Of a stretch of 64,000 nucleotides of DNA, positions 1 through 64,000 are shown one piece after another. Within the stretch, counting starts at the first letter, position 1; each line of letters opens with the position of its first letter. The position numbers and the translations under genes are program-made. The notes beneath the pieces are model-generated. The model saw nothing but the letters and a program-made list of their open reading frames with translations, made no database searches and was not told where the DNA came from. This stretch comes from Planctomycetota bacterium (GTDB taxonomy: Bacteria; Planctomycetota; B15-G4; JADJEK01): positions 32,001 through 96,000 of the forward strand of contig JBGAIQ010000007.1 in NCBI GenBank assembly GCA_044225365.1, read 5' to 3'.

Positions 1-1090
1 GTCGGTCCGCGTACGCTCGAACCAGCGCGAGTGCGTTCTTCGTGCCGATCTGATTCATGAAGCGAAACGCTGGCTTCATGTCGAGCGCGAGTTCGAGGGA
101 CATGTCGAAATCGGAAATCGAGATGAGACCGGCATCGACGATCTCGCACACGATCCCGAAATACGCGCCGCGCAATTCGTTCGTGATGCGCTCCGCGAGT
201 TCCGGCGGCACGTCGACGACTTCTCCGCGGCCGGGAGCGTCCCACGGCTGTCCGCTCTTCACGCGCTCCTTCAGGCTCTCCGGCGTCCGATACCACGAGT
301 TGATCTTGCTCGTGTAGTGGTCGAGGCCGACGGCCGTGATCGGATTTCCGCCCGTGAGATTCATCGCCGTGAACGAACCCACACCGAGACCGAGCGCCTT
401 CGTCGCGACGGTGTCGATCTGCTTCGTCGTCGCGACGCCCGCGTCGGCGATCTTCAAGCTGGCGAGGAAGAGCCCTTCGAACACGGGATCGAGCGCGTAG
501 CCATAGCGCGATTTCACCGCGACCGGGACCTTCCCGATCGACTCGTAGAAGGACGAGAGCCACGCGGCGGTTTCCGTTGCGGTGTCCTTGCCCGACACCA
601 CCTCGACGACCAGGTTCCGCTCGGCCGGGAAGAAGTAGTGAACGACGGCGGTGCGGCCCTTGCGCGCGAGGCTCGCGAAAATGACCTCGGGTTCGAGGTG
701 CGACGAATTCGAGCACAGGATCGCGGTCTCGGAGACGAGTCCCTCGACCTGACCGAAGATCTTACCCTTCAGATCGCGGTTCTCCGTCGCCGCCTCGATG
801 ACGAGGTCGCATCCGCGCAGACGATCGTATTCCGTCGTGAACTCGACATGTGCCAGCATCGCGCGCTGCTCGTCGGCCGTGAAGGCGCCCGCTTCGACAC
901 CCTTGGCGATCTTCTTCTCGAGCTTGGCCTTGCCCTTGGCGAGCGCGTCGTTCGAGACATCGACGACGACCGTGGCGACGGCGTGCGGCGACAACACCTT
1001 GGTGAAGAAGAGTGCGATATCGGGGCCGATCTGACCCGAACCGATGACACCGACTTTGTTGAGCGTGCGGCCGCGATGGCTGTAGGACAT
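1..1090 (-). CDS. 3-hydroxyacyl-CoA dehydrogenase family protein (runs off left edge; possibly fused to enoyl-CoA hydratase)
   Basis: Absent from the ORF track because it has no stop in the window. Manual translation from ATG 1090 gives MSYSHRGRTLNKVGVIGSGQIGPDIA (Rossmann GxGxxG), DLVIEAATE, CSNSSHL, VHYFFPA and IGKVPV, all HADH motifs. Confidence 0.88.
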   Translation of the reverse strand, partial: MSYSHRGRTLNKVGVIGSGQIGPDIALFFTKVLSPHAVATVVVDVSNDALAKGKAKLEKKIAKGVEAGAFTADEQRAMLAHVEFTTEYDRLRGCDLVIEAATENRDLKGKIFGQVEGLVSETAILCSNSSHLEPEVIFASLARKGRTAVVHYFFPAERNLVVEVVSGKDTATETAAWLSSFYESIGKVPVAVKSRYGYALDPVFEGLFLASLKIADAGVATTKQIDTVATKALGLGVGSFTAMNLTGGNPITAVGLDHYTSKINSWYRTPESLKERVKSGQPWDAPGRGEVVDVPPELAERITNELRGAYFGIVCEIVDAGLISISDFDMSLELALDMKPAFRFMNQIGTKNALALVRAYADR

Positions 1091-1336
1091 GGCTGTTCTT
1101 CGATTGGGATTTCGGAAGGAGTTCGAGCGCGTCCACGCGCATGTCGCTTCCGGACTACGTTCGAAACCGGGCAATCTAAATGAGCGCTCGCGTTTGTGCT
1201 AGCCGTGGTTGCGCGGAGGCCTGCTTCGAAGGACCAAGAACTCGGGATCTCGGGATTGGGAGAGACGCCGCGAGCCATGCGCGGATCCTGCACCTCACGT
1301 CCAATTCATCCCCGATCCCAGGAAGCTGCTCGACCC

Positions 1337-2605
1337 ATGATGTCCCTCGTCGCCACCCTCTGCTTCGCCACGATCGTAGACTTCTCGAACCCGTCGATCC
1401 TCGCTTCGCGAAACGCGCTGTCCGGCGATGCGGGGAACGCAGGCGCCTATCGTCCAGTGCTCGCGAAGAACGGGAGGCTCGTGTTCTTCGAGTCCGGTGC
1501 CACCAACCTCGATCCCTCCGACGTTACGACCGATCACGACGTCTTCGTACTCGACCGCCAGGGAACGGGCGTCCAGTTGGCGAAGCTCGGAGATGGTAAC
1601 ACCGACGTGATTGGCGACTGCTATCTCGACGGCGTTTCGAGCAACGGTCGGTACGTGTGCTTCAGCTCGAGCGCGTCGGGAGTCGTCCCGGGCGTCATCC
1701 CGAACGGGATCCAGGAGTACGTTCATGATCGCAAGACCGGGAAGACGATTCTCGCGTCGATGACGACGATGGGAGGCCCGCTCCTCGGCTCGATCTACAA
1801 CGCCTCTCTGTCGCCGAACGGACGGTACTGCGTCTTCACCACCTCGGCATCGGACGTCGTCCCCGGCGTGTCGACGGGCATCCTCCAAGCGTACGTCCGC
1901 GACTTGAAGGCCGGGAAGACCGAACTCGCGTCCGTCGGGTTCAACTCCCAGCCCGCGAACGGCGACTGCTTCGCTCCCAAGGTCTCCAATGATGGCCGCT
2001 ACGTGTTTTTCACGAGCAACGCCACGACGCTCGTTCCCGTGGACGCGAACCAGACGCACGACGTCTTCGTGCGCGATCGCAAGCTGCACACGACTCTGCG
2101 TGCGGCGCTCGGAGCGAATGGAGAACTCGCCAAAGGCGCCGGCGAATATCGAATCACGCCGAATGGAAAGACGATCTTCTTCACGACGGACTCGGACGCT
2201 CTCGGCGACGGCAGCTCCGTCTACCGCGGGATCTACGTTCGGAACATGGCGACGGGCGAGGTCGATGCCGCTGCCCGAACGCAGCAGGGGTCGCTCGTCG
2301 GCGGGATCGAGAGCGGTGATTTCGCGATCAGCAAGTCGGGCCGCTACCTCGCCTTCACGACGTACTACACGTCCATCGTGACTCCGGACCCGAGTGGATC
2401 GAAGCGCGACGTTTTCGTCGCCGATCGCAAGCTCGGAACTGTGAAGATCGCGAGCGTGGGAATGGGTGGCACGGGCGTCAACGCCGATTGTTCGCACGCC
2501 GAGATCAGCGGGAACGGACACGTGGTCGCGTACGACTCGATGGCCACGAACCTGAATCCCGTACCGTCGCTCGGCAAGACGCAGGTGTTCTACACCGAAC
2601 CGTGA
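1337..2605 (+). CDS. Secreted TolB/PD40-like beta-propeller protein
   Basis: Hydrophobic N-terminus from ATG 1337; repeated S(x)NGRYVxFxSxA(T/S)NL / DVFVxDR blades. Confidence 0.8.
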   Translation: MMSLVATLCFATIVDFSNPSILASRNALSGDAGNAGAYRPVLAKNGRLVFFESGATNLDPSDVTTDHDVFVLDRQGTGVQLAKLGDGNTDVIGDCYLDGVSSNGRYVCFSSSASGVVPGVIPNGIQEYVHDRKTGKTILASMTTMGGPLLGSIYNASLSPNGRYCVFTTSASDVVPGVSTGILQAYVRDLKAGKTELASVGFNSQPANGDCFAPKVSNDGRYVFFTSNATTLVPVDANQTHDVFVRDRKLHTTLRAALGANGELAKGAGEYRITPNGKTIFFTTDSDALGDGSSVYRGIYVRNMATGEVDAAARTQQGSLVGGIESGDFAISKSGRYLAFTTYYTSIVTPDPSGSKRDVFVADRKLGTVKIASVGMGGTGVNADCSHAEISGNGHVVAYDSMATNLNPVPSLGKTQVFYTEP

Positions 2606-2699
2606 TCCATTCGGTCGCGGGCCGATATCGCCGAGACCCCGGACGGATTTCCCGGATCGAAGGAATGAACGAACTCTTCTCCTCCGGATCGGGGTCTCC

Positions 2700-3965
2700 A
2701 TGTTCTTCTTCGCGGCGGCACTCGCTCTCTCTTCATCACCGCACTTCGAGGCGCCGGCCACGATGGTGTCGGCCGTACCCGGTACGAACACGTTCGCGAA
2801 CGCCGGAAGCAACGGTCCCCGACTCGCGAAGATGGGAAGGCTCGTCTTCTTCACTTCGACAGCGACGAACCTCGATCCCGCGGACAAGTCGGCCGATGAC
2901 GACGTCTTCGTCTACGACGGCGCGAAGAACAAGCTCGAACTCGTGCGAGTGGGCGATGGGTACGTGGATCCGATCGGAGCTACGTCCCTCTGTGGGGTCT
3001 CGGAGAATGGGCGAATCGTTGCGTTCGTCTCCTACGCGAAGAACGTGGTCCCTGGCGTCCAGGACGGAGTCGGACGAGCGTATCTCCACGATCGCACGAC
3101 GGGACACACCGTTCTCGCAGCGAAGAACCAGAACGGCACGCCGATCGCCGGTGCGGCGATCGAGGCGTCGCTCTCGGAGAACGGCAGGTTCCTGGTGTTC
3201 GTCACCAAGTCGCCAAGCGTCGTCCCGGGCGTCCAGAACGGGGTCGCCGAAACGTATCTCTACGATGTCGCCCACGACGTGGTCTCACTCGCCTCCGTCT
3301 CGAACGATGAGCAGCCGAGCGCTGCGGACACCTTCGGATCGAAGGTCTCGAACGACGGCCGGTTCGTGTTCTTCGTGAGCACCGCCACCAATCTGGTGTC
3401 GAGCAACAAGAACAACTTCGCGGACGTATTCGTCAGAGACATGAAGCTCGGTACGACGGCGCGCGCATCCCTCGGCGTCGCGGGCGAGCTCACGAAAGTC
3501 GTCAACGCGTTCGAGATCACGTCGAACGGGCGGGTCTTGATCTTCAACACGAGCGCCGACGTGCTGGGCGATGGAGGCATCGCTCTCGGACTCTATCGGC
3601 GGGACCTGAAGACCGGGATCGTGACGGGTGCGTGTGCCGGCGCGAAAGTCGCCGTTCCGGGTGGAATCAGCAACGGGCAATACAAAGTGAGCCGAAACGG
3701 TCGGTTCCTCGCCTTCATCACGAACTCGACGGACGTCGTCGACTTCGATCCGAGCAGCTTTCACGCCGACGTGTTCCTCTTCGATGCGAAGAAGAAGCAT
3801 GTCGAGGTCGCAACGTTCGCGGCGAACGGCGGGGGTATCGACAACGACTGCTACTCACCGGCGGTGAGCCGGGACGGAAAGAAGATCGCGTTCGACTCCG
3901 TGGCGACGAATCTCATGGCGCCGGCGACTCCGTTCCAGCACCACACCTACCTCGTCACGCGTTGA
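2700..3965 (+). CDS. Secreted TolB/PD40-like beta-propeller protein (paralog of upstream gene)
   Basis: Same blade repeats and shared segments (LAKxGRLVFF, ATNLDP, KVSNDGRxVFF, LGDG, DSxATNL). Confidence 0.8.
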   Translation: MFFFAAALALSSSPHFEAPATMVSAVPGTNTFANAGSNGPRLAKMGRLVFFTSTATNLDPADKSADDDVFVYDGAKNKLELVRVGDGYVDPIGATSLCGVSENGRIVAFVSYAKNVVPGVQDGVGRAYLHDRTTGHTVLAAKNQNGTPIAGAAIEASLSENGRFLVFVTKSPSVVPGVQNGVAETYLYDVAHDVVSLASVSNDEQPSAADTFGSKVSNDGRFVFFVSTATNLVSSNKNNFADVFVRDMKLGTTARASLGVAGELTKVVNAFEITSNGRVLIFNTSADVLGDGGIALGLYRRDLKTGIVTGACAGAKVAVPGGISNGQYKVSRNGRFLAFITNSTDVVDFDPSSFHADVFLFDAKKKHVEVATFAANGGGIDNDCYSPAVSRDGKKIAFDSVATNLMAPATPFQHHTYLVTR

Positions 3966-3984
3966 AGCGTCCGCGCCCTTGTCG

Positions 3985-5493
3985 TCAGGGCGCCGAGGCT
4001 CTGTAGAACTCCATGAGGTCGGCCTTCATCTTGGCGAGGCTCGAGCGCTGGATGTAGATCATGTGGCCTGCGGGATACTCGGCGCGCTGCAGGCGGCCAC
4101 GTTGTTCGGGATCGAGACCGAGGTGATCGAGGACGTACCAGCTTGCGAAGTACGGCGTCGCGAAATCGTAGTGTCCGCCAGCGACGAAGACGTGAAGGAA
4201 CGGGTTCACGGTCATGGCATCGCGCAGACGCGTCGCAACGTTCACGTACCGATTGCGCGCGCCGCCCCAGTTCCAGGGCTGGACGCGGCCGGTGAGGATT
4301 TCGTAGGGCAGATCGCTCTCGAAGCCGAGTTCGCGTCGAACGTAGTCGTTGAGGGCGCCAGAGAACACGCCTTGGATGTTCGCGTAGCTCGGGTCGTAGC
4401 GCACCGAGTCGGCGGCGGCGTCGGGGTCGATTCCGACGAAGCGCGAGTCGAGGCGCCCGATCGTGCGACGGCGATCCCGCAGCAGTTCGGCCTGGAAGCG
4501 ATCGAGCGAGACGCGCAGATTGCATTGCATCACGAAATCCGGCGAGAGTCCGAGATAGCGACCCATCTCGGTCGCCACGGCACGACGATCGGCGTCGGGG
4601 AGCGCGTCGCCCTTCATCAACGCGAGGGTCCAAGGTCCGAGGACCTTCGCCTCGACGTCGCGAAGGATCTTGTCGAGATCGCTGCCCAGATCGGGCGCGA
4701 GCTTCTTGTGGAAGAACGCCGTTGCGGTGCAGGTGGGGTACTGGAGGAGATACGCGATATCGTTGCCGGGATCGGTCTCGACCGTGTGGAAATCGAGGAT
4801 CGCCGAGATGAGCACGACCCCGTTCAAGTACATCCCGTGGCGATCCTGAAGTTGGCGCGAAAGCGCGGCTGCGCGCGTGGTGCCGTAGCTTTCGCCCGCG
4901 AGGAACTTCGGCGATGGCCACCGCTTGTAGAACGTCGTGAACAGGCGGATGAACTCGGAGACGGCGTCGACGTCCTCGTCGAGACCGTAGAACTGCTGCG
5001 GATTCTCGCCGGGGGCCGTGCGGCTGTAGCCCGTGGTCGGCGGATCGATGAACACGAGATCGGAGATGTCGAGCAGCGTGCTCGGATTCTCGATGATCTT
5101 GCTCGGCGGCGGCCCGGCGTTCCCCTCCGCATCGAGTTCGACGATCTTCGGTCCGAAACAGCCGAGGTGCAGCCAGACGGAGGACGATCCCGGTCCGCCG
5201 TTGAAGATGTAGGTGATCGGTCGCTTGGCGACGTCGGTCACGCCGCTCTTGAAGTACGCGGTGAAGAAGATCCTGGCCTTCTCCTTGCCGTCCTCGGACT
5301 TCAATGGGAGCGTCCCTGCGACCGTGTCGTAGGCCAGCTCCTGACCTCCGACGTGCGTGGTCGCGGTGCGACGGACGTGGTCCTTGTCGAGCGCAGCTTC
5401 CGGCGGCTTCTTGGGGGGATCCTCCGCGTGGGCCCGAGTGGCGGAGATCAGGCAAATCACGAGCAACGACCATCGCAGGACGATTCGACTCAC
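3985..5493 (-). CDS. Serine carboxypeptidase, peptidase family S10 (exported)
   Basis: FNGGPG, DLVFIDP, GESYG nucleophile motif, YDFATP, AGHMIY. GTG start at 5493 follows GAGGA RBS and gives a signal peptide. Confidence 0.92.
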   Translation of the reverse strand: MSRIVLRWSLLVICLISATRAHAEDPPKKPPEAALDKDHVRRTATTHVGGQELAYDTVAGTLPLKSEDGKEKARIFFTAYFKSGVTDVAKRPITYIFNGGPGSSSVWLHLGCFGPKIVELDAEGNAGPPPSKIIENPSTLLDISDLVFIDPPTTGYSRTAPGENPQQFYGLDEDVDAVSEFIRLFTTFYKRWPSPKFLAGESYGTTRAAALSRQLQDRHGMYLNGVVLISAILDFHTVETDPGNDIAYLLQYPTCTATAFFHKKLAPDLGSDLDKILRDVEAKVLGPWTLALMKGDALPDADRRAVATEMGRYLGLSPDFVMQCNLRVSLDRFQAELLRDRRRTIGRLDSRFVGIDPDAAADSVRYDPSYANIQGVFSGALNDYVRRELGFESDLPYEILTGRVQPWNWGGARNRYVNVATRLRDAMTVNPFLHVFVAGGHYDFATPYFASWYVLDHLGLDPEQRGRLQRAEYPAGHMIYIQRSSLAKMKADLMEFYRASAP

Positions 5494-5562
5494 CGGTAAG
5501 TCCTCTTCATCGTGGAGCTTCTGCGGCATTCCAGGGGTCGAACCATTTCACCAGAATCCGCC

Positions 5563-5589
5563 TCAAACGCATCCCTCGAGCGCCGAAGA
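5563..5589 (+). promoter_or_regulatory. Putative sigma28 (FliA-type) promoter
   Basis: TCAA-N15-GCCGAAGA against consensus TAAA/TCAA-N15-GCCGATAA, about 120 bp upstream of ATG 5711. Confidence 0.5.
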
Positions 5590-5710
5590 ATAGGGGTGGT
5601 CGATCTCGTCGTCGCTTCCCTGCGTGGGGCGGTCGGAGGGCTCGACTCGAGAGGGTAGGAGGCGGGGCGGACGAGGGATGGGCCCTCGGGAGCTCCGATG
5701 GAGGCGCACG

Positions 5711-6283
5711 ATGGATGCGCAGGATGTGCCAGGACCGTCGGAATCCGCGGAGATTCCGAGTATCCCGATCTTCCCGGCGACGCGACTCGAGCGTCGGCCG
5801 CAATCCCCCCTTCGTGAGTTCCTGAAGTCCAAGCTGGACGACGCCACGAGCGTGGAGGGAACCGATCGCGTCGAGATCTCGGCGCGTGGCCGCGACTACC
5901 ATTCGACGCAGGTCCTCTTCGAGCGCATCGCGCGCTCGTTCAACGACGCTGCGCGGTCGACTGGGATTTCGTCGGCGCTCGACCTGACGCGCCTCGACGG
6001 CAAGCTCCTCGACTCCCCGGACTCGTCCCCCGATGTCACTGCCGGCTTCGTATTGGAGGAACTGCAGCGCGTTGCCTCGGCGAGCTTCGCGCGCGGCGAG
6101 GCCGTGAAGACCCGCGCCTTCGAGTCGTTCCGCGAAGAGGCTCGCACGGCGGCGACGACGGCGCTCGATGCGGCGAAATCGCGCCTCCAAGCCGCGGGAC
6201 AGCTCGACGACGCGACGAGGAGTCGCCTCGACGCGACCGCCGAGCGGATCGTGAAGGGGATCGCCGAGCTGAAGCCCTTCTGA
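5711..6283 (+). CDS. Hypothetical protein, DUF5610-like helical domain with N-terminal DxVxIS motif
   Basis: GGAGG RBS before ATG 5711; DRVEIS motif; DSSPDVTA...LQAAGQL...LDATAERIVKGI resembles the DUF5610 pattern as recalled (not searched). Confidence 0.55.
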   Translation: MDAQDVPGPSESAEIPSIPIFPATRLERRPQSPLREFLKSKLDDATSVEGTDRVEISARGRDYHSTQVLFERIARSFNDAARSTGISSALDLTRLDGKLLDSPDSSPDVTAGFVLEELQRVASASFARGEAVKTRAFESFREEARTAATTALDAAKSRLQAAGQLDDATRSRLDATAERIVKGIAELKPF

Positions 6284-6303
6284 TCTGCTTCCGCTTCTCT
6301 ATC

Positions 6304-7044
6304 GTGACGCGAGTGTATCGCGTCATCCTCGTTCGAACTCAAGGCGCGCGGAACGCGGGTCTCGCGGCTCGCGCCGTCGCCAATTTCGGACCCGCGGAGT
6401 TGTACTTCGCGGCGCCCGTTGATCCCGGTCTGTTCCAGACCTGCGAGTTCTACGAGATGGCCCACGGCGTGAAGAACTCGCGCACTCGCTTCCCAATCGT
6501 CGCCACGCTGGAGGAAGCGCTGGCGGAATGCACCGATTCGTACGGCTTCACCGCGCGGATGCGACGCCATCGGGGGATGCGTGATCTGATGGAGCTCGCG
6601 ACCGAGTTCGACAACCGATCCCACGCACCCGGGGAGCGGATCGCGCTGGTCTTCGGCAACGAGATCGACGGGATGACGACGGAAGAGACCGCGCTGTTGA
6701 GGCACCTCGTGCACATCCGCACGTCGCGGGAGCAACCGTCGATCAATCTCGGGGCGTGCGTGTCCATCGTCATGTCCCGACTCTACGTCGGCGAGGGTGC
6801 GAAGCACGCGAGCAAGAAGCATCGTCCGCTGGCGGCGGCGAAGACGGACATGCTCATCACGCACTTGAAGCCCGCGCTGTTGCGGCTCGTACGCGGCGAG
6901 TCGGCAACGAGGGATCTCGAAGCGAGCATCGATCGCGTCTTTCGCTCGGCGCAGCTCGAGACGCGGGACGCCAGAGCGTGGCATCGACTCGCGCGACTCG
7001 TGCTCGGCGAGACTGCGACCGACGGCGACGACACGAACGGCTGA
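6304..7044 (+). CDS. SpoU/TrmJ-LasT family RNA methyltransferase
   Basis: RVILVRT..NAGLAARAVANFG, ALVFGNEIDGM and PSINLG SPOUT motifs. Confidence 0.88.
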   Translation: MTRVYRVILVRTQGARNAGLAARAVANFGPAELYFAAPVDPGLFQTCEFYEMAHGVKNSRTRFPIVATLEEALAECTDSYGFTARMRRHRGMRDLMELATEFDNRSHAPGERIALVFGNEIDGMTTEETALLRHLVHIRTSREQPSINLGACVSIVMSRLYVGEGAKHASKKHRPLAAAKTDMLITHLKPALLRLVRGESATRDLEASIDRVFRSAQLETRDARAWHRLARLVLGETATDGDDTNG

Positions 7045-7048
7045 GACG

Positions 7049-8062
7049 TCAGTTCTGGTGCGACTCGGGTTTCGTCGGCTCTTGGGATTTCGCATCCTTC
7101 GGGGCGGATGCTTCCGGCTTGGCTGCGGTCGGGTTCCTTCCGGCGAATACCTCGGCGTGGAACTCGAGAGAGAAGTCGACGTACTTCACGTAGTAGTCGC
7201 GCCCGTGATCTCCCGTACGCAGATGATACTCATGGGGGATCGACCGCTTGTCGAGTGCTTCGTGAAGGGCGCGGGCGCCGATGTCGAAGCCGAAGTCGTC
7301 GTTGTCTCCGCAATCGAAGTAGATCGCGAGGGACTTCAGCGCGTCCGCATCGCCTTCCTTCGCGACGTGGATCGGATTGTTCGCCTTCCACAGCGCGACG
7401 TCCGGTGGGTCGCCGAAGATCTGGCGGACCCGCTTGCCGAATCGCTTCATCCACTCGGGCGTCTGACTCGGGTCCTCGGGAAGCAGCGCCGCGGAATGGG
7501 CGCTGATCGAGCCGAAGACCTTGGGATTGCGGAAGCCGAGGTTGAGAGCGCCAAAGCCTCCCATCGAGTCGCCGGTGAGCCCGCGCTTGCTGCGGTCCGC
7601 GATCGTTCGGTACTTCTTGTCGATCGCTTCCACGAGGTCCTTCACGATGAAGGTCTCCCAGTCCGCGGAGCCGTCGGCCCACTTCATGTAGAACGAATTC
7701 TCGCCGTCAGGGCAAACGACGATCATCGGTTCGACCTTCTTCGATGCGATCAGCGCGTCGAGGTGCTTCGGCGTGCCGCGCTGCTCCCACTTGTGCTCGG
7801 ACCCGAACATGCCATGGAGGAAGTAGACCGCGGGGTAGCGCTTGGCCTGATCCGCGTCGTATCCCGCCGGCAGGTAGACGCCGACCGAGACCTGACGCTT
7901 CAGAGTGGGGGAATCGATCTGGACGTACTCGACCTTCGAGGTCGGTTCGGCGGCGGGCTGCGCCGCGGGCGCCTTCGTCGCAGGATCCTGTGCCCAGCTC
8001 GACGTCGCGAAACCAAGAAGGAGAAGACCGGTGAACCGAGGCAACGAACGCGTGAGCACCAT
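7049..8062 (-). CDS. Exported esterase (alpha/beta hydrolase, Fes/FrmB-like)
   Basis: VYLPAGY..YPAVYFLHG, GDSMGG nucleophile elbow, DCGDND, GDH; signal peptide. Confidence 0.88.
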   Translation of the reverse strand: MVLTRSLPRFTGLLLLGFATSSWAQDPATKAPAAQPAAEPTSKVEYVQIDSPTLKRQVSVGVYLPAGYDADQAKRYPAVYFLHGMFGSEHKWEQRGTPKHLDALIASKKVEPMIVVCPDGENSFYMKWADGSADWETFIVKDLVEAIDKKYRTIADRSKRGLTGDSMGGFGALNLGFRNPKVFGSISAHSAALLPEDPSQTPEWMKRFGKRVRQIFGDPPDVALWKANNPIHVAKEGDADALKSLAIYFDCGDNDDFGFDIGARALHEALDKRSIPHEYHLRTGDHGRDYYVKYVDFSLEFHAEVFAGRNPTAAKPEASAPKDAKSQEPTKPESHQN

Positions 8063-8154
8063 CGAACGCTCCGGGTGTTGGGAGGATCGTGGGGAATCCT
8101 AACAGCCTGTTCCTTTGCCGCCCATGAGGAACCGCCGGGCATCCGGTGGCCGCT

Positions 8155-10119
8155 TCAGAACGAATAGCGCGAGAGAACGTCGCGCAACTCGTTGCTCATC
8201 CTCGCCAACTCCTCGGTGGCCTGCTCGACCCCGACGATGCTCTCTCGGGCTCGCGACGTGCCAACTGCGACCACAGTGTTCGCCTTCGCCATCTCTCCGG
8301 CGCTCGTCGACACGGTGGTGATCGTGTTCGTCAGCTCCGAACTGTTCGCGGACTGCTCCTCGACGGCGCCCGCGATGGAACTCTGGAGGTCGCTGACCGT
8401 CCGGATCGAAAGCGCGATCTTGCCGATCGATTCGATCGCGGCGGAGGTCTCGTTCTGGATCGAGAGCACGCGTTGCGAGATCGTCTCCGTGGCCTTTCTG
8501 GTCTCCATCGCGAGTTCCTTCACCTCGGTCGCCACGACGGCGAAGCCCTTCCCCGTTTCGCCGGCGCGCGCCGCCTCGATCGTGGCGTTCAGCGCGAGGA
8601 GGTTCGTCTGCTCGGCGATGGTGGTGATGACTCTCACGACCTCGCCGATCGCCTTGCTGCTGTCGGCGAGCTGACGCATCGCGCGGTCCGTCGTGTTCGC
8701 GAGGTCCGAGGCCTCCGCCGCGCAACGGGCACCTTCCGAGGTGTTGCGACTGATGTCCGTCACGGCGGTACTCATCTCTTCGAGACTCTTCGCGGCGGTC
8801 TGAATGCTCGAATTCACCTGCTGCGACGCGGCCGCGACCTTCGTGGCCTCGGCCGAGGCGTCGTCCGATGTCTGACGGATCTCGCGCGATGCGGTCGCGA
8901 GTTCGGTCGCGGCACTAGCGAGGTGAACCGTGTTCTCCTGGATCGTGCGAAACGAGGTGCGCAGGGACTGCGTCGCCGCGCCGAGCGACCTCTTCATCTG
9001 CCCGATCTCGTCGTCCTGGTCGTAGTCTGCTTCCGCCGTGAAGTCCCCGGCCGCGACTCGATCGAGAACGGCGCACATGTTCACGATCGGTCGGGTGAAG
9101 CGACCGGCGACGAAGAACCCGAAGACCGTGGAGGCGATTGCCGCCGCGAGGCCGAGCGCCAGGATCCAGTTGCGCAATTCGCTCGCCGCGGCGACGGCTT
9201 GCGCCTCATCGACGGTAATGAGACAACGCCAATCGTAGCCTGGAAAGCCGAGAGCTCCGTCGGCCCGGGCGATTCCGCAGAGCGTCGGCACGTGGGACGT
9301 GGGATCTTCCGCGAGCAGATAGTGACCCGCGCCGGGTTTCAATCCGGTCGTGTACTCCAGGTTCGAACGAGCGTACGCGTCCGACCCGACGATGTGCCGA
9401 TCTTCGGCATCGAAGACCCGGTCCTTGGAGTCGACGAGAACGACCCGCGCGGATCCGAGGCCGCTTCTTCGAAGTGCTACTTCCGATTCCCGGGTGATCG
9501 CGTCGAGGATACGCGCAGGCGAGGCGCAGTTCATCCAGACCCGTTCGATCGCGCCCGAAGCTCCGAAGATCGGCGCCGCGAAGTGCAGAGTCGCGATGTC
9601 CGCCCGGCCGGCGGCCGCGAGAAGGGGTTCGTCTGCGATATCCGAGTAGTAGCTTGCGCCGGCGGTGATCTTCCCGGAACGAACGCTCTTGAACCACTCC
9701 GCGTCGGCGACCGAGCGGCCGACGAGCGATTGCGTGGGGAGGGGGTGGCCATCGGCGTCCACCGTGTTCGTACCGAGGATCTTGCCGTCGAGGTCGGCGA
9801 CGACGAGCAGATCGTAGACGACATAGGAGCGGCAGTAGAAGTTGGCGGCTTCCTCGATCGCCGCTGCGTCGCCACGCGCGTTTGGATGGAACGCGAAGGC
9901 CTGGACGTCGCCGAATCGCTCGAAGAGGTTCCGATCCGCCTTGTCGAGGATCTCGCTCGCTTCTCTTGCGAGGGAGTCACCCTGTTCGTCGATGAGCGAC
10001 GTGCGTGCGTGTTGCCACGCGATCGTGCCGAGGAGTCCGGACGTCACGATCGAGAGCGCGGCGATGGAAAATCCGAGGCGAACGCGAAGGCTCGAGGTCG
10101 TGGAAGAATGCGAGGCCAT
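8155..10119 (-). CDS. Methyl-accepting chemotaxis protein (TM - Cache-like sensor - TM - HAMP - signalling domain)
   Basis: [37 protein letters not shown] hairpin; HAMP DEIGQM; two TM segments; start moved to ATG 10119. Confidence 0.95.
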
Positions 10120-10480
10120 GGCGGTTCCCAACTCGTAGGAGTGCGAACTCCGTTCGCGATTCGCACTCGCGTCACGGATGTGAATCCAATTTCCATTCCC
10201 GCTCCGAATCGGAAATCGGAACGTGACCCATCCTCGTTCATCGTCCGGGGATCCCGGACCGCTTGAGGTGATGCGCAGAATGTCGCAGCTCGACGCTTTG
10301 ACGGCTGCGAAGGGCCGCGAAGGGGCTCCATCCCGGATTCCGACGCGCGGGTCGATCGTGCGTTCCCCGCCGATCTGACGATCGAAACGAGCTCGAGGTG
10401 CGATAAACTCTTCGGTCTTTGTCATGGGGTAGCCGATGCAGTGCGATCGGAACCCCACGAAGCCCGTTCGAGAATTGCCG

Positions 10481-11047
10481 ATGAGGATCGTGTTCATGGG
10501 ACCGCCGGGTGCCGGTAAGGGCACTCAGGCGGCCAAAGTGTCGCAAACGCTCGAGATCCCGCACATCTCGACTGGAGAGATGCTGCGTACCGCCATTCGC
10601 GAGGACACGCCCCTCGGACGGAGTGTGAAGGACTTCCTCGATCAAGGGCATCTGGTCACGGACGAAGTCATGAATTCGGTGGTGGCCGATCGCCTCCGAC
10701 GGGACGACTGCAAGCGCGGGTTCCTGCTCGACGGCTACCCGCGAACCCTGCCGCAAGTAAGAGCCCTGGACGAACTCCTTGCCAGGCTGAAGTCCCCGCT
10801 AACCGTGGTGCTTGCTCTCGAAGTCGACGCGGACCACCTCATCGAGCGACTCGTGAAGCGCGGTAAGGAGCAAGGACGAAGCGACGACACCGAGGAAGTG
10901 ATTCGCGAACGCCAACGCGTTTATCGATCCGACACCCAGCCCTTGATCGATTACTACGCGAAGAGCGGAATCCTGCGGCGTGTGGACGGACTGGGCTCGA
11001 TCGACGAGGTCTTCGGACGAATCGTGGCCGCCTGCAAGTTGCGCTGA
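10481..11047 (+). CDS. adk: Adenylate kinase (short-LID type)
   Basis: [35 protein letters not shown]. Confidence 0.97.
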
Positions 11048-11064
11048 CGAGGCCGACTCACGAC

Positions 11065-11094
11065 TTGCGATCCCATGTTCCTGTCTGGTAAGCT
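11065..11094 (+). promoter_or_regulatory. Putative sigma70 promoter of rpmB
   Basis: TTGCGA-N18-TAAGCT with extended -10 TG, 40 bp upstream of the rpmB ATG. Confidence 0.45.
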
Positions 11095-11134
11095 GCTCCG
11101 TTTTCGTCCCGCCTCGAATTGACGAGAGTGTTCC

Positions 11135-11455
11135 ATGTCTCGAGTTTGCCCGATCACCGGAAGTCGTACTCGCTTCGGCAAGAAGATCGCGCGCCGCGGC
11201 CTCGCCAAGAGCAAGGGCGGCGTCGGCATCAAGACGACGGGCATCACCCCGCGTACCTTTCAGCCGAACCTCAAGACGAAGCGAATCTTCGTCCCCGAGT
11301 TGAATCGCTTCGTTCGCGTGCGCATCTCCGCCCACGCGATGAAGACGATCCACAAGAAGGGCCCGTATCGAGTGTTCCTCGACGCGGGAATCGTGAAGCC
11401 GAACAAGCCCCGAGTGAATCGGAAGAACGCCGCGAAGGCCGACGCCAAGAACTGA
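11135..11455 (+). CDS. rpmB: 50S ribosomal protein L28 with basic C-terminal extension
   Basis: MSRVCPITG...RRGLAKSKGGVG...RTFQPNL...RVRISAHAMKTI. Confidence 0.96.
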   Translation: MSRVCPITGSRTRFGKKIARRGLAKSKGGVGIKTTGITPRTFQPNLKTKRIFVPELNRFVRVRISAHAMKTIHKKGPYRVFLDAGIVKPNKPRVNRKNAAKADAKN

Positions 11456-11477
11456 GGATTCGCGAGCGAATGTGACC

Positions 11478-11523
11478 CGGCCTCTCGTCGCCGCCCGTCG
11501 GCCCGAGAGGCCGCGGCGTTTTC
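11478..11523 (+). terminator. Putative intrinsic terminator after rpmB
   Basis: Stem CGGCCTCTCG/CGAGAGGCCG followed by CGGCG and TTTTT. Confidence 0.5.
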
Positions 11524-11551
11524 ACGGGGCTGCTTTCCCGCTCCTGACGAA

Positions 11552-12289
11552 TCAGAACTTGACCCGTCGCATGACGAACCGGGGCAGGTACGAAATGATC
11601 GTCATGACGAACCACCACGCCGCGGGGGCGTAAACGACGGGCTTTCCCGAATCGATGGCGGCGAGTACGCGAGCGGCAACCGGTTCGGGCTCTCCAGCAA
11701 AGGGCGGGGGTTTCATCCCGTCGGTCATCGCCGTCTTCACGAATCCCGGCTTCACGCAAATCGTCTTCAGGCCGAGCGCGCGAAATCGAAAGTCGAGGGA
11801 CTCGAGGTAGTGGGAGAGTCCGGCCTTCGTCGCGCCGTAGATCGCCACGGGCTTGCGCCCCCGATCGCCGGCCACCGACGAGAAGACGCAGAGAGTGCCT
11901 CCACCCTGCTTCAGGAGACGCTTTCGCGCACTCTCGCAGAACAGGATCGTGTTCGTGAAGTCGACGAGCATCAAGGATCTCGCGAGTTCGGGATCCGCCT
12001 CCAGGTCTTCCTGCTTCGCGTAGACGCCGGCCGTGACGACGACGGTGTCGAAACCGGTTAGCGCCGCGTGGGCGCGATCGAGTGCGGCCTCGAATCCTTC
12101 GGGCTCGAGCAGATCCGCGTTCGCGTGTCCCACGACCGCCCCGGGCCGCCGTACCGAGAGGTCGGCTGCGGTCCGTTCGAGTTCTCGAGTATTGCGGCCG
12201 AGCAGGAAGAGGGAGTCGCCGCGCTCCGCCATGAGTCGTGCGAGCGCGCGACCCATTCCGCGAGTGGCGCCGAGGAACACGACCTTCAA
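11552..12289 (-). CDS. SDR oxidoreductase, DprE2-like
   Basis: VVFLGATRGMG, SSVAGDRGR, YGATKAG (YxxxK), KPGFVKT. TTG start overlaps the upstream stop (TTGA). Confidence 0.85.
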   Translation of the reverse strand: MKVVFLGATRGMGRALARLMAERGDSLFLLGRNTRELERTAADLSVRRPGAVVGHANADLLEPEGFEAALDRAHAALTGFDTVVVTAGVYAKQEDLEADPELARSLMLVDFTNTILFCESARKRLLKQGGGTLCVFSSVAGDRGRKPVAIYGATKAGLSHYLESLDFRFRALGLKTICVKPGFVKTAMTDGMKPPPFAGEPEPVAARVLAAIDSGKPVVYAPAAWWFVMTIISYLPRFVMRRVKF

Positions 12290-13629
12290 GGTGGATCTCC
12301 GAGGATTCGAACGGACTGCGCGCTCTTCAGACGAAGAGTCGGATCCCACTTTCTACGGATCGCGAGGAACTGGTCAATACGTGGTTCCATGCGACGGAAG
12401 TCCGCGGCGCGAGTGAACTGGTCCTTCGCGAGATAGATCCGTCCGCCTTCGCGAATCACGAGTTCGTTGAGGGCGTCGACGAGACTCTGGGTGTCGTTGC
12501 GAATCGCGATGTCGAGCGCGATCGAGATCCCGCGCAGCGGGAACGAGATGAGCCCTTCACCTTGTGGACCCGAGTCCTTGATGACGCAAAGAAACGACGC
12601 GCCACCACGCGAGGTGAGGAGTTCGAGGAAGCGACGAGCGGCGTTCGTCCCCGCGCTCTCGGGCATCACACACTGGTATTGCGTGAACCCCCTCGGTCCG
12701 TAGAGCCGATTCCAATTCCGGATCTTGTCGAGCGGATAGAAGAAGTCCTCGGGATGCTGGATCCCGCGATGGGTGCCGTCGGCATACAACGCGTAGTTCA
12801 CTTCGTTGAACGTTCGAACGACGGGCTCGGACAGCAGCCAGCTCGGGCAGACGAAGGGTACGCCGACGCGCCGCTTCCACGGCGGATCCACGCGAGGAGC
12901 CTCGTCCTCGTGAGCGAATCGACCGCGCATGATCACCCCGCGGCCGAGGGACGCACCCCGCGACAGGCAGTCGATCCAGCCCACGGTATAGGGCCAGGCT
13001 GCGGCGGCTTCCTTGAGGGCGACGATGTACTCGTCGATGTCCCTCACCTGCTCACTCTCTTGGAAGATCCAGGGACTCGGGATCCGCTTCATCCGGAATT
13101 CGACCTCGAGGATGTGGCCCGTGAGGCCCATTCCGCCGATCGTCGCGAAGAACAGATCGGAGTGTTCGAAAGGCGTGCACTCGACGATCCCGCCGTCCGC
13201 GACCCGGATACGAATTCGCGTCACGTGCCGACCGAAGCAACCTTCGATGTGGTGGTTCTTCCCGTGAACGTCGGCGGCGACCATGCCGCCAAGAGTCACG
13301 TACTGGGTACCCGGCGAGACCGGCGTGAACCAGCGACGCGGTAGGAAGACGCGATTCAGTTCGAGGAGTGAGATTCCAGCTTCGACGCGCAAGAGCCCCG
13401 TCGATTCGTCGAATGCAAGGAGACGGTCCGCGAGCGGACTCGCGATGACCTCGCGCTGGGACGGGGCAGGCAAGGAGGCGTCGCCATACGATCGACCGAG
13501 GCCGCGAGTGAGGGTGGCACCCAGCGTGGCGCGTTCCAAGTCCTCGTCACGCCGCTCGCGACCCTGCACCGGAACGCATCCCCAGCCGGCGATCCATTCG
13601 GTGGGGGCAGTATCGGGGGTGGCGGGCAT
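12286..13629 (-). CDS. FAD-binding oxidoreductase, DprE1-like
   Basis: RGLGRSYGD, PGTQYVTLGGMVAADVHGKNHH, GGMGLTG, WNRLYG..GFTQYQ, GGRIYLAKD are DprE1 signatures. Confidence 0.9.
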   Translation of the reverse strand: MPATPDTAPTEWIAGWGCVPVQGRERRDEDLERATLGATLTRGLGRSYGDASLPAPSQREVIASPLADRLLAFDESTGLLRVEAGISLLELNRVFLPRRWFTPVSPGTQYVTLGGMVAADVHGKNHHIEGCFGRHVTRIRIRVADGGIVECTPFEHSDLFFATIGGMGLTGHILEVEFRMKRIPSPWIFQESEQVRDIDEYIVALKEAAAAWPYTVGWIDCLSRGASLGRGVIMRGRFAHEDEAPRVDPPWKRRVGVPFVCPSWLLSEPVVRTFNEVNYALYADGTHRGIQHPEDFFYPLDKIRNWNRLYGPRGFTQYQCVMPESAGTNAARRFLELLTSRGGASFLCVIKDSGPQGEGLISFPLRGISIALDIAIRNDTQSLVDALNELVIREGGRIYLAKDQFTRAADFRRMEPRIDQFLAIRRKWDPTLRLKSAQSVRILGDPP

Positions 13630-13978
13630 CGGGTTCAAGCCGTACGGAGGGCGAGGGGTGAGCCGGGAATCGACCAGTCTAGACGACCGTTCACGATTCC
13701 GCAGGACCCGCGGCTGGCCGCGGAGCGTGGGGGATGCCGAATCGTGAAGAGCCACTTGGCGAGCCCACGTTCTTCGGAATTGGAACGTGGGTTTCAAGAG
13801 GTGACCTTGGAAAAGACCCGAACCGAGCGCCTTGGGGTCCCGCCAGGAATGGAACGTACCAGGCTCGTCGAATGGAAGATGCAGTCACTGGCCTAAAGCC
13901 CGGACGCCCGAACCGACGAAATCGATCGCTACGCACTCGGAGTCGGTCAGGATCGAGAGTGCAGGAGTGTGGTGGCGA

Positions 13979-16309
13979 ATGGACGACATCCTGCGGGAAT
14001 TCCTCGTTGAGAGCAACGAGAGCCTGGATCGGCTCGACCGTGATCTCCTCTCGCTCGAAGAGCGGCCGGACGATCCTTCGACGATCTCGAGCATCTTCCG
14101 AACGATTCACACCATCAAGGGAACGTCGGGATTCCTGGCGTTCAAGAAACTCGAAGGCCTTGCTCACGTCGCAGAGAGTCTGCTCTCGCTGCTGCGCGAT
14201 CGAGCTCTATCGATCAACGCCGAGATCACCAGCGCGCTGCTCTCGACGAACGACGCCGTCCGATCGATGCTCGGTTCGATCGAGAAGAGCGGTACGGACG
14301 GAGAGGAGTGCTACCGCGAGCTGATCGATCGGCTCGCCTTGCTGCAGGGCTCGGGGCAGAAGAGTGTCTCCAAGCCCGAAGTGACTGCGGCAGCCACCCC
14401 CGCGCCCCCCGCGCAAGCTCCGGTCGAAACGCCCGTGACGCCTCCTGTCGTTGCGGCCGCGTCTTCGACTCCATCAGGAAAGGCCGATGTCGCGTGCGTC
14501 GATTCGGCTCATCCACCCGCCGCGAATCCGCATCCCGAACTCCCGGCCGAGAACCATCCCGAAAGCGGTAACGCCTCTCAGGGTGGCAAACTCGCCGAGA
14601 CGAGCATTCGCGTCGACGTCGAACTGCTCGAACGACTCATGAATCTCGTCGGTGAGCTCGTGCTCGCTCGCAATCAGATCCTGCAGTTCGCGAATCAATT
14701 CGACGATGCAGGCCTTGGTCAGACCTCGCAGCGCTTGAACCTCGTCACGACCGAGCTGCAAGAAGGCGTGATGAAGACGCGCATGCAGCCGATCGGAAAC
14801 GTTTGGAGCAAGTTTCCGCGCGTGGTGCGGGACCTCGCCCTCGCTTGCAAGAAGAAGGTCCGGATCGAGATGGAGGGCAAGGAGACCGAGCTCGATCGCT
14901 CTCTCCTCGAAGCCATCAAGGATCCCCTGACCCACATCGTGCGCAACTCGATCGACCACGGCATCGAATTGCCGGCGGTCCGTGCAGCGGCGGGCAAGAA
15001 CGAGGAGGGCGTGTTGCGACTTCGCGCCTACCACGAGGGCGGGCAAGTCAACATCGAGATCAGTGATGACGGCAATGGCATCGACCTCGATCGCGTGAAG
15101 GCGAAGGCGGTCCAGCAGAATCTGATCACGGCCGAACAGGCCGCAAAGATGAGCGATCGCGAGACGATTGCCCTCATCTTCCGACCGGGCTTCTCGACTG
15201 CAGCGGCTGTGACCAACATCAGTGGCCGGGGCGTCGGGATGGATGTCGTCAAATCGAACATCGAGAAGATCGGCGGGAACGTGGAGATCCAGAGCCGTCT
15301 CGGCGAAGGGACCACTCTCCGCATCAAGATCCCGCTCACGCTCGCGATCATTCCAGCGCTCACGGTGATGTGCGGTGGCGATCGCTTCGCGATCCCGCAA
15401 GTCAGTCTGCTCGAACTCGTGCGACTCGAATGCGACGACGCGAAAAAGGGCATCGAGAATCTCCACGGCAGTCTCGTCCACCGTCTGCGCGGCCGCTTGC
15501 TCCCGCTCGTCTTCCTGTCGGACGAACTCGGCCTCACGGCCGGCCGCTCGCCGCGCGAAGTCATCGAGTCGATCGGGGAATTCGTGAACATCGTCGTCCT
15601 CCAGGCCGAGGGTCGACCCTTCGGACTCGTCGTCGACCGGATCCAGGACACCGAGGAGATCGTGGTGAAGCCGCTCGGCAAGCACCTCAAGTCCCTCCCG
15701 GCGTTCGCGGGTACGACGATCATGGGGGACGGCAGCGTCGCCCTGATCCTGGATGTCCGGGGGATCGCCACCTCGGCGCGCATCATCGGTGAGGACGTCG
15801 AAGCGATCGAGAATCGGGAGGCCAAGACCGCGCAGCACAACGACGCGGAACGTCGCACCCTGTTGCTGTTCCAGATCGGTGTATCGGGACGAATGGCGGT
15901 TCCGCTCGCGGACGTGTCGCGACTCGAAGAATTCAAGGCCGCCGACATCGAGCAGGCCGGTGCGCTGCAAGTGATCCAGTACCGCGGCGACATCATGCCA
16001 CTCGTCGAAGTGGCCTCGATCGTTCCCTCTCACTCCGCGGAGTACAACGCGAACGGCGACGACTCGGCGAAGGAGATCGTCCAGGCGATCGTCCACACCT
16101 CGAACGGACGCACCGTGGGGCTCGTGGTCTCGCGAATCCTCGACATCGTCGACGAAGAGGTCGCGTCGCGGCGCGAAGCGACTCGCGATGGTGTGAAGGA
16201 GACCGTCGTGGTGCAGGGGAAGGTGACCGAAGTGCTCGATATCCGATACGTGCTGGACAGCATCGATTCGATGTTGAACCACACCAATTCCATGGCGGCG
16301 AGGAGCTGA
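13979..16309 (+). CDS. cheA: Chemotaxis histidine kinase CheA (Hpt, no P2, dimer, HATPase, two CheW domains)
   Basis: IFRTIHTIKG Hpt, LMNLVGELVLARNQ, RNSIDHGIE, SGRGVGMDVV, PLTLAI; second CheW-like domain after residues RRTLLLFQ. Confidence 0.97.
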   Translation: MDDILREFLVESNESLDRLDRDLLSLEERPDDPSTISSIFRTIHTIKGTSGFLAFKKLEGLAHVAESLLSLLRDRALSINAEITSALLSTNDAVRSMLGSIEKSGTDGEECYRELIDRLALLQGSGQKSVSKPEVTAAATPAPPAQAPVETPVTPPVVAAASSTPSGKADVACVDSAHPPAANPHPELPAENHPESGNASQGGKLAETSIRVDVELLERLMNLVGELVLARNQILQFANQFDDAGLGQTSQRLNLVTTELQEGVMKTRMQPIGNVWSKFPRVVRDLALACKKKVRIEMEGKETELDRSLLEAIKDPLTHIVRNSIDHGIELPAVRAAAGKNEEGVLRLRAYHEGGQVNIEISDDGNGIDLDRVKAKAVQQNLITAEQAAKMSDRETIALIFRPGFSTAAAVTNISGRGVGMDVVKSNIEKIGGNVEIQSRLGEGTTLRIKIPLTLAIIPALTVMCGGDRFAIPQVSLLELVRLECDDAKKGIENLHGSLVHRLRGRLLPLVFLSDELGLTAGRSPREVIESIGEFVNIVVLQAEGRPFGLVVDRIQDTEEIVVKPLGKHLKSLPAFAGTTIMGDGSVALILDVRGIATSARIIGEDVEAIENREAKTAQHNDAERRTLLLFQIGVSGRMAVPLADVSRLEEFKAADIEQAGALQVIQYRGDIMPLVEVASIVPSHSAEYNANGDDSAKEIVQAIVHTSNGRTVGLVVSRILDIVDEEVASRREATRDGVKETVVVQGKVTEVLDIRYVLDSIDSMLNHTNSMAARS

Positions 16310-16312
16310 ACC

Positions 16313-16771
16313 ATGATCGATGGCATCCAGTACTGCACGTTCTTCGCCGACGGCCTGTGCTTCGGACTCGACGTCCGAGAGGTGCAGGAGGTCATTCGCT
16401 ACCAGTCGATGACGCGAGTGCCGCTCGCGAGCGACATGGTGCGTGGGCTCATCAATCTCCGAGGACAGATCGTGACTGCGATCGATCTGCGCCGGCGCCT
16501 CGGTTGTCCGCCACGCGACGGCGAACAGAAGCCCATGAACGTGATCGTGCGAACGACGGACGGGCCGATCAGCTTGCTCGTCGACGAGATCGGCGACGTG
16601 ATCGAGGTCGACCCCTCTCAGTTCGAAGCCCCCCCCGAGCGTCTGTCCGGGCTGGCGCGCGACGTCGTGACGGGTGTCTACAAACTCGCCGATCGACTCC
16701 TGCTCGTTCTCGATGCCAAGAAGGCGATCGAGATGCCGCACGCGACGATCGCCGCGGGGACGCATGCATGA
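16313..16771 (+). CDS. cheW: Chemotaxis coupling protein CheW
   Basis: VQEVI..TRVP..VRGLINLRGQIVTAIDL..LLVDEIGDV. Confidence 0.96.
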   Translation: MIDGIQYCTFFADGLCFGLDVREVQEVIRYQSMTRVPLASDMVRGLINLRGQIVTAIDLRRRLGCPPRDGEQKPMNVIVRTTDGPISLLVDEIGDVIEVDPSQFEAPPERLSGLARDVVTGVYKLADRLLLVLDAKKAIEMPHATIAAGTHA

Positions 16772-16820
16772 TTGCGACGCGGCGAACACGTCGGGATCGA
16801 GTTACGCAGGAGGGATCTTC

Positions 16821-17195
16821 ATGCGCGCCCTGATCGTGGATGACTCACGTGCCATTCGCACGGTTCTATCTCGCTACATGTCGGAACTCGGCCTCGAGAT
16901 CGCGGAAGCGGGCGAACACGAACAGGCCCTTGCGGCGATGAAGCGGTACTCCGATATCGCGGTCGTACTCCTCGACTGGAATCTGCCGGGGAAGAGCGGC
17001 TTCGAGATCCTCACCGACATCCGCAGCAATGCAGCGTGGAATTCGATCCCCATCATCATGTGCACGACCGAAACCGAGATGAACCAGGTCTCGAGAGCCC
17101 TCGAGGCCGGTGCGAACGAGTACGTGATGAAGCCATTCTCACGACTCGTGATCATGGAGAAGCTCGGCCTCGTGGGACTCACCAGGGAAGGATGA
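16821..17195 (+). CDS. cheY: CheY-like response regulator
   Basis: ALIVDDS, LLDWNLP, TT, KPF; AGGAGG RBS before ATG 16821. Confidence 0.92.
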   Translation: MRALIVDDSRAIRTVLSRYMSELGLEIAEAGEHEQALAAMKRYSDIAVVLLDWNLPGKSGFEILTDIRSNAAWNSIPIIMCTTETEMNQVSRALEAGANEYVMKPFSRLVIMEKLGLVGLTREG

Positions 17196-17199
17196 TTCG

Positions 17200-18306
17200 A
17201 TGCCCAAGTCACGAATTCTCGTCGTCGACGATTCGGCCGTCTTTCGGCGTGCGCTGAGCGATGCTTTCGCCGCGGACCCGGACCTCGAGGTCGTCGGAAC
17301 CGCGAGCAATGGTCAGCTCGCGCTCGAGGCGATCTCTCGGCTGAAGCCGGATCTCGTCACGCTCGACGTCGAGATGCCCGTGATGGACGGACTGCAGACG
17401 GTTTCCGAGATCCGGAAGAAGGAACGGCGGTTGCCGATCCTGATGTTCTCGACACTCACGAGTTCGGGCGCCGGCGCGACGCTCGAAGCGCTGAACCGCG
17501 GAGCCTCCGACTATTGCTGCAAACCGACGGGTGGAATCGGGGTTGCCCAGGACCAACTGAAGCGGGAGCTTCTCCCGAAGGTCCGTGCGCTGCTGCGACT
17601 CGATCGAATCGGGAGCGCGAAGATCGCGCCCGTGAAGAAGTTCGTCCCTCCGGCGATGCCGGCTTCCCGCGGGGACACTCCGAAACGAGTCGATTTGATC
17701 GCGATCGGCTGCTCGACGGGCGGACCGAATGCACTCGCGAACGTCTTGCCCCTCCTGCCTGCGGATCTGCCGTGTCCGGTCGTCGTCGTCCAGCACATGC
17801 CGCCGGTATTCACTCGGCTGCTTGCCGAGCGACTCGATTCGACGTCGAAGGTCAAGATCGAGGAGGCAGCCCACGGATCGGTCTTGGAGCCTGGAAAGGT
17901 GCTCATCGCTCCGGGCGATCATCACATGGTGCTCGAGCGCTCCGGCACGACGACTCGCGTTCGATTGAATCAAGACGCTCCGGAGAACTTCTGCAGGCCC
18001 GCCGTCGACCCGCTCTTCCGGTCGGTCGCGTCGATCTATGGCGGCTCGGTCCTCGCCGTGATCTTGACCGGGATGGGTCGGGATGGAACGAAAGGCTGTG
18101 AAGACATCCGTCGCACCGGTGGATACGTGATCGGACAGGACGAAGCCACTTCGGTCGTTTGGGGCATGCCCGGGTCGATCGTGGAGAAGGGACTCGCCAA
18201 CGAAGTCCTGCCCCTCGAGCGGATCGCGGGTGAAATCGCGAAGTGGGCCCAGCGCGGACGTGTCGGCAACTCGGCGGGCGTCGATCGCCGGCCTGCGTCG
18301 AGGTGA
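17200..18306 (+). CDS. cheB: Chemotaxis methylesterase CheB (REC + esterase)
   Basis: REC domain then GCSTGG, QHMP and LTGMGRDG catalytic S/H/D. Confidence 0.97.
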   Translation: MPKSRILVVDDSAVFRRALSDAFAADPDLEVVGTASNGQLALEAISRLKPDLVTLDVEMPVMDGLQTVSEIRKKERRLPILMFSTLTSSGAGATLEALNRGASDYCCKPTGGIGVAQDQLKRELLPKVRALLRLDRIGSAKIAPVKKFVPPAMPASRGDTPKRVDLIAIGCSTGGPNALANVLPLLPADLPCPVVVVQHMPPVFTRLLAERLDSTSKVKIEEAAHGSVLEPGKVLIAPGDHHMVLERSGTTTRVRLNQDAPENFCRPAVDPLFRSVASIYGGSVLAVILTGMGRDGTKGCEDIRRTGGYVIGQDEATSVVWGMPGSIVEKGLANEVLPLERIAGEIAKWAQRGRVGNSAGVDRRPASR

Positions 18307-19139
18307 CCTCCGTGGCGATTCAGGCGTCCGATTTCCAATACGTCCGGGACCTGGTCCAACGAGAGACATCGATCGTCCTCGAGGCCGGTCGTGAATACCT
18401 CGTCGAATCTCGCCTCCTGACGCTCGCTCGTCAGGAGAACGCCGCGGGGATCGAGCAGTTGATGTCGGCGGCTCGAAGCAACCGAGATCCGCGACTGACG
18501 CGTCGCATCGTCGAAGCGATGACGACGAACGAAACCTCGTTCTTCCGCGATCCCAACTTCTTCGAGGGACTGAAGACCGTCGTCCTTCCCGATCTGATCG
18601 CGAAACGAAAGGCCGAGAAAAAGCTCACGATCTGGTGCGCAGCGTGCTCTTCGGGGCAGGAACCCTACAGCATTGCGATGATGCTGAAGGAGCTCTCACC
18701 CAAGATGCCCGACTTCCGCATCGAGATCATCGCGACCGACTTCTGCGAGAAGATGGTCGAGAAGTCTCGCAGCGGGCTGTACTCGCAACTCGAGGTGAAC
18801 CGCGGACTCCCGACGAAACTGCTCCTGCAGTGGTTCGAGAGGTCGGGAGCGGACTTCAGGGTGAAGGAAGAGGTTCGCCGGATGATCGAATTCCGGCAGC
18901 TCAATCTCGCCGCTTCGACGTGGCCGAATCTCCCTCCGCTCGACCTCGTGTTCCTGCGAAACGTCCTCATCTACTTCAACCTCGAGACGAAGCGCGGGAT
19001 CCTGCAGCGAGCTCGGCGACTCATGCGCTCGGACGCCACCCTCGTGTTGGGAAGTACCGAAACTACATTCAACGTCGACCCTACTTTCGACCGATACGAA
19101 GCCGCACGGGCCATCTTCTACCGTCTCCGCGAAGTTTGA
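18303..19139 (+). CDS. cheR: Chemotaxis methyltransferase CheR
   Basis: TTNETSFFRD, IWCAACSSGQEPYS, RNVLIYF; GTGA overlap with cheB stop. Confidence 0.96.
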   Translation: MTSVAIQASDFQYVRDLVQRETSIVLEAGREYLVESRLLTLARQENAAGIEQLMSAARSNRDPRLTRRIVEAMTTNETSFFRDPNFFEGLKTVVLPDLIAKRKAEKKLTIWCAACSSGQEPYSIAMMLKELSPKMPDFRIEIIATDFCEKMVEKSRSGLYSQLEVNRGLPTKLLLQWFERSGADFRVKEEVRRMIEFRQLNLAASTWPNLPPLDLVFLRNVLIYFNLETKRGILQRARRLMRSDATLVLGSTETTFNVDPTFDRYEAARAIFYRLREV

Positions 19140-19150
19140 GGAGCCAGCGA

Positions 19151-19615
19151 ATGTTCACAGACGAAACCCTGCAGGCCGACATCGCCAAGATCACGCACGA
19201 CGTCTTCGAGACGATGCTGGGGATGTCGGTCGAGCGCATCGAAGCGGCGCAGGCGCCCTCCGACACGAAGATGATGTACACGGGCCTCGTGACCGTCTCC
19301 GGGAGCTGGAGCGGCGCGATCATGCTGGCGTGCGACGCGGAACTGGCGCGGACGATCGCTTCGATGATGTTCGGGACGGAATCGAGTGCGACGACCGACG
19401 CCGAGATCAACGACGCGATGGGCGAGATGGCGAACATGATCGGCGGCAACTTCAAGTCGATGATCCCTCCGCCGGTGACCCTGTCGCTCCCGAGCGTCGC
19501 AACCGGGATCAAATCGGTAGTTCGCGTGCCGGGCTGCAGCGAGGTTGGTCGCTACGCCTTCGAATTCCGCGCGGGCGAAGCACAGTTCACCGTCTGCGTG
19601 CTCGAACATTCGTGA
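19151..19615 (+). CDS. cheX: CheX-family phosphatase
   Basis: DAMGEMANMIGGNFK (ExxN), LSLPSV; GAGGAG RBS. Confidence 0.88.
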   Translation: MFTDETLQADIAKITHDVFETMLGMSVERIEAAQAPSDTKMMYTGLVTVSGSWSGAIMLACDAELARTIASMMFGTESSATTDAEINDAMGEMANMIGGNFKSMIPPPVTLSLPSVATGIKSVVRVPGCSEVGRYAFEFRAGEAQFTVCVLEHS

Positions 19616-19670
19616 AAGAACCAGATCGACAACGACGAAGACAGCAACGGATTCAGCGAGGACAACCCAG

Positions 19671-20039
19671 ATGAAGATCATGATCGTCGACGACAGCAAG
19701 GCCATGCGGATGATCGTCATGCGCACGCTGCGCCAAGCGGGATTCGATGGGAACACGTTCATCGAGGCCGAGAACGGAGCGCAAGCCTTCACCGCGATCT
19801 CCGCCGACATGCCCGACATCGTCCTATGCGACTGGAACATGCCGGAGATGAACGGTCTCGAATTGCTCCAGAAACTGAATACCGAGCAGAAGAAGGTGAA
19901 GTTCGGCTTCGTCACGTCGGAGGCGAGTCCGGAGATGCGGGAGAAGGCCCTCGCGAACGGCGCGCTGTTCCTGATCGGCAAGCCGTTCACGGCCGAAGCG
20001 TTCCAAGGCGTTCTCCAGCCGCTGCTCGCCGCGAAGTGA
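19671..20039 (+). CDS. cheY: Second CheY-like response regulator
   Basis: IMIVDDS, CDWNMP, VTSE, KPF. Confidence 0.9.
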   Translation: MKIMIVDDSKAMRMIVMRTLRQAGFDGNTFIEAENGAQAFTAISADMPDIVLCDWNMPEMNGLELLQKLNTEQKKVKFGFVTSEASPEMREKALANGALFLIGKPFTAEAFQGVLQPLLAAK

Positions 20040-20064
20040 GGACCAAGGGCGCGAGGACTCGAAG

Positions 20065-20550
20065 ATGACCTGCGTCTACGAACTACCGGCCCCGGAGACC
20101 GTCACGAAGCTGCTCTCCGACCTCCTGGGCAAACCATCGAAGGCTCTGAGGGCAAGTCGGTTTCCCGTAGGCCCGAAGACACCTGGTGCGGTGAGCATCC
20201 TCGTCAACGAGGAGAACAAACCGGGCGTGGTGATCTTCGCCGACATCGCATTTGCGTGCTCGGCCGGTGGTGCACTCTCACTGATCCCGCAGAACATCGT
20301 GGAAGAGGGGATCAAGTCCGGTGACGTTCCGAGCAACATGCTCGAGAACTTCAAGGAAGTGATGAACATCGCGAGATCCTGGTTCGAGAAACCGAGCGTC
20401 CCGAAACTGAAGCTGGACTCGGTGAAGCCCGCGGTCGGCAATTGCTCGCGCGGCTTGCTCACGATGTTGTTGAAGTCGAAGTATCGCCTCGACCTGAACG
20501 TCGAGATCACGGGCTACCCGAAGGGGCGCCTCGTGATCTGCGTCACTTGA
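20065..20550 (+). CDS. Hypothetical protein closing the che operon, CheC/CheX-like ExxN motif
   Basis: Co-oriented last gene; LENFKEVMNI contains ExxN. Confidence 0.6.
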   Translation: MTCVYELPAPETVTKLLSDLLGKPSKALRASRFPVGPKTPGAVSILVNEENKPGVVIFADIAFACSAGGALSLIPQNIVEEGIKSGDVPSNMLENFKEVMNIARSWFEKPSVPKLKLDSVKPAVGNCSRGLLTMLLKSKYRLDLNVEITGYPKGRLVICVT

Positions 20551-20578
20551 TCGAGTCGCGACCTCCGCCTCGAATGGC

Positions 20579-23512
20579 TTACCAGTCGAAGATCTGCTCG
20601 ACGGATTCGAAGTCGTTCAGCATGTCGAACGGCGGATCCCGATCGTTCTTCTTGGGGTCGTCGAGGCGTCGCTTCTGCTTGCGGGGCCGCGTCGCTTCGT
20701 GTCCACGCGGGTCGCCCTCGATCATCTTGAACGCTTGTAGCGCAGGCTGATCCTCGACCTCTTTCGATAGCTCGCGCGCAGCGCCGTCGAGTTTCCGGCG
20801 GCGACGTCGGCCACCCTTCTTCTCGGTCTGGTCGACTCCCGTGCGAATCACACTGATCGGACCTGGATCGTCGACGGTCCCGAAGGGGGCGTGCCAGTCG
20901 ATCTCCACGACCGGATCCTCCTCCTCGACGAGCTCGACGATTTCGGGTGGCGGGCCGCGGCGATTTCGGTCCCCGCCGTGGCGCGCGTTGTCGGAGGCGC
21001 CCTGCGACGGACCCTGGCGATCGGCGCCATCGCGACCGCGCCCGCGACCGCGCCGCCTCCGTCGTCGCCCGCGTCGATCGTCGTTTCCCTGGCCCGAACC
21101 GCGCGACTCATCGCCGGACGCACCAGGAGCGTGCGAATCATCGCTTGGAGACGATGGAGAGCCCGCGACGGGCTCGAGGTCGAGATTCTCCGAATCGACC
21201 GGTTCCGACGGTGTATCGGGCTGACGCTGAGGATCGCGATGGCCTCGCCGAGAGGAGTTGTTGCGGTCGTCCCGATGGCGGTCGGAATGCGGAGATCGCT
21301 CGTTGCGCGGTCCTCGATCCTGGCGTTCTCCACGGGGGCCACGAGCGTCACGGTTCGAAGGATGCTGCGATGGGTCGATCTCTTCGGTCGGTCGCGGTTC
21401 GCCGGATTCCGTGCGGGCTCCGCTCGGGCCACCGCCGTCTCGTTCACGATCGCGTCCGCGGCCACGGCCCCTGCGGCGCCGACGTCCGCGGCGGCCACGG
21501 CCCTCGTTCGAGTCGCCCTCGCTCGTAGGAGCATGACGACCGAACGGCGTGGGTCCGCCGCCTTCGTCGTCGGGATGTGCCGCTTCGTCGCCAGCCATCG
21601 CCCCCGCGGCATCGCGGTCGAATGCGTCCTCGGAATCGGGAGGCGGAGACTCGTCCTCGGCGTCGCCTTCGTCGCTTCGGAAATTCGCGTTGCCGCGATC
21701 GTTCCGAGCGCGAACAACGGGGTAGTCCGGAGCGTCGTCCCCTCCGCCATCTTCGTGATCGGAAGCGATGGGCGAATCGTCGGAGTCGTCCGGATGGCCC
21801 TTGCTGGAGTCCTGGTGCGGGCGATCCCGCCGCGCGCGATCGCCCGGAGAGCGCGAATCCCCGCGATGCGAGCGCTCCTCGGCTTCCTGATCGGTCGTGA
21901 AGTCGTCGAAGGGCGCTTCGAGCTTTGCGCGATGATAGGCCTGCGGATTCGTGCTACGGAGATGCCCGTAATACACGTCGAGCCAACGCCGGATCTCGTC
22001 CTCGTTGTGGTCCTGGAGGACGTGCGACTCGATTCGGAAGAAGTCGAGCGAGTCCTTGAAGTAGTCGCGACGAACGAAGTCGATCGGCTTCACGCGCCGC
22101 CGTCGGCGCGATCCTTTCGGCTTCAAGAATCGCGATTGCGCGACCACGATCTGCTTCACGCGGAACGCGTCGCGTCGCGAAATCGCCGTACGCGCGGCGA
22201 ACGGGCGCATCACTCGATCCGCGGCCATGCCGGGATCGCGGGGGCCATCGGGATCGGCGATCGCTTCGCGGATCGCTCCGACGAGGAGGCAACACAGCAG
22301 CGTCGCGTTTCCAAAGCTGCGCCGACCACGATCCGCGTGATCGACGACCTCGAGATACTGACGAATCCGATCCCCGGCATCGAACGGCAGAGCATCGGGA
22401 TCGTCGTTCTCGACGCGCTCGGCCTGCCGCTCGAGATAGGCGTGAATCTCCGGGAGGATGATCTCGAGCACGCCCGTGCGTCGCATGAGATCGAACGCAA
22501 CCGCCGAAGCTCCGCACGAGAGGATCTTGAGGAGTTCTTCGGTGAGGCGCGGTGGGGCGCACTTGCGGAGATCGACGCTGTATTCCGTCATCGCGTCGAA
22601 CGTGGCTGGGTCGAACTCGAATCCAAGTCGCGCCGCGAACTTGATCGCGCGCAGGATCCGAACCGGATCCTCCTGGAATCGAATGGCGGGATCGCCGATG
22701 GTGCGGATCGTGCGGGTCGCGAGGTCCTCGGCGCCACCGACGTAGTCGAGGACGACGTTCTCATCGACGTCGTAGAACAACGCATTGACGGTGAAGTCGC
22801 GGCGCACCGCATCTTCCTGAGCAGACCCGAAGACGTTGTCGCGGCGGATCATCAGATCGCCGGAGGAACCGTCGCCGAACTCCTCTTCACCGCCGTCCCC
22901 ATCGCCGTCCGGAGAGTCCTCGTCGCGTTCGTTCGCCGATCGTTCGGAACGCCGCGAATTGCGAGGTCCGCCGCCGCGACCGCGACCTCCGTCGTGGGTG
23001 CGATTCCTCTCGACTCGGTCCGGGCGATCGTAGTCGTCGCTCGGGGCTTCGCCTTCGTCACTGCCGTCGCCTTCGTAGCCAGGTTCGGACTCATCGCTCG
23101 CGGAGGTTTCCGGGGGAGCGCTTTCGAGGGAATCGTTCGCTTCGATGGGTTCGACGAAGTCGGAGGGTGCGTCGACCTCGATGTCGGCTGCCGTCTCCGC
23201 GTCGATGTTCGGATTCTTGCGGAACGTCGAGACCTCGATGATCTTCTCGCCGAACTGGATGTGCACCAGCTTGAAGCGTCGGCCGATGATCCGCGCGTTG
23301 CGGAACAGCCGTTTGATCTGGCGGGGCCGTGCCGAGGTTGCGACGTCGAAATCCTTCGGGATGTGGCCGAGAGACAGGTCGCGCACGCAACCGCCCACGA
23401 GGTAGGCCTCGTGACCGTATCGCTTCAGACGACGGCAAATCTTCACGGCCTCCGGATCGAGGGACGCGGGGACGATCAGGGGCTCGTAGATGCGCGCGGG
23501 CTGGGACTCCAT
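20579..23512 (-). CDS. pcnB: Poly(A) polymerase I with large low-complexity insertion and C-terminal tail
   Basis: AYLVGGCVRD..PKDFD, PAP I signature IIGRRFKLVHI, DNVFG, RRDFTVNA, EDPVRILRA; start at ATG 23512. Confidence 0.93.
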   Translation of the reverse strand: MESQPARIYEPLIVPASLDPEAVKICRRLKRYGHEAYLVGGCVRDLSLGHIPKDFDVATSARPRQIKRLFRNARIIGRRFKLVHIQFGEKIIEVSTFRKNPNIDAETAADIEVDAPSDFVEPIEANDSLESAPPETSASDESEPGYEGDGSDEGEAPSDDYDRPDRVERNRTHDGGRGRGGGPRNSRRSERSANERDEDSPDGDGDGGEEEFGDGSSGDLMIRRDNVFGSAQEDAVRRDFTVNALFYDVDENVVLDYVGGAEDLATRTIRTIGDPAIRFQEDPVRILRAIKFAARLGFEFDPATFDAMTEYSVDLRKCAPPRLTEELLKILSCGASAVAFDLMRRTGVLEIILPEIHAYLERQAERVENDDPDALPFDAGDRIRQYLEVVDHADRGRRSFGNATLLCCLLVGAIREAIADPDGPRDPGMAADRVMRPFAARTAISRRDAFRVKQIVVAQSRFLKPKGSRRRRRVKPIDFVRRDYFKDSLDFFRIESHVLQDHNEDEIRRWLDVYYGHLRSTNPQAYHRAKLEAPFDDFTTDQEAEERSHRGDSRSPGDRARRDRPHQDSSKGHPDDSDDSPIASDHEDGGGDDAPDYPVVRARNDRGNANFRSDEGDAEDESPPPDSEDAFDRDAAGAMAGDEAAHPDDEGGGPTPFGRHAPTSEGDSNEGRGRRGRRRRRGRGRGRDRERDGGGPSGARTESGEPRPTEEIDPSQHPSNRDARGPRGERQDRGPRNERSPHSDRHRDDRNNSSRRGHRDPQRQPDTPSEPVDSENLDLEPVAGSPSSPSDDSHAPGASGDESRGSGQGNDDRRGRRRRRRGRGRGRDGADRQGPSQGASDNARHGGDRNRRGPPPEIVELVEEEDPVVEIDWHAPFGTVDDPGPISVIRTGVDQTEKKGGRRRRRKLDGAARELSKEVEDQPALQAFKMIEGDPRGHEATRPRKQKRRLDDPKKNDRDPPFDMLNDFESVEQIFDW

Positions 23513-23583
23513 CGCACTTTCCGAAGGGGACAAGGCCGGGTGGCCGAAAAGAGGATCCGACCCTGGATTGTAGCGGACTGGCT

Positions 23584-24405
23584 CTACGAACGAGCGTCCA
23601 TCGCGGAACGAAACCTCGCAACTCGGCGGGGATCGACTGGCCGCGAGATCTCGCCGCCCTGCTTCAGCGCGGTTCCGACGACGAATCCACGCGCCGCGGT
23701 GAAACTCCGGAGATTGTCGGCCGTCGCCCCGCTCGCGACGAGGACCGGAGCACCCTTGGAGCAGGCCGCGACCGCGTCCAGCCATTCGTGCCCCGGGGCC
23801 CGTCCCGTCGTCTTCCCCGTGACCAGGATGGCATCGACCAGCGCTCGATCGAGCAATTCCTCGACCTCGACCGCCACGTCCTCGGTTCGCATCGGCGTCG
23901 CGTGCTTCACGCGCAGGTCGGCGAGGATCCGGCAATCACTTTCGAGCATCCGACGACGTCGGAGCAGTTCGGCGGCGCGCCCTTCGATGATCCCCTGATC
24001 CGTGACGGCGGCTCCGGTCAGGACGTTCACCCGCAGGAAATCGAGTTCGGCTCCCACGGCGACCGCGAGAGCCGAGAGCGCCGCATTGCGGAGTACGTTG
24101 ACTCCGACCGGCTTCCCCTTGGCGAGAGACTTCAGGTCCGATCCGATCACCGCCATCGCGGCGACGACCTGTTCTTCTGCGATGTCGCGGTGGAACGGAG
24201 CATCGCCGAAGTTTTCGACGATCACCGCGTCGGCTCCGTGATCGAAGTACGCCCTGGCGTCGGCGATGGCGGACTCTCGGATTCGCGAAAGCGATTCACT
24301 CGCGCGCGGCGAGCCGGGCAGCGGGGCGAGGTGCACGACTCCGATCAACGTACGGCCGCGCCCGAACAGCGCGTCGTAGCTCGAAGCGATCTTCTTGCTC
24401 GCCAT
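23584..24405 (-). CDS. BtpA/SgcQ family TIM-barrel protein
   Basis: IGVVHLAPLPGSP, VENFGDAPF, GVNVLRN, VKHA, VVGTALK. Confidence 0.92.
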   Translation of the reverse strand: MASKKIASSYDALFGRGRTLIGVVHLAPLPGSPRASESLSRIRESAIADARAYFDHGADAVIVENFGDAPFHRDIAEEQVVAAMAVIGSDLKSLAKGKPVGVNVLRNAALSALAVAVGAELDFLRVNVLTGAAVTDQGIIEGRAAELLRRRRMLESDCRILADLRVKHATPMRTEDVAVEVEELLDRALVDAILVTGKTTGRAPGHEWLDAVAACSKGAPVLVASGATADNLRSFTAARGFVVGTALKQGGEISRPVDPRRVARFRSAMDARS

Positions 24406-24645
24406 GGACCGTCCTCGTTTCGATGGCTGCGGATGCAGAGGTCTGCCGGGTGCCGAGACGCAGTCTCTCGGTGACGACCGGGGCCGGAAATGTACCGGAT
24501 CGATTCGGCTCGATCAGGGTTGCTCGCGAATTGGTCGGAGGATCGTTCGAGGCGTCTGCTACCTTCGGGTTGCGCGCGCGAAGCGGGGTCGGCGCGATCG
24601 AGACCCGCCGCATCACCGCGCCTTTCGACCCAGCGAGAGTCCCGA

Positions 24646-25989
24646 ATGACTCCACTCTTCGAACGCCACGACCTCGCCGACGGAATCACGCTGTATGCGG
24701 CGTCCACGGCGCGATTCAAGTCGATCGCCGTCAAGCTGCGCTTCATCGAGCCGCTCGATGCGCGCGCGGCGATGCGCGCCATCGTCGTTTCGCTGCTGCG
24801 GCGCGGGTGTGTCAGCGCTCCCGACCTGATGTCGATCGCCCGTCGCGCAGAGAGTCTCTACGGTGCTTCGTTCATGATGGACGTGGGCCGGATCGGAGAG
24901 ATGCAGGCGAGCGACTTCGGATTGCAGGTGGCGCATCCGAAGTTCCTCGACGAGCCTCGGACGCTCGTCGATTCCCTGGCGTTCCTGCGCGAATTGATCG
25001 AACAGCCGGTCCTCGAGGACGGCGGCTTTCGTGCACACGAATTCGAGCAGGAGCGATCGAATCTCCTCCGAGCGATCGCTGCGATCTTCGATGACAAAGC
25101 GTCCTGGTCGCACGTTCGACTCATCGAGTGCATGTTCGCGGGCGAACCCTATGCGAGGCTCGATCACGGCACGATCGCCGAGGTGAATTCCCTCGATCGG
25201 TGCACGTCGTGGTCGGAACATCGGAGACGAGTGCGGGAGACGCCCCTCGATCTGTTCGCGATCGGCGATCTCGGCGAGTCGCGATCCGATTCAGCGGTGC
25301 TCGATCCGTTGCGAGCAATCGGGGAGTTCGGCTCGGCGTTCTCTGCGCGAGCGTCGCGAACGCGGAGCTTCGAGTACGAGTCGGCGCCTCACGCCCCTCG
25401 ATCGCAGACTCCGCGCCAGATCGTCGAGCCGATCCAAGCTGCCGAGAGCCACCTCTTGATCGGGCATCGATTCGATGCGAAGTCCCTTGACCCTCGCGGC
25501 CAGCTCGCGATGTCGGTATTCGCGACGATGCTCGGCGGCGGGGCGCACTCGCTGTTGTTCTCCGAGCTGCGCGAACGAGCCGGCCTCGCGTATTCGACGA
25601 ACGCCCACCTCGACCGCGTGAAGGGTTTCCTCGCGGTCTATGCCGGTATCGCTCGCGATCGCTTCGAAGAAGCGCGCGATCGGATGCGGGACCTCGTGGC
25701 GCGATGTGCGAAGGGCGAGTTCGACGACGGCACCTATTCCGCGGCGATCGCGACTTTGCGACACTCGATCCGTACGGCGTTGGATTCGCCGGGTCGAGCG
25801 ATCGAATTCGCGTCTCGGGCGGTCGCCACGGGTTGGCCACCCGACCCCGTCGCATACTCGACGGTGCTCGATACATTGGATCGCGCCGCCGTCATCGAAG
25901 CCGCGAATCGCGTGCGTGAGGACGTGTGTTTCCTGGCCGCTGGAAGGACCGATGCAAACGACCGCGGAACTGAGCAAGAAACTCGATGA
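24646..25989 (+). CDS. Peptidase M16 inactive subunit, YmfF-like
   Basis: TARFKS, ESLYGA, DDKASWS, LGGGAHSLLFSELRERAGLAYS (R/Y pair); no HxxEH. Confidence 0.82.
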   Translation: MTPLFERHDLADGITLYAASTARFKSIAVKLRFIEPLDARAAMRAIVVSLLRRGCVSAPDLMSIARRAESLYGASFMMDVGRIGEMQASDFGLQVAHPKFLDEPRTLVDSLAFLRELIEQPVLEDGGFRAHEFEQERSNLLRAIAAIFDDKASWSHVRLIECMFAGEPYARLDHGTIAEVNSLDRCTSWSEHRRRVRETPLDLFAIGDLGESRSDSAVLDPLRAIGEFGSAFSARASRTRSFEYESAPHAPRSQTPRQIVEPIQAAESHLLIGHRFDAKSLDPRGQLAMSVFATMLGGGAHSLLFSELRERAGLAYSTNAHLDRVKGFLAVYAGIARDRFEEARDRMRDLVARCAKGEFDDGTYSAAIATLRHSIRTALDSPGRAIEFASRAVATGWPPDPVAYSTVLDTLDRAAVIEAANRVREDVCFLAAGRTDANDRGTEQETR

Positions 25990-27271
25990 ACCGCTCATCG
26001 CGCTGACGCACCCATCGGGAATGCGCATCCGTATCGCGAGGAAGCCCGGTTTCTCGCGAGTCCACGCCGTGTTGACCGCGCGCTTCGGATCGGTCGATCG
26101 CCGCCGGGAGAATTCGGGAAGCTCGACGGAACTGCCGGCAGGTCTCGCGCACTTCCTCGAGCATCAGATGTTCGAGGACGAGGGTGGTGACATCGCGGCG
26201 CGCTTTGCCCGGCTCGGCGCATCGTCGAACGCGTTCACATCGTTCGTCAATACGAGCTACGTCTTCGATGCGTCGGATTTCCTTCCCGAATGCCTGGACC
26301 TCCTGCTCGCGCTCGTGTTGCGACCCCATTTCACCTCGGCATCGGTCGCGAAGGAGGTCCTCGTCATCGCACGGGAGATCCGGATGGTCGAGGACGATCC
26401 AGGCGCCCGGATCTTTCAGAATCTCTTGCGCGCACTGTATTCGACCCATCCCGTTCGAGTGCCCATCGCGGGGACCGAGGCCTCGATCGCGACGATCACG
26501 CCGGAAATGCTGATGGACGCGCATCGCGCGTTCTATCGTCCCGACCATCTCGCGCTCGCGGTCGTGGGGGACGTGGATCCGAACGTCGTATTCGCAGCCG
26601 TCGACCGGGCCCTGGGGCGAGAGACGGCCACCGCCTCGGACCCTGCACCGTCGGAGATGACCGTGTCGAACGACGAGGGTTCGCCGGCCGTCGCTGAGAT
26701 TCGCGCGACGATGGAAGTCGCCCGCCCGAAGTGGCTCCTCGGTTTCAAGGATCGTGGCGTTCCGGCCGCAGGTATGCGGCTGCTCGAACGCGAGATCGCG
26801 ACCAGCATGCTTCTCGACATCCTGTTCTCCGCCTCGTCCACGGCGCACGAGGAGTGGCTGCGTTCGGGAGTGATCGACGACACGTTCGCCTACGAATACA
26901 CCGCCGAGTCGGGATTCGGATTCCTCGCATTCGCCTCGGACATCGCCGAGGCGCCCGCACGCGGAGCCTCGACTCGTCTCGAGGACGCCATCGGACGCGA
27001 GATCGAACGGGTTCGGACCGCGGGCGTCGACGAAGCGGATTTCGCGCGGATCCAGCGCCGTCAGATCGGCAGATTCGTGAGCTTCTTCGATCACCTCGAC
27101 GGACTCGCGACGGCGTTGTCGCAACTCGCGTTGTACGAACTCACGCCGCTGCATTGGATCGAGGCCGCACGTTCGATCCGTCGCGAAGATCTGGAAGCGC
27201 GTGCTTGCGACCTATTCGACCGGCGATTCGCGTCGCGTTCGCTCGTGCTCCCGTCGGGCGTGGAATCGTGA
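25952..27271 (+). CDS. Peptidase M16 zinc subunit, YmfH-like
   Basis: FGSVD, PAGLAHFLEHQMFE, GASSNAFTSF, HPVRVPIAGT, FYRP. Confidence 0.88.
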   Translation: MQTTAELSKKLDEPLIALTHPSGMRIRIARKPGFSRVHAVLTARFGSVDRRRENSGSSTELPAGLAHFLEHQMFEDEGGDIAARFARLGASSNAFTSFVNTSYVFDASDFLPECLDLLLALVLRPHFTSASVAKEVLVIAREIRMVEDDPGARIFQNLLRALYSTHPVRVPIAGTEASIATITPEMLMDAHRAFYRPDHLALAVVGDVDPNVVFAAVDRALGRETATASDPAPSEMTVSNDEGSPAVAEIRATMEVARPKWLLGFKDRGVPAAGMRLLEREIATSMLLDILFSASSTAHEEWLRSGVIDDTFAYEYTAESGFGFLAFASDIAEAPARGASTRLEDAIGREIERVRTAGVDEADFARIQRRQIGRFVSFFDHLDGLATALSQLALYELTPLHWIEAARSIRREDLEARACDLFDRRFASRSLVLPSGVES

Positions 27272-28212
27272 GCGAGGACGCGCAGATCGTATTCGTCCTC
27301 ACCGGCGAGACGGCCGTCGGCAAGAAGGACGTCGGACTCGCGATCGCCCGACGACACGACTGCGAGATCGTGGCCGTCGATTCGATCAAGGTCTACCGCG
27401 GCCTCGTGATCGGCGGCGCGCAACCCACCGCGAGCGACCTGGGCGGGATCACGGCTCATCTGATCGGAACGGTGGATCCTGGAGAATCCTTCAGCGTGGG
27501 GCGGTGGGTGAAGGAAGCGGCGCAGGCCGTCGCGGCGATCCGTCGCCGCGGAAAGCGGCCGCTCTTCCTGGGCGGCACGCCCCTCTATCTGAATGCGCTG
27601 TTACGCGGGTTCTTCGACGGCCCGGCCTCCGACCCGAAGCTGCGCGCGGAACTCGAAGGAATCGCAGACCGCGACGGCGTGCCGACTCTTCACGCTCGCT
27701 TGGAAGCCGTGGATCCGGATTCGGCGGCGTGGATCGGGAAGAACGATTCGAAACGAATCGTTCGCGCACTCGAGGTCCACGCGATGACCGGAACGCCGAT
27801 TTCGCGACTGCAGCGCGAACAGACGCGGAGGATGGTCGACGGCGAATTCAAAGTGGCCGGAATCACCGCTGCGAACGACTTCTTGAGACAGCGACAGGCT
27901 GCTCGAGTCGATCGAATGCTCGAACGCGGGCTGGTCGACGAGGTGAGGATGCTCCTCGCCGCGGGGACGCTTCGGGGTGAGGCGGCCCGCGCGATCGGTT
28001 ACCGCGAGATCATCGATCATTTGCAGGAGGGATCGAGCCTCGAAGCGGCGCGCAGCCTGATCGTGCGCAACACTTGGGAGCTGACTCGCAAGCAGCGCAA
28101 GTGGTTTCGGAAGTTGAACGAGATCACCTTCGTCGAGCGCTTGCCGACGATGTCGCTCGAGACCTTGATCGACGAAGTCGATCGCGTGCTGACCTCGGCT
28201 CGAACTGTGTGA
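27268..28212 (+). CDS. miaA: tRNA dimethylallyltransferase
   Basis: GETAVGK, DSIKVYRG, GGTPLY, RIVRALEV, AIGYRE, KQRKWF; GTGA overlap. Confidence 0.95.
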   Translation: MSEDAQIVFVLTGETAVGKKDVGLAIARRHDCEIVAVDSIKVYRGLVIGGAQPTASDLGGITAHLIGTVDPGESFSVGRWVKEAAQAVAAIRRRGKRPLFLGGTPLYLNALLRGFFDGPASDPKLRAELEGIADRDGVPTLHARLEAVDPDSAAWIGKNDSKRIVRALEVHAMTGTPISRLQREQTRRMVDGEFKVAGITAANDFLRQRQAARVDRMLERGLVDEVRMLLAAGTLRGEAARAIGYREIIDHLQEGSSLEAARSLIVRNTWELTRKQRKWFRKLNEITFVERLPTMSLETLIDEVDRVLTSARTV

Positions 28213-28223
28213 CCGGATCTTGG

Positions 28224-29450
28224 TCAGCCGCGATGTCCGATCGCGGACTCCATCTCTTCGATCATCGAAAGATACCGATCGCTGTCGCGAAGCATCGCGC
28301 GTCGCCGGTTCGGGTCCCGTTCCTCGCTCTCCGCGATCGAGCGTCGAGTCGACTCGAAGTGCGCGCGCGCCCCTTCGAGGAACTTCGACGCGAGCTTGCG
28401 ATCGGGTGACTCTGCTGGAGTGCGGAGAGTTGCTTGGACGAAGAGCGAGAGCGCCGGAATATGCCATGGCGTCTTCGCGAGGAGAGAGCGCGCTCGAACG
28501 ATCGCGGAGTCCGGCTGGTCGAGATCACCATGCGCTTGGCAAGCGAGCCACAGAAGGTCGGTCTCCCGATCTCCTGCGCCACGAGCGAGGATCCGGTCGA
28601 CTTCGTGAATGCATTGCTCCGGGTAGCCCGAAGCTCGATCGACGTAGGCCTTCACGAACGAGAGCCCGGTGTCGTCGGGACGGATCTCCACTCCGTGCGT
28701 CGCGATCTTGCGCAGCAGAAGCTCGAGCGAATGGCTCCGCGATCCCAGTTCCTCGATGACGAAAACCGCCTGTGTCACGTCGGAGGCGACGGCCGACGAC
28801 AGTTCTTCGACGGAGTCGTTGGAGTCGCCAGCGGGCCCGGCGATCGAGAGCGCGTGTCCGACTCGCCCGGCGAGCGCCCAGTCGTTTGCCTTCGCTGTCC
28901 CAATGGCGACGAGTCGATCGAAATGGAGATTGGCCGTTTCGTGATCGCCCCGCTCGAGCGCGTTGGTCCCGGCGAACCATCGCAGCTCCTCGGAGTTCGG
29001 ATGGAATCGCAACGACTGCTCGATCGTGCGCTTCGCGTCTTCGAGCTTGCCCTGCTCCGCGGCGGCTTCGCTCACCAGCAGGGCGGTCATCGGGGCGTCG
29101 GGGGCGACCACCGAAAGGCGTGCAAGGGTCTTCTCCGCAAGCGGTCGGTCGCGCTTGGCGAGGGCGACTTGATACGCCAACGCATAGAGATCGGACTGGA
29201 TCTCCGGTGAACGCGCATCCCCGAGGCCCTGGTCGAGCGCGCGATCGGCATTCGCGAGTTCGGTCTTCGACGCTTCGTCCTGATTCGCTTGGTGGAGCTG
29301 CATGGCGCGGGACATCGAAGCGCGCGCCTCATCCGAGTGAGCCGCGGCGAACCGATCCAAACTCAAAGCGCCGCACCCTGGCAGTCCCAGGAAGAATGCG
29401 GCGCCAAGAAGGACCGGCCCGCGGCGATCGTAACGCCGGCGGGTGATCAT
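28224..29450 (-). CDS. Putative TPR-like helical lipoprotein
   Basis: Basic N-terminus, hydrophobic stretch and LPGC lipobox-like site; Ala/Leu helical repeats (AKRTIEQSLRFHPNS). Confidence 0.65.
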   Translation of the reverse strand: MITRRRYDRRGPVLLGAAFFLGLPGCGALSLDRFAAAHSDEARASMSRAMQLHQANQDEASKTELANADRALDQGLGDARSPEIQSDLYALAYQVALAKRDRPLAEKTLARLSVVAPDAPMTALLVSEAAAEQGKLEDAKRTIEQSLRFHPNSEELRWFAGTNALERGDHETANLHFDRLVAIGTAKANDWALAGRVGHALSIAGPAGDSNDSVEELSSAVASDVTQAVFVIEELGSRSHSLELLLRKIATHGVEIRPDDTGLSFVKAYVDRASGYPEQCIHEVDRILARGAGDRETDLLWLACQAHGDLDQPDSAIVRARSLLAKTPWHIPALSLFVQATLRTPAESPDRKLASKFLEGARAHFESTRRSIAESEERDPNRRRAMLRDSDRYLSMIEEMESAIGHRG

Positions 29451-29459
29451 GACTTCAGC

Positions 29460-30161
29460 TCAGAAGCGGGGATTCTCGAGCGTGTACCGGAAGTAGGGGA
29501 GGTGGTACTTCTCGCGGAGTCGAGCACGCGTGTCGTCGTCGCCCGGATCCATTTCCGGAGAGAGCGGCGAAGCGTAGATGCTCGGCAACGCGAAGATTCC
29601 GGCGACGAAGTCGACGGCCTCGAACGGAGAGGCGTTGACGTTGAGCCCCACCCAGAACAGGTGGAGGTTCGCGCCGACGTCGCTCCAGTGGCGATCGTGG
29701 TTGTCGAGGTAGTCGGGGCCCGTGTAGGAGAACTCGTTCTCGAACAGGGTCGACGTTCCCCAGACCGGCGTGCGATTCAGCTTCACCCAGTACAGGTTGA
29801 AACCGCAGGCGACGCCGCCTTCGACACGGTCATCGCTCCACAGGCCCGCCGAGCGACGGAGCAGACCCCAGCGAGCGCCGAGGTTCATGTAGCCGCCACC
29901 CGCCTGCAGGAACTTCGTGACGTGCGCGTTCGCGAGAACGCCGTCACCGACCGAGAGGTCGCCCTGGAAGATGTCGCAGGCGTCGAGGAACCGATCCTTG
30001 GCATAGATGCCGACCTTTTCGGCACCCGTCCACTGATTGATCTCTTGCGAGTACGCCTCGAATTCCGGCGACGACGTGAACTTGTACGAGGCCTGGCATC
30101 CTGCGGCCGCGAGCAGCAGAAGCGCGCCTGCACCGGTCGTCCAATGCTTCATCAGCTTCAT
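29460..30161 (-). CDS. Lipoprotein of unknown function (beta-strand-rich; paralog of 30235-31116)
   Basis: LLLLAAAGC lipobox; motifs shared with neighbour; typical codon bias. Confidence 0.8.
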   Translation of the reverse strand: MKLMKHWTTGAGALLLLAAAGCQASYKFTSSPEFEAYSQEINQWTGAEKVGIYAKDRFLDACDIFQGDLSVGDGVLANAHVTKFLQAGGGYMNLGARWGLLRRSAGLWSDDRVEGGVACGFNLYWVKLNRTPVWGTSTLFENEFSYTGPDYLDNHDRHWSDVGANLHLFWVGLNVNASPFEAVDFVAGIFALPSIYASPLSPEMDPGDDDTRARLREKYHLPYFRYTLENPRF

Positions 30162-30234
30162 TTCGAAAGTCCTATCGAGCTAGTTCGTGAAAACGTGACC
30201 GCGGATATGCCTGGTGAACGATCGTCGACCCAGC

Positions 30235-31116
30235 TCAACGATGAGCCTTGTCGCCGCCGTACGCACCACCGACCGAGCCGGTAGCGGGGGAGAGAGTCGG
30301 GGTGAAACCATTCTCGACGCCCTCGAACTCCTCGTGGTGCCCGAACGTGGTCGGCCAGATGGTCGGCCAAATCGAGTACGAGCTGAACCGACTACGACCG
30401 TGCTTGGCGTCGTACGTCGACGGACGGGTGTCGTCGTCGGCGATGTCCGTGCCGATGTCCCACGGCATCGGATGACCCGTGAGCTCGACCGGATTCGGAT
30501 AGTTGTTCAGCGTGCCCCACACGAAGTCGAGCGCCTCGTACGGACTGAGGTTGACGTCGAAGCCGGGGAGGATGAAGAAGTAGAGAGACGCACCGAAATC
30601 GGTCCAGTGGTTGTGCTTGTCGAGGTCGATGTCGTAGCCGTGCGCGTCGAGGTAGCGACTCGCGAGCTGCGAGTTGCCACGCGACGGGACGCGGGTCATG
30701 TCGACCGAATAGTTCTGGACGAGACCGACGTTGAACCCGCCGTCGTAGTTCTCCTCGCGCCAGAGGCCCATGCCGCGGCCGATCATTCCGACCTTGTAGC
30801 CGGACCAATTGCCGTAACCGACCTCGAGGTACTTGGTGAGGTGAACGTTGATGAAGATCCAGTTGGCGAGGATCGGCGCGTAGAAGTGGTCGTGGTACTC
30901 GCCGTTCGCGGTCTTACCCCAGCCCAGATCCAACGTGAAGATGTCGCAGAAGTCGTACCCCGTGTCCTTGAGGTAGGCCATCATCTTGTCGCTGGCGCTC
31001 CAGCGATCTTCCTCGGTACGGAAGAATCGATCCTCATCCTGCGTTGACTGGCACGCACCGAGCGTTCCGAGCGTGACGAGAGACAACGCGGCTCCGAGAC
31101 GCGTAAGGGCCTTCAT
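30235..31116 (-). CDS. Lipoprotein of unknown function (beta-strand-rich; paralog of 29460-30161)
   Basis: LGTLGAC lipobox; motifs shared with neighbour. Confidence 0.8.
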   Translation of the reverse strand: MKALTRLGAALSLVTLGTLGACQSTQDEDRFFRTEEDRWSASDKMMAYLKDTGYDFCDIFTLDLGWGKTANGEYHDHFYAPILANWIFINVHLTKYLEVGYGNWSGYKVGMIGRGMGLWREENYDGGFNVGLVQNYSVDMTRVPSRGNSQLASRYLDAHGYDIDLDKHNHWTDFGASLYFFILPGFDVNLSPYEALDFVWGTLNNYPNPVELTGHPMPWDIGTDIADDDTRPSTYDAKHGRSRFSSYSIWPTIWPTTFGHHEEFEGVENGFTPTLSPATGSVGGAYGGDKAHR

Positions 31117-31254
31117 TCTTCTTCAAGCTCCAGATGAAGCGGGAAAAGCGGGGGGAAGATATTTGGTTCCGCAAGACGACCACGGGAGCGAACTCCGACC
31201 CCGGGGCGCTCTCCCACCAAGGGGAAGAGCAACGACGCGCACCACGCACCGATC

Positions 31255-31295
31255 CGGATTCCGTTGGAATCCGAACCGATCCGAACCGATCCGAT
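31255..31295. repeat. Perfect 8-bp hairpin followed by CCGAW pentamer tandem repeat
   Basis: CGGATTCC-GTT-GGAATCCG at 31255-31273; CCGAA CCGAT CCGAA CCGAT CCGAT at 31271-31295. Confidence 0.75.
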
Positions 31296-31495
31296 CAATC
31301 GATGTACGGATCGTCCCAGTCGTAGTTCATGAAGTGGCGGTCGAACGACTTGTAGACGCTCTCGGCGTCGCGGCGAACGACCTGGTAGTAACCGCGCGCG
31401 TGCGCACCCCACCAGTAAACCGAGTCGTAGTGGCAGGCGCCGAAGCAGGTCGCCACGAGGGCGACACCGAGCAGGGCCCGAAGCTTGCGAGCCAT
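31295..31495 (-). CDS. Small (66 aa) lipoprotein
   Basis: AAGGAG RBS; VATCFGAC lipobox; aromatic/acidic C-terminus DRHFMNYDWDDPYID. Confidence 0.8.
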   Translation of the reverse strand: MARKLRALLGVALVATCFGACHYDSVYWWGAHARGYYQVVRRDAESVYKSFDRHFMNYDWDDPYID

Positions 31496-31693
31496 CGCGA
31501 ATCTCCTTCAGGTCAGTCGCTCCGAAGAACGGTGTCTTCGGAATCTGGGTGACTTCGATTCTGTGTTGCTGAACTCGGCGGGGTGCGCTCGCAAAGGGAG
31601 TGATCGACCACTCGCCATCCGTTCGAACACCTCGACCCGAGCCAAGAGCCTGACAGCAAGTTCTGCCGTCGACGCCCTATATGAATCGGCGGG

Positions 31694-31721
31694 AGTGTAG
31701 CAACGCGAGTAGGGGGTTCAA
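31694..31721 (-). promoter_or_regulatory. Putative sigma70 promoter of the lipoprotein operon
   Basis: TTGAAC-N16-TACACT with extended -10 TG on the minus strand. Confidence 0.5.
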
Positions 31722-31831
31722 TCCAAAAAGAACGCCCCTTTTGACTTGCGGATCCTTCGCTTCGAGCCGTCGCGTTTCTTCTCGGCTTGCCTCGGCTATC
31801 CTGTGCCGCGATTGCCCACTGGAGCCCTTGG

Positions 31832-33556
31832 ATGACCGATCGTCGCGTCTCGCGCCGCAACTTCCTTCTGCCGATCCTCGCGGTCTCGGTAGTCGCTGCC
31901 ATCTTGCATTTTCGCCCGCGAGCGAATCGCGATGCGGGCATCAAGAACGCCGAGGATGGCACGCCGACACCGCAGGCGGAGAGTGCAACGGAGAATCGGC
32001 CGTTCGCCTTCCTGCGGAACGTCGACTTGCCGGTTCCGCCGGAGCCGGTACTGCGGCGGGGACCGATCGAGGATCGCGTCGAACGGTTGGTCGATCGCAC
32101 TCTTTGGGCGCCGCTCGACCTGCGCAATCGCGCATTGAACGAACTCGCGAGGCTCAAGAAGCCGCATGAGATCCAGCAGTTCGTCGCGCTCGCGGACCAG
32201 GAGTGGCGGCGCGATCCCCTGCGCGGATACGTGTTCCTTCCCACTCTTGCGCAGGTCCATGATCCGCGCGGAGCCCAGATCGTCGAGGAAGCGGCGACCC
32301 ATTCCTCCAACATGATCCGGGTCGAAGCCGCTCGAGCGCTCGGAACCGTCGACGATGCGGACGCGGTCGCGCGCCTCGAGACCCTGCTCTCCGATCACTA
32401 CGAAGGCGTGAGGACGGGAGCGATCCGTTCCTTGATCGACATGAAGACGCCTTCCGCGCTCGACGTCCTCGAGCGGTACGCGCAAGGCGACCCCGACGAG
32501 CGGATCAAACACGTCCTGTATCGCATCGGAGCCGACACCGAGAATCCGGACGGGATTCCCGTGCTCCGGAAGTACTTGGATTCCCCGGGGACGGCGCGAA
32601 TCGTGGCCCTGCAGATGCTCGCCAAGTTCGGAGATCCGAGCGCGCTCGACATCCTCTACGAAATGGTGGAGCACGGGGACGCCAATGCCCGACACACCGG
32701 CCTCATCGATCTCCTCGAAGCGCCGCACGATCTGATCGATCCCAAGCGTGTCCTCGATCGCCTCGAAGACGTGAGCGGCGAGAATCGTCGCGCGGCAGCC
32801 GAACTCTACTTGCGAATGGCGCAAGCGAAGGCCCTCACGGGTGAGGAAGCCGACACCGTCGCGAGGGCCCTCGAGAAGCATCTCACCGATCTCGACTACC
32901 GCGCTCGCATCGCTTCGCTCGCCGCACTCCACGCTCTCGGCCGCAAGGATCTCGTCGAGCCGTTCGAGAAGGCGATCCTCACCGCGTCGGGCCCAGGCCT
33001 GCACGACGCCCTGCAGATCACGACGGTCTGGTGCAAGGACGAGAAGGCGTTGCCCCTCGTCCTCCAACGGATCAAGGCCGACGGTAAGAGCGCTCCGATC
33101 GAGAATCGAGCGCGCCTGATCACGGCGCTCGGCGACATCAACGACGGGGCGAGCATCGACGCCTACCTCGACGTGATTCGCGAAGCGAGAGCCAACGAAC
33201 CGCGGGACGAGTCGGGCATCGAGCTGTCGAAGCGCGCAGCGCTCCACGTCTCGACTCTCGGACCTTCGATCCAAGGCAAGCTGATGGAGATCGCGCGCGA
33301 TGGTTCGGCGACGCTCGAGGCGCGCCTGCGCGCGCTCGACGGTCTGCGCGGCATCAACGGAGTCGATTGCGTCCAGGAACTCCTCGACCTCGCGGCGGAC
33401 GGGAACGCTCCGCACGAAGTTCGTCTTGCGGCGGTCGAGACGCTGCCGTTCCTCGTCGGAGTCGACATGTTCGACGCCGTCCTGGACTCGCTCGACCGGT
33501 TGGTCGATCGCGAGCTTCGATTGAAAGCGCTCTACGTCCTGCTCGATTACGCCTGA
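31832..33556 (+). CDS. HEAT-repeat protein with twin-arginine-like N-terminus
   Basis: SRRNFL plus hydrophobic stretch; repeats VEAARALG, VRTGAIRSL, VRLAAVETL; GGAG RBS. Confidence 0.82.
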   Translation: MTDRRVSRRNFLLPILAVSVVAAILHFRPRANRDAGIKNAEDGTPTPQAESATENRPFAFLRNVDLPVPPEPVLRRGPIEDRVERLVDRTLWAPLDLRNRALNELARLKKPHEIQQFVALADQEWRRDPLRGYVFLPTLAQVHDPRGAQIVEEAATHSSNMIRVEAARALGTVDDADAVARLETLLSDHYEGVRTGAIRSLIDMKTPSALDVLERYAQGDPDERIKHVLYRIGADTENPDGIPVLRKYLDSPGTARIVALQMLAKFGDPSALDILYEMVEHGDANARHTGLIDLLEAPHDLIDPKRVLDRLEDVSGENRRAAAELYLRMAQAKALTGEEADTVARALEKHLTDLDYRARIASLAALHALGRKDLVEPFEKAILTASGPGLHDALQITTVWCKDEKALPLVLQRIKADGKSAPIENRARLITALGDINDGASIDAYLDVIREARANEPRDESGIELSKRAALHVSTLGPSIQGKLMEIARDGSATLEARLRALDGLRGINGVDCVQELLDLAADGNAPHEVRLAAVETLPFLVGVDMFDAVLDSLDRLVDRELRLKALYVLLDYA

Positions 33557-33576
33557 GACCCCGGGAGGATCGAGGT

Positions 33577-34320
33577 TCAGGTCTTCTTCTTGCCCTTGAG
33601 TTCGCGTGCGGCGGGTGTCTCGATCTCGCCGAGCACATCGTCGAATGGAAACCACTCCGATGTCTTGCTCTGACTATCGGCTTCGCGGAAATCCTTCCCG
33701 GGATTGATGGTCGGCGGGAACGGCGAGTGATAGCCGTCGAACGCACCCTTGTGGTTCCAACTCCCGAGGACGGTGCCGCGGTGATCGACGAAGAAGGCCC
33801 ACTGCGTGCCTTCCTGATAGTTCTCCGGCCAGGCGAACGCGCCGTATGCCGTCGTACCGGGCTCCTTCGATTCCGCGCCCTTGGGAGACCAAGCGCGACC
33901 ATCGTTGCGGATCGGATCGTTGAGGAAGACGGTGACGAGGTAGCCGCGGATGCGATAGACCTCGACGTTCGCGTTCGGGCAATCCTCCGCGCGAGTGAGT
34001 CGCCGGAGCGGCGAGGTCTCCGGGGACTTCTCGATCAACTCCGAGAGGAATAGGAAGCGCGTACCGGTAGTCCCGATCGCTGCCTGTTCGCCCTGATGGA
34101 TGGCGCGCACGACGTCATACGCTCGACGCTCACGATCGGCCATCGAGCGGCCCTGCGTCTCCGCGCCGAGGATGTGGAACCCGATCCATGTGAGGATGAC
34201 GAGCACCGAGATCTCGGTCGAATAACGCCCGAGTCGCTCGAGGAAGGATTTCGTTCCGATGTTCGTGGCAACCATGAAGAGTACCGTGGCGGAGTGTTCG
34301 TCGCCGTTCGAACGGCTCAC
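33577..34320 (-). CDS. Single-TM hypothetical protein, pilin/DUF2950-like C-terminal motif
   Basis: N-terminal TM helix, long amphipathic helix, RGY, AFAWPENY..FFVDHRG. Start uncertain (34320 or 34275). Confidence 0.55.
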   Translation of the reverse strand: MSRSNGDEHSATVLFMVATNIGTKSFLERLGRYSTEISVLVILTWIGFHILGAETQGRSMADRERRAYDVVRAIHQGEQAAIGTTGTRFLFLSELIEKSPETSPLRRLTRAEDCPNANVEVYRIRGYLVTVFLNDPIRNDGRAWSPKGAESKEPGTTAYGAFAWPENYQEGTQWAFFVDHRGTVLGSWNHKGAFDGYHSPFPPTINPGKDFREADSQSKTSEWFPFDDVLGEIETPAARELKGKKKT

Positions 34321-34329
34321 GTTCGCTCG

Positions 34330-35238
34330 TCACGAGGGAGGGAACGCCCGTACGAAAGCGCGGGCGAGGGGAAACATCAAGAGGATGATGCCGCTGATGA
34401 GAAGATCGTCAGCTGCGGCCGCGATCGTCGCATCGAAGAGGAAGATCCCGGAGAGGCAGCGTCCGACGTAGCGAGAAAGGCGCAGGCCCGGAACGATCGG
34501 TTCGCGCACGAGCGCAAAGTAACCGCTCGCGATCCACCCGGCGAGACCGCTGGCGCAGATGAGCGCGGCGACGACCGCGCGCGTTCTCGCATCGCCTGCG
34601 AGGAGTTCGAGGACTACTGCGACGAAAGCAAGGAGCGCGGCGATCCCGCTCGCGATCGCGACGCCGCGTGAGGTCGGTCTAAGGGCCCCGTCCTCCATCC
34701 GGCCGATGAACGCCACCGCGACGATGTACGCCCCGTACGCGATCGCCACGGGAAATGCGGCACGAGCATCTCCGCCCGCCGCGGCGCCGAGCGTGAGATT
34801 CAGCGCACGAATCGATCCCAGGACGAACGGGCCGGCGAGTCCGAGGTGGTGGGGTCTCGCGTTGTACGTCGTGATGAGCGACAGCATCACGATCGACAGG
34901 ATGAACGCTGCGGTTCCGGCAAGCGCCGCCGCGGAGGCCGCGATGCACGCCTGAACGACGACGAACGTGCTCGCCGCGGCGACTGAGACGGCGCCCGAGG
35001 GCAGCGGCCTACCTTCGGCGCGCATACGATCGACCTCGCGGTCGCACAGATCGTTATGCGCCATCCCGAACAGGAAGAGCGCCAGCGATGCGGTTAAGGC
35101 CGCGACGATCGCGCCGCCATCGACGCGGCCTCCGCTCGCGCGGAGCGCGAGCGCCGAGCCCGCGAGCCCATCGGCGAGGGGAGACAGCGCGAGCGAGGCT
35201 CGCGACAACTTGAGGATTCCCCGCAGAGTGGTTCCCAT
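34330..35238 (-). CDS. UbiA-family prenyltransferase (EboC/SCO3242-like)
   Basis: NDLCDREVD..RPLPSG Asp-rich motif, GSIRALNLTLG, multiple TM helices. Confidence 0.87.
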   Translation of the reverse strand: MGTTLRGILKLSRASLALSPLADGLAGSALALRASGGRVDGGAIVAALTASLALFLFGMAHNDLCDREVDRMRAEGRPLPSGAVSVAAASTFVVVQACIAASAAALAGTAAFILSIVMLSLITTYNARPHHLGLAGPFVLGSIRALNLTLGAAAGGDARAAFPVAIAYGAYIVAVAFIGRMEDGALRPTSRGVAIASGIAALLAFVAVVLELLAGDARTRAVVAALICASGLAGWIASGYFALVREPIVPGLRLSRYVGRCLSGIFLFDATIAAAADDLLISGIILLMFPLARAFVRAFPPS

Positions 35239-35254
35239 CGTGCGAGTCGGTCGA

Positions 35255-37078
35255 TCAGAACAGCAGGCGCTGGATGTCGTTCTTGATGACGTAGATCAGC
35301 AGCGCGAAGATGAACGCGAGTCCGATGAGCTGCGAGTAGCCCATGACTCGTTCGGAGATGGGAGCGCCGGTGACCTTCTCGACGAGGAGGAACATCATGT
35401 ATCCGCCGTCGAGGATCGGGATCGGCAGCACGTTGATGACCGCGAGGTTGATCGACAGCATCGCGAGGAAGTAGAAGAGCTTTGCGAGCCCCTGCATCGC
35501 GACGTGATACGAGACGACGCTGATCGAGACGATGCTGCCCAGGTTCTCGGTGGAGACTTGGCGCGAGACCATCTTCTTGAGAGTCAGGTAGACCTGACGC
35601 GTCATGTTCCACGACGCGTACATGCCATGTCCGAAGGCTTGCGCCCACGGATAGCGACGTACGACCGTCGCAGCCTCGAAAGCGATCCCGAAGTCCGGAT
35701 ACGAGAGACCCGCGCGTGTGACCTCCACGTCGCGGAGGGCGCCGCCGCTATCGACGGCGAGTTGGATCGGCCGATCGCTCGCGGCGTGGATCGCGCGAAA
35801 GGCATCGGTCCACTTCGAAACCTGTTCGCCATCGACTCGCACGAGTCGATCGCCGCTGTGGAGTCCGACTCGTTCGGCCGCCGATCCGGACGTGACGACG
35901 ATCGGCACGCCGGCGCCCCCGCTCGAATCGGTGGCACCCAGCGCGACGTACTCGATCAGTCGCGGACGCAGCGCGGCCGAGATCGCGATGTGGCGCCGTG
36001 CTCCTGCGTTGTCGACTTCGAGATCGGTCGAGGCGTCCCCGCCGCGAGCCGTCGAGAGGGCTCGCACGAAGTCGGTTTCGGTGAACAGCGGAACGCCGTC
36101 GCATGCCAGGATCCGATCCCCGACGTGCAAGGGGGAATCGGGTCCTGCGAGCACCTCGCGTACGGCGGTCACGGTCAGCGTCACCGGGGCGATACCGACG
36201 AGCTTCGCCGTGGAATCGGTTCGCCATTCCGGAGCGACTTGGACTTCGCGAAACGCGCCCTGGGCACTCCGCACTCGCATCGAGAGCGGCGCTTGCGACG
36301 AATAGGTGAGGAGGTCCGAGAACAACTCCCGCCGCTCACAACCTGCGATCGCAACGATCTCGTCGCCGTCCACGAGGCCGGCTCGAGCCGCGGCGCCGTC
36401 GGGGTCGAGTCGCACCCTACCGGTAAGAGCCTGATCGACCTTGATCGCGTAGGTTCCGAGCGCCGTCGAATACTCGGGCTGCGCCACGGTCTCGACCTTC
36501 TGCGAGCCGCGGAGCACGGTGATCGGGACTCCTTCGGGATCGCCGAGCGCGACTTCGAGGAATACGTCGGTGAAGGAGTGGATCGGGTGGCCGTTGATCT
36601 CGATGACTTCATCGTCGGCGCGCAGGCCGGCCTTCCATGCCGGTCCGCCGGCGACCACTCGGCCGAGCACGGGCGCTTCCATCTCGACCCCGGCGCCGAA
36701 CGTCAGCGGGAAGACAATCATCGCGAAGAGGAGATTCGCGATGACGCCGCCGGCACGGACCAGGAATTTCGCTCCGATGGATTTCGAGTTGTACGAACGC
36801 GGATTGCCGAGATCCTCGCCCGGTTGATCGCCCCGCACCTTCACGTAACCGCCGACCGGGACTGCCGAGATCCGATAGTCCGTTCCATTGCGGACGAATC
36901 CGAACAGGCGAGGTCCGAACCCGAGCGAGAAGACCTCCACGTCGACGCCCGTGATGCGAGCGCAGAGGAAGTGCCCGAACTCATGCACGAAGATGACGAG
37001 CCCGATTCCGAATGCCGTGAGGAGCGCGCCCGTGGGATCGGGCAACGACCAGGCGAGTGTCAACAGACTGTGAGGCAT
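35255..37078 (-). CDS. rseP: RIP metalloprotease RseP (M50) with multiple PDZ domains
   Basis: HEFGH, FSLGFGP, PVGGYV, NVLPIPILDGG; repeated AGL..GD PDZ motifs; downstream of dxr. Confidence 0.93.
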   Translation of the reverse strand: MPHSLLTLAWSLPDPTGALLTAFGIGLVIFVHEFGHFLCARITGVDVEVFSLGFGPRLFGFVRNGTDYRISAVPVGGYVKVRGDQPGEDLGNPRSYNSKSIGAKFLVRAGGVIANLLFAMIVFPLTFGAGVEMEAPVLGRVVAGGPAWKAGLRADDEVIEINGHPIHSFTDVFLEVALGDPEGVPITVLRGSQKVETVAQPEYSTALGTYAIKVDQALTGRVRLDPDGAAARAGLVDGDEIVAIAGCERRELFSDLLTYSSQAPLSMRVRSAQGAFREVQVAPEWRTDSTAKLVGIAPVTLTVTAVREVLAGPDSPLHVGDRILACDGVPLFTETDFVRALSTARGGDASTDLEVDNAGARRHIAISAALRPRLIEYVALGATDSSGGAGVPIVVTSGSAAERVGLHSGDRLVRVDGEQVSKWTDAFRAIHAASDRPIQLAVDSGGALRDVEVTRAGLSYPDFGIAFEAATVVRRYPWAQAFGHGMYASWNMTRQVYLTLKKMVSRQVSTENLGSIVSISVVSYHVAMQGLAKLFYFLAMLSINLAVINVLPIPILDGGYMMFLLVEKVTGAPISERVMGYSQLIGLAFIFALLIYVIKNDIQRLLF

Positions 37079-38214
37079 CGCTCCGCTTCCTTGCGCGCCC
37101 ATTGATCGGCCGCGAGGATCTCGTCGAGATCCGGCGCCGATCGATTTCGCATCGCATCGAGCACTCTTTCGACCGTTTCCGCGATTCGATCGAAGCGAAT
37201 GTCGCGGGCGAGGAACCGGGCGACGGCGACTTCGTTCGCGGCATTCAAGACCGTTCCGGCGAGCCCACCTTCGCTCGCCGCTCGCAGCCCGAGCCGAAGT
37301 GCCGGGAATCGCCCGGGATCCGGCGCCTCGAACGTCAGGTGGGCGAAGCGGCGGAGATCGAACCAGTTCTCGCGCGTCATCGCTCGTTCCGGGTAGGCGA
37401 TCGCATAGCGGATCGGTACGGTCATGCTCGGGACGCCGAGTTGAGCGAGGATCGAGCCGTCGTTGAACTCGACCATCGAATGAACGATCGATTGGCGATG
37501 GACCAAGACCTCGATCGCGGCGGGAGCGACATCGAACAGCCAATGCGCTTCGATGATCTCGAGCGCCTTGTTCATCATCGTCGCCGAGTCGATCGTGATC
37601 TTCGGCCCCATCTTCCAGGTCGGGTGCTTCAGCGCTTGCTCCGGCGTGACGTCCTTGAAGCTCGCCGCGGGAAGGTCGACGAACGGGCCGCCGGATGCCG
37701 TCAGGAAGAGGCGCCGTACGCTCTTGGGGGGAGCACCCTGGAGGGACTGGAAGATCGCGGAGTGTTCGCTGTCGACGGGCACGATCTCGGCGCCGCTCTT
37801 CGCCGCGAGATCCTTGACGAGGCTACCCGCCATCACGAGCGCTTCTTTGTTGGCGAGAGCGAGGCGCTTTCCGCTGCGAACCGTTTCGAGCGCCGAGGCG
37901 AGGCCCGCGGCACCCGTGATCGCAGCTACCACGACGTCGGCCCCGGCAGCGCGCACGACTTCCGTCGCCGCGTTCGGCCCACCAATGACTTCGATGTCCA
38001 TTGCGGCGAGGCGCGGCTTCGCACGCTCGGCCGCGGCCGGATCCGTGAGCCCTACGAACTGCGGGCGCCACTGCGTCGCCTGCGCCACGATGGCGTCGAC
38101 GCTCGCGCTGGCGACGAGACCCACCACCCGGTGCGTCGCCGTCAGCTCCGAGAGCACGGTGAGCGTGCTCGTGCCGACGGAGCCAGTGGAGCCAAGGATG
38201 CAGACGCTGCGCAT
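37060..38214 (-). CDS. dxr: 1-deoxy-D-xylulose-5-phosphate reductoisomerase
   Basis: LGSTGSVG, LANKE, PVDSEH, TASGGPF, HPTWKMGPKITIDSA, NAANEVAV. Confidence 0.97.
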   Translation of the reverse strand: MRSVCILGSTGSVGTSTLTVLSELTATHRVVGLVASASVDAIVAQATQWRPQFVGLTDPAAAERAKPRLAAMDIEVIGGPNAATEVVRAAGADVVVAAITGAAGLASALETVRSGKRLALANKEALVMAGSLVKDLAAKSGAEIVPVDSEHSAIFQSLQGAPPKSVRRLFLTASGGPFVDLPAASFKDVTPEQALKHPTWKMGPKITIDSATMMNKALEIIEAHWLFDVAPAAIEVLVHRQSIVHSMVEFNDGSILAQLGVPSMTVPIRYAIAYPERAMTRENWFDLRRFAHLTFEAPDPGRFPALRLGLRAASEGGLAGTVLNAANEVAVARFLARDIRFDRIAETVERVLDAMRNRSAPDLDEILAADQWARKEAERCLTVC

Positions 38215-38409
38215 GAGGACGCCTGGGAACTTTGGGACGATCGAAGTTGGATCATAGCCCCGTGGGGTTCGCGGACTGCGCGGCAATCTGCCCGCAGTTC
38301 TCTCCATCTCACGACGTTTCCAGCGATCGATCGGGCGCTGCCGCTTCTCCGCTTCCATGCCTGCCCGGAACCCTGGCGAAATCGTGAAGGGTCCTATAGG
38401 TTCTGCGCC

Positions 38410-38976
38410 ATGTGGGAATCGAAAGCCCGCTTCTGTCCGCAGTGCGGAGAATCGCTCGAGGACGCACCCGTCGATGGTCGAGAGCGCCGTCGGTGCACCG
38501 CGTGTCGATTCGTCCTGTATCTGAACCCGGCTTCGGCGGCGGCGGCACTCGTCGTCTCCGACCAGCGGATCCTGCTCGTGCGTCGCGGGATCGAGCCGTT
38601 CAAGGGGATGTGGGGATTACCCGCGGGGTACCAGGAATACGACGAGAGCCCCGACCAGACGGTCGTGCGCGAAACTCGGGAGGAGACCGGTCTGCACGTC
38701 TCGATCGTTCGCCTCTTCGATGTCCTCTTCACGCGCGATGATCCGCGGAAGAAGGCGAACCTCGTCGCCTATCTCTGCCGAGTGGAGGGAGGGACCCTTT
38801 GCGCCGGGGACGATGCGACCGAGGCGGATTTCTTCGCGGCCGATCGATTGCCGGAGGACATCGCGTTCGCCAACAACCGCTACTTGCTCTCGAAGTGGCG
38901 CTCTGGAGTGGCCGCAGGTGCCGAGCCGTCCAACCCGGATGATTCCTCTTCGAGACCGGACCGCGGGTTGCGTTGA
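38410..38976 (+). CDS. Nudix hydrolase with N-terminal zinc ribbon
   Basis: FCPQCG..CTAC; Nudix box GYQEYDESPDQTVVRETREETG. Confidence 0.92.
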   Translation: MWESKARFCPQCGESLEDAPVDGRERRRCTACRFVLYLNPASAAAALVVSDQRILLVRRGIEPFKGMWGLPAGYQEYDESPDQTVVRETREETGLHVSIVRLFDVLFTRDDPRKKANLVAYLCRVEGGTLCAGDDATEADFFAADRLPEDIAFANNRYLLSKWRSGVAAGAEPSNPDDSSSRPDRGLR

Positions 38977-39134
38977 CTCGGCATCTTCGCTGCGTAGACT
39001 CGTGGCGCCGTCCCCAAGCTCGATCGGCAGGGCCCGCTCGGTGACCAGGACGGTGTCACCGACTTGCTGTTGCGACCTAAGAACGAAAGCTCGTCTTGCT
39101 CGACCCGACCCCGTCGGAATGGGAGCCCCGATCC

Positions 39135-40475
39135 ATGCGTATTGCCCCCGCCTTCCTGGCTTGCCTGACGCTCGCGCTCCCGCTGTCGATTGCGTCCGGG
39201 CAGGATTCCGAACCCAAGCTCCTGTTGAAGCCGAGTGATCGCGACGCGGTCGCCGCACTGTTCGCGGACTACTTCAAACAGAAGTCGGAGGGCAGGGATC
39301 TGAAGAAGATCGCTTCGTCCCTCGACAAGCTGGAAGCCGATCTCGAGAAGCGCGCGAAGTCGCTGAAGATCGTGACACTGCTGGACAGCACGGCCGACAT
39401 GCGCTCGGCGATGAACTCGCCGTACCGGCCCGACAAGAACGTGAAGAAGGGATTCTTCACGGAGAGCTCGATCAACGAGATGCTGCCCAGCGGGAAGACC
39501 GAGGTGAAGTACCTCTACCGTCTCCCGAACAAGTACTCGGACAAGCTGCTCTATCCCGCAATCATCGCGCTTCCACCGAAGATCGAGAAGGTGGATGCGG
39601 TCAAGAAGTGGGCGGATGCGGCGTTTCCCGAAGCGATCAGTGAATCGACGGTGATCATCGTCCCGTTGAACCTGAAGAGCGTCGCGTGGTCATCGCTCGA
39701 CGGCCGCATCACGGCGTTCTTCCCGCTGCGCGAAGCGATCGCGGCCTATGCCGTCGACCGCGGACGTGTCTTCCTCGATGGCAGCATGGATGCCGCGCCG
39801 ATCGTTCCGCTCTACCTCACGGAACATCCCGGCATCTTCGCGGGCGGTATCCTGCGTGAACCCGATGCGGCCCCGGCCACGACGCTCCTGTCCAATGCGC
39901 GAAGCGAACCCATGCTCCTCGTCCACGCCGCCGGCGGCGAAGCAGCCAACGTCCTGAAGCAGTTCGAGCAGGATTGCACCGCGGCCGGCGTGAAGACGAC
40001 GTCCGTCGAGAGTCCGGTCGAGGCATCCGGCAAGGCCGGCGATGCTGGCGCGGCCGCGATCGCAAAATTCGTCGCGGAGACGAAGAAGGTCTACACGCCT
40101 CGCGACATCAAGTTCACCACCGTGTCGTCGCAATCGGTGAACTGCTACTGGCTCGAACTCCTCAAGTTCGAGGCCTCGGAGAGCAAGCCCGTCACGGTCG
40201 AAGCGTCCGTCGACCGGACGACCAACGAGATCCGGATCACCGCGCCGCCGCAGGTGACGGAGGTCGCGATCTACCTCAATCAGGATCTCGTCGACATGGG
40301 CAAGGAGATCAAGGTCCTCGTCACCGACAAGTCGGGCGAGACTCCGAAATCCGTGACCCGCTACAACGGCCGGAAGGGTCCCGTCCTCGACTCGGCGCTC
40401 GCGTTCTGGTTCAGCAATCGAACGGGCAACTACGGCGAGGTCTACACGAATTCGATCAACGTCACGTTGAAGTGA
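39135..40475 (+). CDS. Exported protein with degenerate alpha/beta-hydrolase-like domain
   Basis: Signal peptide; YRLPNKY..YPAIIAL and VDRGRVFLDG hydrolase scaffold motifs, but no GxSxG. Confidence 0.6.
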   Translation: MRIAPAFLACLTLALPLSIASGQDSEPKLLLKPSDRDAVAALFADYFKQKSEGRDLKKIASSLDKLEADLEKRAKSLKIVTLLDSTADMRSAMNSPYRPDKNVKKGFFTESSINEMLPSGKTEVKYLYRLPNKYSDKLLYPAIIALPPKIEKVDAVKKWADAAFPEAISESTVIIVPLNLKSVAWSSLDGRITAFFPLREAIAAYAVDRGRVFLDGSMDAAPIVPLYLTEHPGIFAGGILREPDAAPATTLLSNARSEPMLLVHAAGGEAANVLKQFEQDCTAAGVKTTSVESPVEASGKAGDAGAAAIAKFVAETKKVYTPRDIKFTTVSSQSVNCYWLELLKFEASESKPVTVEASVDRTTNEIRITAPPQVTEVAIYLNQDLVDMGKEIKVLVTDKSGETPKSVTRYNGRKGPVLDSALAFWFSNRTGNYGEVYTNSINVTLK

Positions 40476-42109
40476 CCCCGATCGCACCACCCGGCTCCCA
40501 CTTGGATCCCGTCGCGGACGACCTTCCCGGCCCGCTGGCGTGCGCTGTGGTTGCGTTCTGCGCAGGCGCTGGAGTTCTTGCACTCGAGGTCACGGGGGCC
40601 CGCGTCCTCACTCCGTGGTTCGGTTCGTCGATCGTTGTTTGGAGCAACGTCATCGGCGTGACGCTCTTCGCGATCGCGCTCGGCAACTTCTTCGGCGGAC
40701 GGATCGCCGATCGCCTTCCCCACCGATCGATCCTCGCGGGCGTGCTCGTCGGCGCAGGGGTCCTCGCTGCGATGTTTCCTTGGCTCGTCCCGATCCTGGC
40801 GCGAAGGTACCTGCCCGACGATCTCCCGCTCGACATCGCTTTCGCGATGCTCGGCAAGGCGTCGCTCGTCGTCGCGCTCTCGGCGCTGGCTCCGCCGCTC
40901 GTCCTCATCGGCGCGGTCTCTCCGTTCCTCGTGCGGAGTCTCGCCGCGGCCCGTGGCGTCGGTGGGGCGGCCGGGTGGGTGTCGGGCCTCGGTACGCTCG
41001 GAAGCCTGCTCGGAACCTGGGCGCCCGTCTATTGGCTGATCCCGTCGGTCGGTTCGAAGATCACATGTCTGCTCGCGGGAGCATTGCTCACGATCGCCGG
41101 CGCGATCGCCGCGTGGCGCGGACGGCGAACGACCTGGCTCGCGATCCTGATCGTCGCCCTTGGCACCTCACTCGTCGCCCTGCGTGCCGATCGATCGCCC
41201 AATCGCGGCGCGGTCGACGGCTCGATCCTGGCCGAGATCGAATCGCGTTACCAGTACGCTCGCGTCGAGCAGAACGCGTCGCGCACCGCGCTGAAGTTGA
41301 ACGAGGGACTCGACTCGTTCCACTCCCTCACGATCGACGGCGAGTTGCTCACGGGCGCTTACTACGACCCGTACTTGCTGCTCCCGCCGCTCGTGGCGAA
41401 GCGAGGCGAGACCTTCGATGTCGCGATCCTCGGTTTCGCGGCCGGGACGTCCGGACGCCAGTTCTTGACGGCCTATTCGGACCGGAAGGATCTGAGGATC
41501 GTGGGGGTCGAGCTCGATCCTGCGGTCGCAGCGTTGGGCACCAAATACTTTTCACTGCCAAATGACGAGCGGCTTTCGATCGTGGTCGATCAGGATGCCC
41601 GCGTGTTCCTGGACCACGATGCGAGGAAGTACGAAGCGATCCTGGTCGATACCTACGCGCATCAGGTGTACGTCCCATTCCAAACCTGTTCGAAGGAGTT
41701 CTTCGCGGCTGCACGAGAACGACTCGAGCCGGGGGGGATCCTCGCGGCGAACATCGGCGGCATCGATTTCGACGACGTGCCCCTGTCGGCGATTCGCAAC
41801 ACGGCGGCCGCCGTCTTCGACCGGGTCGCACTCGAACGCGTCTCCGGTTCGCGGAACTTCATCCTGCTCGCGGCGAGGGACGCTTCTCCGCCGTCCCTGG
41901 CCAGCGCGCTCGATCGAGTCCCGAGCGCCCTCGCGGGGGTGGTCGAGCGGTGCCAGGGCTTCGGGCAACGTCGGGAATTCGCCTTCGATCCGAGTCTCGT
42001 CGTGCTGACGGACGATCGCTCCGCGATCGAGCGGCTCGCCGATTCGGATTTGCTCGCTCGGGCCCGACGTGAACTCGCTGCCGCGCTGCGGGCGGGGGAG
42101 GAGCGGTGA
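40472..42109 (+). CDS. Fused MFS/spermidine synthase-like protein
   Basis: LEVTGARVLTPWFGSS..WSNVIGV TM block; ILGFAAG, VELDP, QDAR, ILVDTY, LTDD; GTGA overlap. Confidence 0.88.
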   Translation: MTPIAPPGSHLDPVADDLPGPLACAVVAFCAGAGVLALEVTGARVLTPWFGSSIVVWSNVIGVTLFAIALGNFFGGRIADRLPHRSILAGVLVGAGVLAAMFPWLVPILARRYLPDDLPLDIAFAMLGKASLVVALSALAPPLVLIGAVSPFLVRSLAAARGVGGAAGWVSGLGTLGSLLGTWAPVYWLIPSVGSKITCLLAGALLTIAGAIAAWRGRRTTWLAILIVALGTSLVALRADRSPNRGAVDGSILAEIESRYQYARVEQNASRTALKLNEGLDSFHSLTIDGELLTGAYYDPYLLLPPLVAKRGETFDVAILGFAAGTSGRQFLTAYSDRKDLRIVGVELDPAVAALGTKYFSLPNDERLSIVVDQDARVFLDHDARKYEAILVDTYAHQVYVPFQTCSKEFFAAARERLEPGGILAANIGGIDFDDVPLSAIRNTAAAVFDRVALERVSGSRNFILLAARDASPPSLASALDRVPSALAGVVERCQGFGQRREFAFDPSLVVLTDDRSAIERLADSDLLARARRELAAALRAGEER

Positions 42110-42591
42110 TGTCCGCGCTCGCGCTCACCATGGCCCTTGCGGTCCAGTCTCCGATCGTCGATCCCGACCGCGAAGCGCTTTCGCGGTGGACTGCGCAACT
42201 CGAATCGTCGCCGAACGACGTCGCACTCCTCGATCGCATCGCGTTCCTCCAGTTCCAGCTCGGCGATACCCGAGCGGCGATCGTATCCCTCGAACGCGCG
42301 GATGCGGCGGATCGCTCGCAGCCGAAGACCTCGTACACCGCCTACCTCCGCGGCGTGATCGCCGACACGCAGTACGACTTCGGGCTTGCGCGGCGGGAAT
42401 ACCAACAGGCGCTCGCTCGGGACCCCACGAACACTTCGGCCGCCGCGGATCTGGCGGCGCTGGAGAAACGGATCGCGGATGTCACTCGCTTCGCACGGAT
42501 CGAGAAGGCACTCGACCGGGATCTCGCCCTCGTGATCGTCTTCGTCCTCTCCGCGGCGCTCATGGGGACGGCTCTACTGAAGCGCGCCTGA
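42106..42591 (+). CDS. Small TPR protein with signal peptide and C-terminal TM anchor
   Basis: ARREYQQALARDPTN TPR pattern; hydrophobic C-terminus; overlap with upstream stop. Confidence 0.65.
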   Translation: MMSALALTMALAVQSPIVDPDREALSRWTAQLESSPNDVALLDRIAFLQFQLGDTRAAIVSLERADAADRSQPKTSYTAYLRGVIADTQYDFGLARREYQQALARDPTNTSAAADLAALEKRIADVTRFARIEKALDRDLALVIVFVLSAALMGTALLKRA

Positions 42592-42637
42592 GCTAGGCAT
42601 CGCGTGTCGCGCGTCACGTTGGATCGTGTGCAACGAA

Positions 42638-42671
42638 GAAGCGGGCCCCGGACAAGTCCGGAGCCCGCTTC
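42638..42671 (-). terminator. Intrinsic terminator between convergent genes
   Basis: GAAGCGGGC-T-CCGGAC-TT-GTCCGG-G-GCCCGCTTC then TTCGTT on the minus strand; the G.U pair favours minus. Confidence 0.7.
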
Positions 42672-42698
42672 CCGCTTCGAGAGTCTAGGACGCTCGGC

Positions 42699-44690
42699 TC
42701 AGAGGATGTCGAGGACTTCCTTGAGCGACGAGATCTGCGTCCGGTAGTTGATGCCCATCGAGATCTGGGCATTCCACGGCAGGTCCGACTTCTCGGCGAG
42801 AAGGCCGAGAGCGACGCAACCGAAACCGCGGGCGAGGCCGGTCGCACGCTTGTCGCTGACGAGCGAGATCAGCGGCGCAACAGCCTTGCTGTCGCCGATG
42901 AGACCGATCGCACGGGCGAGCGACGAGATGACGTTCAGGGTCTTGGCGTTCTGGAACTGCTGGACGAGGAGGTCGGTCGCACCGACGTCGCCGAGCAGAC
43001 CGAGCGAGGTCGCGACCTGGAGACGGAACTTCGGATCGGCGTCGTCGGCGACGTACTTCCGGATCGTCTCCTTCGCATCGTTCGCCTTGAGGAGCCCGAG
43101 CGCGATGGCGCAGAAGCCCTTCAGTCCGCGTTCCTTCGTGTCGTCCATCAGCGCCAGGATCTTCTGCTTCGAGATCTGGCTGTTGCAGATGCCGAGGGCG
43201 ATCGCATAGGCCGGCTGATAGCTCGGGTTCTTCTCTTCCTCGAACTTCTCGTCGAGCTTCGTCTGGATCTCGACACGCTCACGCGAGTCGGGACCGTAGT
43301 TGCGCGCGATGATGGCGAGCGCGATACCGGCCCACGGCTCGTGCGCCTTCTGCTTCGCCTTCGAGAGTTCGTTGAAGAGCGACTTCGTGATGCCGGCCGC
43401 GAACGCCTTGTTCGCTTCCTGGTCGGCCTTCTCGTCCTTGAGCGCACGCTCCGCGATGTCGGCGAGTGCCATGATCGAGAAGTGACGGGCCTGGTCGTTC
43501 TGGCCGTCCTTGATCTTCTCGAGGAGGGCGTCGACGACTTCCTTGTCCTTCGGCTGGGCAAGGCTGCCGAGCGCGATGATCGAGGACTCCTCGATGCGCG
43601 CGTTCGTCTTGCGACCTGTCGCGAGCTTGAGCAACGTCGGGAGCGACGACTCCGCGCTGAGGCGAGCGAGGGACACGGGGATCTGCCCCGCGGTGTCCTC
43701 GTCCATCTTCTCGTCCTTGAGCTGATCCATGAGGAAGCTGACGATTTCTTCCTTCCCGTCATGGAAGAGTCCGAGGGCAACGATCGCCATGCCGCGGATG
43801 GTCTTCTTCTCGACGCCGTTCTTCGTCACCGCGTCCTTGAGGACCGGGATCGTGTCCGGCGAACCGATGTAGCCGAGCGCGAGCGCGGCGAACGCGCGAT
43901 GCAGGTCCTGAACGCTGCCGTTGACCTTGAGCGCGGACCGACCGTTCGGCGTGTCGTTGAGGATGTCGATGAGGACCGGGACGGCGTCCTTGCTGCCGAG
44001 AACGCCGAGCGCGAGGATCGTCGACTGCTGCACCGAGTTGTACTTGCTCGTGAGGGCCGTCTTGAGCTCGTTGATGCAGCTCGCCGCCGCGTCCTTCTGG
44101 ACGATACGGCCGAGCGAGAGCACCGCGGAGTCGACGATGTCCATGTCGTCCTCGGTGAGGACCGACTTCAGGAGCGGGACGATCTTGGTGTTGACCTCGT
44201 CGGCCGTGGGGCGCGTCGAATTGCTCGCCGCGACCTTGGAGCCTTGTCCGATGAGGAAGCCGCTCGTACCCGTTGCCGTGTTGCCCGCTTCGGCGAGGCG
44301 CTCACGGACGTTCACGAACCGGTCCTTGTTGTATTCCCACCAGAATTGCCAGGACTCGAAGCCTTCGCCGCGCTGGCTCTTCTTGCCGAGGCCGCCGCCG
44401 CCGCCGGTGGAGGGTCCACCCTTGCCGCCGCCGGGGCCGGGGCCGCCGCCGGGGCCGCCCGGTCCGCCGCCCGGAGTCTGGGGTCCGCCGCCGCCCGTCG
44501 TCGGACCGCCGCTGCCGCCCCCACCCGTGGTCGGTCCGCCGCCGCCGCCGGTCGACGGTCCACCGGGGTCGGGCGGTCCCTGAACGTCACCGGGGCCGCG
44601 GTAGGTTCCGCCGTGGCCGAGCGCGTCGCTCGACACGACGCAGAACACGGCGCCGGCGACGAACGAAGCAAGTAACATCTTTCGCAACAT
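42699..44690 (-). CDS. Exported HEAT-repeat protein with Gly/Pro-rich N-terminal linker
   Basis: Signal peptide, HGGTYRGPGD, repeated P(T/S)TGGGG units, WQFWWEYN, then many ALALG/ALG HEAT repeats; GAGGAG RBS. Confidence 0.88.
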   Translation of the reverse strand: MLRKMLLASFVAGAVFCVVSSDALGHGGTYRGPGDVQGPPDPGGPSTGGGGGPTTGGGGSGGPTTGGGGPQTPGGGPGGPGGGPGPGGGKGGPSTGGGGGLGKKSQRGEGFESWQFWWEYNKDRFVNVRERLAEAGNTATGTSGFLIGQGSKVAASNSTRPTADEVNTKIVPLLKSVLTEDDMDIVDSAVLSLGRIVQKDAAASCINELKTALTSKYNSVQQSTILALGVLGSKDAVPVLIDILNDTPNGRSALKVNGSVQDLHRAFAALALGYIGSPDTIPVLKDAVTKNGVEKKTIRGMAIVALGLFHDGKEEIVSFLMDQLKDEKMDEDTAGQIPVSLARLSAESSLPTLLKLATGRKTNARIEESSIIALGSLAQPKDKEVVDALLEKIKDGQNDQARHFSIMALADIAERALKDEKADQEANKAFAAGITKSLFNELSKAKQKAHEPWAGIALAIIARNYGPDSRERVEIQTKLDEKFEEEKNPSYQPAYAIALGICNSQISKQKILALMDDTKERGLKGFCAIALGLLKANDAKETIRKYVADDADPKFRLQVATSLGLLGDVGATDLLVQQFQNAKTLNVISSLARAIGLIGDSKAVAPLISLVSDKRATGLARGFGCVALGLLAEKSDLPWNAQISMGINYRTQISSLKEVLDIL

Positions 44691-44813
44691 TGCGAATGCT
44701 CCTCAGCCCTCTGGGCTGTTGGTCGCTGCTGAAAACGGATCGAACTCTAGGAAGCGGGACCCGGTAAGGGAACTGGCCGTCGGGCCGATCCACCACACCG
44801 ATCAAGGACGAGG

Positions 44814-44828
44814 GCAAGTTCCGTGCCG
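44814..44828 (-). promoter_or_regulatory. sigma54 (-24/-12) promoter
   Basis: CGGCACGGAACTTGC matches YGGCACG-N4-TTGC exactly, about 125 bp upstream of the HEAT gene. Confidence 0.8.
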
Positions 44829-45051
44829 ACGCGGGAGTCGCCCTCGATGTCCGACTGAAAGGCAACGGTTCGCGCGCCGACGCTCCGGCCATTGCCAACG
44901 TCGGGAACCGATCGCGAGGGCGAGCTTCCAGAATCGCACGGATCGCCATTTGGAATCCGCTGGCCCGTTCCTTCGGATGTCCGGGTCCGAGGTGGCCGAA
45001 CACCCGAGATCGAGCTTCGGAGGAATCACGCTGGCCTCGGCGCCACGAATT

Positions 45052-45066
45052 CGTAACGGCGTTACG
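45052..45066. promoter_or_regulatory. Perfect inverted repeat, candidate operator/UAS
   Basis: CGTAACG-G-CGTTACG in the divergent intergenic region. Confidence 0.4.
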
Positions 45067-45269
45067 GCGGTGTGACCGCTGCCCTCGATCGCCGGGTGAC
45101 GGGGGATGGAGGTTTTTCGACGAGAAATGCGCGGGGTGGTGATCTCTCGCGCCGGCCTGCGGGATTAATCCAACGGAGCGCGCAACCTTGGGATCGACTC
45201 CACGGCCGTCGGCATCCGCCCACAGCCCTCATCGCCCAGAACACCACCCGCATGGCAGAAGGAGCACCG

Positions 45270-46376
45270 ATGGCGAATGGAATGACCCGCAGTCCCGCCT
45301 TGACCGAGACGAATACCGGACCGCATGCGACGACGCCCAATCGACCTAAGGTGGGTGGCCCCGCGGCCGAACGCCTCCTCCGGGAATTGAAGGAACGCGA
45401 CCCGATTCGTAACGGCATCCTCGGCGACTCACCGGCGGTGCGCGTGCTCTTCGACCAAGTTCTGCGTTTATCGCGTTGCCAGGTGCCGGTTCTCGTCGTC
45501 GGCGAGATCGGCGCCGGGAAGGAAGCGGTGGCGCGCGCGATCCACCAGAATTCCGACCGCTCGGTGGGGCGGTTCGTAGCCGAGGCTGCGGCGAACCTCC
45601 GTGATCCGGTCCTCTTGAGCCGGGTGTTCGGTCACCAGCGAGGGGCCTTCACGGGAGCAACGACCGCAGTCTCGGGAATCCTCGACGAAGCCGATGGCGG
45701 GACGCTCTTCCTCGACGAGGTGGCCGACCTCTCTCCCGCAGCTCAGGCCTGCCTCGTCCGTTGCCTCGAGACCGGCGAATATCGGCCCTTGGGTTCGGCT
45801 CAGGTCAGGCACAGCGACTTTCGGTTGATCGCTTCGACGAGTGCGGACCTGCGAGCTTTGGTCGGAACCGGCAACTTTCGCAGCGATCTCTACTTCCGAC
45901 TGCGCGGAGCGGTCTTGCGGGTACCGGCGCTGAGGGAACGGTTCGCCGACATCCTGCCACTCGCCGAGCAGTTCCTGGGCGAGCGCGCGCAGCGCGAACG
46001 GCGCGCTCCGAACTTGCTCGCCGATTGCGCTCGCGAGGCGCTCGTGCGCTATGGGTGGCCCGGAAACGTGCGTGAACTGCGCCAGGAACTGGCCCATGCG
46101 ATGATCCAGGCCGATGGGGGCGAGATCACCGTGGCGATGCTGCAGTTTCTGCGGGACCCGGCGCCATTGCCACTCCCACCCGAAATTCGGCCGCAATCGC
46201 GTTCTCTCCGGAGCGAACTCGGAGCTTTCGAGGAATCGACGATCCGCGAGGCGGTCCGGATGGCAGGAGGCAACAAAGCCGAAGCCGCACGGCGCTTGGG
46301 GATCACGCGCCGCACGCTGTACCGACGACTCCGCCAACTCGAAGGAACTTCGGTTCCGATCTCGGGACTCTCTTAG
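45270..46376 (+). CDS. sigma54-dependent enhancer-binding protein lacking a regulatory domain
   Basis: GEIGAGKE, FGHQRGAFTGA, TLFLDEV, FRSDLYFRL, WPGNVREL, Fis HTH GGNKAEAARRLGITRRTLYRRL. Start uncertain (45252 or 45270). Confidence 0.9.
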   Translation: MANGMTRSPALTETNTGPHATTPNRPKVGGPAAERLLRELKERDPIRNGILGDSPAVRVLFDQVLRLSRCQVPVLVVGEIGAGKEAVARAIHQNSDRSVGRFVAEAAANLRDPVLLSRVFGHQRGAFTGATTAVSGILDEADGGTLFLDEVADLSPAAQACLVRCLETGEYRPLGSAQVRHSDFRLIASTSADLRALVGTGNFRSDLYFRLRGAVLRVPALRERFADILPLAEQFLGERAQRERRAPNLLADCAREALVRYGWPGNVRELRQELAHAMIQADGGEITVAMLQFLRDPAPLPLPPEIRPQSRSLRSELGAFEESTIREAVRMAGGNKAEAARRLGITRRTLYRRLRQLEGTSVPISGLS

Positions 46377-46474
46377 TCCGCTGACGGACTCGGCCGATTT
46401 CTTCGACGAGCTATCCAGAACCGTTTCGCCAGGTCGATCGCCCACCGCATCGATCGACTGGGCAGCATCGCTCG

Positions 46475-46672
46475 TCAGATGCGGATCGCCGCGATCTGAT
46501 CGAGTCTGAAATCGACAGAGATCTCTTTGTCGATGTTGATGACCTTGCCACAGCCTTTCGACTCGTTGAAGAGGATCGCGCCCTCCACGACCTTGCCGTC
46601 GCGGAACTCGACGTTGACCTTCTCTTCTCGGATCGCCTTGCGCAATTCGGCGATGATCGCTTGTCGCGTCAT
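46475..46672 (-). CDS. Small (about 65 aa) protein, Sm/SH3-like strand pattern
   Basis: GAGGTG RBS 6 nt before ATG 46672; helix then KVNVEFRDGKVVEGAI...DFRLDQIAAIRI. Confidence 0.7.
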   Translation of the reverse strand: MTRQAIIAELRKAIREEKVNVEFRDGKVVEGAILFNESKGCGKVINIDKEISVDFRLDQIAAIRI

Positions 46673-46982
46673 TTCCATCACCTCGCTTCGCGCCACAACA
46701 GGTCGCGCTACGAATTCCAAGACTAACAACCCGTCGTGGCGGATCAACCCCTGACTGCGAATACCGTGCAAGTTCGCTTTGGCACCGAGCCATTTGGGCA
46801 TTTGCTCGTTCCGCGGCCGCCGTGCCGAACTAGAATCTCGCGCCTCTTGGCGCGCGAGCCGTCGTGGTGACGTACGTCAGGGGGCAAGACCTGGGCCTGT
46901 GCGGTCTTTGCGGCAAGCGTTTACGCGCGGTCTCGAGAATCGACCAGCCTAGCATGGACCCTTTGTTCACGAAAGACTCTCG

Positions 46983-48188
46983 ATGACGGAGCGGACCGGC
47001 GTATTCGTGATCGGAGCCCTCGGCGGAGTCGCGACGACTCTCGCGCTGGGTGCTCGCGCCATCGCCCGCGGACGGGCGGCGCCGACCGGACTCACCACGG
47101 CGTCGAGTTCCTTCGCGCCGCTCGGTCTCGTTGCGCTCGAGGATCTCGTCTTCGGGGGTTGTGACGTCCGAACGGGAACTCTCGAAGAGAGCGCGCTCGA
47201 CATCGCCCGCGCCAATCGTTCCCTCGATCCCGAGCTCATCCGCAGCCTGCGCGCCGACCTCGCCGCCATCGATGCCGAACGGGTTCCGGGCATCCTCGTG
47301 AACGCCGGCGCCGCGATCGAGAAGCTCGCGAGTGGTGGGGTGTACTCTCTCCCACTGCGCTCCGCGATCGACCGAATCCGGAGCGAGCTCGCTGCGTTCG
47401 GTGAACGGAATGACCTCGCGCGCATCGTCGTCGTCAACCTTGCATCCACGGAACCGCCCCTCCCGAGCAATGCACAACACGCAACGCTCGAAGAGTTCGA
47501 ACGCCTCGTCGACGCCGATCGCAAGGATTCGGTGCGTTCGAGTTCGCTCTACAGCTACGCGGCGATGCGCGAAGGCTGCGGCTACGTGAACTTCACGCCG
47601 AGCAACGCCGCACTCTTACCGGCGCTCGTCGAGCTCGCCACGCATCAGAGGGTCCCGTTCTGCGGGAGCGATGGAAAGACCGGCGAGACGTTGGTGAAGG
47701 CGGCGCTTGCGCCGATGTTCCGGGATCGCAGTCTGCGGGTGCTTTCCTGGCAGGGTTACAACATCCTGGGTGATCGGGACGGCGAGGTCTTGTCCGAGGC
47801 GGGCAATCTCGAATCGAAAGTGCGATCGAAGGATCGTGCACTGCAGAACATCCTCGGTTATCCGTTGCACACGCACGTCGGAATCGATTTCGTTCCGTCG
47901 CTGCACGATCTGAAGACGGCCTGGGACTTCATTCACTTCGAAGGGTTCCTCGGTCATCGCATGGCGATGCAGTTCATCTGGCAAGGTTGCGACGCGATCC
48001 TGGCCGCGCCGCTGGTTCTCGATCTCATTCGGCTCGTCGACTTCGCGTTGCGACGCGGCGAGCATGGGGCGCTCGTGCATCTCGCGAGTTTCTTCAAGAG
48101 TCCGTTCGGCTGCGAGGAGCACGATTTCCATGCGCAGATTCGTCGACTCGACGAATACGTCGAATCGCACGCGGCGACCCGAGGCTGA
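46983..48188 (+). CDS. ino1: myo-inositol-1-phosphate synthase
   Basis: GALGGVATT, VNLASTEP, YVNFTPS, GSDGKTGET, GDRDG, KTAWD, WQGCDAILAAPL. Confidence 0.92.
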   Translation: MTERTGVFVIGALGGVATTLALGARAIARGRAAPTGLTTASSSFAPLGLVALEDLVFGGCDVRTGTLEESALDIARANRSLDPELIRSLRADLAAIDAERVPGILVNAGAAIEKLASGGVYSLPLRSAIDRIRSELAAFGERNDLARIVVVNLASTEPPLPSNAQHATLEEFERLVDADRKDSVRSSSLYSYAAMREGCGYVNFTPSNAALLPALVELATHQRVPFCGSDGKTGETLVKAALAPMFRDRSLRVLSWQGYNILGDRDGEVLSEAGNLESKVRSKDRALQNILGYPLHTHVGIDFVPSLHDLKTAWDFIHFEGFLGHRMAMQFIWQGCDAILAAPLVLDLIRLVDFALRRGEHGALVHLASFFKSPFGCEEHDFHAQIRRLDEYVESHAATRG

Positions 48189-48244
48189 GCCGGTCCGAGT
48201 CCCGAGCCGGCGAACGAGTTCCTCCGGGTGGCGGAACCGCCCCA

Positions 48245-48272
48245 ACACAACAGAACACAGATTATCGGACGT
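48245..48272 (-). other. Candidate dif (XerC/XerD) recombination site
   Basis: Minus strand ACGTCCGATAA-TCTGTG-TTCTGTTGTGT: 11-6-11 layout, ATAA inner XerC end, 7/11 match to the E. coli XerD arm TTATGTTAAAT; AT-rich island in intergenic DNA. Confidence 0.5.
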
Positions 48273-48380
48273 ATCGGGCCTATCGACCGATGGGCAACGC
48301 TTCGATCATCCGAACGACGCTGTTCGCGCTCAGCTCGAAATCTCTCGTGGGCCCAACCACCGGTCGTCGTTCTCGCTCGC

Positions 48381-50900
48381 ATGAGTTCCGTCGCCACGCC
48401 TGACGATTCGCCCGATCGCTTTGCCGAGTTCGCGTTCTGCCTGGCGGGCGCCGCACTCGGACTCGCGCTCGCACGACTCGTCGGCGCATCGGGCGTCTTT
48501 CCCGGAACCGCGCTCGTCGACGAGGTCGTCGGCGCCTTGTCCCGTGAACCACATCGCAAGGCCAACGAGCAAGGATTCGTCTTCGCGGCGTTCGTGCTCG
48601 TTCCGCTTTGCGCGTTCGTTGCGGACCGGATCGCGCGGCAACGAATCGCACGCGATCGCGATTGCGGTGTCGTTCTGGTACTCGCCAGCGTCGTATCGAT
48701 CGCCCTTGGGCTTGGATTCGCACTCGATGCCGGTGCCGAGACGATCTTCGATCCGCTCCGCGCCCAGCGCTCGGCGGCCTACGTTGCACTCGCGATCGGC
48801 GTTGGCATCGGCGCCGCTGCATTTCGATCCCGCGCGCTCACGTGGGTCGGTCGTGTCGCCCGCACCCCCAGAGCGCTCGCGATTGGCGCAGCTCTCCCGA
48901 CACTCGCAATGGCGACACTCAGCGTCGGCGTCTTCGCGCTCGCCGTCGGGCCGCGCATCGCGCCGAACTCACCGCACGGTCTCGGTCGCGACCTCGTGCG
49001 TGTCGGCGGCGCACTGCTCGGCGCCGCCTTCGTGTGTACGGGCATGCGCTGGATCACCCTTGCCCTGTTGCTCGATCCGAATGCGGGGTCGTACGACTCT
49101 TCGCCGGAGTCGCTGAAAATCGTTCGCGTGCGGATCGAGCGCGCGCTGCGCCATACGACCTGGTTGCTCATGGCCGCGCTCGCGCCGACGGATTTCCGTG
49201 TCGTGGGGCTCGCGCTCTCGTTCGCGCTCGTCGGAACCGTGTTCGAGTGCTTGCGCAAGGATGTCCCCCGGGGGAAGACCCCGGGCCGGAACTTCTTCGA
49301 CGCAGTCGCCCTTCCCGCGCTCGTTCTCGTGCTCGTCCTCGATCGCGCGGTGGACGGCCCCATCGATCTCTTCCACGCCGGAGAATGGCTCACTCCCGCC
49401 TACGAGGTCTTTTCCGGCAAGCGACCGTACACCGACGTGTTCTTGCAACACGGTCTGATCCAGAATGCACTGCGCAATGCGATCACGTTCGCTTGGTTCG
49501 ATACGACGTTCGAGGCGAATCGACGCTCCGAAGCCCTCGCGTATGCGCTCACGCACGCGGCCGCTTTCTTCTTCGCGGCACGGATCTACCGTTCGCGATT
49601 CGTTGCGCTCGCGGTCGTGCTCCTCACGGCAGCGAGCGGACTCCATTTCGCCCCGCGATTCGGAGCCGCATTCTTGGCGCTCGCGGCCATTGCGGCGGCG
49701 ATCCGCGGGACCGCCCCGCTCCCTCGATCCTGCGTCGTCGCGGGGATCTTCACGGCGATCGCGTTCTTCTACAGCGTCGACTCCGGTCTCTTCACCAGCG
49801 CGGCGATCCTCGTGTTCCTCGCCCTCGACGCCCGCCACGAAGTGCCGAACTCCGCGGGCCGCGCCTCCGCCGGCGTCGCGTTCGTAACGCACGCGGGTCG
49901 GTTCCTCCTCGGCCTTGCGATCGGAGCGATGCCCTTCGCAGCCTATCTCGCGTCGCAGGGCAGCCTCGCGGCGTGCATCACGAACACCTACGACTCGCTG
50001 CGATTGCAACTGTCCGTGTGGGGGCTTCCATTTCCCTCCCCCGCCCCATCGTCGGCGTCCTTGCGAGGCGCTCTCACCGACCCGGTATGGATCGCGCGTG
50101 CCGCCGCCATCCTCTATCTCTCGGTTCTCTGGGGGTGGAGCATCGCGAAAGGGCCGGCGAGTCCGTTTCGGCGGATCGCATTGCTCCTTGCGATCGCCGG
50201 CGCATGTTGGTTCCGCACCGCGCTCGGCCGCTCCGACGAGGGACATCTGCGGTACGGATCTGTCTTCTTGTGGTTCCTCGCGCCCGCGATCGCCGAGGAG
50301 GTCTTCCATCGGATGCGTAGCGCACGGTGTCCACCGTCGTTCGCCGCCGTGATCGGCTTTGCTCCCGCAACGGCTCTCGCGGGAGCCTTGCTCCTCGGCT
50401 ACGCGCCGATCTACACATTGGCGATGCAGTGGATCCGGTTGGGGCACCCCACGATGCAGGACCCACCACCGGCCTTCGCGCGTCCTCCGCTCCCGAATCT
50501 CGGCAGGGTCCACATTCCTCGCGCGCAGGCGCAAGCCCTCTCGACGCTTCACGACTTCGTCGAAGAACGACTGCTCCCTGGCGAAACGTATTTCGACTTC
50601 ACGAATCTCGGCGCCGCCTACTTCCTACTCGGACGCCACAGTCCGACGCGCTACGTGATGGCCGCCTACGCGGCGACCGTGAAGCAACAACGAGAGGCGA
50701 TCGCTGAGCTCGAGGAGACTCGCCCACGCATGCTCGTCACCAACTCGGAACTTGGCCTCCCGCGAGTCGACGGAATCCTGATGGAGGATCGAGCTCCACT
50801 CGTTGCGGAGTATCTGCGACGGTGTTACGGAACGCCCATTCCTGCGGGCTTCGGGTTCGTTTGCTTCCGCAAGGTCGACGCCGACGTCACCGCCCGTTGA
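48381..50900 (+). CDS. Large polytopic membrane protein, GT-C-like
   Basis: Many TM helices; loop DLFHAGEWL..GKRPYTDVFLQHG; soluble C-terminal YFLLGR.SPTRY domain. Confidence 0.65.
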   Translation: MSSVATPDDSPDRFAEFAFCLAGAALGLALARLVGASGVFPGTALVDEVVGALSREPHRKANEQGFVFAAFVLVPLCAFVADRIARQRIARDRDCGVVLVLASVVSIALGLGFALDAGAETIFDPLRAQRSAAYVALAIGVGIGAAAFRSRALTWVGRVARTPRALAIGAALPTLAMATLSVGVFALAVGPRIAPNSPHGLGRDLVRVGGALLGAAFVCTGMRWITLALLLDPNAGSYDSSPESLKIVRVRIERALRHTTWLLMAALAPTDFRVVGLALSFALVGTVFECLRKDVPRGKTPGRNFFDAVALPALVLVLVLDRAVDGPIDLFHAGEWLTPAYEVFSGKRPYTDVFLQHGLIQNALRNAITFAWFDTTFEANRRSEALAYALTHAAAFFFAARIYRSRFVALAVVLLTAASGLHFAPRFGAAFLALAAIAAAIRGTAPLPRSCVVAGIFTAIAFFYSVDSGLFTSAAILVFLALDARHEVPNSAGRASAGVAFVTHAGRFLLGLAIGAMPFAAYLASQGSLAACITNTYDSLRLQLSVWGLPFPSPAPSSASLRGALTDPVWIARAAAILYLSVLWGWSIAKGPASPFRRIALLLAIAGACWFRTALGRSDEGHLRYGSVFLWFLAPAIAEEVFHRMRSARCPPSFAAVIGFAPATALAGALLLGYAPIYTLAMQWIRLGHPTMQDPPPAFARPPLPNLGRVHIPRAQAQALSTLHDFVEERLLPGETYFDFTNLGAAYFLLGRHSPTRYVMAAYAATVKQQREAIAELEETRPRMLVTNSELGLPRVDGILMEDRAPLVAEYLRRCYGTPIPAGFGFVCFRKVDADVTAR

Positions 50901-52083
50901 GGAGTCGAGTGCGCGGGAGTTCGCCCACGAGCGGGCGAGCGTATTCCAGGAACGGATCGAGGACATCGTTCCCGTCGGGATGGATCCACTCTTGGGGGAA
51001 GCTCTTCGTTACCTTGGCAACGCTGTCGAGCGGCGTCACGAAGTACTCTACGGCGTAAGGTGAATTCGATACCCGCCGCATCGCGACGGATCCGCTCTCG
51101 AATGCGCCCGACGTCGCCGCCTTCACGGCTTCCTCACCGACTCGCCGCGCCTCGCGGGCGTCGCTCTCCGAACGCACTCCCACGAACGATCGCTGTAGAT
51201 AACCGAGCGTGTCGGCTCGTACTCGCGCCTCCTTGCCGAGGGCGCGCTTGACGAACGACGCCAGCAGATCTCCGAGCGACCCCGAACCCGAAAGTTGCAC
51301 GTTGCCGTGCGAGTCCTTCTCCGCCGTCTCGCCGAGCAGCTTGCCGCTCGCATCATGGACACCTTCGGATACGGCGACGACGCATCGCCCCCATCGCTCC
51401 ACGATCCGCTTCACGTCCGCTTCGAAGCGGGGTACGTCGAAGACGATTTCCGGCAAGTACACGAGGTGCGGTCCATCACCGGGGCGCGTCCGCGCGAGCG
51501 CCGACGCGGCGGTGAGGAAACCGGCATGCCGCCCCATCACGACGTCGATCTTGACGCCCGGCAAGGACCGATTGTCGAGATCGTCGCCGATGAACGCAGA
51601 CGCGACGAAGCGCGCGGCGGAACCGTAGCCCGGGCAATGATCAGTGACTCGTAGGTCGTTGTCGATCGTCTTCGGGACGTGGAACAACCGCATGGCGTAG
51701 CCGGCCGAATTCGCCATGTTCGAGAGCAGGTGTGCGGTCTCGGCGGAGTCGTTGCCTCCGATGTAGAAGAAGTAGCGAACGTCTCGCTTGCGACAGATGT
51801 CGAGCACTCGACGGCACTCATCCTCGGTCGGTTTCTTGCGAACCGATCCGAGCGCCGCCGCAGGTGTCATCGCGACGGCCTCGAGATCGGTGTCCGACTC
51901 CGCGGAGAGATCGATGAAGTGATCGGCAAGGATGCCCTTCACGGCATGCACACCGCCGAGGACCTGCGGGATGACGCCGCTCCTCTTCGCGGCCTTCACG
52001 ACGCCGACCAGGCTCTCGTTGATCACGACCGTCGGGCCGCCCGACTGGCCAACGATGGCGTTGCCGCGCAGTACGTCGCCCAT
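50887..52083 (-). CDS. pfp: 6-phosphofructokinase, PPi-dependent type
   Basis: QSGGPT, GGNDS (Asp at the PPi-determining position), PKTIDND, MGRHAG, GYLQRS. Confidence 0.9.
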   Translation of the reverse strand: MGDVLRGNAIVGQSGGPTVVINESLVGVVKAAKRSGVIPQVLGGVHAVKGILADHFIDLSAESDTDLEAVAMTPAAALGSVRKKPTEDECRRVLDICRKRDVRYFFYIGGNDSAETAHLLSNMANSAGYAMRLFHVPKTIDNDLRVTDHCPGYGSAARFVASAFIGDDLDNRSLPGVKIDVVMGRHAGFLTAASALARTRPGDGPHLVYLPEIVFDVPRFEADVKRIVERWGRCVVAVSEGVHDASGKLLGETAEKDSHGNVQLSGSGSLGDLLASFVKRALGKEARVRADTLGYLQRSFVGVRSESDAREARRVGEEAVKAATSGAFESGSVAMRRVSNSPYAVEYFVTPLDSVAKVTKSFPQEWIHPDGNDVLDPFLEYARPLVGELPRTRLLNGR

Positions 52084-52113
52084 GCTCTCCTCGAGTCGAG
52101 CCGCGAGGGCTCC

Positions 52114-53322
52114 TCAGAAATCGTCCGTGCCGTTCGTCTTGTTGTCGCGGCCGGAGTTGTTGCTTCCGCTGTCGATGTAGCCGTCGCTGTCCGTCGCAGT
52201 GTTCAGGAACACGTAGCAGTCATCACCCTGGATCACGATTCCGTTCCCGGAATTGCCCGAGAACTTGTTGGAGCGCAGGGTCACGCGGTTCGCACTCGAG
52301 TCGACGAGTACGCCGTTACCGCCTTGCGATCCGGCCGTGGTCTTCTGGATCGTATTGTCTCGGACACTGCAGCCGTCCGACTTGACTCGCACTCCGGCCC
52401 CGCTGTTGTGGACGATCGTGTTCTGGCGCACATCCACGCCGGATTGATCGTTGTCGATCAGGATCCCGTTTGAATCGTTGTCCTTGATCGTGCATTTCTT
52501 GACGAGGCCACCCGACCAGGTCGTGCTGTCGTTGAGGCCGATCTTGATTCCGACGCCCCCGTTGTTCTGGACGGTGCAGTCGTTGACTTCGCAGGTCCCG
52601 CCGATTCGGATCCCGTCGCCGTCTCCATTCTTCACGGTCACGTTCTTCAAGAGATTGACGAGACCGCTCATGAAGACGCCGGCATCTCCTCCGTTGCTCG
52701 AGACCGTCGAGTTCAGCACCTCCGCGCGGTCGGCTTCGATCCAGATGCTGCGGCCGTCATCTCCCGAGAACGTCGAACTCAGGATCCGATGCGCAGTGCG
52801 GCCAACGATCTTGACGCCGAAGCCACCCTCGTTCTGGGAATCCTCCGACATCGCACCGAACGAGCATTGATTCACGATCACCTCGTCGGTGTTGTCGGCG
52901 TCCACTCCACCGAAATCACCGCTCGCGAAGATCGTCTGCACGAACGCCACGCCGGAACTGTCGCGCACGACGGCCGCGGCGACGCTGTCCGAATGGCTCG
53001 AGCGCAGCTCGAACCCGTCGATCGTCACGAGACTCGCGTTCTCGATGTCGACGCCGCTCGTGATGATCGGTCGCGTCGAAGTGTTGTGTGCGAAGTACAG
53101 CGAGTGCTGGGACGTGCCCGTGAAATCGACGCTGATCTTCTCGTCGTAGATTCCCGGGTTCACGAAGATGAAGTCGTCGACGTCCGGGCTCGCGAGGGCA
53201 GCAGAAATCGCCTGCGAGATCTTGAACGGAGGAGTCACGACGAAATTGGCGGCCCGAGCGACGCTCGGGAGCGCGCTCGCGACGATCGAGGCGAGCACCG
53301 CGGAGAACGAGATGCGGAGCAT
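52114..53322 (-). CDS. Secreted right-handed parallel beta-helix protein
   Basis: Signal peptide; VNPGIYDE; repeated NxxxGIxI / NTI beta-helix rungs. Confidence 0.85.
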   Translation of the reverse strand: MLRISFSAVLASIVASALPSVARAANFVVTPPFKISQAISAALASPDVDDFIFVNPGIYDEKISVDFTGTSQHSLYFAHNTSTRPIITSGVDIENASLVTIDGFELRSSHSDSVAAAVVRDSSGVAFVQTIFASGDFGGVDADNTDEVIVNQCSFGAMSEDSQNEGGFGVKIVGRTAHRILSSTFSGDDGRSIWIEADRAEVLNSTVSSNGGDAGVFMSGLVNLLKNVTVKNGDGDGIRIGGTCEVNDCTVQNNGGVGIKIGLNDSTTWSGGLVKKCTIKDNDSNGILIDNDQSGVDVRQNTIVHNSGAGVRVKSDGCSVRDNTIQKTTAGSQGGNGVLVDSSANRVTLRSNKFSGNSGNGIVIQGDDCYVFLNTATDSDGYIDSGSNNSGRDNKTNGTDDF

Positions 53323-53414
53323 GATGTGATTTCCGATGAGCGACCGAGCGATTCGGGACCGCTACACAGGTTGGCGCGCCGACCTCGGTCGAGATCGATG
53401 GAGCGTCGCAGTTC

Positions 53415-55541
53415 CTATTCGTCCCTGCGACTGTGCAGCGTGGGGGCTGGCGTAAAGCGTACCCCAAACCGACCTCGAAAGTCCTCGAGTCTCGCCGCGA
53501 CCACTGCGGCGGTCCGTCGCAGGGTCTCCGCGATCGGGCCACCGCGGAACGGCGGGAAGCCGGCACCGAGCACCATCGCACAGTCGAGGTCGGACGCGTT
53601 CGCTGTGATTCCCTCGGCGAGGGCGAACGCGGCCTCGTTCATCAGGATGAGCATCATCCGTTCGCGAGCATCTTCGTGGGTCGGAGGATCGCGGACGATG
53701 CCGCGCGCCTGGCGCGCGCGATCGAGCAAGTCGTCGAGCCAGGGAGCCGGGACTCGATTCCCGCCGCGTTGGACCCGGATTCCACCGTTCGACTTGTTAC
53801 CGAGTTTCCCGGCCTCTGCCAGGAGCTTGCCGATCAAGGGTCGACCGAGTCGATCGCCGAGGTAGCTCTGAAGACTCGTGGCCGCAGCCGTGGCGACATC
53901 GAGACCCACGGTATCGAGGACCGCGAGCGGACCCATGGCGAATCCGGCATCGAGCATGAGGTCGTCGATCGTGTCGGGAGCAATGCCCTCCTCGAGCAGT
54001 AGGAGAGCCTCCGAAAGATACGGAGCGAGAACGCGATTCACCAAGAAGCCGGGACGGTCCTTCACGACGATCGGCGTCTTGCCGAGATCACGGGCGATCG
54101 CGATCGCTTGCTTGATTCGCGCCGGGTCCGCACCGTCCGGCGCGACGACTTCCACGAGTGGCATCTTGTCGACGGGATTGAAGAAGTGGAGACCGATCAA
54201 TTCGCCGACGGCAAACGACTTCGCCCCCACCTCGGATACGGGCAGTGACGACGTGTTCGTGAAGCAGAGCATCGCGGGGTCGGAGCTCGCCCGGACCTTC
54301 TCGAAGACGGCGTGCTTCACGTCGATGCGCTCGACGACCGCTTCGATGAGACACCGCATCCCTTCGAGACCGGCGATCGCCGTCGACGCGGAGATGCGAT
54401 CGACGGCCGCCCGCGCATCCTTCTCGCTGCGTCTTCCACGCTTCACTTCGTCGTGGAACGACTTCGCGATCCGCCCCATGCCCGCCGCGAGACTCTTCGG
54501 GTCGACGTCGATGAGTCGCACCGATGCACCGCGCGAGAGGACTTGGCGAGCGATTCCCGAACCCATGACGCCGCCGCCGACGACGGCGACCCGATCGCCC
54601 GCGGCGAGTCCGCGCGCGCCGTCCGCGCCCCGCTTGCTCTGTTCCATCGCGAGGAACAGATCGACGAGCTTGTGAGTCTCCTCGCGCGCGAGCAGCTCGC
54701 CGATCGCCGAAGCTTCGCGTCGATATCCTTCGGTCCGATCGAGCTCGAAGGCGCGATCGACGAGATCGAGGACGAGCATCGGTGCGGGATAGAGTCCGCG
54801 CGTCTTCGCGAGCGTCTTCTTGCGGGCCTGCGAGATCACGAAACGGCGAAGGAACGCGATCCGCGACACGAGCGAGGGGATTCCGCCGCGCGCCTTCGCG
54901 TTGCGAGCGGGCTTGCCCTCGGCGAGTTCGATCGCGTATCGCTCGGCTTCCTCGTCGAGCTTGAACGGACACACGACGTCGTCGACGAGCCCCATCCGCT
55001 TCGCGGCCTTCGCGCGCACGCGCTTGCCGGTCAGGATCATGTCCAGCGCCGCGATCACGCCGACTCGCCGCGGCAACCGCTGTGTCCCGCCGAATCCGGG
55101 GACGATACCGAGCAGTACCTCGGGCAGCCCGAGTTCGGTGCGCGGATCGTCCGCTGCGACGATCCCGTGACACGCGAGCACCATCTCGAGTCCACCACCG
55201 AGGCACGCCCCGTGAACGGCGGCAACGATCGGCCGCGTCGATCGCTCGATGCGGGCGAAGATCGACTGCCCCATCGTCGACAGCCGCACGCCCTCGTCGC
55301 GATCCTTGCATCCGGCGATGCGCTGCACGTCGGCGCCGGCGCAGAAACCGCCGCTCTTTCCGCTCTTCAGTACGATTGCACGTACGCCGGGTCGATCGGC
55401 CGTTTGGCCAATCGCATCCGCGAGTTCCGCGAGCACGGGCTCCGAGAGGACGTTCAGCGGGCGATCGGGCACGTCGAGCACGACGAAGGCGATTCCACTC
55501 GGTCGCACCTCGACGCGCACTGCTGGACTCGCGGGCGTCAT
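53415..55541 (-). CDS. fadJ: Fatty acid oxidation complex alpha subunit (FadJ/FadB)
   Basis: FCAGADV, CLGGGLE, GLPEVLLG hydratase; GGGVMG, NTSSL, HFFNP dehydrogenase; ATGA overlap with thiolase. Confidence 0.92.
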   Translation of the reverse strand: MTPASPAVRVEVRPSGIAFVVLDVPDRPLNVLSEPVLAELADAIGQTADRPGVRAIVLKSGKSGGFCAGADVQRIAGCKDRDEGVRLSTMGQSIFARIERSTRPIVAAVHGACLGGGLEMVLACHGIVAADDPRTELGLPEVLLGIVPGFGGTQRLPRRVGVIAALDMILTGKRVRAKAAKRMGLVDDVVCPFKLDEEAERYAIELAEGKPARNAKARGGIPSLVSRIAFLRRFVISQARKKTLAKTRGLYPAPMLVLDLVDRAFELDRTEGYRREASAIGELLAREETHKLVDLFLAMEQSKRGADGARGLAAGDRVAVVGGGVMGSGIARQVLSRGASVRLIDVDPKSLAAGMGRIAKSFHDEVKRGRRSEKDARAAVDRISASTAIAGLEGMRCLIEAVVERIDVKHAVFEKVRASSDPAMLCFTNTSSLPVSEVGAKSFAVGELIGLHFFNPVDKMPLVEVVAPDGADPARIKQAIAIARDLGKTPIVVKDRPGFLVNRVLAPYLSEALLLLEEGIAPDTIDDLMLDAGFAMGPLAVLDTVGLDVATAAATSLQSYLGDRLGRPLIGKLLAEAGKLGNKSNGGIRVQRGGNRVPAPWLDDLLDRARQARGIVRDPPTHEDARERMMLILMNEAAFALAEGITANASDLDCAMVLGAGFPPFRGGPIAETLRRTAAVVAARLEDFRGRFGVRFTPAPTLHSRRDE

Positions 55542-56833
55542 CGCGCGCTCTCCACGAACGGGTCCGTTGGATTCTCGACCAGCATGGCGACCCCTTGGCC
55601 ACCGCCGACGCACAACGAGGCGATTCCTCGGCGAAGATTGCGCCGTCTCAGTTCGAGGAGCAATGTGAATGCGATGCGGATCCCGGTCGCGCCCACGGGA
55701 TGACCGAGAGCGATCGCGCCGCCGTTGACGTTGAGACGATCGGAAGGAGGAGCGAGGTCGCCGAGCTGCTTCAAGCAGGCGAGCACCTGCACCGCGAAGG
55801 CCTCGTTGATCTCGAACAAGTCGATGTCCTGCGTCGTGAGTCCGTTGCGCGCGAGGAGCTTGGGAATGGCTACGGCCGGTCCGAGACCCATGCGCCGCGG
55901 ATCGCAACCCACGGTTACGCAATCGCGCACGATCCCGAGCGGAGTGCGGTCGAGCTCGCGCGCTTTCTCCGTGGAAGCGACGACGAGCGCTGCGGCTCCA
56001 TCCGTGAGCTGACACGCGTTTCCGACGGTCACCGTCCCGAACCTGCGGTCGAACACCGGCCGCAACCGTGCGAGGCGCTCGGGAGTGGAGTCCGTACGCG
56101 GCCCATCGTCCGCGATCGCAACACTCGAGAAGCGAGGCGGAACGAGGAACGGCGTGATCTCCTCGGCCAGGACGCCCGCCTGTTGCGCGGCAATCGCGCG
56201 CGAATGACTTTGCGCGGCGAAGTCGTCTTGCGCCTCGCGGGGGATCGCGAGTTCACGCGCGAGCACCTCGGCAGTATCGCCCATGATCAACCCGGAGATC
56301 GGATCGGTGAGCGCGCCCATGAGGGTCGGGCGCGGCAGCAGATCCGCGAGCCTCATCCGTGCGATCGCACGCAACTTCGCGAGCGCACCCTTCGCGCGAC
56401 CGAGTTCGATCATGCTTCGGGTTCCGGCTCGCCGCATCTGGAACGGAGCATCGGTCATCGACTCCGCGCCGCCCACCAACCACGGTCCGTCCTGTCCCGC
56501 CGCGACTCGCAATCTCGCCTGATCGATTGCCTCGAGCCCCGACGCGCAATTGCGATGGACCGTGAAAGCGGGCACGCTCTCGGGGATTCCCGCTCGAAGC
56601 GCGGCAACGCGTGCGACATTCATGGCGTCGAGCGGTTGGCCGGCGCAACCCAGCACGACTTCTTCGAGGGCGGATGCAGGCAGTCGAGCACGAACGAGTG
56701 CTTCGATGAAGACGACCCGTGCGAGATCGTCCACGGTCACACCAACGAGTTGACCGAACGACCGCAGGAACGGAGTCCGAACGCCGGAAAGGATCGCGAG
56801 TGGCCGCGAGCGAGCCTGTCGTGTCCCGCTCAT
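55538..56833 (-). CDS. fadI: 3-ketoacyl-CoA thiolase (FadI/FadA)
   Basis: RTPF, NCASG, EINEAFA, GHPVGATG, CVGGGQG. Confidence 0.92.
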   Translation of the reverse strand: MSGTRQARSRPLAILSGVRTPFLRSFGQLVGVTVDDLARVVFIEALVRARLPASALEEVVLGCAGQPLDAMNVARVAALRAGIPESVPAFTVHRNCASGLEAIDQARLRVAAGQDGPWLVGGAESMTDAPFQMRRAGTRSMIELGRAKGALAKLRAIARMRLADLLPRPTLMGALTDPISGLIMGDTAEVLARELAIPREAQDDFAAQSHSRAIAAQQAGVLAEEITPFLVPPRFSSVAIADDGPRTDSTPERLARLRPVFDRRFGTVTVGNACQLTDGAAALVVASTEKARELDRTPLGIVRDCVTVGCDPRRMGLGPAVAIPKLLARNGLTTQDIDLFEINEAFAVQVLACLKQLGDLAPPSDRLNVNGGAIALGHPVGATGIRIAFTLLLELRRRNLRRGIASLCVGGGQGVAMLVENPTDPFVESAR

Positions 56834-57381
56834 CCTTCGTACACCTCGGGCGGAACGACGGCGATGTACGGCAGGTTCCGATAATGCTCGGCGTAGTCGA
56901 GCCCGTAGCCGACGATGAACACGTCCGGGATATCGAATGCGAAGTAGTTCGCTTCGTGCTCGACGGCGCGCGGCTTCTTCTTGTCGACGAGGACACACGT
57001 CTTGACCGACGCGGCGCCCGCCTTCGTGACCGCGGAAGCGATCGCGTGGAGCGTGCGCCCGGAGTCGAGGATGTCGTCGACGATCAGGACGTGCCGCCCC
57101 TCCAGCGACGATTCGAGAGGACCCACCACGACGTTGCCGCTCGACGTCGTGCGATCGCCGTACGACGACGCTCGCAGGAACTCGAGCTTGAGCGGGATGG
57201 GCATGCTCTTCAGCAGGTCGACGAGGAAGAAGACGCTGCCCTTCAAGACTCCGAGCACCGTGAGCGACTGTCCTCGATAGTCCGCGGTGATCTTCGCTCC
57301 GAGGTCGCGGACTTTCTCCTGGATCCGGTCGGCCTCGATCAGCACTTTGAGGCGGTCGTCATGAGAATCTTCTGCGAGCAC
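56830..57381 (-). CDS. hpt: Hypoxanthine phosphoribosyltransferase
   Basis: VLKGS, SSYG, VLIVDDILDSGRT, FIVGYGLDY..YRNLP; GTG start after GGAGG. Confidence 0.96.
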   Translation of the reverse strand: MLAEDSHDDRLKVLIEADRIQEKVRDLGAKITADYRGQSLTVLGVLKGSVFFLVDLLKSMPIPLKLEFLRASSYGDRTTSSGNVVVGPLESSLEGRHVLIVDDILDSGRTLHAIASAVTKAGAASVKTCVLVDKKKPRAVEHEANYFAFDIPDVFIVGYGLDYAEHYRNLPYIAVVPPEVYEG

Positions 57382-57427
57382 GCGTGTCGCCCTCCGTTGT
57401 GAGCGCCTACGAACCGCTCCGCCGACG

Positions 57428-58750
57428 TCACGGGGAACCCTGCCAGCGATACACTTCACCGTCATCGGTGCTCAGGATCACGGGGTTCTCGAACTCGCCG
57501 GCATCGAGCAGATTGCCGCGCAGGACCAAGGTCGCCTGCGACTTCCATCGCGCATCGTAGACCTCGACGGCCCCCCCGAGAGTCGGCAACAGGAATCCTT
57601 TGCCATCGAGGATCGGCCGACTCACGGGGGTTTCCTTGGTCTGGAAATGGAAGACGGTTTTTCCGGTCGCGCTCTGGAACACGAACGCGCGGCCGTTCGC
57701 GAAGACGGCAAGCACTTCCGTGCCCCGTTGGGTTGCACCGACGAATGGGGAGTAACCGTGCGCCCGCCAACGCTCTTCGCCCGTCTCGATGTCGAGCGCG
57801 GCGAGATCCCCCACGGCCGTCGGAACGAGGACCAGCGTCGGCGTTCCGTCGACCCGCAGCAGCGGCTCGGTCACCGACCCGAAGATCTGCTTGTGCCACA
57901 ATTCCGTTCCCCGCGCGAGATCGATCCGTACGACGAGGCCGCGTTGATCGCAGAGCACTGCCGAGCCGCCGTTGAGAAGAGGCGTCCCGAGTCCGAGCCC
58001 CGGCACGGCGCGGTACGCGATCTTCGAACCGAGGGTCGCAGGATCGCAAGCGATGACGAGCCCGGAGGTGGTGACGCCGTAGACCGTCGCACCGTCGGTC
58101 GCGAGAGGCGCGGTGATCATCCCGGGCGGATGCGCGGTCGAGCGCACGCTTCCACTGACGATGTCGAGTGCGACGAGATCGCCGTTGCGAAGCGGCGCGA
58201 TCAGCCGATTCTTTGCCAAGACCCCGCGCGCGGCGAACGGACTGCCGAGCTTCATCGACCACGCCACGCTGCCATCGACGAGGTTGAGCGCCGTGACGTC
58301 GCCGGTGTTCGACGCCGCATACACGCGCGTTGCGTCGTGGATCGCTGCGGCGATTGCGGTGCTGTTCTGATCGACTCCCCAGCGCAATCGCAGATCGGCC
58401 GCGAGACTGCCCGGCTCGACGGGCGGTTGCTCGCGTTGCAGTCGTTCGTTGCGGCGATCGGTTTGCGGATCGACACCGGGCGGGAGCGCGGGCCCGGGAG
58501 GAGCCCCGGGTCCCTTGGGGGGGCCGAGCGGAAAGCCGGGTTTCGGCGGATTCGAGCCAAGCGGGGTCTGGGGTGGCGGAACCGGCTTGTTCCCACCGCC
58601 GGCGCCATTGCCCGCTCCACCCGACCCACCTTGATTGCCGTTCCCGCCGCCGGCCCCCGATCCTCCGGTGCCGGTACCCGCGGCAACGGCCGCCGCGCAG
58701 AGCAGCGAGAGCACGACGAAGGGAAGCAGACGCAATGGCTTCGGGTTCAT
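57428..58750 (-). CDS. Exported PQQ-like/BamB-like beta-propeller with Gly/Pro-rich N-terminus
   Basis: Signal peptide, GTGTGGSGAGGG...PPKPG linker; repeats ALNLVDGSVAW, ALDIETGEERW. Confidence 0.8.
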   Translation of the reverse strand: MNPKPLRLLPFVVLSLLCAAAVAAGTGTGGSGAGGGNGNQGGSGGAGNGAGGGNKPVPPPQTPLGSNPPKPGFPLGPPKGPGAPPGPALPPGVDPQTDRRNERLQREQPPVEPGSLAADLRLRWGVDQNSTAIAAAIHDATRVYAASNTGDVTALNLVDGSVAWSMKLGSPFAARGVLAKNRLIAPLRNGDLVALDIVSGSVRSTAHPPGMITAPLATDGATVYGVTTSGLVIACDPATLGSKIAYRAVPGLGLGTPLLNGGSAVLCDQRGLVVRIDLARGTELWHKQIFGSVTEPLLRVDGTPTLVLVPTAVGDLAALDIETGEERWRAHGYSPFVGATQRGTEVLAVFANGRAFVFQSATGKTVFHFQTKETPVSRPILDGKGFLLPTLGGAVEVYDARWKSQATLVLRGNLLDAGEFENPVILSTDDGEVYRWQGSP

Positions 58751-58978
58751 GGTGCGAGGAGGCCTTTCTGACGCGCCCTGGACGCGCGCGCATCGCCCGA
58801 ACTCCCGATCGCGCAACTTGCGAGATCGAAGAGGTCGAGCGAGTGACGAATAGGATCGCCGCGAACGTCGACCCCCGCCAGCTCCATTCTCGTCCACCTG
58901 CGCGGAGGCCGGTCAACCCCGGCCCAAGTGGCCGCGGGGGATCCGAGACTCTCCGCACGGAGTCCGTCGCATTGGAGC

Positions 58979-59004
58979 GGGGTGAGCGCGAGAGCGCACA
59001 CCCC
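58979..59004. terminator. GC-rich hairpin after the Zn-ribbon gene (no U-tract)
   Basis: GGGGTG-A-GCGC-GAGA-GCGC-A-CACCCC, 8 nt past the stop. Confidence 0.4.
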
Positions 59005-59012
59005 AGGCGAGG

Positions 59013-59324
59013 TCACTCGTCGTCGAACGAGACGTCTTCGTCTTCGTCCTCGTCTTCGTCCTCTTCTTCCTCATCGTCATCTTCGTCGTCGTCACCGAAG
59101 TCGTCGAACTCTTCGTCTTCGTCGCCGACGACGTCTGCTTCCTCGTCGTCGAACGAGGCTTCGCCCTCTTCCTCACCTTCGTCCTCGGGGAGCAGTTCTT
59201 CGAGTTCGTCCTCGTCGAACGTCGCGCCGCAGTCCGGGCAGGCCTTGTAGGAACGGATGTAGTCGATGTCGTCCGTCTCGTCGAAGGACGTTCCGCAGTA
59301 CGGACAATCGAACTGCACGGCCAT
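59013..59324 (-). CDS. Zinc-ribbon protein with hyperacidic C-terminal tail
   Basis: CPYC...CPDC then about 65 residues dominated by D/E; GAGAGGA RBS. Confidence 0.85.
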   Translation of the reverse strand: MAVQFDCPYCGTSFDETDDIDYIRSYKACPDCGATFDEDELEELLPEDEGEEEGEASFDDEEADVVGDEDEEFDDFGDDDEDDDEEEEDEDEDEDEDVSFDDE

Positions 59325-59354
59325 GCGCGAAATCCTCTCTCGCCTCGCGAATCG

Positions 59355-59486
59355 CCGAGGACCAGACTCCAGAACTCGCGGAATTCGCGGTGGCGGGCAG
59401 TGAAAGCTGCTTCACCTGCGAACCTTCCACCGCGTTCGATTCGTGTCGAATTTCGGGTGCGCGAGATTCCGGAACTACCGCCTCAG
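59355..59486 (-). ncRNA. Candidate structured leader/ncRNA
   Basis: Nested pairings CTGAGG/CCTCGG, TCCGGAA/TTCTGGA, CTCGCG/CGCGAG, CGCGGTGG/CCACCGCG; G.U pairs favour the minus strand; lies just below a TTGACA promoter. Confidence 0.45.
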
Positions 59487-59502
59487 ACGGGAAACGGGCC
59501 CG

Positions 59503-59530
59503 GTTCTACACGTGGGAGTCCGCGTGTCAA
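59503..59530 (-). promoter_or_regulatory. Putative sigma70 promoter
   Basis: TTGACA-N16-TAGAAC on the minus strand. Confidence 0.55.
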
Positions 59531-59775
59531 GTACATCCCCCGCACCGACTCCTTGCCGTCGATCGTTTCATTGGCGATTCGCACCCGCAATTCGATTCAC
59601 GTTCCACGCCACGAACAGCTTGCGATCGAAGTCTGGCTTCGTTGTGCTACGCTTCTGCCCTCGGGACAGCGACTTTCCGATCGCACCTGCGCGTACGGAT
59701 CTCGTCTCTCGAGGACGACGCCGGCGGGTGTGTACTCAGCGATTCGATCGATCGTTTCGATGACGCGAGGAAACC

Positions 59776-61344
59776 GTGACGCGATCCCGAAAGCGGACAG
59801 CAAGAGGCCCTTCGAGTCGTAAGGACGAGGACTCACGGGTCGCGGAGTCGCTGGCAGAGCGATTCCCAGCTCTGCTCATCGATTCGAGACGACGCATCAT
59901 CGCCGTGTCTGCGGCTGCCGTCCGCGTATTGGGAATCCGAGCCGATGCGTGCATCGGCAAATTCCTCGACGAAGTGCTCCCTCGCTGCGGAGCATCCCCT
60001 GACACGAACTCGGCCATTGCGCCAGGCCGGGGCGGTTCGCGGGGATCCAAATCGCTGCACGGAGAAGTGCGGCGACTCGGCGCTCTCGACGATCCGACGC
60101 ATCGGCAACTCGAACTCATCGACGTCCCACTCCCATCCGGTGGGCGTTGGCTCTACCTCGTCGATCGCACCGAGCAGGCACGCGCCCGCGCCGAATGCCT
60201 GCATCTTGGTCAACTCGCCTCGGCGGGACGGCTGATCTCGGGAATCGTTCACGAGATCAACAATCCGCTTTCCGGGATCATCGGTTACGTCCAGCTCCTT
60301 CTCCTGCGTGACCATGATCGTGACACTCGAAGTTCGCTCGAGAAGATCCAGTCGGAGGCCCTTCGTTCGAGTCGCATCGTGCGCAACCTCCTCGATTTCT
60401 CGCGCCGTCGCTCGTCGCACGAAGGTGCGGTCGACATCGGCGTGGTGGCCAAGAAAGCCCTCGAATTGAAGGCTCACGATCTTCGAGTCCACAACGTGAC
60501 CGTGCAGGTCGACATTCCGAGGAACGTCCCCAAGGTGGTCGGCGACGCGCATCCGCTGCTGCAAGTCTTCGTGAACTTGATCGCGAATGCCGAGCAGGCG
60601 ATGTACGAGTCCGATCGCGGTGGTCGCATCTCGATCCGCGCACGTCCCAGTAAACAGGACGTGACCATCACTCTCTCCGACACGGGCCCGGGCATTCCCC
60701 CACAACTCCGAGATCGAGTGTTCGATCCCTTCTTCACGACCAAACCCGAAGGGAAGGGCACCGGCCTCGGTCTCGGACTGTGCCGGGAGATCCTGCACCA
60801 CCACGGTGGTTCGATCCTGCTCTGCGAGAATTCCGAATCGGGCGCGACGTTCGCGATGCGCTTGCCCATCGCCGTGGAAACCAGCGCGGTCGAACGCGCC
60901 GCGAAGAAGCGTCGGCCGATCGTCGTGCGCGGGCACCGGTTGCTCGTCGTCGAGGACGATCCGATCTGTCGCGCCTTCGTGACCGAGGCGTTCGAGTCCA
61001 CCGGGAACGAAGTCCATGCGTTCGATCGCACCGAGGGAGCCCTGAAGTTCCTCCAGTCGCGGGCCGTCGACGCGATCATCTCCGACCTGCATCGACCTGG
61101 ACCGAATGGCCTCGAGTTCCACGGCGAGGTGACCAAGCTCGACGAGCAACTCGCAGCGCGAATCCTGTTCCTCACCGGTGACACGCTGAACCAGGAACTC
61201 ACGCGCATGCTCGCGCGCGCGGGGAATCTCGTACTGGCGAAGCCGGTAGAACTCGAAGATCTCCATCACGCCGTCGGGAAGCTCGTCAACACTCCTCCGA
61301 GGAAGACTCGGCCCAAGAACTCGCAGGCGCTTGGGAATTCGTGA
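59776..61344 (+). CDS. Cytoplasmic hybrid histidine kinase (PAS-like, HisKA, HATPase, REC)
   Basis: HEINNPL, QVFVNLIANA, DTGPGI, FDPFFTTK, GTGLGL; REC LVVEDD..ISD..TG..KP. Confidence 0.93.
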   Translation: MTRSRKRTARGPSSRKDEDSRVAESLAERFPALLIDSRRRIIAVSAAAVRVLGIRADACIGKFLDEVLPRCGASPDTNSAIAPGRGGSRGSKSLHGEVRRLGALDDPTHRQLELIDVPLPSGGRWLYLVDRTEQARARAECLHLGQLASAGRLISGIVHEINNPLSGIIGYVQLLLLRDHDRDTRSSLEKIQSEALRSSRIVRNLLDFSRRRSSHEGAVDIGVVAKKALELKAHDLRVHNVTVQVDIPRNVPKVVGDAHPLLQVFVNLIANAEQAMYESDRGGRISIRARPSKQDVTITLSDTGPGIPPQLRDRVFDPFFTTKPEGKGTGLGLGLCREILHHHGGSILLCENSESGATFAMRLPIAVETSAVERAAKKRRPIVVRGHRLLVVEDDPICRAFVTEAFESTGNEVHAFDRTEGALKFLQSRAVDAIISDLHRPGPNGLEFHGEVTKLDEQLAARILFLTGDTLNQELTRMLARAGNLVLAKPVELEDLHHAVGKLVNTPPRKTRPKNSQALGNS

Positions 61345-61354
61345 TCGTGACGCG

Positions 61355-61963
61355 GTGACGACGCCCTCGCTGAAGGACCTGCTCGCGACGATCCACCCGG
61401 TCGACCTCGCGGCGCTTGTCTTCATCGTGTGGCAGTCGATCTTCGGCGCCGTGCGCGGCTTCGCGTTCCAGTTCGTGCGACTGCTCGCTTGGGGCGGCGG
61501 GCTCGTTCTCGCTCGCACGTTCGGGTCCCAACTCGCAGAAGCGATCCTCGGCTTCGAGGTCGGATTGACCGCCGCCACCGCGTCCGTACTCGCGTGGTTC
61601 ACGATCATGTTCGCATCGTTGCTCGCGGGGCTCGTGATCCTGCGCCTGGTACGAACGCTGATCGAGAGCTGGAAGCTCGGCGGCATCGATCGAACACTGG
61701 GATTCGCGTTCGGCGCGCTGAAGGCGCTGCTGATCATCGTCGTCGCGATGATCCTCGCTTTCGCGATCGCTCGCCCGCTCGGCTTCGATTCCTACCTCGC
61801 GAGTTCCCGATGCGCGGAATGGTCGGGGACGATCGTCGATGCGACCGCACCCGCCCTCCCGGACGATCTCTCGAAGCAATTCCAGGAGTGGATCGCGGCG
61901 GCGAAGGCTCGCGCCACGGCCGCGAGCATCGTCGAGATCCCCGCAAGTCCGGCGCCGCGCTGA
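61355..61963 (+). CDS. cvpA: CvpA (colicin V production) family membrane protein
   Basis: VDL..GAVRGF, IDRTLGFAFGALK, four TM helices. Confidence 0.85.
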   Translation: MTTPSLKDLLATIHPVDLAALVFIVWQSIFGAVRGFAFQFVRLLAWGGGLVLARTFGSQLAEAILGFEVGLTAATASVLAWFTIMFASLLAGLVILRLVRTLIESWKLGGIDRTLGFAFGALKALLIIVVAMILAFAIARPLGFDSYLASSRCAEWSGTIVDATAPALPDDLSKQFQEWIAAAKARATAASIVEIPASPAPR

Positions 61964-61977
61964 GCGCGGCGCTGCGA

Positions 61978-64000
61978 TCACTTCATCGCAGGTGGTTGCG
62001 CAAGCGGCGGAGGCGCCTCGTTCTCATGGATCGCATCGAGCTCCGCGAGCCACTCGTTCAGCAACGCCGTGAGTTCGGAGTTCTTCGCGGGGCTGTTCTT
62101 GATGAGCGCACGAAGCTGCTCGATCGCGTTCTCGACGTTGCCGCCCATGTGTTCGAGCCGTGCGCGCATCAAGCGGAACGCTCCATCGTCCTGCTCGTAG
62201 TGCTCGATCGCCCACTCGACGTACTCGCGAGCCGCGGTCGGATTCCGCGCGCTCGGGTCCTTCCCGCCGATCAATAGATCGCAGATCGTCGCGGTGAATC
62301 GCGGCTCGTCCTTGTACTTCTCGTGGAGGGCGAGGAGGCGTTCGAGACCTTCGTTCGTTCGACCCAAACCATCGAGTGCGCGAGCGAGACCGATCGTCAT
62401 ACCCTTCTCGATGCGAGCGTGCGACTTGATCCCGAGTTCCGCCACGTCGATCGCCTTCTCCCATTGCTCGAGACGCAGGTCGACGTCGAGCAAGCTCGAG
62501 AAGATCGCGGGCGGAGTCGACCCGCCCTTCTTGGCGAGGGTCTCCTCGAAATCCTCACGCATCTTGCCGTAGACCCCGCGAATCAACGGATCGCGAGGAT
62601 CGATGGGCGGACAGCTGGCGCGCGGTACGTAGGTCGTGCGCTTGAACGCGGGCGAGTGCTCCCGCGTGTGACAGCGTTCGCACTGCATCGCGGACGGCTG
62701 ATCGACCATCGTCGTCTCGCTGAGGATGTTCTGGACGTGATTGCTACCCGGCCCGTGGCAATTCTCGCACTGCACGTCCTCGAACCCCGCGACCCGATCC
62801 GGCCGGGCGAATCCGCCCGGGAGATTGAACGCCACGGTGTGGCAGGTGATGCACTCGAGGTCGTATTCGACCTTCGCATCGAGCATCGTCTGCCAGGCGT
62901 GACCGTGCTTCGTGTTCCGCCAGAATTCGGTCTGCGCCCGATGGCACTTGGCGCAGGCTTGCACTCCGACGAAGTGCGGCTTGCCGTCGATCACATCGAT
63001 CGATTTCGGGTGCGTCGTATCGTTCGGGTCGTACAGCTTCTTCAACTCCTCGCGATACTGCTTCACCAGGTCGGCGAGCGTCGGATCGTCCTTGATCTTG
63101 GAGTCGAGGAGCTTCGGTGTGTGAGTGAAGTGCGACTCCGTCTGAGGACTCGTCTGCGCCTTCCGTTCCTCGTTGTACTTCAGGTTCGCTCGCATCGTCA
63201 CCAACTTGCGCGCGTCATCCGGACTCGACGCTGCGATGCTCTCGGCGTCGTCCGTGCCATACTCCTTGACGATGGAATCGATCCTCGACTTCAACTCCAC
63301 GATGACGTCGTCGACGTTGTCGAGTCCCGAGTAGTCGGAGAACGAAAGGCTGCCGTTGCGAATCGCGAATTCGGCGATGCCGACGCTCGTGCCATTCATC
63401 GTCGAGCCGAGGGCCATGGTTCCCGTCGCCGAGTCGATCGTGAACGTCGCATGACTCGTCGCCGCGTGACGGCCCACGATGAAGTTGATTCCAGGCACCT
63501 GGGCCGGCAGATCCTGCGTCATCTTCGTCGGCAGGTGCGTCAGCGCGACGATGAGGTGTGCCTGGCCGAGCAACTCGGGCACGAGTTCCTGCGCCGTCTT
63601 GATCGGATCCTCGATCTTCACCGTCTTTCGATCGAATCGATCCTCGAGGATCACCGTGACCTTGTTGTTGGTGTTGACCAGAACCGAGCCCTGTTCGTTC
63701 GCCTCGCTGACCGTGGGATGCAGTTCCTGCGCGACGAGTCCGAACACCGCGACCTTGAGCCCGTCGAAGTCGAAGATCTTGTAGCGCTGGAACAGCGGCT
63801 TCCCGCTCTCGCGGTCGAAGACGTTCGCGACCACGATCGGGAGATTCGTTTCCTTCGCGACTTCGAGGAAGTAGTCGCCACCCGCGGCGAGGTCGATCTC
63901 CCCGAACACCATGGCATCGAGGCCCGTCTTCACGAAGGCCTGTGCGATCGCCTTCGCCTTGACCTTGGCCTGCGCCATGAAGAGTGGATCGGAGAACTTC
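61978..64000 (-). CDS. UshA/5'-nucleotidase-like domain + c554-type tetraheme cytochrome + TPR-like tail (N-terminus beyond window)
   Basis: DAMVFGEIDL..PIVVANV..KVAVFGL..IVALTH metallophosphoesterase scaffold; four CxxCH (CAKCH, CITCH, CENCH, CERCH); frame open to the right edge. Confidence 0.85.
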   Translation of the reverse strand, partial: KFSDPLFMAQAKVKAKAIAQAFVKTGLDAMVFGEIDLAAGGDYFLEVAKETNLPIVVANVFDRESGKPLFQRYKIFDFDGLKVAVFGLVAQELHPTVSEANEQGSVLVNTNNKVTVILEDRFDRKTVKIEDPIKTAQELVPELLGQAHLIVALTHLPTKMTQDLPAQVPGINFIVGRHAATSHATFTIDSATGTMALGSTMNGTSVGIAEFAIRNGSLSFSDYSGLDNVDDVIVELKSRIDSIVKEYGTDDAESIAASSPDDARKLVTMRANLKYNEERKAQTSPQTESHFTHTPKLLDSKIKDDPTLADLVKQYREELKKLYDPNDTTHPKSIDVIDGKPHFVGVQACAKCHRAQTEFWRNTKHGHAWQTMLDAKVEYDLECITCHTVAFNLPGGFARPDRVAGFEDVQCENCHGPGSNHVQNILSETTMVDQPSAMQCERCHTREHSPAFKRTTYVPRASCPPIDPRDPLIRGVYGKMREDFEETLAKKGGSTPPAIFSSLLDVDLRLEQWEKAIDVAELGIKSHARIEKGMTIGLARALDGLGRTNEGLERLLALHEKYKDEPRFTATICDLLIGGKDPSARNPTAAREYVEWAIEHYEQDDGAFRLMRARLEHMGGNVENAIEQLRALIKNSPAKNSELTALLNEWLAELDAIHENEAPPPLAQPPAMK

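Follow-up and report, generated by a model that had tools for sequence, protein, structure and literature searches.

The stretch analysed here (the window) comprises 64,000 nucleotides of a planctomycete contig. Its minus strand carries four ORFs in the same direction which, judged from the ORF list and their translations, are real genes: pep66 (31295-31495), A293 (30235-31116), B233 (29460-30161) and TPR408 (28224-29450). The original prediction had announced four co-oriented genes, and ORFs of 66, 293, 233 and 408 aa lie exactly where it had placed them. The intergenic gaps measure 178 nt between pep66 and A293 and 73 nt between A293 and B233, and the ATG of TPR408 lies just 9 nt beyond the B233 stop. 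A GGAG sequence is found 8 nt ahead of the pep66 ATG. At the other end, TPR408 converges with miaA (27286-28212, plus strand), and protease, porin and polysaccharide genes are absent from the locus. RNA-library contigs that are 95-99% alike cover parts of A293 and B233, which is not proof of transcription.

Upstream of pep66, on the same strand, lies a promoter-like block (31689-31735) that is conserved in the alignment. Here a T-run is followed by a -35-like TTGAAC (31721-31716), a 16-nt spacer ending in CGTTGC, a -10-like TACACT (31699-31694) and TCCCGC. The T-run, TTGA.C, CGTTGCTA and TCCCGC are invariant in 8/8 genomes of the taxonomic family f1 (alignment columns 56-102 of the window row), and the element is therefore beyond chance. 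A generic sigma-70 scan of positions 27500-32500 listed no promoter, because TTGAAC-N16-TACACT scores only 8/12. The single promoter proposed earlier (31694-31721) thus gained support from its retention in all eight related genomes, though the generic scan did not see it, and the four genes are here probably transcribed from this one conserved promoter.

All four proteins have a signal peptide ending in Cys (Cys21 in pep66, Cys22 in both A293 and B233, and Cys26 in TPR408). By a scripted lipobox rule of the PROSITE PS51257 type, A293 and B233 passed at Cys22, and pep66 (FGAC) and TPR408 (LPGC) failed its strict form. The pep66 Cys is, however, invariant in 12/12 aligned orthologues and the TPR Cys is present in 11/12, the twelfth row having no N-terminus; many orthologues of both proteins carry canonical lipoboxes. 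Thus, of the earlier assignment of a lipobox-type Cys to all four, the part concerning A293 and B233 stands by the strict rule, while the part concerning pep66 and TPR408 fails by that rule and stands by conservation of the Cys. The genome encodes Lgt (205.9 bits) and LspA (126 bits), both above cut-off, as well as an Omp85 outer-membrane assembly gene. With lipoboxes, invariant Cys residues, Lgt and LspA all found, the four proteins are assigned from their sequences to the Sec/SPII lipoprotein type.

The smallest of them, pep66, ends in DRHFMNYDWDDPYID, within a conserved tail (DRHF-NYDWDDPY), and its orthologue alignment revealed seven invariant residues: C21, D52, R53, D59, W60, D62 and P63. 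No Pfam family matched it at the default threshold, and no Pfam or NCBIfam model at E<=1. The protein is encoded in 36/41 genomes of the order and in 54/121 Planctomycetota genomes (~45% of those sampled), with a single match in 52 of those 54. By this alignment and distribution, pep66 is a small lipoprotein that ranges phylum-wide as a single copy and whose acidic-aromatic C-terminal tail is invariant; it is a candidate core envelope component.

A293 and B233 are paralogues. BLASTP aligned them with 71/225 identical residues (32%; E 5e-26), and all seven motifs they had been said to share are legible in both, in agreement with the proposed paralogy. A293 is the longer of the two: 17 residues are inserted in its first strand, and it is extended at the C-terminus by a segment that includes WPTIWPTT. 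Its orthologues in family f1 are about 47-55% identical, and a search of 1.84 billion representatives found 36 relatives at E<=1e-3. B233 (212 aa when mature) is the highly conserved paralogue, present in 11/11 f1 genomes and with 24 orthologues at 63-92% identity. Its conservation across genera (70-92%) is more like that of a housekeeping part than that of a diversifying adhesin, an observation that speaks against an adhesin-like role. Neither protein matched a Pfam or NCBIfam family at E<=1, and, as for pep66, this agrees with the earlier statement that no function could be recognised; among 36 family members, the only Pfam match was one weak LPAM_MltD.

The family to which they belong was found in 44/121 Planctomycetota genomes (E<=1e-8), with eight copies in this genome and up to 19 matches in a single one. 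Six of the paralogues here are singletons, and the five other than A293, B233 and one on contig C45 occupy unrelated contexts, where neighbours include an acyl-CoA dehydrogenase, a dynamin-like GTPase and a FemAB-like gene. Tandem pairs occur in at least 5/44 positive genomes (G000, G002, G013, G050 and G103). Across the family D56, D60, D63, T82 and D184 are invariant, and R103, H158, D205, D209 and D210 nearly so. A293 and B233 are tandem paralogues of a large, unnamed, multi-copy Planctomycetota lipoprotein family, one that roughly a third of the sampled genomes of the phylum carry and that has neither a Pfam model nor a name nor a solved structural neighbour.

The terminal motifs had been likened to those of the Leptospira LIC13411-type lipoproteins. 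The corresponding NCBIfam model, NF047817, matched 9/36 family members at E<=0.01 (16.3-36.8 bits, best E 4.4e-9), over profile positions about 170-210 in eight of the nine and over positions 1-67 in P0052. Matches were present in 22/121 phylum genomes vs 0/14 controls, with scores ranging from 12.9 to 38.1 bits, so that none of the 121 reached the curated equivalog cut-off of 150 bits. A293 and B233 themselves had no NF047817 match at E<=1, nor did either appear in a six-frame search of the genome. In hhalign, the B233 profile aligned to that of the NF047817-matching subgroup with 99.9% probability (E 1.4e-34, 135 columns, B233 residues 50-192). The suggested resemblance was thus borne out, chiefly in the C-terminal motif, and the profiles indicate that the A293/B233 and LIC13411 families are distantly related; for A293 and B233 this relationship is transitive and mostly concerns ~40 C-terminal profile positions. 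The LIC13411 study (PMC4183468) describes the protein as an Lsp-cleaved lipoprotein of 24.6 kDa that goes into the Triton X-114 detergent fraction and is present in pathogens and saprophytes alike. Fused to MBP it was soluble on purification, it binds VE-cadherin, and PRED-TMBB reported 'no beta-barrel motif' for it. The relationship suggests that the ancestral role of LIC13411 was an envelope function, not host binding.

We then considered the B233 structure model (pLDDT 87.7, pTM 0.75), which contains helices at residues 32-42, 46-62, 179-195 and 211-218 and strands at 65-80, 85-101, 104-119, 125-135, 144-149 and 162-177. The predicted domain consists of six long amphipathic strands arranged in a curved antiparallel meander; amphipathic helices on its N- and C-terminal sides clasp it, and in the model these helices carry the invariant D56, D60, D63 and D184 and the near-invariant D205, D209 and D210. 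As had been proposed, the strands of A293 and B233 alternate and are rich in Gly and aromatics: the hydrophobic/polar alternation is strict, with one face always hydrophobic, and Gly makes up 9-11% and aromatics 15-16%. Such an alternation is also compatible with a membrane-embedded sheet, which counts against a binding role. No solved structure reached Z>=5. Among the best 12 structural matches listed, Z was at most 4.7 and rmsd at least 4.8 A over 66-105 aligned residues, which is below the tool's shared-fold level, and the Foldseek matches (best E 0.048, TM 0.14-0.15) were below the meaningful level as well. The fold of B233 is therefore predicted to be unlike any solved structure.

These weak matches bear on what A293 and B233 might do. 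The best structural neighbour was the TamB beta-taco, itself weak (Z 4.7, rmsd 5.5, 83 residues aligned), and the list also includes the lipid-transfer proteins PRELID1 and SLMO1 and, by Foldseek, LolB, LprG and LprF. Together with the consistently hydrophobic face of every strand, they raise the idea of lipid-binding or lipid-transfer half-barrels in the style of LolB, LprG or the beta-taco, in which the hydrophobic face of the sheet would form an acyl-chain groove. We consider this improbable, since every match is below the meaningful level and no hydrophobic residues are among the invariant ones, which are all acidic or polar.

Membrane barrels account for 12 of the 50 weak VIA matches listed, including NalP, KdgM, Omp33, NspA, TamA, BcsC and designed transmembrane barrels, at Z of only 3.5-4.2. 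The original prediction had favoured a lipidated outer-membrane channel or surface structure. As a channel, A293 and B233 would oligomerise into a beta-barrel, and pep66 and TPR408 would be accessory or assembly factors; the long alternating strands, their Gly and aromatic enrichment and the tandem family pairs fit that picture. Nevertheless, no barrel was matched at Z 5, none of the four proteins matched a CsgG, porin or other OMP family in Pfam or NCBIfam, the chain does not end with its last strand and a C-terminal aromatic signal is not conserved. Moreover, the polar face is not significantly more conserved than the hydrophobic one (p 0.20), six paralogues here stand alone, and the relative LIC13411 stays soluble when fused to MBP and was given no barrel motif by prediction (PMC4183468). 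We found no positive evidence for the channel, which we regard as very unlikely, and the claim of a new pore is not supported by the evidence here.

With much the same scepticism we view a broader version, in which A293 and B233 would be the subunits of a lipid-anchored, amphipathic beta-sheet assembly of the outer membrane (a channel or a surface lattice), of a kind not seen before and common to Planctomycetota and, via LIC13411, to spirochaetes, with hetero-oligomeric paralogues and with the TPR lipoprotein and pep66 as assembly factors. If true, the Leptospira 'adhesin' would belong to an ancient envelope-structure family with a new fold and would be moonlighting. The invariant polar residues, unusually many for a structural lipoprotein, could also be read as the mark of envelope enzymes in the style of PagP, PagL or LpxR, using the Asp, Thr and His residues and possibly a divalent cation. 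However, neither sequence nor fold resembles any enzyme family and binding is the role of the sole characterised relative, and we give an enzymatic role barely any credence.

The fourth protein had been called TPR-like. In Pfam all six TPR-type matches of TPR408 were below cut-off (the best, TPR_16, at 20.1 bits vs 32.7), and in NCBIfam no cut-off was reached. The model (pLDDT 91.4) is an all-helical solenoid of 19 helices, with which Foldseek matched 115 PDB chains at E<=0.001, those among the matches listed being helical-repeat, mostly TPR, proteins. The sub-threshold profile matches and the model agree with the earlier call. Its best bacterial lipoprotein match was LbcA (7rqf; E 3.2e-5, TMq 0.39), and its orthologues are only 14-43% identical, with the box ..GCG.FG in common. 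TPR408 is, on the basis of the model, a rapidly evolving TPR-solenoid lipoprotein.

Do the four genes belong together? The order pep66-(A)-B-TPR-miaA is found in 8/11 other f1 genomes and in one genome of family f5 (G015). In three genomes of genus g6, pep66 and the TPR gene stay at miaA and A and B lie elsewhere, 160 kb away, contrary to the earlier idea of a co-inherited four-gene complex; in genus g4, A is absent from the locus. The order with A293 or B233 between pep66 and the TPR gene is seen only in part of one taxonomic family, apart from the B-like arrangement in f5. Beyond it, pep66 has no adjacent A or B in 10/10 order-level loci and no adjacent family member in 12/12 distant phylum loci. 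The original prediction had held that genes failing to co-occur in other genomes would count against it, and such non-co-occurrence is therefore found in part. The linkage of pep66 to miaA is ancient. The locus is not one ancient operon; it is a lineage-specific cluster of three evolutionarily independent modules. The three are pep66, A293 with B233, and TPR408.

This modularity is what one would see if the four were independent envelope lipoproteins with unrelated jobs, co-oriented by chance in this lineage and forming no complex. A single-copy, phylum-wide pep66 whose neighbours at the distant loci are never family members, A and B relocated without pep66 or TPR, the absence of A from the locus in g4 and the very unequal divergence in one strain contig set (96/1176 positions differing in TPR vs 29/1257 in A/B) all favour it. 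On the other hand, a B-like gene lies between pep66 and TPR in two families, 9 nt separate B233 from TPR408, and the pairing recurs: in 4/12 distant loci the gene immediately after a family member encodes a TPR-like lipoprotein of 213-241 aa, and on contig C45 of this genome one paralogue comes after a 382-aa TPR lipoprotein. We hold mere neighbourhood to be unlikely. As regards a TPR partnership, a TPR neighbour is missing from eight of the 12 distant loci of the family and five paralogues here lie in unrelated contexts, which speaks against one.

The reading we prefer, at about even chances, is that the locus encodes outer-membrane-anchored binding lipoproteins that work with a TPR scaffold and derive from a lineage-specific modular cluster. 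We infer the outer-membrane location, the binding function and the TPR partnership. All four proteins would be lipid-anchored to the outer membrane; by analogy with LIC13411, A293 and B233 would be binding modules, not a pore; and the TPR solenoid would act as their scaffold or receptor, perhaps also binding the conserved pep66 tail. Planctomycete envelopes are poorly understood, and these proteins are therefore concrete targets.

Several known systems invite comparison. The locus resembles CsgE/F/G in encoding a lipoprotein alongside a small accessory protein and a partner, and in that system CsgG forms an oligomeric barrel that is lipidated. The analogy drawn originally rests, however, on gene layout only: sequence and fold show no similarity, the four genes here are not co-inherited and oligomerisation of A293 and B233 is putative. 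Like the TamB beta-taco and small outer-membrane barrels, the B233 model has long amphipathic strands that form a curved antiparallel sheet, although the match is below the shared-fold level. TPR-lipoprotein adaptors and scaffolds are known from LbcA-CtpA, NlpI-Prc, BamD, AlgK-AlgE and PelB-PelC; TPR408 would likewise be a lipid-anchored TPR solenoid whose gene lies beside that of a presumed client, but its similarity is only generic TPR. Finally, LIC13411 is similarly a single-domain Lsp-type lipoprotein of about 210-230 residues, the size of mature B233, and shares a C-terminal module (the last strand, SP.EA.DF..G and D...DD); one family member also matches its N-terminal motif, Y..DR..D..DI. 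LIC13411 comes from a different phylum; in Leptospira it fractionates with the outer membrane or detergent phase and occurs in free-living saprophytes and pathogens (PMC4183468). For its binding to cadherin, a free-living bacterium offers no obvious counterpart. The planctomycete family differs in being multi-copy and in forming tandem pairs, often followed by a TPR lipoprotein; through it, LIC13411 would gain a high-confidence hypothesis for its fold, along with relatives by the hundred in free-living bacteria.

Four minus-strand open reading frames run from 31495 down to 28224, and the ORF call lists them at exactly the coordinates of the original prediction: pep66 (31295-31495, 66 aa, GGAG 8 nt before the ATG), A293 (30235-31116, 293 aa), B233 (29460-30161, 233 aa, AGGA about 10 nt upstream) and TPR408 (28224-29450, 408 aa), whose ATG lies 9 nt past the B233 stop. 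Successive genes are separated by 178, 73 and 9 nt. By BLASTP, A293 and B233 are paralogous, with 71/225 residues shared (32% identity, E 5e-26), and all the motifs attributed to the pair can be read in both sequences. The N-terminus of all four proteins passes from a basic to a hydrophobic stretch and then to a Cys. A scripted PS51257-type lipobox rule accepted A293 and B233 at Cys22, whereas in its strict form it accepted neither pep66 (FGAC) nor TPR408 (LPGC). The pep66 Cys is invariant in the 12 aligned orthologues and that of TPR408 is found in 11/12, the twelfth having no N-terminus. In the database copy of TPR408 (P0064, 363 aa) translation would start at Met46, which would delete the signal peptide and the Cys (29313-29450, minus strand); since the orthologues have a conserved ..GCG.FG box, we favour the upstream ATG at 29450. 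The host genome codes for Lgt, LspA and an Omp85 protein, each above cut-off. Pfam and NCBIfam were blank for pep66, A293 and B233 at E<=1, and Rfam gave nothing at gathering score in 27000-33000. The A293 orthologues carry a C-terminal extension without counterpart in B233 (30235-30400, minus strand), in which a conserved aromatic motif, S.YS.WPTIWPTT.G.HEE.EG, is followed by a Gly-rich tail.

A single promoter had been placed ahead of pep66, at 31694-31721. A generic sigma-70 scan of 27500-32500 returned no site, and the proposed TTGAAC-N16-TACACT scores 8/12. Despite this blank scan, when the regions upstream of pep66 were aligned across eight genomes of the same taxonomic family (f1), a T-run, TTGA.C, CGTTGCTA and TCCCGC were invariant in 8/8 and the flanking sequence could not be aligned, which argues that the element at 31689-31735 is under selection. 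Its simplest interpretation, from sequence, would be a promoter directed at pep66, as originally placed. The terminator scan detected only two overlapping weak hairpins past pep66, fewer than the mean of 3.7 in shuffled sequence. One metatranscriptome library, which may include DNA, had contigs on 13 of the 30 bins of the region; pep66 and TPR408 were both without a contig and no contig bridged two genes by 31 letters, missing cover being uninformative in both cases. Other runs gave small shares only and were not taken as evidence of habitat. Short GATCGG/TTCGGA repeats (31262-31285) lie in the spacer between pep66 and A293, which shows several small deletions in a contig of a related strain (X5), so we regard it as a hypervariable intergenic stretch.

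The comparison of gene order replaced the single four-gene operon with three modules. Across the order a block is conserved (24490-35238 in the window) that comprises two M16 peptidase genes, miaA (IPPT), the TPR lipoprotein with pep66, and then a 589-aa HEAT-repeat protein (31787-33556, plus strand), a 247-aa protein without Pfam family (33577-34320, minus strand) and a UbiA-family prenyltransferase (34330-35238, minus strand). pep66 lies just upstream at 9 of the 12 loci with a B233 orthologue; the exceptions are the three genomes of genus g6, in which A and B stay together but 160 kb from pep66 or on another contig, pep66 and the TPR lipoprotein still being beside miaA (L024). Both genomes of genus g4 have pep66-B-TPR without A. 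Ten further pep66 loci of the order carry the M16 peptidase pair in 9/10 and A293 or B233 in 0/10. The main sober rival to a common function is that the four genes are mere neighbours, and the relocation of A and B in g6 and the loci with pep66 but without A293 or B233 have to be weighed beside one genome of another family, G015 (f5), in which a pep66-like gene, a B-like gene, a 406-aa helical lipoprotein and miaA follow the order of the window. A lipoprotein ORF of 357-437 aa occupies the pep66-miaA gap at five loci (L024, L030, L031, L032 and L033), and at three f4 loci the gap is just 46-235 nt. The genes also evolve at different rates: orthologue identity is 70-92% for B233, about 50% for A293, about 77% within f1 for pep66 and 14-43% for the TPR protein, and among the contigs of one strain-level set 96/1176 positions differ in TPR408, compared to 29/1257 in A and B.

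pep66 belongs to an unnamed family of small lipoproteins present in 36/41 genomes of the order and in 54 of an even sample of 121 Planctomycetota genomes, 52 of the 54 having only one match. Its tail has an invariant D-R...D-W-D-P. The gene is convergent with or adjacent to miaA at 10/10 order-level loci and at 3 of 12 distant loci (L066-L077); at these 12 there was neither an A293/B233-family member nor a TPR-HMM match. A PDB profile search with the pep66 alignment (A6) gave chance-level matches only, the best (E 0.0047) being a designed repeat protein. In the ESM Atlas the 30 nearest clusters were all unnamed Planctomycetota proteins, and named ones (the small lipoproteins Rz1 and VirB7) appeared at 0.81 or lower.

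A word-indexed search with B233 found 25 proteins, 24 of them full-length at 63-92% identity, named only as hypothetical proteins from Planctomycetes MAGs, and an exhaustive phmmer search with A293 of 1.84 billion representatives found 36 at E<=1e-3, eight of them at E<=1e-10. A single-protein scan for related loci returned seven, all in MAGs labelled Planctomycetota or Phycisphaeraceae, and the 30 ESM Atlas clusters nearest to B233 were again unnamed Planctomycetota proteins. Matches occur in 37/41 genomes of the order, and the profile of the 36 members (A1) matches 44 of the 121 phylum genomes at E<=1e-8. Tandem pairs (two matches on one strand, <300 bp apart) are present in at least five genomes of the phylum sample (G000, G002, G013, G050 and G103). 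The host genome has eight members; the six other paralogues are singletons in unrelated contexts, and one of these is preceded by a TPR lipoprotein of 382 aa and an ORF of 97 aa. The start of a distant 271-aa paralogue (C22:47026-49634 of the host) lies 4 bp ahead of the stop of the gene for a 598-aa dynamin-family GTPase, an overlap that suggests co-translation with this membrane-remodelling protein. In other Planctomycetota the LIC13411-like members are greatly expanded and stand in tandem arrays (G054:C91:67839-72815, G065, G095:C169, G121:C44 and G066:C2), with up to four copies on one contig and, in G065, 19 matches to NF047817, the NCBIfam profile of the 'LIC13411 family adhesin'.

Given the long amphipathic strands and the recurrence of tandem pairs, it is possible that A293 and B233 form a pore, as the original prediction proposed, but the proposal has no positive support. 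AlphaFold with A1 (36 rows) gave a B233 model with pLDDT 87.7 and pTM 0.75, with helices at 32-42, 46-62, 179-190, 192-195 and 211-218 and strands at 65-80, 85-101, 104-119, 125-135, 144-149 and 162-177. In these strands hydrophobic positions alternate strictly with polar or Gly ones, and the mature proteins are acidic, with 9-11% Gly and 15-16% aromatic residues. Five residues are invariant in A1 (D60, D63, T82, G88 and D184) and the near-invariant ones include D56, R103, Y124, P179, F185, D205, D209 and D210; D56, D60 and D63 share, in the model, one face of helix 46-62. Foldseek found no PDB match to the model at E<=0.001 (best 0.048, TM 0.14), the wide VIA search found none of 48,161 chains at Z>=5, and a PDB sequence profile search with A1 gave a chance match only (E 1.4). 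VIA ranked the TamB beta-taco first (Z 4.7) and small soluble barrels after it; membrane barrels made up 12 among the 50 matches listed, and by VIA's own calibration the model is unusually unmatched. A test for the 'inside-out' signature of a membrane protein, in which conservation is higher at polar than at hydrophobic strand positions, did not reach significance (p 0.20; 0.55 without Gly). Prediction of a complex between A293 22-250 (A3) and B233 22-233 (the orthologue alignment A2), run without controls, gave no answer (both scores 0.00, the mark being 0.32) and speaks neither for nor against binding.

TPR408 gave sub-threshold matches only (TPR_16, 20.1 bits against 32.7), those to PrsT, PgaA, BcsC and SctY being far under their cut-offs. 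Its AlphaFold model (orthologue alignment A4, 12 rows; pLDDT 91.4, pTM 0.81) contains 19 helices and no other element, and Foldseek matched it to 115 PDB chains at E<=0.001, which among the matches listed are helical-repeat proteins, mostly TPR, with LbcA as the best bacterial lipoprotein. The model and these matches bear out the earlier description of the protein as TPR-like in structure. At 4 of 12 distant loci with strong family members, the member has a TPR-like lipoprotein of 213-241 aa immediately behind it (our own TPR HMM, E 7.6e-15 to 7.4e-7); pep66 was at none of the 12. Another lineage (L057-L060, in G149, G073, G126 and G102) thereby shows a second conserved arrangement, in which the family member and then the short TPR-like gene converge on an ssb-like gene. 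Peptides or proteins are the usual clients of TPR solenoids. For this reason, and because a TPR lipoprotein recurs beside family members in three separate contexts, we favour a reading in which it would act as a scaffold working with A293 and B233. We infer, and purely so, that the conserved acidic-aromatic tail of pep66 could be an attractive TPR ligand.

The resemblance to Leptospira LIC13411 named in the original prediction proved real. NF047817 matches 9 of the 36 A1 members at E<=0.01 (best 4.4e-9), with individual scores of 16.3-36.8 bits where the cut-off is 150. Eight of the nine matches span profile positions ~169-210 of 210, where the last strand lies together with the SP.EA.DF..G helix and the D...DD motif, and that of P0052 spans positions 1-67, the Y..DR..D..DI helix. 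At E<=1e-3 the profile matches 22/121 phylum genomes against 0/14 control genomes, the cut-off being reached in 0/121. In the host it matches three distant paralogues only, weakly (E 0.047-0.93), and A293 and B233 themselves had no match in the NCBIfam scan at E<=1 or in the host-genome search. Aligned by hhalign with the NF047817-matching subgroup A7, the profile of the B233 orthologues (A2) gave 99.9% probability and E 1.4e-34 over 135 columns (B233 50-192), which identifies the matching members as true relatives of B233. A293 and B233 are linked to LIC13411 by a distant, transitive relationship and not by membership. Searches of the literature on LIC13411 and on planctomycete outer-membrane lipoprotein proteomes, which other names could escape, showed no description of the family among the papers listed.

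On solid grounds, the locus is a cluster of envelope genes of lipoprotein type, specific to its lineage, that joins an ancient small lipoprotein to a tandem pair from a LIC13411-like family spread across the phylum and to a fast-evolving TPR lipoprotein. The extracts of PMC4183468 describe LIC13411 as a putative Lsp-cleaved lipoprotein of 24.6 kDa that occurs in saprophytic and pathogenic Leptospira alike, goes to the detergent fraction in Triton X-114, has 'no beta-barrel motif' according to PRED-TMBB, and, fused to MBP in soluble form, binds VE-cadherin (KD 0.4 nM); its production in L. biflexa raises tissue binding, according to extracts of PMC11350617 and PMC9354625. Because this lipoprotein, the sole characterised relative, partitions into detergent and its soluble domain binds a ligand, we favour A293 and B233 as binding modules that would be anchored in the outer membrane, and we give an even chance to such modules working with a TPR scaffold. 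The A293/B233 family is unnamed, without Pfam coverage and with a confidently predicted fold that has no solved neighbour, yet it is a remote branch of a lipoprotein family that already has a name.
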